DNA of 64,000 bases from contig OX597825.1 in assembly GCA_951406725.2 (NCBI GenBank), positions 26,846,001 to 26,910,000 of the forward strand. The letters run 5' to 3'. Source of the DNA: Octopus vulgaris. Lineage: Eukaryota. Each line of letters opens with the position of its first letter. Positions within the stretch are counted from its first letter, which is position 1. Of the stretch, positions 1 to 64,000 are shown in pieces. The notes beneath the pieces were generated by a model that saw only the letters and a list, made by a program, of their open reading frames with translations, was not told the origin of the DNA and ran no database searches. The translations under genes and the position numbers were made by a program.

Positions 1-2
1 TC

Positions 3-1917
3 TTAGAAGATTGTCACAAACGACACAAAAACTTATCAATAGCCTGGATAGACTATAAAAAGGCTTTTGATAGCCTACCACATAGCTGGATTAGGAAATG
101 CCTGGAAATGTATAAGATAGCACCGACTCTGCGAAACTTTTTGTCTGTAAGTATGAGATCATGGAGAACCACACTAACTCTGAACAGTGACAATGAATCC
201 CTAAATGCTGGTGATGTGAAAATTTCGTGTGGCATTTTCCAGGGTGACTCACTGTCACCACTCCTCTTTTGTTTATCCTTAATACCTCTCTCAAAGCTGC
301 TCAATGACGCGCAGTACGGGTATAAAATGTTTGATAAAAATATAAATCAGCTCATTTACATGGATGATTTAAAGCTTTTTGCAAAAAATGACCAACAACT
401 CAAGGGCTTACTAGCGATAGTCAAACAATTCAGTGACGACATCAGAATGCAATTCGGCCTCGATAAATGTGCAAAAGCTACCTTTATCAAAGGAAAAATG
501 ACAGAAACATCTAACGTTAACCTTGACCAGCAGAATGTCATAAAAGAACTAGACCCTGCGGAGAACTACAAGTACCTAGGGGTAATTGAAGGTAAGGGAA
601 TAAGGCACTCAGAGATGAAGGAAAGGATCAGGAGAGAATGCTATCGAAGAGTGAGAGCAATACACAAGACAGAGCTGAATGCAAGAAACAGGATCGAAGT
701 GATCAATGCATTAGCCATACCAGTCGTGACTTACAGTTTCAATATTGTTAACTGGTCAATTACTGAAATATGTCAGCTCGACAGAAAAATAAGGAAACTG
801 TTGACAATGCATAGAATGCACCACCCTAAGGCAGATACAGAACGAATCTATCTGCCAAGAAAAGAGGGAGGCCGTGGTCTTTTGCAACTGGCAATAACAA
901 TGAAGATTGCTACAATTGGCCTAGACACCTACCTGAAAAACTCTGAGGAGTGGATGTTAAAACTTGTCTCAAAACATGAAAACAAGAAAGCATCATACTC
1001 AGTCACAAAACAGGCAAAGGAATATCTAAGTGAATTCCGAATACAACCAATTTCGGAATTAGAGATAGATATACAAGAAACAAGCACAGAAAAAGCTAGG
1101 CGCATGAAAACCCGTGCCAAAACTGCGGCCTTAGATATTCTGAATAATAAATGGCAAGAAAAACCTCTCTATGGCAAATACCCAAAGAGAGCGAATAATG
1201 CAGATATCGACAAAGCCCTGACCCATCAATGGCTAATGGCCTCTGGCTTAAAATCTGAAACAGAGGGGTTTATCATAGCAGCTCAAGATCAATGCCTACC
1301 AACAAGAAACTACCAGGCCAACATATTAAAGAACGGCAGTAGCCCAACATGTCGTGTATGCCGACAACAAAATGAAACCATTGACCATGTTGTCTCCAAA
1401 TGCAGTCTTCTAGCGCCTACAGAGTACCTCAGTAGGCATGATAGAGCTGCACAATATATTCACTGGGTAATTTGCAAAAACCTGGATTTGCCCCATGAAA
1501 AAAACTGGTGGGAACACAATCCAACTCCTGTGCTTGAAGATGACCACATCTCACTCCTCTGGAACTTCACCATTCAAACTGACAGGAAGATAGAAGCAAA
1601 TAGGCCAGACATTATATTGAAAGACTTCAGACAAAGAACATGCCTCCTCATTGATATGACTGTCCCAATCGATATAAACCTATCTGTCAAGACCTACCAA
1701 AAACTGAGGAAATATAAAGATCTTGAAATAGAAATCAGCAAAATGTGGGAGCTGAAGACTAAAACAATACCTGTTGTCATAGGTGCCCTGGGAATGATAG
1801 CGAAAATGGACTGATTGCTACCTAACTCAGATACCAGGAAACCCCAAAATGGCAGAAATTCAAAAGATAGTGCTCATAGGAACTGCTCATATCCTACGCA
1901 AAATACTCTCTATGTAA
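3..1917 (+). mobile_element. Non-LTR retrotransposon ORF, 3' part (RT + CCHC knuckle + restriction-like endonuclease), R4/Dong-like; +1 frameshift near 1805-1812
   Basis: Frame open from base 3 (..IAWIDYKKAFDSLPHSW..); RT motifs IFQGDSLSPLLF, YMDDLKLF, YKYLG; CRVC..ETIDHVVSKC, RHD, RPDII, K..KY..L; C-terminus continues in the shifted frame as DCYLTQIPGNPKMAEIQKIVLIGTAHILRKILSM* ending at 1917. Confidence 0.95.
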
Positions 1918-2118
1918 TCCCAAGGTTTAAAACAAACTTTTTTGTTTATTTATTTATTTTTATTTTTATTTATTTTTTTTATGTATTAGACATTCACTAG
2001 TACAACACAAAAAAACCCCCAAATATATGGCACAGAACTTCCAACCTGTTGTCTCTTGAGGTCTCTGGGTGAGACTTGGAGCCAACTTGTACAGACATAA
2101 AGCAAAAGTCAAACATAG
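1918..2118 (+). mobile_element. 3' UTR of the R4/Dong-like element, ending in (TAA)n
   Basis: Lies between the stop codon and the TAA array; Dong-type elements are known to sit in TAA repeats. Confidence 0.75.
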
Positions 2119-2143
2119 AATAATAATAATAATAACAATAATC

Positions 2144-2217
<74 letters not shown>

Positions 2218-2254
2218 CATAATAATAATAAACATAATAATAATAATAATAATG

Positions 2255-2319
<65 letters not shown>
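2119..2319. repeat. (TAA)n microsatellite
   Basis: Direct reading. Confidence 0.99.
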
Positions 2320-2321
<2 letters not shown>

Positions 2322-2869
2322 TGCAGTACCAGGCAGTGGCTCTCATGGCTTCTGATCTTAACTGATTGGAAGTGTTATCATGTACATTGTTTTGTCTTGG
2401 TATAAAAGATGGGCTACAGCAAATATTCTGCTCAATACCACAGATTTGCTTGTCAGTTGTTTGACCATTAACCAGTTGAGCATGTCCCTTAGTGGCTGAC
2501 GATATGTGCATCTCTGATCACGAGCAGAAGTAGTGGGGGAGCATCATAGCCATATGTTGAGAAGGATTCTTTGGGGTTTGAATAATTCACCTGTGGAAAC
2601 ATGGGTGTTTCGTTCAACGTCCTTAAACAACCCTTATTCAGGGACCGTTTGAGCGGGATGGGTTACTCGATCCGAAGAAAATTCTAACTGGGCTCCACCT
2701 GCAAGGTCATGTGCTGTTTATCTTGATATGAGATCACCATGTCGCGCACATATAGTTGTGATTCATGTGTCTGGTGTACCCTTATCAGACGGGTAGTCAT
2801 GATGGGTATACTGGGCTTCGTATATTTTACCCCAGTGTCACTTTGATGGCATGCTTTGTTCGCTCACTC

Positions 2870-2870
<1 letters not shown>
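2320..2870. mobile_element. ~550 bp non-coding insert embedded in (TAA)n; probable interspersed repeat
   Basis: GC-richer block with sharp edges and TAA arrays on both sides; no recognisable protein. Confidence 0.6.
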
Positions 2871-2907
<37 letters not shown>

Positions 2908-3039
2908 TAAATATGATGGTCATAATTTTTGAATTAGTTGTACTGTTTTGCAAAAGATATTAAGTTCAATATTATGTAAAATGTATTAAAATGAGGCTTT
3001 CCCTGCAGCTACGAATATAGATAAAACTCCTTCATTTGA

Positions 3040-3212
<173 letters not shown>

Positions 3213-3249
3213 ATGAGTATGTATGTATAAGATGTACCCGCATTTATGC

Positions 3250-3297
<48 letters not shown>

Positions 3298-4987
3298 ATG
3301 TGTGTGCGTATGTGTATAAAATACTTAAGAGTAAAAGTTAAATGGTGTATTATTCTTTTTTCCCTCTCTTTCTCCATCCCTCCATAAATTGTACAATTTT
3401 CGCCTCTGACAGAAATCAATATATTCTGCAAATTTTCTTGGAAATTTGATTTTCGAGGCTTTGAAAATCATAGGAAATATTCGAGACTAAGTTAGTTAAT
3501 TCTATTTCACATTCAGTTTTGTTCAATTTTATTGTTTCCCCTTTTCTCTTATTTTGATTAATTTTTCTTGCTTCCTGCAAATGTATTTCGCTTGCTGGAG
3601 GCCCTTCTTGTCGGAATGTTTTAATTAAAATATATCATAAACACAGGTGAAAACAACTGCAAGGCATTAGTGCAAAGGGATAGAAATTTCTAAAAAGCAA
3701 ATAAAATTAGAATTAAGAATAATAAAGACATAACTTATAAATATATGAAATTTCATAAATGTGTTAAATTCATTTTGCAAGTATGGTACTTTCTTTAATT
3801 TTATGTTTTTGAAACCTCTGGTAAATAATCAAAGCTGCAGCATATTTGATTAAAATGTTGTTAATTCTTAATTTCGTTTTAGAATTACATAGATTTTCAT
3901 TATCATAATAATCATTGTTAAACAAAATATAGGATACGGATGTTAAAATCTCAGCCTTCTGGCGCCTATGTAAATTTTATATATTATAAATTATATGTCT
4001 GCAGTTGCTACTTTAAGCGTTGGTATAAACTAGAAATCTGTGCATATTCGGTTGAATTGAGATTTGTACTTATTATTTTGAATAAACCAAAATATATGAC
4101 TGGTATATAATATATGAAACGAAAATCGATGCATGAAAGAAACAAGGGAGGAAAGGAGAACAAGTATTTCGTTGCATTCCGTTTAGTAACAGAGTTACGA
4201 ATATATCGGAATGGAGAAACTAGCAACCAGCAGATTTTACTGAATTACTATACATTGAAAAACCTGAATAGCCCTAGTTTCACGACGGTTTTCTATATCT
4301 GTTGTTTGTGTATAGTCACTAAACCGCGAATCCTCTTGAGGGATTGCGTTTTTGTGATGAGAATTTATGTTGCATCACTAATAACACTATCATTAGTGTT
4401 CTCCTTCTCGGGAGTTATTCATCTCTCACCAGAATTTTCTACTGAAATTCATACTGCGTATGTGTGGTTTCCTTGGGTTTATACAATATCGATTCCTCTT
4501 AGCGTATGTCGAAATTACTATACGTGCAGAATGTATAGTTAGTTTCAACACCTCTGGTTTTTGACCGCTGCAGTGTTTGTTTACCAGGTAGGTAGTTAAT
4601 TGTAATTCACTGTACGTTACGGAAACATTCGTTGAGATTGTATAGCTGCACCTGTTATTACCTCTCGTATTGCTGGTACTGTTCCTTAATGCGAGACCAT
4701 TAACATTGTCGCTATTAGTTCTGTCGCTTTATCCATTGTTAATTATGTTACCATTAATCTGATTACAAATATCATTCCTCAACGTATTATGACATCTCCC
4801 TACTGAAATAATTCGAACTAACACTGATCTGCATTTGTAACTGGATCATAAAATTCAACATCTAGCTCTGTATTAATAATAACTGTGTCTATTTTCTCTT
4901 TCATTAACTATCTATATATAACTGAGTGTAGTTGTTCCAACCTACGATGGTATGTGTATTTTTACTTTCATAATATTCGTCGTCTTT

Positions 4988-5203
4988 AAGGCATCGAACT
5001 GGCAGAGACGTTACCACGCTGGGCGAAATGCTTAGCAATAATTCGTGTCTTTATGTTCTGAGTTCAAATTACGCCGAGGTCGACTTAGCCTTTCATCGTT
5101 TCGGGGTTAATGAATTAAGTACCAGTTGCGTATTGCGGTCGATCTAATTGACTGTCCCCACTCTCCCAAAATTCCGGGACTTGTGCCTAGAGTAGAGAAG
5201 AAT
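4988..5203 (+). mobile_element. tRNA-derived SINE, family A (tail type 1), diverged
   Basis: A-box-like CTGGCAGAGACG, B-box GAGTTCAAATT, core GCCTTTCATCGTTTCGGGG; degenerate TSD aatattcgtcgtcttt (4972) / aatattcgttgccttt (5201). Confidence 0.9.
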
Positions 5204-5289
5204 ATTCGTTGCCTTTTATAGCATTTCTTTGTTCAAATAAATTTTTTATTAATATTTCAGCTACTGATAATATAATTAAGAAGCGTGTA

Positions 5290-6790
5290 TTCTGTGTTCT
5301 TTGCCACCAGTTCATTACTCGAGAATTGAGGTAACACCCATTGAGCTTTTCCAAGCAGTACTGCTCTCTGTAGTGTTTCTCATGTGTGCCCATTATTCAG
5401 ACAATGCATTTTCAAGACCTTTATTTACGATTCTTGAAGCTCCAACAATTTGTGTTATTACTTACATCTTTTTCAGTGAGCACAACTATTTAACCTCGCA
5501 AGTTAATTTGGCATGTCTATCGATTCATTACTTTCTGTATTGCATACTTTGTTATCAGCAGGACATGCTATATCTATGATCCACCAGAGTTATCAATATA
5601 TCTAATTTTATATTCTCTGTCTCATGGTCATACTGAATAACAGAGTCCCCAAAACATTTCCATTATAATTTTCGATAATGCTTCCTGGTTTACGTTCTTA
5701 TTACTTTTCTTCTCCGTCAGGTTCACTCTTGTTGCAAAATGTCCCATGGAATACCTTTCCTGCATTGTCATGCTGCCTCTCATATTCTTTCAGATCACCA
5801 TTGATCTCTCTTTCCTCCACAAATTCTGCACTTGATACTTTTTGCTCTGAGGTCTATTCTGTGTTCGATGTAATCTAGTTCTTAATGGTTGCTCTTGAAC
5901 GGTAAAATTAAGGCTTCTGTTGCCATTTTTAAATAACTTTTAGACATCATTTTAAAGTTTTTTATTGAATTGTCCATACATTATTTTCTCTTTTCAGTTT
6001 TAGTTTTGAAATCTTCGATTTTGCACAAGCCCGACATTCTTACTACCAACAATACCGCTCATGTTGCATGTTTAACTTGTTTACTTCCCATGCGATTTTA
6101 CTTTCCACCGTCCATGTGTTAATTACTTTAATTTCTTTTCCATCCATATAATTTTCACTTGAGGACAAGCCTAAATTTCCGCAATTATGGCATCTTGAAA
6201 TTTTCCCGTCGTTTCCACTTCCATTACATTGTCCAATTCCATTATCTTCAAATACGTATAACCCACCTCGTCGACTTGCTTTGTAGCCTCCCCTGATTTT
6301 AACCCTATCTCTTTGATACGTTTAATTTTCCTCTGTTCAAATCTGATATAGCACACTTTTACAAGGCAAACTCCTTTCTGATGTCAGCACAAATTGTATA
6401 AAACGAACGAACGAACGACGGAAATCTACCTGGGATACATCCTTATCGTAAAGCTGCAGTTCGTCCTTGAATAACAAGTGGTTAATATTTTGTTGTTGAA
6501 CCTTGAATTCATACTCAAACTGCTTTTTCCTCAAAATCATTAACAGTGCCATGTATAGTAGGAAAATCAGAGGGAACAGCCATTCCCCTTAAAATATACA
6601 TTTCTTCATTTCAATCGCCCTGAAGGCAATTCCATTTGCTGCTAGTTTTATCTTTCCATTCTCTATAATATTTCCATGTAATTGCTTGTCATTCGGCGCA
6701 ATGCCAAATAGATCATATCGTAGGTTTTGCCGTAATCAATTGATGCGAAGTTCAAGTTGGGTTTCCGCAATTCTAAGTGCTAGTTTGCCT
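5290..6790 (-). pseudogene. Decayed R4/Dong-like non-LTR retrotransposon (RT to endonuclease C-terminus)
   Basis: Minus-strand fragments colinear with the 3..1917 protein: INHLLFKDELQLY (~YMDD), GYTYLKIMEL, KCRIC, EYERQHDNAG (~RHD), IQYDHETENIKLDIL, IIDIACPA, QIVGAS, LQRAVLLGKAQ; many stops and frameshifts. Confidence 0.85.
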
Positions 6791-6892
6791 ATCAAATGTT
6801 AATCTTTGGGATGTCTACATTAACGCTTGTATCCCTTTCTGCTTATCTGGCAGAATTTCATTCCCTTCCTGTTGAACGCACACGTACTCTGC

Positions 6893-6969
<77 letters not shown>

Positions 6970-6980
6970 TATTATTATTA

Positions 6981-7045
<65 letters not shown>

Positions 7046-7210
7046 GTTATTATTGTTATTATTATTATTATTATTATTCTTATTATTATTGTTATTATTA
7101 TTATTAATTATTATTATTATTATTGTTGTTATTATTATCATTATTATTATTACTGTTGATAGTAGTAGTGGCAGTAGTAGTAGTAGTAGTAGTATGTAGT
7201 AGTTGTAGTA
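6893..7210. repeat. (TTA)n followed by (TAG)n microsatellite
   Basis: Direct reading. Confidence 0.98.
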
Positions 7211-7860
7211 CCGTTACTGTAATTTGTTTTATTAGTATTACGCTATAGCACTTCTAATAGGCACTTCTAAGATGCAAACTAAAATATATGTGCATACTGT
7301 AAATACTTATCATTCGTTTCCCCACCATTAATATCCCTTATCTTTAATAAGTTTCACTCCGTAGATAAGCATGGGAAATGAGCGTAAAATATACATGCAA
7401 TCTGAACGCTAACATGGAAACTATATCCATGAATGTCTACGGATGGTGATCTAACAACGTACACTTCAGAATAGAGAAACAAAAAACAAAAAAAAGTAGA
7501 ACTATCATATTGCACTTCCATTTATATCCTCAACTGATATGTATGGACTTCTTGTGATTCTAACCATGTATGACCTGATATTTAATGTATGCAAATGTTT
7601 TGATGTGTATGAAATCGTATAGGAACACCGAGGGTGCATAACGTATAATTTATATATGAGAGTGTGGCTACCGACTTAAATTGAGTTATTTTCGTATGTT
7701 TGTGCGGCTGGTTTTTGATTCTCATGTTCACTTATGTATGAGATGTCAATAAACCGATACTGGGAAATAAATTTCTTGTAGGTTCCCACTTTAAAGACGC
7801 GTGTAATTAATTACGCAAGAAATATTCCAACGTAATGTATACATGTATTTTAATATATAC

Positions 7861-7933
<73 letters not shown>

Positions 7934-7939
7934 TATATA

Positions 7940-8110
7940 GGGAGAATTCATGAAAATAATCACAAGACGAAGACAGGTGGTGCAGAAAACAAATAGATGT
8001 ATTAGTATAACGCTCGGGAATTGAAAAAGTATTTAACGTTTCGAGCCTACGCTCTTCCACAGAAAGGAAGACAGAAAGAAACAAGGAAAGAAAATATGTG
8101 TGTAGTGGCT
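7940..8110 (-). mobile_element. Short Penelope-like insert next to (TA)n, copy 1
   Basis: Aligns end to end with 24056-24240; TA-rich repeat on both sides; carries a hammerhead-like motif. Confidence 0.7.
8032..8065 (-). ncRNA. Minimal hammerhead-ribozyme-like motif with variant core
   Basis: Minus strand TTT-CTGTGGA-A-GAGC(GTAG)GCTC-GAAACGTT-AAA. Confidence 0.55.
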
Positions 8111-8414
8111 ACATATATATGTGTGTACATACATTCATACATAAACACACACAAGTATACGCGTAAAGATTATTTCTGTCTGATGATGTAACGCAATATG
8201 TAAGTATTACACGAGTTCAGTTTGGTTTACAACTAAGTCTCCGGATAGAACTGCCACAGAGAGCTACATGATGTTGAAGCTGTGTGTCAAAGATTGCTTG
8301 AAATATTTCATCACTACGCCAGTCGAAAGATATTAGAAACAGACTGAGCAAGCAAAACATGTCGTATCACCAGTGAGAATTCAATTTATAGTTCATAAAT
8401 AGTGCAGAGAAGTT

Positions 8415-9105
8415 ATACTAAATAATATCTTTTACAGCTGTTTCTATAATAGATAAGCATATGGATTGTGTGTTATTGAGTAAAGATTTCCTAACTAAGC
8501 TAACTACTGCGTTATGTGAGGGAGAAGAAAATGTAAAGACCATCATTCATTAAGGATATTAGTAGTTAGCTGTTCATAAAGGATGTAGGGCGTGTCCAAT
8601 CTGAAAGATATCTGTGGTTGGTAGACCAATGACCGAAACATTAAGGAGATCCTTAAATTATATTGTCTTAGTAAAAGAGAATATCAATTAGCAGTTCCAT
8701 ATATTATTCGAAGGCACCCTCCCCTAAACACCTCACATCCTCTTCAAAGGTGATGCTAGTAGCTTACATCATCTTTTAGTATTTATTTTCCTTGGTACTT
8801 CAACAATAGGGCTGCTAACTGACATTATCTTTTCCTAAAGATTTTACAAAGGATCTCCTTAATTCTTCGACCATGCATCTACCAGGCACAATTATCTTTT
8901 ACTTTAGACATTACTTATTTCCTCTACGGAGGGATAGTTACTAAAACTAATACCCTCAGTTAAGGTACTCTATGTCGCCGTCTGTTTGTCTGTCTGTCTC
9001 TCTCTCCGACCACGACGGCTTATGTTACATGGAAAACTTTACTCAATAGCATGCGATCCTCATGCTTAACATTTCCAAAATAGCTGTAAGAGACTAACTA
9101 TTTAC
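8415..9105. repeat. Old inverted repeat, arms ~8415-8719 and ~8794-9105
   Basis: attaaggagatcctt (8640) / aaggatctccttaat (8849); tattgagtaaag / tttactcaata; ttacagctgt / atagctgtaa, all in mirror order. Confidence 0.8.
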
Positions 9106-9230
9106 TCTAATTATTATGCAGGTAGGTTTAAATTATTTATTAAATGATGTCGGGTGATGCGATATATTTTGCGTGTTCATTCTGTTTTTAATATGGAAAT
9201 ATACACACACGTACATACATATATGCATGC

Positions 9231-9291
<61 letters not shown>

Positions 9292-9300
9292 TGTGTGTGT

Positions 9301-9531
9301 GAATGCGCGTGGCTTAGTGATTAGTGTGTTGAAATCATGATCGTATGGTTGTGGTTTCGATTCCTGGACCGAGTGATTCGTTGTGCTCTTGAGCAAAACA
9401 CTTCATTTCACATTGCTCCAGTCCACTCAGCTGGCAAAAATGAGTAATCCTGCGACGGACCGGCGTCCCATCCATGTGGAGACTTTCTACGCCACTGAAG
9501 CTGGGAAACCTTATGAATCTCGAGAAGGAAC
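9301..9531 (+). mobile_element. tRNA-derived SINE, family C (V-SINE-like)
   Basis: TGGCTTAGTGATT A-box, GGTTTCGATTCC B-box, TTGAGCAAAACACTT, CCTGCGACGGACCGGCGTCCCATCC. Confidence 0.85.
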
Positions 9532-9550
9532 ATTTATATTTGTTGAGGCT

Positions 9551-9588
<38 letters not shown>

Positions 9589-10657
9589 TAGTATGTATGT
9601 ACACACATATACACGTGCATAGGCACACACTGGTACATAAACACCTATATACAAGAGTAAAACAGCAAGTGATCAGTTCGTGGATTTTCAGTACGGCTGG
9701 ATTCATCAACCATTTTGAATACGATTAGATAAAATAGACTGAAATGAAATATTCAACAGATTGGATCCTTAATGTGTACATATTTTTCTACTAGGATGAA
9801 TTGTTCGAAAATGCTGTGCTTTCAGGTCATAATCGAATTTACTTGGCCGTATTTAAGCTTATTGGATATAATATAAAATGTCAATTTGAAAATGATTGCG
9901 TATATATTGAGTTGTTGCGAACTCTACATGTAAGTTACGGTCACAAAAACACTCATAATACTTTGGTGAAAACGACCAGTATCAATATTTTAAAACTTAT
10001 AAAGTCTATTATACACTGACGAATGTCTGCTTCTAAAATGTCACTTAAACCAATAGATATGTAATTGATAATGTATTATAAAGTGTTTCAATTTTCATCG
10101 GCCCTTCTACGTTTTTACTTCCAAAACTTACTGTTTGTAAAAAATGTGAAAATAACTGTGATATAATAGCAAAGAAACAGTTACAATGTGTAGATAAGAA
10201 TAGCTAACGGGAGAGTTAATTCTCTATCATATTACATACATTGTATTTCTAGATATACCTTGTACGAGTTAAAAACCAAGTTTTCGGGGATAGAATGTCA
10301 TATTTGAAAACGATACATTTTACTGAGAGACATTTTTTGAACCAACACAACTGCTACGGTTAATTCGAGTTGTAGCCAGTATATCTTATCACAAGTGTTA
10401 TTTATTTTTTGAGGAAGCGTAATGCAATCTTAACTAAAATATCAACCAAGTATTTAAGCTATATCTCTATGAAGAATGTTACTGGCTACACTTCACTACA
10501 TTATCAAATTTATTGCCAGTCACGTTTCACTAGTTATGTGATATGATGTATATTGGTGACAAGAAGATGATATAGAAAATTTGATTTACATTATTTATAT
10601 CAATTCAATTTAGAGAAAAAAACATAAACTCACTCTCTCCAACTCACACAAACACAC

Positions 10658-10716
<59 letters not shown>

Positions 10717-10745
10717 TATATACGCGTGTGTATGCTTATGTGCAT

Positions 10746-10793
<48 letters not shown>

Positions 10794-11420
10794 GGATGTA
10801 CATCTTTACATATATACATAGGTATATGCAGACCACAGTCAAACACATACATACATACATAGATATGTAAATATATGCATATGTGTGTGTATATGTGTGT
10901 ATAAGGACAACTAAATGTATGTATGTAAACAAAGTATAATATCCCTCAATAAATATTCGCCAATATATACTTCATGTTCTAAGAAATGTATGCCATCGAT
11001 AAAATCTTCTTATTTGATATATTTCTCGGTAAGTATATCTACAATCCCTATAGGAAATCCCTTTGCGTTTCCAATATACTTCATCATGCACTTCAAAGGA
11101 CGAAACTATGCCGAGAAGTGTATCTGAGTCACTTTTGCCGGCATGGAGACAGAGAATTACACACGGAAACACGCACATTCACGCATTCCCACAAACACAC
11201 ACACAACATTGTGGCTGAGAGTGAGAAAGAGGCTTAGATTAAAGGAGCTTCACAGAAAAGACAGGAAGAAAGTATAAGGCACATAATGACATATATATAT
11301 ATATATCTCATAGACACACATAGACACACATTTACATCAATTATGCATTGTTATAAAACCGTCTAATAAAGGCTCGAAACATACGTACCGCTAAATCCTT
11401 TGAATCATGTTTTTATTTTG

Positions 11421-11522
<102 letters not shown>

Positions 11523-11676
11523 TAAATAAGTCTGTTATCAGCATATTGGCATTTAAATAATTTTCTTTAACCCTTATTTATAAGTTGTTTATAATTGTAA
11601 CCGTACAGGTATTTTAATATGCTGCCACATTTTTTTATGGAATTTTTTTTTCTGTAAAAATAACTTCATCCTATAT

Positions 11677-11726
<50 letters not shown>

Positions 11727-11742
11727 CTATTAGTAGTAGTAG

Positions 11743-11803
<61 letters not shown>

Positions 11804-13040
11804 CAACGTATGTGAATAATAGATGAGGTATCAAGCTGGATACAGAATGAGCATGCAAAACAGGTATCACACGTTAGCATTTAATTTATAATTCAAAAAT
11901 AGTGCAGAGAAATTATACTAAATAATGTCTTTGTTAAGATTTCCACATAAGCTTACTACTGGAATTTCTACCCTTATAAGCAGGCTGTGATATTCTTGGT
12001 ACTTGAGTGAGTGTTTGCTACCCTCGTTAATATTTATTTATTTGTCCGTGTTATTTGTAAACATAGTAAAAATACACTTAAAAACATTCATGCATACATA
12101 CATATAAATATTTATATATAAAAGCATATACATATATTTTAAGATATGCATGTAATAAAAATTTAGGGATATCAAAACAGACTTTTATTTTCTTTTTAGA
12201 TTTGCTGGCAACATCTTAAAGTGTACTTTAATAAAATCTATGTCATCATTACAGCTTTTATATAAGCATTCACCGAACGGCCATACGGAATAACAAAGAA
12301 CTGATTTTACATCATGTAAGGAAATGAATTAGCTGAACATAACAGAAAGAGAACTTTATAAACACAGACAGACACAGAATGGCGCAATGCATACGCGCAC
12401 ATACACTCACAAAGACACACATACACACGCAGATGTAATCACATACATATACGCCTCATTTCGTTGAATGATATTGTATGTTTTCCTTGAAATTACACTT
12501 CCACTCCTCGTCTCGTTTTGATTTAAGTTCTTTTTATCTTTCAAACTTCATCTATAAACTACGTAAGCATTATTAGAATAGATACTGTTTGCACAATTTA
12601 CTCACAAATATGCGAACACAAACCATGTAAAGAAGTGCACTTGTAGATTTTGTTTGTCTTATTTGCCTGTGGGTTATATACAAATGAGTTAACATTCATA
12701 AGCGAAAAGGATATATATGCGCCTGTATGTATGTATGGATGTATATATGTGTGTATGTCTATACATACATATATACATATAATATATATATATATACAGA
12801 AAACGCGTAAACCATTGGTTCGTTTTGTTCTCTTACTTTATTATCATCTTATAATCATCTCATAATAATGACCTTTATGTCTCGTATTACTACCTCAGTC
12901 AATCTAAATGTATATATTTGTCGTTACCTGTCATAAATAGCCTTTTTCTATTTGCAATATGCATTTTCGTTGATTTTTCACATTTTTACCCTTACATTTC
13001 CACGTGTATTTTATATTTTCTTTTCGTAACATATTTCCAC

Positions 13041-13077
<37 letters not shown>

Positions 13078-13089
13078 ATGTATATATAT

Positions 13090-13242
13090 AATACAGTGTA
13101 CATCTAAACACTTGAGGAATTCACTAATGGGATTCAGCGCGCTAGAGAAAACAGCTAGGTTCTATAAGCACAACATTTGTGATAAAATCCGACAGGAACG
13201 AAATGAAAAAATAAGAACATTTTATCATCCTATATATATATG

Positions 13243-13306
<64 letters not shown>

Positions 13307-13493
13307 ATTTACTTGCTAAATTAAAATCAGAAACCAATTGGTCCAGGAAACTAGATGGTAAAATGTTTTTATTTTTTCATTTCGTTCCTGTCGAATTTTA
13401 GCCCTAATTTTGTGGTTATAGGACCTAGCTGTTCTTCCTAGTGTGTTGAATCCCACTTGCGGATTCCTAATGTGTTTAAAAGTACACTGTATT
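13090..13493. repeat. Diverged inverted repeat, 140 bp arms (13090-13229 and 13354-13493), around a TA/TG microsatellite
   Basis: Equal-length colinear arms; 25 bp perfect core cgacaggaacgaaatgaaaaaataa; outer ends aatacagtgtac / gtacactgtatt. Confidence 0.92.
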
Positions 13494-13584
13494 TTATGAC
13501 TAATACATAGTCTTTGGACTAAATTTTTACACGTTAGGTCACTGGAAGTGAAAACTTTAATTGATTTTCATTTCCCTTTGATAC

Positions 13585-13635
<51 letters not shown>

Positions 13636-14115
13636 TATAAGTATATATGCTCACACATATATTCATATATTTACATATGGAGAAACACAGGTTTCACCAT
13701 ATACATACGTACATTCACACATAAGTTCAGAAACGCATCCACACATGCACACATACGTTCACAGGTACGTACATAGATACCATACATATATACAATACAT
13801 ATACACATTTCAACCATATGTCGCAATGAAAGTTTCTTATAACTATAATAACAAAGTTTATAATTATTCAGCCTTATGAAAATATCGTTAAAACGAGAAG
13901 TTTGAAATCGTAATGGTAATTTCTTCTTTGCATATGTGATAAATATTCTTGATTTTAACGGTCAGCTTAGCAAGTAATGATTGTTTCCCAATTTATCAAT
14001 CAATAACTATATCTAAATTGCTCTAAACGCGAACATTCCAAGTTAACATAAAGTTTTGTAAACGTTTGGTTTATTCGAATGAACGTGTCAAGTAATATCG
14101 TAAATAAAAGCAGTT

Positions 14116-14280
14116 TGGCGAGTCGGAAGAATTTCAAGCAAGTCGGAGAAATGCTTAGAAGTATTTCGTCCGCCTGTCGGTGTGGATGAAATAAGTATCA
14201 GTTGATCACTGGATTCAATGTAATCGACGTTACTTCTTCCTCGAAACTGCTAGCCTTGTGAAAAAATTTCAAACCAATAT
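14116..14280 (+). mobile_element. Highly decayed family A SINE
   Basis: gaaatgcttagaagtatttcgtcc ... ataagtatcagttg ... atgtaatcgac match the family A copies. Confidence 0.6.
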
Positions 14281-15427
14281 TGTATATAAAAGCACTTTTA
14301 CCTACTTATCTAGCCCTGTTCATTTCGTCATTTGGTTTACTTATGAATCTTTACAAAGTAAATCGTCCTAAGCTATTCGTCCTGAGTTCATATTTATAGT
14401 AACATAGAAACAATGCAAAAGTATGATGGAATTCACGAATAAAAGTGCCATTTATGAAGTCTTGTATTCAAAATATGTTTGATCTAATGCAATCTCTCTA
14501 CATAATATTATCATAGTACCTGCTATTCATTTGGTTCTAACGTGTACATGCACCTTAAAACCCCTAAAGGGCCCTAAAAGACCCCTAAAGTGAAGTATTT
14601 ATTTGTATCTTCACCCCGTATTTCGAAACAGTTTTCGATGCTTGTGATAATAACATGTATTGCGTTTCTTTACAAATTCTCAATTACGCATGTATGAGCA
14701 TAATTGTAAGGATGACCTTTTTTAGAAATGTAGAACTTGGCATCTAAGTAAGGAGGTTACTTTAGCGATTTTCAGAATTTTGAGAAAGGAAACACTAGTT
14801 TCCCAAGAAAAATAGAAACGACATCGATGAAAAGATTTTCGTATTAATTTACATATTTTCTGATTCCATAAATAAGACGGGATAACGTTTAATGCGCTTT
14901 CCTTTTTATGAATATTTGCCCTATTGATAAGAAAAGCCTGACTTTTTGTTGACTTAACATAAAATTTGAATTATTTAGCGCAGCAACAAACTGTATGATA
15001 TCGATTTCTTTTGATTTTAAATTCTCTAATTCACATACTAAAACAAATATTGTTAATTAATGAGACTATATGCGTAGCAACTTTGTATTTAGTATTTTCG
15101 CCTGATGCATCTGGTTGATAATACTTTTAATGTGAAAGCTATTTTTTAACGATCACTTCATTGACCAATTGATATCGTAAAGCATCTTGATATCTGAAAT
15201 TATGGAAACTAAATTGTCAAATAGTTTTTCCATCGTAGCGAGAGAAATGTCTGGCAAAGAATATAAATTTTCTTCGCTTTATGTGATAAATTTAGCCTTG
15301 ATTCAAAATAATTATGACCAGGGATTTAAAACCAATCCTCGTGCGCTGAAATATTCGTTATGTTCGCAATCTTTGACAGAATGCCAATCAATAAACTAGC
15401 AATCTATCTCATTATTTACATACTTAA

Positions 15428-15505
<78 letters not shown>

Positions 15506-16796
15506 CTGTCTATCTGTCTGTCTGTCTGTCTGTCTCTCGGTCTGTCTGTCAGTCTATCTGTCTGTCTGTTCGTCTGTCTATGTACCAGTATGCCTATATT
15601 TTCTGCATCCAGCATTTTGAATTTTCTCTCGACAATTTGTTTCCTGTATGATGCGTGTTGTCTTTCAGTTTCATATGTAAATTTATTCTAAACATAACAC
15701 GACATAGAAACAATGACATACGTGTATGTGTATATATATATACAGACAGACATACACATATGCTCAAAATTTTCGTTCAATGGGCAAATTGGTTATAGTT
15801 TCAAGAGGCATTGGATGATTAGTATAACTAACATGAAGACAGCTTTTATTTTCCCATTCCTTGACGCAATTACTTTGCTTTCGTGAATGGAATATTTTTG
15901 TCCGTTCCAATTATATTTTTGAACATTTTTTCTCACATTATAATTTTAAAATCCCCCTATTTTTTAAAACCACGAAATATCTCTTCCCAATTTACCATAC
16001 ATTCATTACCCTAGAGATGTATCCTTTATTATCCTCATAATCATTTTAAGAAATCAAAATGTAATTCCAAGAAATGTAATTTAGAATACAGGTAACAATC
16101 CATGTGTTCGAAATTTATACCCATTATCGCTGATATATTATATAATATTAAGTAACCCATTGAAACTTGCAGTCTGTTATGTTGGAAACATTGCTGAAAA
16201 GTTTCATATATGTTACTCGTACCATTAAGGAATATATTTATTTAACGATACTTAATGTAAGGTTCTGTGGATTATTGGGAATGTATAGATAAAGATTTTC
16301 CACGTATACCGATTGACATATATACCCTATTATGATGCTCGATGCTCACTAATAGAGTGACTTTCTCATAGGCATTGAAACATGTAGTATCACTTAAACA
16401 ACATAGGAACGTAACTTGTATATTAAATATTATAGGCTTTGCCATTCCAATGATCTTGTATGGAATTACAACTCAAAATGCTCTGTTTCTTTTAAATGCA
16501 GTGACAGAGAGTTTGGGAATATGCTTTCAATTTTTGTTATATAATACACGGTTCTTTCGTAATACCAGCGTAAAAGCATATAAAATAAAAATCCACTTAC
16601 GTTATGATTAAAAGAGAAAGACACCTCAAGTTTGAAAAAAATTATCAGTTAAATCAACATTATATTTATATAGTAACTGTTTTATATTCATTTCAAGTGT
16701 CTTTCTTTCAGACAATAATAAGGAATCGCTGTCACTCAGACCAAAATATTTTACAAGGTTGTTCAAACAATAATTTGAGGGAGGAATTCGAACTAT

Positions 16797-16954
16797 AATG
16801 TTAGCAGAAATGATGTGCTTACGAATAACGAGGAAAGGAAAGTGAGAGATAAAATATTTAGGAGTGGGATTTTGGTGGAGTTGTTAAGAAAGAAGTAAGG
16901 GAAAGAAAGTGAGGGATATAGGAGTAGAAAGTTGTAGCCTTTAAGGGAAACTAT
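16797..16954 (+). repeat. 158 bp direct repeat, copy 1
   Basis: 4 mismatches to 19534-19691. Confidence 0.95.
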
Positions 16955-17299
16955 TGTTCAATTTCGGAATCTGCCAAAATTCAATAAATATCAGCAGCAT
17001 TTGCAACGCAATCATCATCAGCTTCATCGCTAAGATTACGAATAAGAATATGAAGTCCGGTAACCAGGTTTGAGTTATTACTTAAGATCTGTTTGTAATG
17101 AGAAAATTATTAGATTTAAATTACGAATTTCATTGATTACAATTTACGTAATACTTTTCCTGATTTCACATATTACAACCTACAATAAGCAATGAGGGCA
17201 TCACTTTCTTTGTGATTCATTGAAACCAAAATGAAGTACAAATTTCCTAAATTTGTGTATGGAAAAATTGATAGATTGCATGATGTATTAAATGTCACT

Positions 17300-18541
17300 T
17301 AGCAAAGATCGACCTTGAACTGTGCATGCGCACTAAGTTCTAACGTCCTAGCTTACTTCCGCTGCTTCCAGCAGTGCATGAAAGGATCGTATGTAGCACG
17401 TGATCGTCGAATTGATAATGACAGATTTGAGCAAAAAATTTGCATAGCATTTTGCCAAAAACTTCGTGATCCCTGCTCGGAGTGGGGTGTATGAACCAAT
17501 CGTACACAAGTGTACGTTTGGTTCAGACGTTTCCAAGATAACCGAAAAATGTCAATAGAACTGAGAAAAACATCCCAGGCATGCTTGCAACTGTGAGGGG
17601 AAATCGTCGAATCACCATCCGCGCGTTATCGGAGGATGTGCAGATTAGTCACGGTTCCGTTGAATCCAATGTCACTGAAGACTTAGTTATGAGACGCCTG
17701 CTTTCAGCTGACCAAAGTGACACTCGGATCTCAGTTGTACAAGATCTCGTTGATTGTGTGGAAAACGTTTTGGAAATGGGTGATACATCGTCGACCTATA
17801 GCTATGACCTCGAAACAAAGGCTCAGCCTTCGAAGTGGAAGATTCCGATGTCTCTGAGACTGAAGAAAGCACGAATGCTTTTCTAGGTTACAAGGGGATC
17901 GTTCATGATGAGTATGTTCCCCCTGGTCAGAAAGTGAAAAAAGGAGTACTACCTATTTCTTTATTACCCACAAGGGGCTAAACATAGAGGGGACAAACAA
18001 GGACAGACAAACGGATTAAATCGATTACATCGACCCCAGTGCGGAACTGGTACTTAATTTATCGACCCCGAAAGGATGAAAGACAAAGTCGACCTCGGCG
18101 GAATTTGAACTCACAACGTAACGACAGACGAAATACCGCTAAGCATTTCATCCGGCGTGCTAACGTTTCTGCCAGCTCGCCGCCTTCTAAGGACATGCTG
18201 AAAAAGGAGTACTACCGTGACGTTTTGCGGCGTTTGTGGGATGCTATTTGTCGAAAAAAGCCACAATTGCATGACAAGCGAGATTTGATTCCATAAACCA
18301 AATCCCACTTGAAAGGAGGAATATTTCAGGACATCGAGGAAATCAAGGTGAATGTGATGAAGCAGCTGCTGATCATCCCAGAAAACGAGTTCCAAGAATG
18401 TTTCCATCAATAAAAGCAGTGCGGAGTTGAGTGTATCGCTTCCAAGGTGGACTACTTTGAAGGAGATCAAATGTCAGTTTGGCATGTGTTGTAGCTCTGT
18501 TTTTATAGTACCAGTCTCGATACTTATTCTAAGATATCGTA
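17300..18541 (+). mobile_element. Decayed mariner transposon interrupted by a SINE
   Basis: Transposase fragments EQKICIAFCQKL, VRGNRRITIRALSEDVQIS, YSYDLETKAQPSKWKIPMS..KKAR, GIVHDEYVPPGQKVKKEYY/RDVLRRL, FQDIEEIK, SQGGLL/YFEGD; left boundary approximate. Confidence 0.9.
17954..18184 (-). mobile_element. Family A SINE (tail type 2) inserted in the mariner
   Basis: Full head GGCGGCGAGCTGGCAGAAACGTTAGC; 16 bp TSD aaaaaggagtactacc at 17938-17953 and 18201-18216. Confidence 0.95.
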
Positions 18542-19533
18542 TTCTAAGGACATGCTGAATTTCTCCCTCGAACACTTGACCCCACAACAGTACTGTTTAC
18601 AGAGTTTTAAATGCAACGTTCAGTAGAAGCAATGTTATAAATTCGATGAGTAGAGAATTGCATGAAAGCGCAAACTAAATATTTAAAAAAATCCAGCCGA
18701 AACACATTAAGCGAAATGTGTTTGGGGAACATATATACCTATGCGTGTATATCAATAAATATACATCTGTCTATATGTGTGTGTGTCTGTGTGCATCTAT
18801 CTATATGTGTGTGTGTGAGTGTAATTGTAAGATCCAAATATCTTAGTGCAGTCCGTGGTATGCAAATAGAACAACGTTCAGGCACAACAATAATAATCTA
18901 TTGGTGTCGAAGGTTGTAGGCTTCTCTGATATCGAATTACGATAAGCTGGAAAAATTTATGTATAGCGCACGGTTAACAACTAGAGTTATTATGAATGCG
19001 AATAAAAATCCAAATTGCGGGAGTGAATAGGTAAAATCTGGCAACATATATTTCGTAGCTTGCATATCCCCTGATGTAATAATTACCCAACGAGTTAGCT
19101 ACACTTTAGGCCTAAGATAGCTTAATTATTTGAAGCTTACATCTTCATTTGGAAATCTCAAGTTAACTCACCGAAGATGCGATTTGAAAGCCAGAAGAAC
19201 AGAAGAAAAACATTAAATTAAATTTTAGAAAAATAATGAAAGAATATAAAAACAAAATAAATAATAAATGCTTAAAGAAAACAAATATTTCAAGAAATAA
19301 TATGGTCAGCAAATAAGGAAAGTGAGGGAAGAGAACAAATGTTTGAGAGTGGGGAATCATATAGAGTTGTGAACAATAAAGAAAAGAATAGTGGGGAAGA
19401 AAGCGGGTTCTTAGTGTGGATGGATGTGGACTTTAAGGAGGAAGGCCGTTATGAATATTAAGCTGGAAAGTGTTTACTTCGTCAAGAATAAACAAATACT
19501 CATACATACGCATTTCTACAGAATAAAAAGATG

Positions 19534-19691
19534 AATGTTAGCAGAAATGATGTGCTTACGAATAACGAGGAAAGGAAAGTGAGAGATAAGATATTTAGGA
19601 GTGGGATTTTGGTGGAGTTGTTAAGAAAGAAGTAAGGGAAAGAAAGTGTGGGATATAGAAGTAGAAAGTTGTAGCCTTTAAGGGGAACTAT
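19534..19691 (+). repeat. 158 bp direct repeat, copy 2
   Basis: 4 mismatches to 16797-16954. Confidence 0.95.
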
Positions 19692-20069
19692 ATTAGGCTT
19701 AAGTGGAACCGGTCACTTACATATATACATACACAGATAGAGAGCCGTACATACATACAAACATACGTACAATATATATCAAAATTCAGGTGAATAAGGT
19801 ACTTAAATAGTAAGGCAAGTGGTCGGGTCAAAATTGGAATGCATACACAGTAACTATAGGCGAATAAAAGCATTGGTACCGTAGTGTAGGGAGATAGATA
19901 TTCAGGCTACGTATAAAATTATTTGAACCCAACTGAGTATATCACCAGCCCTTGGGCTAATTCGGAAAGGCACATTATATTAAATATGCGGTCAATGATA
20001 TGCTTGAGAAGATACGATGGACTGGTTCCGAGAGAGATGAATCATAAATATATAGCAAACGATAAATAG

Positions 20070-20159
20070 GTGCCACTCCATTACAGCTGTTTCCAACGAT
20101 TTATTTAATTGAATAATGAGTACATTACGTCATTACATGTTTTCTTCAGATGAATGCAC
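20070..20159 (-). ncRNA. Type I hammerhead-ribozyme-like motif with palindromic stem III, partly decayed
   Basis: Minus strand gtgcattcat-CTGAAGA-(49 nt)-GAAAC-AGCT-GTA-atggagtggcac; stem I pairs, stem II is weak. Confidence 0.55.
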
Positions 20160-21195
20160 TAACCATAACCATACAATTAAGGACATTTATAAAAATTTTG
20201 AATCCATATCATGCGCATATTTAGTGATTTTACGATCAACGCTGGTCACATATATACAATGCATATCTACATCTCAAAGAAAGTTCAGTCACAATCGAAT
20301 TGCGACAGATTCGTTCCAACTGTGTACTTGGAAATGTACAATACCCCCTATCGTACCTTGTCCTATAATTATCTACTATTCCAAGCACAACTTTTGCAGT
20401 GTAATTGCAAACCTGACGCATACACGCTGCTATACAGGGACACATATAAACACGTCCACTCTCACACAATTAGCTAAGACTACTTAATTGTATTATGAAG
20501 ATATTAAATGTCCATTTAGCTTAATTAATTAAAATTAAGTACTTGTGGAAAACCATTCGTGCAACCATGTAGATGTTATCATAAATTCTTAATATGTTGA
20601 TCTCTTCCACCGTCTCTGTGTCCGCCTGTCTAAAATTATAGTCTATTCGTTTCCATCTCTTTATCCACCCTATCTATATCACTAGCTATTATTCTCACTT
20701 TCTAGTTTAACATCTTATTAAATATGGCAGCCATAGAATCTATAGAATGTCGGCTTGTGAATGTAGCATCAAGCTTAACGCAATTTATCTTCTACTTCAT
20801 TTGATGAATGGTTATGTATGCAGTATCCAGTTTAGCTAATCAATCATTAATGGCTTTATTACAAGATTGTGAACAAGCAGCATGTCTTCTCTCTTAAACG
20901 ACGGACATATAGTCATACGGGATATATTCATCACCACCATTGAATAACTTCAGAAAGGCATCCGTGTTCCGGATAAGCGTCTTAGAACATATTTATAAAT
21001 ATATTAAATTAAAATATGAATTACATTAATAGCATGTAAAGATCGAAAATGAATTATGTCACTTAGTGACCCTCTCGGTAATTTTCTTCCTGCATACATG
21101 TGTGAGTATTTGTCTTTGTGTATACGGTTGTGCATTCTCCTAAATATTATTTATAATTTGCGCTCCTATATGTATGCATGTACACACACACACAT

Positions 21196-21248
<53 letters not shown>

Positions 21249-21361
21249 TCAGAATGTGGTTATATTCAGAATGAATTTTTTTCTGAATATAACCGCAATT
21301 ATTTATTCATATCTGATTCTATATTCGTGTGTATGTTTTTAATTAGCTATGCTAATTACTC

Positions 21362-21900
21362 ATTTACTTGTTTCACTCATTGAATCGCGCCATACCTAGG
21401 TAGCATCTTGAATAATTTTAGCTGAAAGAATTGACCCCCTGTACTTATTTTTGCTTCTAAGTCTGGTACTCACTTTATCGCCCATTTTTACCGAAAAGTT
21501 AAGTTAGGCTGCATAACCAAACCAGTAAACAATGGCGAAGGACACACACAATGATATACACACCCATACAAAAACACACGCATTCGCACACGCATACTCA
21601 CACACACGAACGCTCACACACACATGCACACACACGCATGCACACACACACTCCTACACATGTACATACACATATAATATACATTAGATATATAAACATA
21701 TATACATAAAATATACGTATAGGAATGTATATGAGTTTACTTAGTTCTCTTTCAGTTTCGGTCTACCAAATCCACTCTTCAGACTTCGGTCGTCTCGAGG
21801 CAATAGTAGACGTCGCAAGCTCTCCATGCAATGGTTTTGAGCCCGCTTCCAGATACGTGCAACTAAAATTCTTATCGTGTAACTTCACATGTTCCTGTAT
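21362..21900 (-). mobile_element. Decayed family B SINE with internal CA repeat
   Basis: tttacttgtttcactcattga ... ctttcagtttcggtctaccaaatccactc match 31879-32299. Confidence 0.75.
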
Positions 21901-22552
21901 CTGTATAATTTATTTCAACAGATACAGGGTTCATTTAATATCCCCCATATCATTGTTTGTGCTGTGCCTAAATTTTTGCAGAATTACATAGAATACATTG
22001 ATTAAGTACAACAGTTTCGCATCCCTTATTAAATAATGAGTTCTGGCTAATTTACTCCCACGGATCAGTCGTCAGTAATTATTATTTTCTATTGGGATGC
22101 GATTCGTCAATAGCGTATAGAACATTATATGGAAATCTGAACAATTGTTTTCTTTAGATACCGAAGTGTTAATATATATTCATTATCATTCCAGGATGCA
22201 CGTGATAGATTTGTTGTTATTCCCTGTGACAACACTTTATAAGCTTACCAGACTTGGAAATCTGCCTGTTGTTCACCGAATCTTAGACTTTATAATTGTG
22301 ACAGATTTCAGAATATGGAACTGCATTGCAGTGTGGGCCAAAGTAGATAACTGCAACGAAAATGTCTCTTATACAAAGAAACTTTATGAATGAAAACGTT
22401 TGTAAAAATACTGTTAAATCAGTATCTCTAAATAAACATAGTAATTATAATTCTATCAATTAACATAGCAGGACAACCGCAACTATTGAGATAACGTATT
22501 TAACATAAATTTGATAACGTATTGTATAGCAAAAATTATAAGATTAATGTTT

Positions 22553-22926
22553 GGAATGGAAGCACTCCGTCGGTTACGACGACGAGTATTCCGGTTGATC
22601 CGATCAACGGAACAGTCTGATCGTAAAATTAACGTGTAAGTGGCTGAGCACTTCAAAGACACGTGTACCCTTAACGTAATTCTCGGAGATATTCAGTGTG
22701 ACACAGAGAGTGACAAGGCCGGCCCTGTGAAATACAGGTACAACAGAAACAGGAAGTAAGAGTGAGAGAAAGTTGTGGTGAAAGAGTACTGCAGGGTTCA
22801 CCACCATCCCTACCGGAGTCTCGTGGAGCTTTAGGTGTTTTCTCACAACGCCCGGTCTGGGAATCGAAACCGCGATCCTACGACCGCGAGTCCGCTGCCC
22901 TAACCACTGAGCCATTGCGGCTCCAC
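22553..22926 (-). mobile_element. Full-length tRNA-derived SINE, family D, with 11 bp TSD
   Basis: Head TGGCTCAGTGGTTAGG...GGTTTCGATTCCC on the minus strand; TSD gattaatgttt at 22542-22552 and 22927-22937. Confidence 0.92.
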
Positions 22927-23975
22927 GATTAATGTTTATGATCCTGCTAAATAACATAGACAGGCAATATTTTTTCAATATCTGTAAACGATACAACCCT
23001 CTACCAATCCATCCATCCATATATACATACTCACAAATACATACAAACTCACAAGCAAATACATGCAGACATACATAGATACGTACATACATGCGCCACG
23101 AGCAAAGTATGGCTGAACTCGGGATCTTAGGGCGAGATGCAGATCTTTAATTCATACGTTACAATTTCTGATGATATCTGGGACTATGAAAATCTGAAAG
23201 ACCTTAAAATTTAAAGGTTGATGGTCGAAAAAAAACGCTTTCCTGCACAACCTTCTACCCAAGTACACTAAATTAAAAAGAGAAAGAGAACACACACAAC
23301 ACACATACACGAATCTAGAAATAGCTACATCATTTATTCTATTATCTTGGTTTCAGTTTTAGTATTATCACAACGGCATACTTGCAATTGTATAATATTA
23401 TGATTGTTGCTAAGTTAAACGAAGAATTCATGTATTTTGGGATTAGTAATGGGATATTACCCTAAGGCTAAGATTTGTAAATTAATATGCTTGCGTATTT
23501 TAGATTAAATTTCTAATTAATTCCACGTCGCAGAACACGTTCTTTACCATTGAGATACAATATCTACTTTGTGATATACGATTGACTCTAATATGGAATT
23601 ATTTAAGAAAGAGTTTGTCTTAATAATAATGGAGTAAGATTTATACATTTTAGTGTATCCGAATCTAATTTAGAATAGATTGCTTTGACATAAGTAGATA
23701 TAGGGCTGATCCTGCTAATTTTATAAGGCTAAAGCGTAATCGGTCTTCATTAATATATGTTCCAGTCATCAACAATTTCGTATAAAGTATTGAATTAGTA
23801 GTATCTGTAAGTGCATATCCATGATGATTGCTTGAGGGGAATCCATCAATCATCTGGCTAAATATTATAATGATACATTAACAACTGACATCGTGTATAG
23901 AATATATTATAGGAGAGCAAAGGTAATACACATAAATGGAAAAATGCGCAACGAAATTATATACATACTCTCTCT

Positions 23976-24012
<37 letters not shown>

Positions 24013-24055
24013 GTGTGTTAGTGTTTGTGTTTGTGTGTATATATATATACATATA

Positions 24056-24236
24056 GGGAAAGTTTACGAAATAAAAACAAATGACGAAGTCGGGTGGTGT
24101 ACAAAACAAAGAGATGTATTATTATAGCGCTCAGGAATAGAAAACGTCCTTTACGTTTCGAGCTTAAGCTCTTCTACAGAAAGGTACACAGAAAAAAAAG
24201 GAGAGAAAAACATATGTGTGTATTGGCTAACGATCT

Positions 24237-24240
<4 letters not shown>
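24056..24240 (-). mobile_element. Short Penelope-like insert in (TA)n, copy 2
   Basis: Homologous to 7940-8110; TA repeat on both sides. Confidence 0.7.
24148..24184 (-). ncRNA. Minimal hammerhead-ribozyme-like motif with variant core
   Basis: Minus strand CCTTT-CTGTAGA-A-GAGC(TTAA)GCTC-GAAACGTA-AAGG. Confidence 0.55.
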
Positions 24241-24310
<70 letters not shown>

Positions 24311-24394
24311 TTAACAAATACCTTTAACGGTATTTTTTAATATGCTGGCCATTGATAGAATTTTTTTCGAAAAATTCTATATACATTTGATATA

Positions 24395-24434
<40 letters not shown>

Positions 24435-24480
24435 AATCAATAAATTGTGGGGTTGTGTTGACCGCACGTGAAGAAATGAT

Positions 24481-24656
24481 AGGCAAGGAAAAATTATAAA
24501 AAAGCAGAATGCTACATTGGAGGTAAATTTTAATGAAAATGGGTGTATGGAAAAATTTTTTAAATTTTAAAAAATTAATATGTATTTTTTCATACACCCA
24601 TTTTCATTAAAATTTACCTTCAATTTAGCATTCTGCCTTTTTATAAATTTTCGTTG

Positions 24657-24710
<54 letters not shown>

Positions 24711-24798
24711 GGCAACGAAAATTTATAAAAAGGCAGAACGCTAAATTGAAGGTAAATTTTAATGAAAATGGGTGTATGAAAAAATACATATCAATTTT
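24481..24798. repeat. Triplicated ~75-89 bp segment: forward 24481-24555, reverse 24571-24659, forward 24710-24798
   Basis: Copies 2 and 3 are reverse complements with 2 mismatches around (CT)n(TA)n; copy 1 is more diverged. Confidence 0.95.
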
Positions 24799-25132
24799 AA
24801 TGAAGCTATTGTGATATCCTCTGCCTATGTTTAAATATAATTGTTATCAAATTGGTAGCAATATTAGTGAGAGTGAGAAAGAGAGAGTGACAGAGACAGA
24901 GGTTAAAAGGCGGTAGCTGACAGTATCTTTAGCAGAGCCATAAAATGATTGGTAGCAGGTTTAAATTCTGTTGAGGACGATCTTTCGGTTGACAAACTGG
25001 ATATAGTTTGAATAGTGTGTACAATGGAATTACTTGAGTTGTACCAAAATTTGAAATATTATTAGAGATTCAATCTGTACTGAATGTACATATATACATA
25101 TATACATAATTATACATTTGTATGTATTTATG

Positions 25133-25190
<58 letters not shown>

Positions 25191-25528
25191 CATAAATACA
25201 TACAAATGTATAATTATGTATATATGTATATATGTACATTCAGTACAGATTGAATCTCTAATAATATTTCAAATTTTGGTACAACTCAAGTAATTCCATT
25301 GTACACACTATTCAAACTATATCCAGTTTGTCAACCGAAAGATCGTCCTCAACAGAATTTAAACCTGCTACCAATCATTTTATGGCTCTGCTAAAGATAC
25401 TGTCAGCTACCGCCTTTTAACCTCTGTCTCTGTCACTCTCTCTTTCTCACTCTCACTAATATTGCTACCAATTTGATAACAATTATATTTAAAAATAGGC
25501 AGAGGATATCACAATAGCTTCATTAAAA
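24795..25528. repeat. 734 bp near-perfect palindrome centred on (TA)n
   Basis: Arms are reverse complements with one mismatch seen; identical ORFs at 25030..25239(-) and 25084..25293(+). Confidence 0.98.
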
Positions 25529-25638
25529 AGAAAACGATAACATGACCTACAGCTTCAGGAATTTTCAAGATACTTCCAGACATAGTTCCTTCAAAAATTT
25601 TATATAAAACACTGTGTGGAATAGAAAGAAGACAGTGG

Positions 25639-25830
<192 letters not shown>

Positions 25831-26775
25831 AGTCACATATGCAGCTACATACGAGTGACATACTGTAGTGAATAGAAGAAACGTACTGTGTTCCTGTAAT
25901 TTACACTGAGCCCTGCTGACTAATTTCATTTTGTCGTATACGTGTGTGTGCTCTGTGTGTGTGTGCTCTGTGAGTGTGTGCTCTGTGTGTGTGTCTCTCC
26001 CTCTCTCTCTCTCTCTCGCTTCCTATACACACACACACGCATATATATATATATATGCACGCACACACATACACACACACACAATCACACACACATATAT
26101 ATATATGATTATATATGTGTGAAAATTTGGGGGCTGAAATATTTTACAGAGTTTACTCGGAGTTTCCCGTAACCGGTCATAAGGAACCCTTGAATATTTG
26201 GAAAAGTACATTGACATCTATAAGCAGTGTAGTCATTATTGTTTAGCAACTTAGCGAATAGGAATGATTGGACAAGACATTATTCATTTTCAAAATATTG
26301 GTGCCTTTTGGTGGAAGAAAAACAAACACTTTCTCCAAACGGGAAAAGGGAAGCATAAATATGAAACGTGAGAAGAAATTTGGTTTTAAAATGGACAATA
26401 CGTGTGGTGTTGACAATGAGTAGCTTTTGACTTTAAGATAGAAATTTTATAAATATTCACAAACTTAAAAGACTACAAATTCTAATAAATTGGCCTTCTC
26501 TAATTACATTGAAAAGAATAAAATTATACGATTCAGAAAATTATCACCGTCCTATTTGAGTTTATAAAAGACAGATTTAGCTCAGGTAAAATGAGTCAGC
26601 TGAGATTAGGTAAGTTGGATTCTTTAATTCTCCAAAATTACATTTTAAAATGGACTCATACACATCGATATCCATTCTCATACCTAAAGTTTTCTGTACG
26701 TCGTAAAAATACTATTCATACAAATACTACTCATACAAGCACTGTTTATTTGTAACGTTTATTAAAATAAGACAA

Positions 26776-26777
<2 letters not shown>

Positions 26778-26841
<64 letters not shown>

Positions 26842-26877
26842 GTAATAATAATGATAATAATAATAATAATGATGATG

Positions 26878-26952
<75 letters not shown>

Positions 26953-26988
26953 GTAATAATAATGATAATAATAATAATAATGATGATG

Positions 26989-27046
<58 letters not shown>

Positions 27047-27069
27047 TAATAATAATAATAATGATGATG

Positions 27070-27139
<70 letters not shown>
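26778..27139. repeat. (AAT)n array with higher-order repeated GAT interruptions
   Basis: Block gat(aat)5(gat)3 occurs three times. Confidence 0.97.
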
Positions 27140-27427
27140 ATACCATACTTTAAATTAACACAGGACTTACTGGGAGGATGTTTTATCAAATAATATAACA
27201 GACCGTAGTCAGAGAATATTTTGTAGAAATTCTGTAAGGAGATGGAAATGAATAGAGGACGATATGGTGGTAGACTTTTAACTTGCCATCGTCATCAGGT
27301 AATACTAGCACTGTTTGTTAATTTAAATATTACAGAACGCATTATCATCTTTTTATTTTATTTTAACCGAAGCACCGATTGTATATTTTCGGTGCCCAGT
27401 GAAAACGATTGTAAACAATGGGATGAG

Positions 27428-27585
27428 AATTTATTCATGAAGATTTTTTGAGTTACAATGTATCCAGTAAGACTGTTAGGGTTACAATTATTCATGAAGG
27501 TTTTGGGTGTTGAAATATATTCATGAATATTTTGGGGGATTAAAATGTATTCATAAAGATTTCAAAATGTATTCATGAATTTTTT
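27428..27585. repeat. Degenerate minisatellite, ~28-30 bp unit, about 6 copies
   Basis: Recurrent aatgtattcatgaagatttt.. motif. Confidence 0.8.
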
Positions 27586-28629
27586 TTTTGTTTTTGAATA
27601 GCCTATTAATGACTTTATCTCAACCTTGTTTTCGGGGTAAAACTTCATAAGTGTTCTCGATTTAAAGAGCTTTCTTCCGTTTGCATTAAATACAACATAC
27701 ACACTACACACATTCCAGGTGTGCAACAATCATACAGAAATATCTATAAGGAAATGCTGGTGATTAAAGTTATGAATTTATCTTTCGTCTTGAATTATTT
27801 ATTTTTCTAACCATTTTATATTATTACATCTAAATTGCTTCTTATTAAATTTATATATTATTATTTATTCATATTATCTTTCTATATTGAACTAAACAAA
27901 GATATGCTCACTCATAAAAGTATTGTAGGGGAACACAAATATAAACATAATTATACAAATAAATGCGAATACACACACCCGAAACATATGCATATAAATA
28001 TGTATGCTTGAAAGAATGTTTGTCTACGGCTACCATATTTATTAGCTTTCTTAAGTGTAATAAAATGCACCAAATTGATATTCTACTTAATAGGGGGTAG
28101 AGTAAATATATTAAAGATGTTCGCATTGTTTCCATGTTTCCATGGTAAAGAAAATAAAGCATTTATAACTAGCATTGAAAAACGAATCTTATTTGGATAG
28201 TTGAAAACCAACAATAACTCAATTATATTATTACCATTGATCTTGGAGTATACGAAGTAGTATTTGATATATTTTATCGTTTAGAATAGAGAAGTTTCTA
28301 AAATGTAGCCGAAGAAGTTTTGCAATAACAGAATTAAAAATAGAAACTGTTTCCAAGAAGCTAAGGAAAATATATAAGTAAAAATAAATGGTAGAAATTA
28401 TAGCACCTTACAAAGTCTCTTAGGGAAATCAATTTTAAAATGATTGCTGCTCGAAGGTGTCTACTGGTTTATGTTTAGTTTACTTTAGTTAACCCGATAA
28501 TGGAAAATATCTTGAGAAAGGAAATAGGATAGATTCGAATGGCGTTGAAGTAACAAGACTGATAAATAAAGTGTGCTGTAGGCTTCTTTCATATCGGAAA
28601 TTATATATATGTATGTATGTATAAATGTA

Positions 28630-28668
<39 letters not shown>

Positions 28669-30599
28669 GTACATGTGTGTGTGTGTGTGTGTAGGTATAT
28701 ATTGACAGATGTGTATAATAATTTCACTTCAGACACTTTATTTCTCCATGAATACATGAATACAAGAAACCCAAATGTATTTTGAAAAGAATACGTTCAA
28801 AATTTATGATACCACATATTTCTTGAAAAAAGGTGGGGCTGAAATGTAAATTACATTACGGATTGAGAACAAATTTGACATCCTTTAACACATAATTTTC
28901 AAAAATTAACGTGAGAATAATTGTCGTATTCTTTGAAGGGCATGTTCAAATTGAATTTCATAGATGCATTGTAAGAAAAGAATCTAATATGAAAGACAAC
29001 TGAATATATATTATTACTCACTTGATAACACATTTCAAGAGATAAGCATCAAAATAAAAACTTCTCAACGCATATTCTTGCAATTATTGCAGAATTTCTT
29101 CCTGAAAGATGAACGTCTGCATATAAAGATTTGCGCTTGCCCTGTTTAGACGAGATACATTATTCAGATTTAAACCATTCTCAGATTACTTCACGTATGT
29201 GTCACTGATTAAATCCCCTAGTACATCTGTAGTGGATTTTAGTTTTCCCCTCCTGCTACATACGATAATTTCTCTGCGTGAAGAATCGAACCTGTCTATG
29301 ATAGTTTACGAATAAATTTCCTATTTCATGCGTATAAAATTACTTAACACGATGTAGTAAGACGTTACGCCATTATTGGTTATTAGTTCACAAATCTGAT
29401 ATCAACAAATACCTAAATCGATTAGGATTGAAATTCGGAGGCGTCATCGGTCAAATTTTAATACAAATTTTAATGTCGTATACGTTTAATCCAGTACTGT
29501 AGAGAAGACTCAACATTTTCCAAAATTTTAGACATTATGCGTCTCAATAACATCAAATATTTGATTGCTTTACTTGATTCAATATTGATCACTTGATACA
29601 GTATAAAGTTAAGCGAAAAACCCATGCCAAAAATATGTCGTTATCTTTGAAGAGTTAATAGCAATGGCCCGATGTTTTCTCTGTTAATGAGATAAAAGTA
29701 GCTGCCAACTCGAATCACTGGAGTAAGGTATAGAAATGATATCACTCAGAAGAGAATTAATATTGCTCGTCAAATATACACCGATAACATTTGCAACAAG
29801 ATTACATTGACAGACAAGTAGATTCTGTGTGGAAATAAAAATCAATAAAATTGCATTTATGGTTTCTTTATCACTCTCTTGTGTATGGCTCGCCAGGAGC
29901 CGTGCGCTACACCACGGAACCTCGCAAATATAGCTGAGAAGCTTTGCATTGCTATGTTTGGATGTGCGTATAAATGTATTTGCGTATGAGCTACGTAATC
30001 TAATTATGATGATGACACACCGATGCTAACACTAATTCTGAGTTCGATTGATTTTGTAATCCTAACCAATTGTCAAGAAGCAATTCTGTATCCATTTGTC
30101 GAGTGTTTTCTTTAAAGAACGTTGAATTTCAAGAGCTTCACTTTGCTTTGTTCTAATTCCATGGGTAGATTGTATCGTTGCTGAAGATTCTGACTGAATT
30201 AATTTTATGCGCTACTTTTGTTTCTTTTCCAAGTATGAACACTATCGCCATATTTTATCACCTACTTATTAAAGGCGATCATGAGGGAAATGGAAAATCA
30301 AACAAGATTTTTAATTTTGGCGCAAAACCGGCAATTTGGGGCATGAATAAGTCGATTACATTGATCTCGGTGTTCAAGTAGTGTTTATTTTGTAGAGAGA
30401 TAGTATTTATTCTCTCTAAGAACAAACTTGCTGTGGTAGATACCATGAAAGAAACTCTCATATAGGTTCTTGGTTCAAAATGAACGCTCAATTATATCGT
30501 TAGCGGTGAGACAAATCCCCTCCAACTCTAACTCTAACAACACCAGGTCACGTGATGTCGACTTCCCTTGGATGGGTGCTCGATCGCTAGAGATAAAGT

Positions 30600-30731
30600 T
30601 ATTTTATAGACCCACGAAATGAGGAAAATCAAAGTCCACCTCGGTGACATTTGAACTCAGAACGTAACAACAGACGAAATGCCTCTAAGGCCTTTGCCAG
30701 GCGTGTAAACGATTCCGCAACTCCACCTCCT
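30600..30731 (-). mobile_element. Partial decayed family A SINE (head and core)
   Basis: atttgaactcagaacgtaacaacagacgaaat matches the family A copies. Confidence 0.8.
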
Positions 30732-31878
30732 AAAACAACGCATTACAGTGAATGGAGGTGCTGACTGTCGCATTTACTGCTGCAGTTTATAAAGAGTGAA
30801 TTGAGCTTGACAGTTGATTCAGAAATATCTAGAAATCGTAAATAAATCAGATCTCTAGAACTACTTTGACTTGGTAAATGACTTCATTGACGATATATGT
30901 TAACATACATGTATGATAAACGCCTGTGGGGAGGGAAATGCATGTGCAGGAATCACAGTTCACAGACTGCAATAGATTTCGAAGAGTGCGTAGATTCGAA
31001 TTGGTAGCAAATCAATTCTCCAATAATTGCAAAGAACCAAGGATAATTACAGTGATATTATGGAATAATGTTCAGGGAACAAAAGGCTCAAACAGGCATA
31101 GGAAATGAGGAAATTCAGTATAGTAACCACTTAAATATGTTTCATACATATGCAAATAATGTATTGCTACTGTCTCTAAAACACATACGAAAGGGAATAT
31201 GCTTACATTTGTAAGCATATGTGTTGAGTGACCTTATTTTACATAGATAAGTCCACGTCATAATGTCTAGATTACAATTGTTAATATGATGTTTTAACTT
31301 CCATGAAATATTCTACTAAAGCTTTCAATGTGCTTAAACGCTTTGTATATAGAAAACAAAGGCTATGTTTGAGTCTCATTTGAACACCTCCACTTGGTGT
31401 ATTTCATTCTGACCTGGTAAACAAACATGATGAAATTATATTTATAGATATGGAATGAAGTAAAGCTGTTTTTGTTTATCCTTTAGCCATATTTTCAGTA
31501 TCCATGACGGCAGAACACCGCAGGTGGCTTATATACTGTCTGAACTTCCTACGATGGTATGTAGTTTCTATACCACCAAATGTGGAATTCCTATTGAGTA
31601 ATTAAAGCTACATGTTATAATCCATAACCTTGGTGTAAAAATATTCAAACTGTCTAATGCACGTTATTATAAATTCCACCATATATTTGCTTCATTTATC
31701 AGTAGAATTAATATGGCGCTTATAAACAAACATAGACTCTCACGAAGGGATCAGTAGGTGCAACGCTGTGACGTCCTATATCACAATATTGAATTGCTGT
31801 AATCCCTCGATTATCGCGAACGTTGCGTTCCACTCTACACCCCCTGTGATAGGTGAAATTCCGCGAAGAAGAAACAGT

Positions 31879-32090
31879 ACTTTTTTACTCTTTTACTTGT
31901 TTCAGTCATTTGACTGCGGCCATGCTGGAGCACCGCCTTTAGTCGAGCAAATCGACCTCGGGTCCTAATCTTTGTAAGCCCAGTACTTATTCTTTCGGTC
32001 TATTTTGCCGAACCGCTAAGTGACGGGGACGTAAACACACCAGCATCGATTGTCAAGCAATGCTAGGGGGACAAACACAGACACACAAAG

Positions 32091-32127
<37 letters not shown>

Positions 32128-32299
32128 CATATATACGACAGGCTTCTTTCAGTTTCCGTCTACCAAATCCACTCACAAGGCATTGGTCGGCCCGGGGCTA
32201 TAGCAGAAGACACTCGCCCAAGATGCCACGCAGTGGGACTGAACCCGGAACCATGTGGTTGGTTAGCAAGCTACTTACCACACAGCCACTCCTGCGCCT
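31879..32299 (-). mobile_element. tRNA-derived SINE, family B, full length
   Basis: Head AGGCGCAGGAGTGGCTGTGTGGTAAG..GGTTCAGTCCC on the minus strand, internal TG/TA repeat, GTAAAAGA tail; nearly identical to 34902-35307. Confidence 0.93.
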
Positions 32300-32594
32300 G
32301 TGTTCTGTGTTGTACATTTTAAAATTATTTCTATAATTGGTGTATATTTATTTTATTATAAATGAAAAAACAACACTACGGAGGAATCGATGTAAGCTTG
32401 ACGAATAGACCGCGATATAGTGAGGGATTACTGGATGACATTTAAATTCAGTGATCTTACGTCGATAAATATTTCTAATTTTCGAAATACTTGACGTCAC
32501 GTTTCTCACATTTCCTACATGAGAATTCTTATTTTCTCACAACAGCCAATAAAAACGTGTGTGAGTGTGTATGTGTATTTTTGTGTATGTGTAT

Positions 32595-32640
<46 letters not shown>

Positions 32641-32656
32641 ATTTATAGGTGTGTGT

Positions 32657-32749
<93 letters not shown>

Positions 32750-34901
32750 GGTAGTTGGCTTGATATATGTGTGCATGTGTGTATATGTAAATGCGTATAT
32801 ATATCTTACATATATGTATTCATTTACATTATACTCTTAATGAGAAGACGAAGCGATCAAGATAAAAGTCATTGAATATCTAAATATCAAGTTTCTTGTC
32901 TGCAACTATGTACAAGTTTGTTTCCTTTCCGTCCAAGTCAAAAGTATAGCACAATATATCTTATCTTCGCTGTAACCGCCACACATAAATAAATATATCC
33001 TAAAGATATATTCAGACCTATTCAGGATCGCACGCACCATAGGCCAGACGCTTTGAAATAGGAGAGGTTAAAATAACATGATTCACTTGTTTACGTCTTT
33101 TAATCTCCTTTTATCCTCTACAAAATGTCGACAACTTCGCCATAATGTTGTTATGAGATTGGATAAAAATACGATTCAAGTTATCTGCTTCCCTGTTGTT
33201 TTGTTGTGTCTCGTTTGAAATACAATTTCTAATTTTTACTTTTTTTTAATGCTTTTTCCTGGCATTACCTGAACCGACGTAAATCTGTTGAGTAAAATAA
33301 CCTATTTGCGTGTAAAAATTATTTGATCAGACACATTAATAACAAAATATATTCATTCGATTGCAAACTTTAAAAATTCTCTACTATACTTCTGTGTATT
33401 TATTAGATTATAAGAATTCAATCATTATACTAAAATAGTTTCATTGCTTTTCTTCTATGCATCGTACACAAATTCCTGATATTCCCACGCATGAACTTAA
33501 CAACACAAGTTTTGGAGGTGGTTCATTCTTATTTTACATAAAATTAATTTTCCGAATAACTTACCCACTAACATGTGATTTATTTATATATTTCATGTAA
33601 TATTTACATTTTGTTCATCTTACAGATATTAAGCTGCGTTTAAAAATGCTGTTAAAAATATATTACTGCGCAGTAAGAACATTTTGTTCATATTTAGAAC
33701 ACTTCTTCCAGACTTGATCAGAAGAATATGCTGCAGATAATAATTCAGTATAATTTGATAAAGCATGCAAGTGAAAAATTTAATATTAGGGTATTTACAA
33801 CCACAACGATTACGTGCATTCGAGTTTTAATGCTGTGGTGGATGGACACATTAAATCGAAATTGTATGGTGTGTGACGTTGATCGCTACAGTTTATGGGA
33901 TACGACGCACGTTGTGAGTATGGGATTCGTTTTAATGTTTAGTCGTTTGGTTTAAAATATAAACCTCCCATAATATTTTCTCGTCTGAGTCATGTCATGA
34001 TGTCATGACATAATGTCAAACAAAAATCATTAGCAACGAAACGCCGTCGGCAAATTGCTCTTTTGGACAACACACAATGAATCCAAAATAATATTCAGAA
34101 ACCACGTAAGTACACTAAAAGTAAAGCTGTTACATGTATAATCACACAGAAAACTACCGTAAAATAATAGAACTCGGATAATTTATTAAAGAAATACAGC
34201 GAGAATAATACAGAAACATGCAATACATGTGTGTGGCAAATAAATTACCGGCATTTCTATTTTATTAATATTCTTATGCAAATATCAAACAATAAAGCGA
34301 GTGACTCTGTTTGTTCCGATGTTATTGGTGATTTGCTTTTACTCAAATGTTGTAGAAGAGGTTTCCCTATTTGACAACCCTTAGGTTATGAGATTTCAAA
34401 CCCTAATTTACTTGCCCTTTTGTTAAGAAAAATGTTCTCAACTTCATGTTGCTTTTTTTTCTAATTCATATTCTTGGACGTATTATTAAAATTCTCTATT
34501 CCTATCGATGCTTACAGCTTATGTGGTTGTAATTTCGTTGTGGTTCCTCTGATGGATGGAAGTATCGTGTCTGCCGTGTTCGTTGCCACATTAGTGGAGC
34601 GGTTGACAGAGTCGCTTTTGCTGCTTTAATATTTTTTTCAATTTTTCGTAGCACCTCATCTTTGCTCGTTAGTGGAATTGTAAAATTCTGATATCGGTGA
34701 CATCGGGTTCGCAGTTACGTTCATCACTGACAAGCCTTATGACGTCGTATGTGCGTGCTCAAAGTTGTATGTGCGTGTTTTGGTGACAAATATGCTGTTT
34801 TTATTTATCCCTTCATCTATCTTCTCAGCCAAAGTGGTCTACCACCATGTTGAATTCAGCTCGTATTGGCCCATCGCATCCTCCTTTCTCATAAAACGCT
34901 A

Positions 34902-35307
34902 TACTCTTTTACTTGTTTCAGTCATTTGACTGCGGCCATGCTGGAGCACCGCCTTTAGTCGAGCAAATCGACCCCGGGACTTATTCTTTGTAAGCCCAGT
35001 ACTTATTCTATCGGTCTATTTTGCCGAACCGCTAAGTGACGGGGACGTAAACACACCAGCATCGGTTGTCAAGCAATGCTAGAGGGACAAACACAGACAC
35101 ACAAACATATACATACACATAAATACATATATATACATATATACGACAGGCTTCTTTCAGTTTCCGTCTACCAAATCCACTCACAAGGCATTGGTCGGCC
35201 CGAGGCTATAGCAGAAGACACTTGCCCAAGATGCCACGCAGTGGGACTGAACCCAGAACCATGTGGTTGGTAGGCAAGCTACTTACCACACAGCCACTCC
35301 TGCGCCT
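34902..35307 (-). mobile_element. tRNA-derived SINE, family B, full length
   Basis: Nearly identical to 31879-32299. Confidence 0.93.
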
Positions 35308-37439
35308 ATAAATTTTCTAAAGAAAAATTCAAAATCAACCTCTTGCGGCGGCCGAAACAAAGGAAAGTGTATTCATATATTTCTTCTCACTCACAATGCG
35401 ATGAATAATAATTTAAAATATCGAAACACAAGTATTACATCATTATCTTGAATCCATCCACATTTACAGAACAATAAAAAATATTTGAGAAACTCAGAAA
35501 ACAATAATATTTCTTGTAGTAGTAGTTCTAATCGTAGTTCGTAATTTGCTTTAACCATCACAGCTTACGCTACGCTGGTATGTTACCTCAAGAAAAAGAA
35601 AAGACAACAGACGGAGAAATATAAGAAAGAGGAAATGGAAGGAGAAAAATAGTCAATAGATGGATAAAATAATCGGTAATTAAACAGGATAATATTGAAA
35701 GAAATAAGAATCAAGATAAAAAAATATACTGAAGACGGAGAAGAAATATCAAAAAAGAAGATAAATTTATAGTTGTTCAGAAGGAGCGTTGATAATGTTG
35801 TATGAAGAACACCAATTAAATAAACAACAACAATTTAAGATGACTAATAACTAAAACAGACAAGTTCATCTAAGTATATCTAAGAAATAAAATACAATTG
35901 GCCTGGCATTACGAAGAAACTACTGAACAGAAGCAGGAAGGTCATAAAAGCGTAAACTAATAGATTATAACTCCCAAGTCAGATTTATCAACGCTTTATA
36001 GGAAATATAGACGATAACATGCTGTTTTAAGTTGTGCTCAAATATCTTTATGCAAATACATGACACAAAACAATAAATTAATATGCGCATTCAGCAATGA
36101 AAAGCGTGGGTATTTTGCAATCTTTCCGCTACCTGAATGATTACACTGTTATTAAATATGTACACGATTATGTGTCTGTGGTGTGTGTTTGTATCTGCAC
36201 GCTTGTGTGTGTATAGGTGATTTTATCTTCCTTGTGTTGGCGTGTATTTGTGTGAATCATTGAGGATATGTGTGAACATGTGTTACATTTGTTTTTTTGT
36301 GTTTCATCCGCTTAGATTGTTTGGCTAATTAATTACAGTATTATTGCTAACAATTTTCTGACGGATTTAATTACAGAAACAACGTTTAGTAATTGTTATC
36401 TTGTCATACTATCTCCATATGAATCGACTACATTTTTTTTTTTTTGCTTCATTTTATACATTTATTTATTTGTTTAAGTTGATTATAAGTCTTCAAATAT
36501 CTCCTCATATTTCGGAAAAACATTAACAAAACGAATGGCTTCTACATTTGATACAACGGTGAAACTCCTGTGAATGAGTGTAGAAGGAAAAGGTATGAGG
36601 GTAGCTTACAATTAATTCAGCTAGCAACTGAGAAGAATAAACAATAATGTTATCATCGCCGTGATTTACAAACAGAACTCAAAGAAATGTCATATAAAAA
36701 GTAAGTGTAATCCCAAAAGACAGGATTTTATCGTAGGTAGAATATAATCAACCACGTTTCTACCCGGATAACATTGCCTCAATGTCAACAAAAATATTCG
36801 AATGACTTCTAAAGCAGTGTCAACACTTTTAGAAGATGCATGTATAAATTGAGTACAAATTATACGTCATTATTTTAAAAGTTTGCATAATGTGAGTTTG
36901 TTGACGATACGATTAAATAATTATAAGTAATAGCAGACTAGAATAAGCGTGCTGAAAGAACTAAGTTAACTGTAAAACTTACATTTTAAAGCAGTAGATA
37001 CGGAATTTTATACAGTAAAAATATGGAAGAATATATACTGTTACTCACTGTGTTACACGAAAAACATAGGGAACTATTCCTAATGTTGGTAATTTGGATT
37101 ATGATGTCAGTTAAAGATGAAACACGAAATGGTCTAAATTCCAATCATTGAATATATACCAAAACTAAACAGGGATTTACTTCCTCATTTCGTTATTGCC
37201 ACACAATCAGAGTATGACATTGTGTTAGTGTTTTGCTACATATTTTATAACTTGTGGCATTTTTCATGCAAAGTCTATAGCTTGCATAAAATAGTCCTCC
37301 AGTCAACGACTTCGACTATAAACATTTAGCGATGGAACATCACGCAAATACACGCACATATGACACACGCAGAGCGCGTGCACACACACACATATACAGA
37401 TACATATACATGCGTGTCTGTGTATGTATTTATATATGT

Positions 37440-37605
37440 ATATATACGGCGGACTCCTAACAATTTCCCTCCACCAAATCCACTCGCAAGCCTTTGGTCG
37501 GCCCGATACTATAGTAGATTCACTCGCCCAAGTTGCTACGCAGTGGGACTGAACCCGGAATCATATGGTTGGGAAGCAAGCATATTACCACACAGCCACG
37601 CCTGG
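37440..37605 (-). mobile_element. Family B SINE, 5' half
   Basis: ccaaatccactcgcaagcctttggtcggccc...cagtgggactgaacccggaa...accacacagccac. Confidence 0.85.
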
Positions 37606-37629
37606 ACCTATGTGTCTGTGTGTTTGTGT

Positions 37630-37682
<53 letters not shown>

Positions 37683-38944
37683 TGTCTGCGTATGTCTGTA
37701 TGTGTGAATATGTATAGATAAATGTATGAAAATTGTGGCGAAAATTTTGTTAGGCCTCATAGTACGAATTCTTTCCAGTTATACTTCAAAGAAAATTTCA
37801 CATGAGAACCTATTAGCTAATAATGTTAACATGATTGATCCTCATGTATTAAATGTTTTGTGGTTGTTTATTCATCATGCTCCTCCTTTTTATTTATCAT
37901 GCCCTTGACAATGCATCTAAAGAAATCCGGAAAGGTGGCATACATTTACGACGCCTAAAAGTATATCATTACAAGCTTTAGGGCAACTTAGTGATCATCA
38001 TTTCCTTCGTTTGCAAGTAGTTTGCAAAGATCTCATCGAAGGGCCAGAGAGCTGAATTAAAGTTAGTGAAAACTTCGGATTACGCATTAGTAAATTATGT
38101 TGTACACCACTAACTATTTACTCCAGGTCAATTATATTTACATCAGTAACACAGTGGGAACTGATCTCAAGTCAACTCGATCTTATCTTGCTTAGAGAGG
38201 CCTATTTCATTACGAATAACGGTGGCTCCAGGCCTTTTCTGATCTCGAATTTCTTTGATCCTTTGAATTCAAACCAACTTTTATTTGCCAGTCCCATAGG
38301 ACCAAAGTAACATGAATGATCATCCTCTTCCTCCTGTGATAACAAAAGACATTACATGTAGCGAAATGACAAAAGCCGACAACAAAATAAAAGGAATATT
38401 CTACGCCTTTCGTGATTTCACAACACAGTTAGGTGAGAAGATAAATATAAAAGGTGATAGAGCGTGAACTTCTCAGTAATGCTCATTAAGCATAACGTTC
38501 TTTTCATTTAACTAAGATATCGACAATATATTTCACAATAATTAGTAACTACGCAAATTAATACAAATACAGGTATGGATTTGTAACACGTCAATGTAAA
38601 TTACAGACATAGTTTAGAATCAAAGATCCTCACCAGTTGCTTAGTTGGGATACATAAAGATAAAACTGAGAGCAGTGACAACTTTTGCATTACTTCGGAA
38701 AGAAACAATTGCCACGAATTCCTAGATCAAGTTAACAATACAGTAAGAATATGACATTAAGGCAATAGAAGACTGCTCTTTGTAATAGGAGGCAATACGT
38801 AAATTTAACTATAGTGAACGTTGTGCTAAAATGTATTAATAATAATATTTCCTACTATAGGCAAAAGACTTATAGTTGCTAAGACTAAACGATATGATAA
38901 ACAAATGTACAAAATTTGATTTGAAAGCAAAAGAGTAAGTATCC

Positions 38945-39527
38945 TTTTCTGCTCGAGGAACAAGGCCGGAAATTTTGTGGGAGAGGGCCAGTCGACTAGA
39001 TCGGCCCCAGTACGCAAGTGGTGCTTAGTTTATCTATCCCAAAATGATTAAAGGCAAAGTTGACTTCGGCGGAATTTGAACTCAGAACGTAACGGCAGAC
39101 GAAATACCTATTTCTTTACTACCCACAAGGGGTTAAACACAGAGGGGACGAATAAGGAGAGACAAACAGATTAATTCGATTATATATACGCCATTGCGTA
39201 ACTGGTACTTATTTAATCGACCCCGAATGGATGAAAGGCAAAGTTGACCTCGGCTGAATTTGAACTCACAACGTAGCGGCAGACGAAATACCTATTTCTT
39301 TACTACTCACAGGGGGCTAAACACAGAGGGGACTAACAAGGAGAGACAAACGGATTAAGTCGATTATACATATATCCCAGTGGGTAACTGATACTTATTT
39401 AATCGACCCCGAAAGGATGAAAGGCAAAGTCGACCTCGGCGGAATTTGAACTCAGAACGTATCGGCGGGCTAAATACCACAAAGCATTTCACCTGATGTA
39501 CTAACGTTTCTGCTAGCTCGCCTCCTT
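38945..39527 (-). mobile_element. Tandem trimer of family A SINE (one head, three bodies)
   Basis: Identical junctions gacgaaatacc|tatttc at 39108/39109 and 39292/39293; middle unit is 184 bp. Confidence 0.93.
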
Positions 39528-40276
39528 ACAAAAGAATAAATATCAAAAATACATTTACAATATAAACCTATATGTCTAAATAGAACAGTGGTAAATGATA
39601 TGCAGCTAGGATGAGATCCTAGCAACAAATATATTGCATGAAACAAAACGTTGATCAAAAAATAATATAAAAGTTATGCATTCTGAATTATTTGACTAAT
39701 TAATAGAAAATATCATATCTAAGACTTTTTTTCCCTGGTATTATGAATTTTGATGTTGCTGCTTTGAATTTTTTATAGCATGTGCCCGCGACAGACCTGT
39801 CTAACGTAGTCCGTAATAACGCTATAAATCTCAATAATATAACAAAATGTACATTATTAGCCACCAAGGAATTTGCGAAGGGCATATTAATGACAGATTA
39901 TATCAACCAAAGCAACAAAAATCGAGAAATTATTGCGTATTAATTATTATGTTTGACATCCAACAGCATCCCGAGAAGCTTTCTCTATTCAGTGGGAGGA
40001 GGGATAAAATGTAAAGGGCAATTTCTCACATTTGGTTGCATTTAACATGTCGATTAACGCTTTCGTTCGGAGTAATTAAAGTAAATTATTGGTGTCCATT
40101 ACAAACCACCAATAATAACTATATTAATGGTGGTACCCTTATTAATCATAAAAATATATTATTACGTTGTAATTGACGCGTGGAATAATTATTAGGGATG
40201 TAAATGATCATAATATGGGACTTGAGGAGGTTATGGAAAAGCAATAATAATGTGAGTGATGAGTTCTCGAACACTT

Positions 40277-40319
<43 letters not shown>

Positions 40320-40365
40320 GCTACTACTACTACTGCTACTACTACTACTGCTACTACTACTACTG

Positions 40366-40420
<55 letters not shown>

Positions 40421-40445
40421 AGCTGCTGCTGCTACTACTACTACC
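40277..40445. repeat. (CTA)n microsatellite with periodic CTG interruptions
   Basis: Direct reading. Confidence 0.98.
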
Positions 40446-43440
40446 GCTTATAGCATGGCTCGTATATGTTAGTGATTTGAAAATGGGAAGTCTATGATTT
40501 AACGCTACACATCACTGCACATAATTGCAACAACTCTCCTAAAAGACTAACTCTTCTAAAACACTCACTGCAATAACTATACTAGAACATTAACTCCAAG
40601 AACTCCCTTAAAATATTAGATATAAGCTTATAAGTATATTTAGCATATTTAGGGCCGCTATTGATAATGTACAGAGATAAATTTTGACTTAATTCCAGGA
40701 GGTTAGATGTCTTTGGTTCTGTTATTAGTCTCTCAAATATATAAAATACAAGGATGAAATTAACAACGAATAAAAATACAACATAGGCATCAAAATAGAG
40801 ACTGGAATTTAAAAATCAACTTAAAAATTAAATAAATTACGAATCAATGTAAGTACTCCAACATTGATTACGGTAGGTATGTCTTCATAAAATGGAAACA
40901 AAGACAATATATAAAATTATATATATGCATAATAATTAATTAAGATATAAGCAATTAAACGAACGCAGCTTCAAGTATTGGACTAATTAAAGATGTGATT
41001 TGCTTTAAAGAATAGATTAGTGGGAAATTACTTTCCAAAATTAATCTCCAAAAATAATGCTAGGAGGCATTTTTAATATTGCACATTCCAATACAGAAGG
41101 AGAGGCGATTCCAATTAATGGTAAAGAGGAAATCTTTCGGAAACAATTTCGTAAAACTATATGAATCCAACGAATCATCGCTTAATTATATATCGGTTTG
41201 GTTGCAAAATCTATTATCCAGATGCTTTTGAGTAGAATATTTTTTGTCAGAATTGTCATCATCAGAAATTTTGGCATTTTTTTTTGTTGCCAGCAGATAC
41301 TGAATATTAGAGTTCACAACAACTTTGAATAATGTGGAACAAATATTTCTTACATGAAAATTTTGGATCTGAAGCAAAGAAAGACCTTTTAATAATTTAA
41401 CATAAATATAACATTGTTGTCTAAAATATCAACTGAAGCCTGTACGTTATGGTTCACCTGTGAAATGTATTCATAAAATACACAGGGTTGAATATTATAA
41501 GAACATAACTTGAGTGAAACAAGTTATATTCTAATATAGACAACAAGAAGTATGTATTGCTAAAATGCCTTAAATTCATAAATATGTTGATATCACGTTT
41601 AACATCTTCACACAATGAAATAGTAATATAAATATTAGCATTCACACCAGCAATCCTGCATTGAACAAATAATACATCTGGTAATGCTGTATGATGGGAG
41701 AGTAATGAAAACATATATAGGGGGATATACAAAGGGACGGGCAGTATATTCACTTCATTGAAAATATAAAGTTATGTAAACTAGTCAGTAATAGACAATA
41801 TTTTGACAAACATACAAACTAGTCTTTGTTTTGATGTGAAAACAGCTGGAAACGCTCTATCACGTAGTTTTTCGACATCAGAAGCAGTAAAATTATAATT
41901 CCAACAGGTAAGAAGAAAATTATATTGTAGGTAATTGAAGAACATAAATTGAAAAACGTAAATAAAGCTATGTCGACCATACCATATACAGATTTAGCTA
42001 ATCAGTGTAAATATACGGTTTTGCTGTTATGGAAGTAGAAAGCTGATGGATTTGACATTTAGCTTACATTATTTGAAAATCTCAGACCTAACATATTTTG
42101 CGGTCACGTATTTGGGGGTACACCTGGATTTCATGAAACTGTTTAGGAGTAGTTAGTAACCTTTTTGTCTAAGTTTACAAAATGAATTGTGATTAACATG
42201 CTAGTATTTTCAGATTGCTCATCATAATATCAGGAGTTTCGATGGTAAAAATAAGAGTGCAGTGTGATTTCACTACAAAATGTTTCTAGTAATAAACATC
42301 AAAAGAGACTGAAATAAAATAGGTATATTTATAGTCGCTGTTAAAATAATATAAAAAATTAACTAAGTGTTGTTACATAGACAATAAATCCACTAAATAT
42401 ACGTCACACAACAGTCATGAACAAAAGCTAAATCTTTTTAGGTAAAGAGTATTTTAAATAATTTTTCCATGCGAAAACACATTTTCGCAGATAGTCATCC
42501 TCACAAAAGGAAAGGTAAAAATGATTACATTTGTTTAATAGTTTCGATTTCTAAAATATTTGCTTTAAAATGTAAGGTACTATCTATATAACATTCACTT
42601 TTTGGGGAGACAACAACAGAACAGCATATAGAAAATGTACCCAATATCACTTTTCAAACGATTTGAAAAATCTAGGCCATTATTTTTTCAAAAACAAAAG
42701 AAGAAAGCAATAACAGTGACCAGTAGTATATAAAGAGAGAGAGAGGGGGAGGGACGGAGGGAGAGGGAACCATACATAATTAATTAATATACCAACAAAA
42801 ATCACAACCTGTGTTTATTATAACAAGCTCTATCTACACGTTCTCCGGCTCAATTTGACGATTTCCTACTTACCTTTTTTTCAACAAGAGCAACTTGATA
42901 TATTCGTGAATAGGACCTTACGTTCAGTTCAGACAGTTATATGTAACTGGTGGAGCCTGTGGACAGGGTTGCTCCTGGAAAGCAATATGTATTACAACAG
43001 GATTCATCTGCTTTCCATCCCTCCGGATAGAGTCAGGATTTTTTTATGAGAATTTCTACTTCGCCAGCCCCAATTTCGGACCTCTTCGTTCCCCGATTTT
43101 TAATACCATGGATTACTACAAGTTGGCTGCTGTTGACTAAGATACGAACCGCACTAACCCCAACACCAAAACTGACCTGGATGGATAAGATGAAAGAGCT
43201 TCCATATCATCTTGGTGATATGGGGAAAGCTGAAAGAGGCTACTTTGAGTAAGCTGTTATTGCCAGCCATAATCGGGTTGAATGACCTTCATATTTTAGA
43301 GTACTTTCATTGTCCCATGGGCTATTGCATACTCATATTACGCGCGAAAGCCCAGTACATGTTTAGTACTTGTTTTGTAGAATATTCCGAAGTAGGAAAG
43401 GTGTATCTATGAAAAAAATGACTTCTTTTATTACAAAAAA

Positions 43441-43457
43441 CAATAATAATAATAATG

Positions 43458-43551
<94 letters not shown>
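43441..43551. repeat. (AAT)n microsatellite
   Basis: Direct reading. Confidence 0.99.
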
Positions 43552-43554
43552 GCA

Positions 43555-43945
43555 AATACATGGTAGGACCAATCTTCAGAAAAAGCTACTGAGAACGAAG
43601 ATTGTAAAACCCTGTCGGATGCAATGATTAAGATTGACCATCAGATTAGACATCGAAAACTTGATATTATTGTGAGAACGAAAAAGAAACCTCTTCCATG
43701 ATGATCGACCTGCCATGTCTCGGTAACAACAGAATCAAAGAGAAAGAAGTAAAAGACTACAACCATGACAAATTGAAGAGGGAAATACGGATGATGTGTG
43801 TAATGAAGTGAGTGGGCGTGATGCCAGAAGTAACTTGGAAGTATCAGCACTCAACTACATACATGTATAAAAAGAGCTGGTACAGATGTAAGATAGAAGA
43901 CCTAAAAAATCATCATTACTTGGAAATATAAGCAGAAATGATTGT
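43555..43945 (+). pseudogene. Decayed endonuclease-domain fragment of an R4/Dong-like element, directly after (AAT)n
   Basis: Fragments ATENEDCKTLSDAMIKIDHQIRHRKLDIIV, MIDLPCLGNNRIKEKE, DKLKREIRMM, LKKSSLLG parallel the C-terminus of the 3..1917 protein. Confidence 0.75.
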
Positions 43946-44278
43946 TTATCCTCAACTAGGGTTTGCTATCTGATTAGATGCCTATTTCGGGCTGTTACAC
44001 CGTGACAATCTCGCATAAGCATATTGATATAACAACACACATAGGGGACATGCACACTCAGGTATAACTACTTATATAGACAATCACGTTCGTGAGGATA
44101 TTGAGGGGGAATCAGTACAAAATATGAGCCACAAAATATGCAGTTTGCGCATAGTTAGTCGAATAGGGTCGAGAAAGTTTCTGTCAGCATATTCGCCAAA
44201 AGCTTCGGTTGTATATTGCAAGATTTACTGTGAACTATAATTTGAAACGTTTCTAAACCGAATTCATATTTACATGCA

Positions 44279-44518
44279 TAGACGGTTGGCCAAAATTCAC
44301 CCGAAGGTAAATCAAAATATCATAAATACTTAATATTTAATTTTATTTATTCATACCAATTATGAATGTTTAATAATCGAATACTGTGAGTTAAAATCAC
44401 CGTTTGATTCCAACATTTGTTTATTTATTAGCGAAGCCTCATATAAAATAAATGTTTGTTTTAATCTTGGAATTAAATGGTTTGACTTACTGTCAGGTGA
44501 CTTTTGGCCAACCTTGTA
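44279..44518. mobile_element. Tc1/mariner-type MITE
   Basis: TA-flanked imperfect TIRs tagacggttggccaaaattcacccg / caggtgacttttggccaaccttgta. Confidence 0.85.
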
Positions 44519-45119
44519 TGTGGATATATATATATTAATAGACCTCTTTCTGAAGCCCAGACACATATACGCCTGTACATAAATAACTGCAGCATCGCCA
44601 AGTGGTTAGCACTCTGCTTCAACACGAGATCATATTTTCCATTTCCCTGCATACATAGAAGAAAAAATAATGAAGACCTAAGTAATAGAAACTGTAAAAA
44701 CAGAGTGCGTAAAGACGGAAATATGAAAGCGAAAATACCTGCTGCATGACGTTACGGTTAGAATCTATTTTATATAGATCCAGATTTAACTTTATATCAC
44801 AGGTTAAGTTGTGGTGATATCAACCGAGTCGAAGCACTTTAGGTCAATTGTAGCAGAATTTGAAGGCCCACCACATGGGGATCCATTGAATCTGACTGAC
44901 TTTTAAAATAATTATAAACGGACTGAGAGACATTCACCTATTTAAACTCGGACACACACACAAACACGCACACATATGGATCTATGCATATATGTATATG
45001 ATGGACTCCCCCGTCGTTAGACCACGTATGAGGGTTCGACAACTTCTTAGCGAATAACCACACAGATGATTTGTTTATAGTAATAAAGGTTTTCTGTACA
45101 CATAAGCTCACTACCTCCA

Positions 45120-45300
45120 TCAAATGGACATTACCTGTACAGATACAATGACTGCCACATGTCAGATGCCGAAAGGATCGCTGAGCAACATGAAGTGCAG
45201 TGCTTTGTTCAAGAAAAAAACTTAGCGCTCGGTCTGATAATTGAACCCACGACCACGCGATCGTGACTGCAACAATTTAACCACTGAGTCATGCGCCCAC
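45120..45300 (-). mobile_element. Decayed family C-like SINE
   Basis: Minus-strand head TGACTCAGTGGTT..GGTTCAATT, then TTGAACAAAGCACT..CATGTTGCTC as in 9301-9531. Confidence 0.7.
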
Positions 45301-45397
45301 ATACACACATGCACGCGCACTCACACACACACATATATACATACATATGTTTCATATGTATATATATATATGTACATATATATATATGTAAAGGCAT

Positions 45398-45628
45398 AAG
45401 GCGGCGAGCTGGCAGAGACGTTAGCACGCCGGGCGAAGTGCTTCGCGGTATTTCGCCCGTCGCTACTTTCTGAGTTCAAATTCCGCCGAGGTCGACTTTG
45501 CCTTTCATCCTTTCGGGGTCGATAAATTAAGTACCACTTACGCACTGGGGCCGATGTAATCGACTTAATCCGTTTGTCTGTCCTTGTTTGTCCCCTCTAT
45601 GTTTAGCCCCTTGCGGGTAGTAAAGAAA
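45398..45628 (+). mobile_element. Family A SINE (tail type 2), full length
   Basis: GGCGGCGAGCTGGCAGAGACGTTAGC..GAGTTCAAATTCC..CCTTTCATCCTTTCGGGGTCGATAAATTAAGTACC. Confidence 0.95.
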
Positions 45629-45691
45629 CATATATGTACATATATGTATATACGTGTGTTTGTATGCGTCTGCATCTGTGTTGTGTGTATG

Positions 45692-45723
<32 letters not shown>

Positions 45724-46266
45724 TATGCTTGTGTACGTATTCGCATATATATGTGATATATGTGTGTATACATGCGTGTGTATACATGATTACGCTGTAT
45801 GTTTCCATTTGTCGCACTTTGTAATAAACCTGATACATACTAAACCAAAAATTGACAAAAATACATCATAAAGTAATAATGAATTGGTTTCTTAACTGCG
45901 TCCAGTACATAACTGCAGTATCGTACATAGTGAATATCATCAAGTAATTCACTTCAATTTATGGCAATGAAAAATATTTTAAAATATTTCGTTTCATTTG
46001 GTCTGTATAGTTACGTCAGTGAACTTTTTTAAAGCCAAGATTATCAAGTGATTTATTGTCACACAACCATACATGCCCACAAACACACAGCTATATATGT
46101 GCGTGTCTGTATGTCTGGGTGTCTGGGTGTATATGTGTGCATGTGTTTGTGTGTATTTATATTAAATAAATTTATATGCAGTCATAATTGTATGTAAAGT
46201 AATTTCTGCAGGATTACGTATGCATATAGAAATACACATATAACTACACGCACGCTGAAAGATGCA

Positions 46267-46322
<56 letters not shown>

Positions 46323-46422
46323 TATATAAACATACTTCTTCATATGTGCATATGTATATACATGATAGTAAACATGAATAAACACACATATGTATATATG
46401 AATATGTACGTATATATATATA

Positions 46423-46473
<51 letters not shown>

Positions 46474-47128
46474 GTGTATGTGTGTGTATATATATCTATT
46501 ATTTAATATAAATAAATATATATATACACATATATTCACACCGGCACACACACACTCACACACATATATACGTACATACATATATGTACTGATGCTTAGT
46601 TTTAAAGTTCTACTTTATTATTCTTATCTTCATTTCCTTTAAATCTTTCTCTATTTACTGTGATACATTTAGAACATTACCAACATATTTTTCTATACTA
46701 CTTAAGTTTATTCCTTTCTGTCAAACATATTTTATATTCGCTACAATCTTCACATTTTGAATCGTTATTGCATCTATAATTTTTCTCTAGGAATTTTACC
46801 TCATGCCATATATCATATTACTATTTGAACACGTCTATATACTTATTGCCTATCAATCATGTGAATACAGAAAGTATCCAGTCCATCCGTGGGGACGATA
46901 TATTATGACTGGAATCATACATCAAGTTTAGACAAATAAACAATCACACGGTCACAATAATAGTATGTCTATTAATGTTGTCATTAATTCCAAACTCTGT
47001 GAGATGAGGTAATAGGAAGTAGCAGCGTTGTTATATTTATAGCAATATTGCCATACCTACAGCCGTCATAGCCATCAAATAATTTTACATGTTTTTAGCT
47101 ACCGGCTTAACTTTATATTTTATATATC

Positions 47129-47358
47129 CATTTCTTTATTACCCACAAGGGGCTAAAGACAGAGGAGACAAACAAGGACAGACATAGGTATTAAGTCGAT
47201 TACATCGACCCCAGTGCGTAACTGGTACTTAATTTATCGACCCCGAAAGGATGAAAGGCAAAGTCGACCTCGGCGGAATTTGAACTCAGAACGTATCGAC
47301 AGACGAAATACGGCTACGCATTTCGCCCGGCGTGCTAACGTTTCTGCCAGCTCGCCTT
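47129..47358 (-). mobile_element. Family A SINE (tail type 2) with 12 bp TSD
   Basis: TSD attttatatatc at 47117-47128 and 47361-47372. Confidence 0.95.
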
Positions 47359-47373
47359 ACATTTTATATATCA

Positions 47374-47980
47374 CTAGCAGTATTGCCCGGCTCAACGGGG
47401 ACTTCAGGGGAGAATTTCAGGGAGTCGCTGGTGATGTATCGTGATGATCAAAAATCCGGCCTGCTAAAATTTGGTTAAAGTGATTCAAACTGCAGATTCA
47501 ACGCAAAATGGTCACATTTAATTCAAAGCGTTAAAAATGTTATGAAAACAATTGGCATGTGTTTACAAAGTCCAAACGATTAATACGAAAAAACCCTCCA
47601 GGCTACATCCCGAAAATTCATTCCTTTGCCGAATTTCTACAATGTTTACGGCGATTCGTTTTAATACCTTGATTTTTTTATTTTTCGTGCAATTTACGCA
47701 TGCTTGCACGCGTGGTGAACTCAGTTCACGTCAAACATCCGACTGAGTAAAGTTCACTATTCAATGCATGGGATAAGGCCTAAACAAAGACATTAACGAT
47801 TTTTACACTTGCCAGATGAATTTCTGAACAGAAATAGCGCAGTTCAATTTTCATTCGCCTAAACTTTAAGTGACCCATTTTTGGTGGTTCTACGATTTCT
47901 TGGCTAGGAGGAGATGTGCCAGGAAATTAAACACACAGATACACACACATACACACAAGTTGAGTTTTATATATATATAT
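47374..47980 (-). mobile_element. Non-autonomous Helitron
   Basis: 3' end CTAG (47374-47377) with subterminal hairpin cccg..cggg (47386-47399); other end ..gagttttatatatata resembles the typical TCTATATATA 5' terminus. Confidence 0.7.
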
Positions 47981-49139
47981 GTCCAAACTTCAAGACAACA
48001 CAACTAAAATCATTTGATTGCAAAATATAAAGCGTGATCCTCAAAGTTCGCACGGAATAATCGCCGATTTTTGGCACTAGGATTATTTCGTATCGTGGTG
48101 TTAATCCAACAACTGTGTAGTAGAAATTAATTCAGTTATATTTATTTAGTTGTATGAGTTTGACAACTTTCTGTTGTATCGAGAAACAAGTCATATTTTA
48201 GTTTAGACAAAAGGAAATCTGACAACATTAGTGTGTTTCATTATCAGGAATCTCACCACTAAACGAAAATTATTGACAGTAGGAAAAAATTTCGTATGTT
48301 TATGAATAATGCGAAGCTTTAGAATGGATAATTGAAAATGTAAAATAACAATCTTTATTTCAAACTTTCGAATGAAGCCATAAATTTGATTGAGGAATAG
48401 AGTTGAAAACTTCGAGATTAGTTCGTGCTTAATTTATGAAGAAAGAAACACTAATGTAGTAGACACCTAGAATCAATTTTATGATACGCACCTACATGCG
48501 CCCTTATGAATATATATACATATGTGTGCGCGTGTATGCACGAGAATGTGTGTGTGTTTGTTATGCGGATCCGGGCCAGTGTGTGTATGTACGTTCATAC
48601 TACGGGTGTGTGTGAACTATCAATTTGTGTGCGTTGCGTGTGTCCGTGGGTGTGCGTAAGTATGTTGATCCTATGGGTGTAACATGTGTGAGTGCGTGTA
48701 GGTGCGTGGAAGCGCGGGTGGGTATATTCACTGTGATGTTGACCAATGGTCATCAGTACCGACGCCGAAAATTCTCAGCTTAGCGATCAGTATTAGTTGT
48801 CAGCTAAACTTAATTTTCACCCCTCTCAGTTAACTATTCATCATCGCTATGCCTTTCCCCTTAACGATAGTGCTCCTTTCCTCCTCCGCTCTAACCTCTG
48901 TCCACTTTTTCCCGCCTTTCCTATCTGACTCCTCTTTCTTCCTTCTCTTTTTTTCGACATTCCCCTCAAACACATGCGGCACCCACTCTTACATATTTGA
49001 CCATATCCTTTAAATATTTCTTAACACTTTTATGTTAACGGATTTAAAAAATATTTATACTTCTGAGTTAGCATTTCATTTCAGTTCACATCAGTGGTGA
49101 GTTAATTTGGAACTTCCAAACGACACTGTTAGCCTCATT

Positions 49140-50285
49140 TATGTAAAATACATTCAATTGAACCAGCGGTAAATAGAAACTTAAGCCAATGGTTTGATTT
49201 GCAAACTCACTCTAAACTACTACTACAAACGAAAAATACTTTACAGCACAAACGTTACGTGAAATGTTTTGCGATTCTAGGACAGAATTTTATCTTTTAT
49301 TTTTGCATCCAATTTTCAATCAAGTTCAGGAAATGAATAAACTGTTAGAGTCAAACTATTTCGACAACGAAAAAATACTTTCAAATTTGATCAAATCTTT
49401 TGCTAATATGATAGTGTTGCCAACATGTAGAATTAATCCTCTTGATCTGGATGCTTCTATTGAAACATTTCTGGATTCTAAACCAAGTTTAGGCTATAGG
49501 TTCGAAAGAAAGATAGAAATGATTATCAAGAAGACTGTAAAAGTCACCGAAAAAATTACTATTCGCAAAAGAGCACCAGAACTTTTACTCAGCCTTTACT
49601 GAGGAATATCAAATGTTTTTCCGTAGATAATATTTTGCAATATTTCAAGGAGCCAATTTTACTTGTGTTAGAAGCAATGCATTTAAATTATGAAAAAAAT
49701 TGCTACAACTGAAATTCAGTTTAATAGCATTCATTTGGTTAAATTGACAAATACGTCTAATATTGAAGCATCCTGGCTGGAAGTCTTGAAATATAAAGAT
49801 GCTACTGGAGGAAATCCCTTTAAAGATGTTGCAGATTTCGCCATTAATCCATTGACATTGACAAACTCAAATGCAGAATTTGAACGACTGTTCAGCAGTA
49901 TAGGTATAATCAAATCAAACTTGAAAAACAAAATGCATCTTCCTATGCTTAGATCAAATGTCTATAAAATATGGCCTGAAAATATATGGCAAATGTTGCA
50001 AAATCTTCGATATTCAAAGAAACATAATCAACAACATTGGGACCATGGATGTATACAGAAGTCAAGACCTAGGCGCTGCAGTTTTCGAATCATTGAACTT
50101 CAAGAAATTATTTCTCAGTGCTGAATATAATTAAAGAAAGTAAATATAAAATGTACATACAAATTATGCTTTTTGATATAATTAGTCTTTAGCATATTTT
50201 CGTCAAATTTAGTCTTTTAAGCATATTTTGGTATTTTTTCTACTGAAATTTAGCATAAGATTCTGACTTTAAGTTCGAAACACTG
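49140..50285 (+). mobile_element. 5'-truncated decayed hAT transposon (transposase C-terminus and right end)
   Basis: SIEPAVNRNLSQWFDLQTH; hAT dimerisation motif W..GGNPFKDVADFAIN..SNAEFERLFSSIGIIKSNLKNKM; subterminal tttagcat repeats; terminus aaacactg (CAGTGTTT). Confidence 0.88.
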
Positions 50286-51027
50286 ATAACAACTCAATGT
50301 AACATAAATAATAAAGTCAAATCGAATAAATTTTCAGATGAAATTAAAACTGAGAAAACGTTATCTAAAGGAATAAATCGTAAGAGAGAATTTGGTGGAA
50401 ATGAATTTAATTCTAAAATCAATGACAAAATTGAAACTAAATCTGGCGGAAATATAAAAGGCTATCTTTGTAATTGATCTCACCGGGAACCATGTTAAGT
50501 GTAAATAAGTGTAAAACTAAAATAAAATTCATATATAGATGTATAGTTGCATCGGAGGGTAAGGTATTCCTTTACACCGGTAGGACATCCTTAATGTTCA
50601 AGAGGAGATAGGTTAATCATCTCAGTTACTTTAAGAACAAAACTAAATAGTTCCAAATGAGTCTTAGCTAATTAATTGTGTCTTTTAATGGCAGTAAAAT
50701 GAACTATACGTTGAAATGGGAGTTAATTTTTTCTGTAAAATCATACAGATCTGGAGCCAATAATGTGACCTATGTTTCGAAGAATTTTACAGGATTTTAA
50801 CATCCAAGAGCAACGTAATAAATTCTATACAGGAGCAAGCATTGAAATATTTACATTTGCCAAATATAAATGAGTAATTATCATTTAATCTTTACAAGGA
50901 TTTGAAATGATAGACTTAAGAACTTGAAATAGAGATTGTTCGCGTCTGACTTAATAACAACTCTACATTATACAACCCTCAGTTTATAAAAGGAAATCAT
51001 TAAATGGCCATACCGAGGGATATCAAG

Positions 51028-51118
51028 TTGAGACTCTGAAGAGACCTCGCCGTTTTATACTAGCGTTGCAACTGCAACTATTACTAATCGGTGCAATTGA
51101 AACATGTGTTGGTCTTAA
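51028..51118 (+). ncRNA. Decayed type I hammerhead-like motif
   Basis: ttgagact-CTGAAGA...GAAAC-ATGT-GTT-ggtcttaa; 8 bp stem I with two G-U pairs; stem II not intact. Confidence 0.4.
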
Positions 51119-51241
51119 AAGGCAGTGTATAATTATAATATTAAAGGTAACATTATTGCCACTTCGAAGAAATCCTTATTTTTAATACGGTCTACATATA
51201 CAAATATACAGGCACAGACACAGACACAGCCCCCCCCCCAC

Positions 51242-51272
<31 letters not shown>

Positions 51273-51397
51273 CGTATGTATATATAAATGCTTATACTTA
51301 AATACGCGTATATATACGTGTCTAAGTGTGTATATATATATATATATATATACATGTAAGTATGTGTGCGCGCGTGGGCACGTCCCACCGCACATAC

Positions 51398-51449
<52 letters not shown>

Positions 51450-54400
51450 ATTTATGCATACATGTGTTTATGCGTGTGTGCGTGCGTGTGTGTACTCATT
51501 TAAAAGACTCAAAAACGGTACATCAGATCAGATTTTGGACTCAGTATTTAAATAGTACAGAATCAAAAGACGGACTACAAATTTTGTTATGCCATACCCA
51601 CTAAAATAAGTGTTTCTAAATTATTAAATCTATTACAGAGGGCATCGCTGTAACACAATTTGTTAAAGGACCGGTATTTTTCCCTCTTTTAAATCATGTT
51701 GCGAAATTATACAAATGGAGAAAAATACGCTTTTAGCATCCGTTTATTTTCTGTCTTAATGCAATTCTCTTAGAATGTTCTTGCTCAAAATTTCGTTATT
51801 TTTCTCAATTCCTTTCAGCCGGATAATTATTAAATTTTTGAGTACACATTCGACGTTCACATAAATTTTATTTACAAGTATTTGTCCATTGTTTCCATTT
51901 GTCCATTAGCCCACACAATGACTGTACTGTATCATTGAAGTGTGAACTAGGTAGTATTTAAATAAATGGACTATTCACCACGATTATGCAATACAGCTTT
52001 TAATAAATGAATCATCACCTGAGTTTGTATATCTCGTATCTAGATGCATTCGAATTAGATGGCCCTTGATACATACTATGTAGATTAATTTTCTTTATTA
52101 GCAAGAGTGCTTCTCACTCATTTAATGAAGTGCAGGTGAAATAAATCTCGTATGATATTTTTCATTTTCACTAAATGCAAACAATTCATATTTCGAAGCA
52201 ATTATATATTGCGTTACATTCAATGTCTTGTTTTCTCTAAGTGGTAGCATGTATTAGTTTCGTATTGAGTCACAACAATCGGAAAAAAGCAAACAGAAAG
52301 GAAGGAAGGAAGGTATGAAGGTAGGAGGGAGGGATGAGGAGAATATGGAGGAGAAGGAGAGGTGGGGAGGGTCTGATGCAGTATATTGTCTTCAGAAAGA
52401 CTGAAAATTAAGTAATATTTACGCATTGATATTCCTTTACCATGAGCTGAAAATGTTAACGAAACACGGATAATGAAGAAAGGTAGAATAAATATTGAAA
52501 CTGAATATTTACACAATATTTGCACTGCTTTAACCTTAAGTAAACACGTATTTAACTACCATTCATATTAATTTTACTCTAAACTAGCGCCACCATCTTA
52601 ACTTCAATACTTTTTGAGAAAATTAATCTATGCATAATCTTATTTTTTCTCGTCAATTACTTCTTTTCGCCAAGTGATACCACACCATGTAATCCCAGTC
52701 TCTGAACTGAAGGTGTAGAATATGCTGAAACGCAATCATCTACAGATTTAGAGATAACTGGACATTAAATAGATAAAATAAATAAATTTTCTTGAATCAA
52801 TGCATACTCGGTTGTATCATCATGAAAAAGTATCGTTTTTTAGATTATTTTCTCTCTAAATTATATGCAGCACAGAGATAATCGATGTCCAATCTGATTA
52901 CATGGTAACGAGGATAAATAAAAGCAGACAAACACATGAAATCAGATAACCAGGTACACTTCATATTTAATTAACAAGTAAGGAATATTCTATGGAAAAC
53001 AAAATAGTCGTTATTTGATGTCCAATTCTTTTTACTGCAAAATATTTGTGCTATTACACATAGCAGACAGAGCGAGTACACGCAATCACTTGTCTTTCAG
53101 CTGTTACCATGAAACTTATTTTAAAAAATTTCTGGTAGGAACACTATTTCGTCTTGGAAACGTATAATAAAAATTATTGAAAAAATATAGTAAAAAATTA
53201 TTAGGCAATACTGTCTATTTTGCGTTAGAAATGCAATTTACTCACTTTTAACCCATTCATTCACGAATAACGTAAATCTTTTTTTTAAAATTTATTTATT
53301 GATTAAATTTTTAAAGAATTCAATATCCAATATACTTAATATAGCATGGATAAATAAACAATTTGCTAACATTGTCAGATTTACGAGAAGACGCAGCCAA
53401 GCTCTATGCCTTGTGAGCAAACACTGAGTCAAAACAACGTGGTCTTGGTTATACATGCGTTTTAGTGGTGTCCAATGAATTAGTAACTCTGACTCAACAT
53501 AATTATAGATTATTTTTTTCTTGTAATTTATGCTGAAATATTGTCCAATATATTGGGCAAAGTGACTAAAGGCTTTAAGTCATCTATACAGATTTTCTAT
53601 AGAATTTAAGGCAGAACTGAAAGTTATGACGTTTAATGTAACTATACGTCTAGGTTAACAATGTGGCTCAAGATAGAAAATGGTTAATGGGTGTGTATGT
53701 GCATTTCAGGAACTGTTGCTCCTTCTTCAGCATCACATCCAAACCATTATCCATCCACAAACACATTGCTATTATAGCCACTATGTTTAGTGGTATAACA
53801 CTGTTGGATAGACCAATTTACATATTAAATTCGTTCTTGGCATCTCTGACGTACATAACAATTGTTGCCAGAGCCATGTGTATTGTTTTGCAACCATGAT
53901 ATACTACCACGTATATTAGAGAGTTATCAGTCAATGTCGTGTCCTACTTTTTGTGTTAGCAGTGCGATTAAATACCTGTTAAGGTATTTCTAGAAATATT
54001 CTATAAGGTTTCGATTCAATAATGAACATTACATTTCCTGTATGAATACATCTATCTAAACAATGCGATCGAAAAATTTTTTTAAATATATAAAAGGTAC
54101 TTCTCGCGCGTAAAACAATAGAAGATGCTCGTAGAGGATCAACACCACCATGCAAGTACATACTATATCACATACTACGTCGTGTCAACTTTAAATGAAG
54201 TCCAGTTACAGCAGGCCCGTTCCATGAACCAATGAGGCCCGGTGATCACAAAGAGATGTTTTGGGAATTTCTTACAGAAGAACACACTATACGTTTCACA
54301 TGGTAGTGTGTAAATATATTAAAGCAACAGAACGTGGAAAAGGTAAAATGATGCGATATATTTGTCTCATTTGATATAAAAAAAATTCTTTAGTACCGCA

Positions 54401-56285
54401 TTTCCATAGAAATACAAGACGCGGTCATTGAAAGCTACTGACATTATATTTTCGAACAAACTGGCTGAATAATACAAAGCAACACGTCATTGATAGAGTA
54501 TTATTGTTCTCCAAACTTATTTTTTAGTTTTAATTAATTTCTTTCATTACAATACCAATGCTTTACACGACTGATGTTGTATTAGCATGCTCAATTCACC
54601 TCAATTCATTCTAGGAAGTTTTGTGTTGGTTTATTTTACGTAACGGTGGATAATAACTTTTCATTTTAATGCATGAAACATTTTTGTTTTTATTCCTTCA
54701 ATAACAGCAATTTATAACTTACAATTTTAGAAGCATATTAGTATATAAAAGCATCCAAACCATGTTTGTTTGCTCATTTCAGCTCATATTGCTTGATGGT
54801 AGTGAATATAGTTTTGTTGTACGTAATTTTTAATTTATTATTTGACTAATGATGAGAGAGTAAAAAATGAATAAGGAGTTTTCCATTTTAAACCTTAATG
54901 GAGCCAAGAAGCATGGGCCTCATGAAACGCGACTAATGTGGCGTAACTTTTTTGTTTTTATGAAGGATCATGACTACTGTTTTATTATATTTGTCTACCG
55001 ACATATACTTTTTATAAATTTGTTTTATAGATCTTTATGTAAAGCTACAATGAGTTTCAAAGTTACAAATTTTCAGCTTATTACGGATAGTTTATTAGGA
55101 ATATTTTGTAAATAGTCGCGCTGTTCATGTTCGTAGAGAAGGTTGCTACTACATATGTTTGAGATTTAGGTAGCTAGTGTATAGTTTATTATATCTCCGC
55201 AAATTCATTTTGCATTTGGGTTATGCTCTGCGGAACCTTCCTTAAATCATTTGCAACATAAAAATCCAAGTCTGCAAATCCATTTTATATTCTACAGTCT
55301 TATAATAAATATCTCATTATATATCTAGATCTTTGTTTACTGCTTGAATATGTGTTATGGGGAACTATTCAACACGAAAACTACGGACTTAAGAATGTTT
55401 CGTCAAATCTGCCTGCAAAATGATGCATTTCAGAGTCTATCAGGAATTATAGTTACCAGATTGTGTATTTGTGATACCTACCAATTTAAATCATTAGCTA
55501 ACTGGAGTACTGAGGCATTAGCAAACATTCAAGAGTCATAAAGAGTCCACTATTACCGTTCACTTGACATGTGTACTAAACCAACGAAATGAATGCTTCC
55601 ATGTTGTGTACAGGCAGAATAGGTTGCCGACGATATCTCAAATCCACAAAATGTGTGTAAGTAATAGATATCTTTGTCGTGTGTAAAACAAGGCAGTTTT
55701 AAGCTGGGCTTTCAAAATTAAGTATAAACTATGGTAATTACTACCACAATACTTTTATTATTTTAGGATTAGAAAATGAAGATATACTTAGAGAAAGTAA
55801 GAGAGAAAATAGCGAGGTAAATGAAGTAAATAAAAATATAATTTTCGTACAATAAGATAACCTTGATTACAATGGCTTATCCTCTGAAGAAATAAAAGGA
55901 ACGAAGAGATAGAATAGGTTTTATGCGATAAGTGATTAAAATATATAAAATGAAAAAAATTAAATTTTACATATGGGAATACATATAGAAAGGTTATTTG
56001 ATTTAAAATATAGATTATAGCGATATAATGAATAACAAGAAAAATTGTTTTCCAAAATTAATTTCTAGCAAATAACCTCACAGGTTTCCCTCAGAAGTGT
56101 ATGCAGCGATAAGTTAGAAAATAGTAATTAAGAAAGGGAGAAATATTTTGGAAGATTAATTTTAAGAAGTAACAGGTATCGAATGAAATTAATACCTGGT
56201 ATTAAGACCGCTTGGCAACATTTGTAACTCCCGAGACAGAATCATAGCACAAACACAAACACACACGTGGCCTGAACGTATGCAT

Positions 56286-56326
<41 letters not shown>

Positions 56327-56367
56327 CATACATAGATGCATATATACATATATATATATATATGCAT

Positions 56368-56413
<46 letters not shown>

Positions 56414-56768
56414 AGAGAGAGAGAGAGAGAGAGAAAAAACAGACAGACAGACAGACAGACAGACAGAGATAAGTAGATAGATAGATAGATCAAGAGGGTA
56501 CCGGCAGAATTTTCTACAATTAAAGATGTGATTTTCTCCATCTGTGTAATTATTTGATAGATAGAATTTGTCAAAGTTCTTTTAAATTATATTTGTATCT
56601 ACTTGTCATACATGAGGGATTACTTGGATGTTGATTCTGCTTGCATTCATTGGCGCCTGAGAGTTTGCTATAATTAGCTAAATGCGTTGAAATCTAAGTG
56701 CGTTTTTGGTATATGCCTGGATTTTTCAATCCCTTGGGTTCTCTTTTATGTGCGTGTGCGCGCGCGTG

Positions 56769-57197
56769 TGTTGGGTTGGTGAATAATTCACGAGTATTTT
56801 TTTAAATTCAAAAACGTACGCAGAGATAAAAGCATTAGCAATATGTTTTGTTATTTAAAAGAGAACTACGAGACAGTGTGTCCTGATGTTTTTTTTTATA
56901 TTATTGATATTTATGTATTTTCAAATTATGAAAATGGAACGGTAATTGGACAAAACTGAGCATTTTCGACACAATTTGCTTTTTGCATCTAATCGTGCTG
57001 TTAGGCCTGCGACGCTGCCCGTGAGATTTGTGTTGTGTATGGCGAAAGAACAATGCCTCAATATACCGCCCGCCGTTGGTTTTCACACTTCAAAAATTAA
57101 GTGTGAAATTAAATAAGTGTATTATTTATTAATTTTTCGTAGATTTTTGTTTAAAATAAATTTGAAAAAAGGTCATGAATTATCCCTCAACCCGATA
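56769..57197 (+). mobile_element. Internally deleted mariner (both TIRs and HTH N-terminus)
   Basis: TIRs tgttgggttggtgaataattcacga / tcatgaattatccctcaacccgata; fragments EHFRHNLLFASNR and AAREICVVYGERTMPQYTARRWFSHFKN. Confidence 0.9.
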
Positions 57198-58265
57198 TAG
57201 AAACACATGCAAATATCTGCAAAAAACATCAACATGAATATACCGAACAAATAAGGAAAGTATTACAATGCTATAGTTATAAGAGATAAGTTACTCCGTC
57301 TCTCCATATTTCTACCAACCATACACTTTCCTCTGATCAACACTTATCATGTGGACACCTGGATGTTAACGTTATATTGGCGAACGAGTTAAATCAACTA
57401 CTTACTTAGGCCCTATCCGAATTTTAATAAGAAACAAAGATTAAGGTATCGGAACACTTAATTAAAGCATATGATCCGACATTATTTCGCTTCCGGTAAC
57501 ACATCACACCGTTTAGGTATATATCGTATCATCGCCAAAATAATAAAAAAAATATATCAAAATCGACTGTGATGGGATATACAGTGAGAGAGCAGAGAGT
57601 TGGGAAAAGAAAACTGCATTTTCACTTTTATTGGGGAAAAGAAAAACACAAGACAACTGATTTTATTTAATTCATTTATTGGAACGACATAAAGATTTTA
57701 AAAGAAATTTCAGCCAAAGTTTATTTTCTGATCTTATGCCAACAAAATAATATCCAAGAATGTTCCACTCCCACATACAATAATAAACTCCCAACTAAAA
57801 GGGAAAAAATGAGTTTAAGAAAATTCGAAGAAATAGAGAAAAGATGGGGAGGTTAATGAGAATAGCGACATATATGCTACATCCTGTTAGTAGAACACTT
57901 AATTCTGCGGTAAACGGATTTCCATTTATTGAATGCAGCTATATCAACCATTAGAAACCGCTTATTTTTGCTGCGCGGAAGTATATAATACCTAGCTCGA
58001 TAGAACACTCTGTAAAATACTTAGATATTTGTTGGTAAACAACAATTGGAAATTGCTCCAAGTAGAGTAATAATTATATTCCTTACTAGTAGTATAGTCA
58101 CATACTCACAAATTTTAGACATTTTATGCGGTTTTTGCCCGGGGAGAATTAGTGGCAAAGGTACTTTCGAATGATCCAGATGAAAAACTTGATAATGAGG
58201 TAATAGGTAATATGCCAAGAGAGACATGGTTTATAGAAAATGCATTTACATAAATATGAATAATT

Positions 58266-58850
58266 CACAGGCATCGCTGTGTGATAAATAGTTTGCTTCC
58301 CAACCACGTGATTTCGGACTGAGCCGCATTCAGTGCTTAACATTGGCTAGTGATACGACATCGCTTAGTGAGGCGTTACAGACTTTGTATTGAAGTTAAC
58401 TTGGTCTGTCCGATATACTTGCATCACGTGTAGAGTCGTAAATATGTACATGAATTCAGACATAATAAATGCGTATTTTAGTATGTACGGCTAATTAAAT
58501 AACCTATATCCTATAGAAGGTATTAATGACAAAATTAGAATACCGGGTCACATAATCAGGCTGAGCATCTTGGGGGAAGTGTCTTCCAATATATCGTCGA
58601 GTAGTTTTGGTATATGAAAACTGAAAGAAGACCGTTGTACATACATGTATGTGTGTGGCGGGTTTTCTTTATGTGTGTGCCCTACCACCAATTGACAACC
58701 GGTGTTGGCGTGTTTACGTATCCGTAACTTAGCGCTAGAATAAGTACCAGGCTTAACAAATTATCAAATTAAGTGTGGATTCATCTGCTTAAACATTCTT
58801 CAAAGTCGTGCCTGACCGCAATCTAATAACCGAAGTAAACGATAAAAGAT
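58266..58850 (+). mobile_element. Decayed family B SINE split by a 215 bp insert
   Basis: Head gctgtgtgataaatagtttgcttcccaaccac resumes after 58558 with gcatcttggg..agtgtcttc..aaactgaaagaag..ttgacaaccggtgttggcgtgtttacg. Confidence 0.8.
58344..58558 (+). repeat. 215 bp direct repeat, copy 1
   Basis: Same length as and colinear with 60827-61041, roughly 80% identical by eye. Confidence 0.93.
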
Positions 58851-60227
58851 ATATGAATTGGGGGAATATGAAAAACAATATTTGAATTGAAACGTACTTA
58901 TCGGGAAAATATTAACTGCGCTGAAAAAGACCTTGAAACATATCGCACGCTCTCCTCGGATCAAAATAATTCCGTTCCATTTATTGTATTTAGAGAAACG
59001 AATTGAAAGTTAAATTTATTCAATTTATTCATTGAATTCATATATGCAAAATTTGCTTTATGCAGAAAATATGGAATCGAATTTGTCGAACTTAGTTTTA
59101 TTATAAGTAAATATTTTAGTATATGTAATCACATAAAGGAGTATGATTATTTTACATTAAAGATGCATTTATTTCAAATATATTTTTATAATGAAATATA
59201 ATAGCAATGAAATCCATATTTGTCATATGCATGATTGCAAAACTTTCATTTTTATGCGTATAATAAACTTAATAATAAACCTATGGCTGAGCATATTTCA
59301 AAGTTTAAAATAACGTAATAACAAAATAACGTGTATTCCCCTTGTTAAATGAAATGATTTTTAGAAAACTTTTATATTTGTACATACGAATTTTTTCTTT
59401 ATGAAACGTCATGAGTGTTTTGTTCATCTAAGACAACAGGTTTACTTTGAGGTTTTCATTTTCATTTCCATCTATTTAAAATCAGGGATGTTAAAGAACG
59501 TAATATTCGTTGATTGACGAAGTATAATTGAACTGTGCCAAAGGTCTATGACAGCGAAGAAGCAAAAATGGCTGGCTGTGAGAAAGGTGAGAGAAAATTA
59601 TAGGTACAAATGTGATAAATCCGAGAAAAGCTAATGCAATTTGAAGAGCAGCACTTTAGAATATTTATGAAATTTAACGAGAAAATATTTTGGCTAAAAA
59701 TACGAAGTATAGATAACAACTTGGACAAATTTCGCAATGATAGCATCAGCGAAACATAAAGCAATGTCCTTTGCAAAATAGAAAAGAGGATAGGTTCCTC
59801 GAGTGATGAGAATATGATGTATATATTGTTTAATATACAAGGTAGTATTGTCTAGCACCAACTGACTAAAGAAACAGCCAGCAACTAATAGAATAGAAAT
59901 AATACGAAAAACAAAATAAAGAAGCTTGTGCAATCTAGCAAGGCACCATATAATATATATAGCAGGATACCTGACGATGTAAGCCGTCATAGCTGTATCT
60001 AAATGGAAGTGAGATACTGTCATTGTAATGCACTAATGTTAATGGCAGAGTGTAGCGTATTAACATTGTCTCATAATCAATTTAATCATTCATTGTCAAT
60101 TTGCTTTAATCTGTATTACTTTTGGCATTTAACTGCAATACGAAGTTAGAAGAAATTAATCGAAATCTCAAATCAGATCATATCATTACCTATTGAATAA
60201 GTAATAAAAGAGCGCTATACCTAAGGT

Positions 60228-60313
<86 letters not shown>

Positions 60314-60826
60314 CTAATTAATTGTATGGTATATACCTGGTAGTTTAAGGGGCCTCTTTCTCAGTGTTCGTTGTACATTGGATTGATGAGAGACGCTCAC
60401 TAGAATTTTTCGACCCATCAACCATCGATTCCTCATGGTTGATGTGCTGAACACCTGGCTTAGGTGTGGATGTATCTCCTCGGGTGACAGAATGTATCTC
60501 GTTAAAATAACTTCTGTTCCGCAATATTTCTTCTTGGTATGTGTATACAAAAGCAGGAAATTAAGACATGCCGCTTCATTTTTATAGCAGATCAATAACA
60601 CATATCAGATGAAAGAAGAAACAAATATATAATACAGCGAAGAAAACAATTAGATATAACGGTTAGTGAATATGGATGTATAAAGCCCTCGTTTACGCTT
60701 ACTGGAGCACACACACTGGCTTGTACAATCTTATACGAAGATATAATCATATCCCCACGCGGGGTTTGGACCACATACATTCGCACAGCGACTTAAATAG
60801 ATATTGATACATTTAGTAACCAAAAA

Positions 60827-61041
60827 TGGCTAGTGATACGACACCACTTAATGACAAGTCACAGATCCTGTTATGAAGTTCACTCGGTTTGCTCGATATA
60901 CTTGTATCATGTGTAGAGTCATGAATATGTACATGAATTCAGACATAATAAATACATATTTTTTTATGTACGGCTAATTAAATAACCGATAGCCTATAGA
61001 AAGTATTAAGGACAATGTTAGAATACCGGGCCACGCAATCA
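60827..61041 (+). repeat. 215 bp direct repeat, copy 2
   Basis: Shares tggctagtgatacgaca, aatatgtacatgaattcagacataataaat and ttagaataccggg with 58344-58558. Confidence 0.93.
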
Positions 61042-63720
61042 CAGGTGGAGGCACTTGTATAGTTATACATGTGTATGTATAATTAGATGTGTTTACTTCA
61101 ACGGGAGTTTGTGCTTCAGCACATGTTTTCTAACTGTACACCTATCTGTGCGTGGGTGTATTATACAGTAAATTGTTATCATGAAATTTATGTTTTTGAT
61201 ATGTATTTCAATAAACATTAAACGCGGCATGAAATATCCTAAATGCAGTGTTTAAATATTTATTATGTGTTTCATCGTAAGAACATAAAGATACAATTTT
61301 ATGTTTAGGTAAAAATTAAATTATCAATCCATTGTGTTTAATGGCCATGTTTTCAGGGTTAACGCCCTAATATTAAATATAACTAAAAATACATCAACAT
61401 AACGAGCGAAAATGCAGAAGTTTATCCAATCGGAAACCATTTATTTTAAAGAGTCCTGATAAAAAAAGAACACCTCGCTATATTTTATATATTTATATTA
61501 GGCTTGATTATTGGAAACTGGTATGAGTTTGAATATTTGCTTTATTCCGTGATTGAAATGGAATTTATATTGTAGTTATAACTTTGCTATTTGAAATATT
61601 AACCAAGAATTACTGCCCTTAACTTATTTTATATTCCATACAAATAACAACAATATTACTAGGGCTATAGATTGTTCGATTGTGTTCAGTATATAATGAA
61701 AATTATAAAGCTGGCATTTTGTGTAAACATAAAGTTTACATGGTTCTTCTTAAATATGTGTTGAAAGTGTTGTTTGGGCAAGGTACAAAAAAATGACAAA
61801 GAAACTTTTACTGAAATACCTTGCAATTATTTAACCGAAAATCGATCCCGATCTAGGAACAAATTACAAGCAGTGAAACCGTTGTTAATCCGATATAGAA
61901 AATAAATGCTCATGGAAAACCTACTGCTACTACTGGAAAAGGTTATGCAGAAAGACCAAAAGAGATTCAACAGAGTAAAATAAAGAGAAAAAGATCTTTT
62001 ATTTAACAGACTTGAATATTCTCTAACATCATTGAGAGATTAAGGGTTAAAAATACACAGGCCTTTCCACTGTTCGTAGATGATTCAAAGTAAATTGCAA
62101 TATATGACTGTTACACATGACACAATTTCAGTCTATGACTAATGCAAGATTTTCATTGAAAACTTGGAAATTATACGCAGTCATGTGGCTACTAAATCTA
62201 GAACATCACAATGACTGATACAGTGGCGTGTTTGTTTTTATCAATATTAGTGAGTTTCTAGATTCCAAACACGGCCAAACTGAAGTGTATCAAATATAAG
62301 ATTTCTTTGACAATCCTGTCTCTTAATTACCATAATGGATTGCATAAACTAATATAACCTGTTCCGGTATTAAACGGGAGTGTTGCTTGTTCTTTCCTAC
62401 AAGATACGTGACCGCAAAATATGTTTCACCATTGGCTATCTGATTTGATTTATTGAGATGCTAAATAAATAATTAGAAACGTGAAGTTCTTCTTCCTCCC
62501 AATTAAAGAAATTCTTTAGAGATTGATACAAAAATACATTAAGCTAGAGGAAAAGATTTGATAGAAATCTGTCAGGGTATGTTCAAGGATTTTGTACGTT
62601 GCTCATAGAGTTTGTGATTGAAGTATATTTTCAGCGTTTTTGATTTAAATTGTAAAAGAGAAATTTGAAAATTACATGTCATTACTGACATGCAAATCAA
62701 ACATTTCTGCTAGATATATTTGCTACATCTGCTCCGTCATGACTTATGAGTTTTACGTATAACTAATTTGTAAATAATGCTGAATCATTCCTTGTTCCTC
62801 TATCACTAATGATTTTACTGATACATTGAAGGTACATTGTAACTTATAAGAACTCAGCCCCTCCTTTTTGATACTAACACATGAAATCAGAATTAAGAAA
62901 ATCGATAGAGGTCAACTGGGAATTGAAACTACATCTCGGAGACGAATTACAGTGAGTGGTAACCATCACTCTAAATAAAGAAAAATGATTTTTGTTATAA
63001 TTTGTTTTGCTTGTTTATCTCCTTATATATTCGGTTTAGAGTGGGTAGAAAGGCCAGAAAAGAAGTAAGAAAAATAATGTTTGGAATTAGAATGAATTGA
63101 TTTCAACACATTCAATTTATCACTAAAAGAATATCTTTTTAAAACTAACTGTAGATGTGCTAAAATAATTTAAGATAAAGGAGCATAGTAATTTCCATAA
63201 CTCTTTTGTTGAGAAAATTGGAAAATAATTTGCCATCGACCAGTTTTATGTTTTTCGTATACTTATTGTGATTCATATTCTTATTTGCTTTCTTTTACTT
63301 ATTGTCTTTTATTTTCTATTCGTATTCTTATTTTTATTCCTATTTTCAAGCCAGTTTTTCTTTCCTTCCATCACATTCTTGTCCGTATTATTCTTAGATT
63401 ACTACATTATTATGTTGAGAGCTTCCAAGTTCTCTTGAATTCATCGAACGCAATATACACAATATAATTTCTTATAGATTATGTTATTGTACAAAATAAC
63501 TGAAAATATTTTATATCGCCATTTTGTTTGTACGTTTTCGTTGTCTTCTTGCTACGCTTTCAATCTTATTTTCCTTTTATTTTGCTATTTATTTATATAA
63601 TAATTCTGCTTTATTTTGCATCATCATTTCTTTCCTTTCTTTCTATTTGCCATTGTTTTCTCCATTAATTTTATATCTTTGCACACTCACGCGTGTATAT
63701 CAATATATATTTATATATAC

Positions 63721-63763
<43 letters not shown>

Positions 63764-64000
63764 TGTGTGTGTGTGCCATATGCATGCATATTTATGAATT
63801 TATATATGCACGTATGTGGACATAAATGTAGAATATCTTTATGCACATATGCTAGGTATATACATGCACATACACACGCAAAATCATATATGTATGTATA
63901 TTATAACTATCCGATCTAAGAGTAAATAATACAGTAAATTACTTTTTTTTAAATCACTTCAGAAGACAATACATGATAAATAAATTATCTGTTTTCTCTA

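Follow-up and report, generated by a model that had tools for sequence, protein, structure and literature searches.

A TA-repeat tract of Octopus vulgaris split by inverted copies of both of its flanks: a candidate two-ended fold-back scar

How does a TA-repeat tract come to be split by some 430 bases that consist of nothing but reversed copies of its own two flanks? This question is raised by a locus near 25 kb in the stretch of Octopus vulgaris DNA analyzed here (64 kb, referred to as the window), where the arrangement became apparent by sequence comparison. The window has a GC content of 25–39%, gives 70 rows of tandem repeats in TRF and contains no N. In the following, the left flank of the tract is designated L and the right flank R, while A1 denotes an older inverted copy of L located further upstream (Table 1).

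Table 1. Features of the split TA tract and of an older, one-sided structure in the same window (positions in the window).
Feature	Position	Strand	Remarks
Older one-sided scar	13041..13497	.	Inverted 143-nt copy 13089-13231 of downstream 13352-13494
A1, older inverted copy of L	24478..24556	+	91% identity, 10-nt deletion near tip; left arm of older hairpin, centre ~24565
Tip of older hairpin, A/T-only	24554..24576	.	Contains left breakpoint of L (24571)
L, original left flank	24571..24659	+	Core is a high-copy dispersed repeat
(CT)15	24658..24686	+	Without mirror in inverted copy
First TA tract, (TA)12	24687..24710	.	
Inverted copy of L	24710..24798	-	C at 24739 and 24792, T in L
4-nt microhomology join	24795..24798	.	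Sequence overlap; crossed by X2 contig 24755-24824
Inverted copy of R	24795..25136	-	G at 24829, T in R
Second TA tract, (TA)25	25137..25186	.	Exact centre of 734-bp palindrome
R, original right flank	25187..25528	+	Runs on into downstream sequence

An earlier reading made from the sequence alone (the sequence-only reading) had described this architecture, and its description of the arms is borne out by the alignments. On the left, 24571-24659 pairs with 24710-24798 over 89 nt with two mismatches (24577/24792 and 24630/24739). On the right, 24795-25161 and 25162-25528 form arms of 367 nt each without any spacer and with a single mismatch (24829/25494); once the perfect (TA)25 is set aside, 342 nt of each arm remain. 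The TTTT at 24795-24798 is common to both inverted copies, as had been claimed, and identity stops abruptly past both of them. Near-perfect inverted arms of this kind flank two of the 33 tracts of (TA)≥8 in the 64-kb window, both at this locus, and a third tract (13244-13290) is flanked by a diverged inverted arm. The left side is less regular than the right. The copy of L follows directly on (TA)12, and (CT)15 has no (AG)n as its mirror image, so that the left palindrome has an asymmetric spacer of 50 nt and a simple turn within the TA tract does not yield the left copy. A distance of 6 nt separates the boundary of L from the older hairpin's tip, and a break at this hairpin hence fits at least as well as one within the TA tract.

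The locus is probably a real and young non-coding rearrangement. None of the five stop-to-stop frames of at least 150 aa in the window overlaps it, no match was obtained in the window with Rfam at gathering scores, and the folding energies restate the palindromes and nothing further. There is no sign of a function at the locus, and none is implied.

Given such a palindrome, a mobile element is an obvious suspect. The sequence-only reading had itself named a dispersed repeat with unrelated flanks as the observation that would speak against a local origin. Taken as one piece, the insert was found not to be dispersed: besides the core of L, multi-copy sequence is confined to two brief segments of R. 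In L, the core (equivalent to 24717-24783) is part of a dispersed repeat that occurs in many copies and continues into varied A-rich sequence, and the depth summed over 24717-24783 reaches thousands in three of the four public sequencing runs that were compared and hundreds in X4. R is mostly single-copy, the exceptions being 24866-24905 and 25023-25074; the latter, as it lies in the inverted copy of R, is multi-copy in all four runs. No further copies of R were found in the window, and a 29-nt piece of L gave no matches among metagenome contigs. Insertion of a TA-targeting transposable element, of which MuTAnT is an example (PMC4486113), could draw on the high copy number of the L core. Yet, the inverted copy tracks the local L for 15 nt past the family core (24784-24798), R is mostly single-copy, and the ends of the insert are copies of the local flanks rather than element termini. 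Judged by its sequence, the insert is thus a local copy and not a transposon insertion. Against the idea that the whole structure is a library or assembly chimera, the recurrence of the join in one run (see below) can be cited. Both variants are largely refuted, and we regard them as extremely improbable. As a separate observation, the dispersed repeat of L also forms the older 185-bp hairpin with A/T-only tip at 24478-24662 (91% identity), which could be a fold-back scar in its own right or mark both ends of a small foldback element.

Whether the central join exists outside the assembly was addressed with public reads. According to a word index, part of 24711-25089 is present in nine of 24 listed runs. 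For this region, contigs (and contigs only) of four runs, X1, X2, X4 and X5, were compared; the results rest on the 32 of 1,078 pieces among the matches listed, with X2 read to about 80%. These contigs are blind to the orientation of the blocks, since none of those compared spans a TA tract. Among the matches listed, the join was found in one of the four runs, X2, where record 16 (70 nt, depth 23.3) spans 24755-24824 with one difference, a T at 24792 that corresponds to the L allele. The sequence-only reading had made its case depend on single reads across the junction. The join is indeed crossed in X2, but by a contig that has 40 letters to its left and 26 to its right (30 with the microhomology included), which falls below the 31-letter bridging rule. 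The end of this contig at 24824 coincides with the branch predicted for a 31-mer graph if the join and R with its own flank coexist. In line with this, the bin depths of 45.1, 63.8 and 49.1 in X2 are reproduced if 24795-24824 carries a further contig of depth 40.5, which is deduced from these depths and absent among the matches listed. The depth of the join itself in X2 is estimated at 9–23, depending on the contribution of L. In X4, the match of record 23 starts at 24795, is preceded by 15 other letters and carries T at 24829. X4 hence holds R with its own flank, and the join is not among the matches listed for this run, which at a depth of 2.2 is a weak absence. X1 and X5 are blank over 24789-24853 and most of R; as X1 contains most of the stretch according to the word index, these blanks say nothing on absence.

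The join is therefore probably genomic DNA and not an invention of the assembler. R with its own flank is the commoner form, being deeper in X2 and the sole form in X4, so that the join looks derived, and the insert is possibly polymorphic. The join may be heterozygous, or merely under-sequenced between two hairpins. X2 may be the very source of the window and as such lends no independent population support.

The orientation of the middle block is a different matter. Conceivably, the genome carries nothing more than a tandem duplication, and it was an error of assembly or gap filling that inverted the middle block. A TA-bounded block has no orientation in short-read graphs, and all of the read evidence is orientation-blind. 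Moreover, the three arm differences (24739, 24792 and 24829) all lie inside the insert, and the one at 24792 is absent from the X2 contig, which suggests local consensus errors. Nanopore (ONT) genomic reads have also been described to contain about 0.55–0.6% fold-back artefacts (PMC12870357). On the other hand, 64 kb without a single N through long microsatellites suggest a long-read assembly, the first TA tract is with only 24 nt shorter than the usual k-mers, and random fold-back reads would not recreate the join in a separate contig of depth 23. We therefore consider an assembly error decidedly unlikely.

The arm differences bear on the age of the event as well. At 24739 and 24792, the inverted copy of L reads C against a T in L; for 24739, the older copy A1 agrees with L in having T, so that C is the derived state. 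X1 and X2 each contain 0.77 of 34 sampled words, compared with the 0.73 expected if none of the 93 insert-specific words (out of 349) were present; this word share is blind to the join, as the C of the window at 24792 removes nearly all join words. These values suggest that X2 lacks the three substitutions of the window; its arms would then be identical or nearly so, and the event young. Consensus errors may account for the three differences, and since the X2 contig has the L allele at 24792, arm divergence is probably unusable as a clock. An interpretation of the differences as alleles, generated by unequal exchange between homologues, was dropped because X2 shows the L allele at 24792. The near-identity of the arms favors one event over two.

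This last point is relevant for a scenario in which the join is ancestral and the palindromes arose by separate one-ended fold-backs, i.e. a small inverted triplication of A1, L and the inverted copy, followed by a fold-back of R. Small inverted triplications (DUP/IN/DUP) have a median size of about 150 bp, two junctions and fold-backs at the outer ends of a single contiguous inverted segment (PMC13334657). The orientation switches from A1 to L and again from L to the copy, just as in these structures, and the locus shares with them the size range, microhomology junctions and breakpoints near microsatellites. In addition, the X2 contig runs unbroken through the place where the own upstream path of L should branch, an absence that may be attributed to graph cleaning beside a high-copy repeat or to the ~80% of X2 that was read. 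Against this scenario, A1 differs from L by 9% and the copy from L by 0–2%, which indicates different ages; the palindromes abut within 4 nt, a coincidence that separate events do not explain; and R with its flank, among the matches listed, exceeds the join in depth in X2 and is the sole form present in X4. An ancestral join is thus very unlikely. A single small inverted triplication was rejected, too. Unlike such triplications, the locus has three junctions, and both of its turns are central; the inverted block, the reverse complement of the R end plus the L start, would not form one continuous segment in the inferred empty allele, and A1 and the copy differ in age.

The best reading, to which we assign a probability of roughly 0.55, is a single break in the TA tract followed by fold-back priming at both ends and joining by the 4-nt microhomology. 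An empty allele L-(CT)n(TA)n-R would have broken inside its TA tract. At each end, the resected 3′ TA tail would then have folded back and primed its own extension, which would have copied 89 nt on the left and 342 nt on the right. Finally, the two new 3′ ends could have annealed at TTTT/AAAA and primed fill-in synthesis across each other. The missing (AG)n would require an additional step, i.e. looped-out priming on the left; alternatively, an asymmetric deletion may subsequently have removed it from the centre of the palindrome, or the event may have taken place on a haplotype without (CT)n. Several features are consistent with this reading. Both turn-around points lie on self-complementary TA, and the insert is the reverse complement of the break-adjacent flank, as in fold-back-primed templated insertion. 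The 4-nt microhomology falls within the 0–5 nt of fold-back-primed insertions; a microhomology of at least 4 nt occurred in 3.3% of 20,000 random joins. With respect to the fold-back primer, the right turn has a TA tract at its exact centre, while the left offers only 1 nt of perfect pairing before the copy, with (CT)15 skipped. This lack of a mirror for (CT)15 counts against fold-back, as does the 342-nt arm, which exceeds the fold-back tracts in the published descriptions available to us, where two-ended events are not described. The sequence-only reading had proposed just this combination of double fold-back and microhomology rejoining, which stands insofar as it follows a documented repair route and its join occurs in the X2 contig; another route leads to the same sequence (see below).

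Its comparison with "giant P-nucleotides" fits poorly. P-nucleotides, known from V(D)J joints and hAT excision footprints, comprise a few bases that form an exact mirror and result from opening of a sealed hairpin near its tip. The locus resembles them in carrying palindromic additions on both break ends. However, these measure 89 and 342 nt, (CT)15 has no mirror, and a hairpin would have to be opened 90 and 340 nt from its tip.

Closer parallels come from studies of break repair. AT/TA repeats form cruciforms that are cut by Mus81-Mms4 in yeast (PMC12972899), and fold-back priming at short repeats has been reviewed (PMC7999016). Insertions primed in this way are expected to require Pol delta together with NHEJ, or else Pol theta. 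Local fold-back insertions in yeast take place at one end, extend over 2 to ~150 bp (mostly <14) and show 0–5 nt of microhomology, with a loop of 41 nt (PMC11724301). Like these, the locus contains an inverted copy of break-adjacent sequence that would be primed by fold-back, displays a short microhomology and is left with a longer inverted repeat. Its 50-nt left spacer would correspond to the looped-out 41 nt in yeast. In contrast to the yeast insertions, both ends are involved, the copied tracts amount to 89 and 342 nt, and the event concerns a natural TA microsatellite and was apparently inherited. In snap-back SD-MMEJ of Drosophila, for which TA/AT is a frequent primer (PMC5728401), hairpin-primed synthesis likewise generates a microhomology de novo, through which the other end is annealed. 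As described there, a nascent end pairs with pre-existing sequence, whereas here two nascent ends would pair with each other, and the tracts are much longer. In worms, a small fraction of templated inserts is attributed to snap-back (PMC5068794). Mouse palindromes provide examples of later deletions that break the symmetry (PMC8701086), as considered above for the missing (AG)n. Compared to the known fold-back insertions of yeast and flies, the locus differs in the involvement of two ends and the greater length. No published two-ended fold-back at a natural TA tract was found in a literature search with partial coverage of main texts.

The same sequence would also result from two steps, namely a 491-bp tandem duplication of L-(TA)-R by microhomology, followed by inversion of the R-L block in vivo between the TA tracts. 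As a variant, the unit may have been excised as a small circle that re-entered backwards, the TA tracts matching both orientations. Flipping the block back in silico gives a direct repeat of 24571-25065 and 25062-25528, whose only large gap is (CT)n. The minus strand reads the join as the end of R (25528) fused to the start of L (24571), i.e. a standard head-to-tail junction, and the left breakpoint lies within the tip of the older hairpin. In flies, tandem duplications far exceed inverted ones (16 versus 1; PMC11226609). Junction and sequence content are identical to those of a head-to-tail tandem duplication with microhomology, the difference being the inverted middle block of the window. 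That a tandem duplication with a flipped middle yields the same sequence counts against fold-back, and these two routes are not separable by sequence comparison. Nevertheless, two rare events would have had to occur, by our estimate, in a time too short for arm divergence, and the window contains five local inverted repeats (arms of ~60 nt or more) versus one local direct array, the direct pair of A1 and the copy being left out of this count as a consequence of the nested hairpins. Furthermore, the older scar at 13.0–13.5 kb cannot, on inspection, be reduced to a simple tandem by a flip. We hence regard a duplication with subsequent inversion as unlikely.

This older scar gives a possible second instance of fold-back repair in a one-sided form. 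Its inverted copy sits between two direct copies of (TA)n(GT)8AT, and both ends meet TA-rich sequence via short TA matches. The arms are identical at 117 of 143 positions (82%); since they have diverged, the copy was not made by an assembler. Beside the centre, 59 nt have no mirror. Judging from these features, the structure looks like a one-ended fold-back scar. Of the five local inverted repeats, counted with simple repeats masked, three are centred no more than 30 nt from a TA tract, a location shared by 5.0% of the window. The focal event accounts for two of these repeats; without it, one of three is TA-centred (P ~0.14). On these weak statistics, there is a hint that fold-back scarring at TA recurs.

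The surroundings of the locus are repeat-rich in other ways, too. The segment 24.2–25.5 kb is rich in hairpins, and just upstream of the locus, small palindromes lie between TA tracts at 24311-24340 (30 nt) and 24355-24380 (26 nt). Two copies of a repeat (7879-8143 and 23995-24270, 76% identity) start directly after a TA tract; presumably they resemble Penelope-type terminal repeats with a degenerate hammerhead motif, for which Rfam at gathering score gave nothing. An inverted pair at 8330-9194 and 11839-11932 (66–73% identity), accompanied by a third, direct partial copy, probably derives from an old element bounded by long terminal inverted repeats. A dispersed SINE-like repeat at 39005-39528, which includes a 184-nt tandem with 2.6 copies (39005-39478), recurs at 4987-5204, 17950-18186, 30599-30718, 45397-45628 and 47124-47357. 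Finally, two pairs of direct repeats are each spaced by about 3 kb, 16797-16954/19534-19691 (158 nt, 97%) and 31886-32299/34902-35307 (414 nt, 94%).

Taken together, the data may be generalized, tentatively and as a possibility that we rate below the reading of the locus itself, to long TA microsatellites in this TA-rich animal genome, which would give rise to heritable local palindromes on a continuing basis and independently of transposons. Their breaks would be repaired through fold-back synthesis over hundreds of bases at one or both ends, at a rate high enough for scars of differing age to lie within tens of kilobases of each other and to segregate as alleles. In short-read data without spanning reads, TA-bounded palindromes and tandem duplications are indistinguishable. 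Fold-back repair at TA repeats has so far been studied in yeast reporters, flies and tumours. If the proposal were true genome-wide, such repair would write long heritable palindromes into the animal germ line and would provide a countable scar for testing how breaks at TA cruciforms heal.
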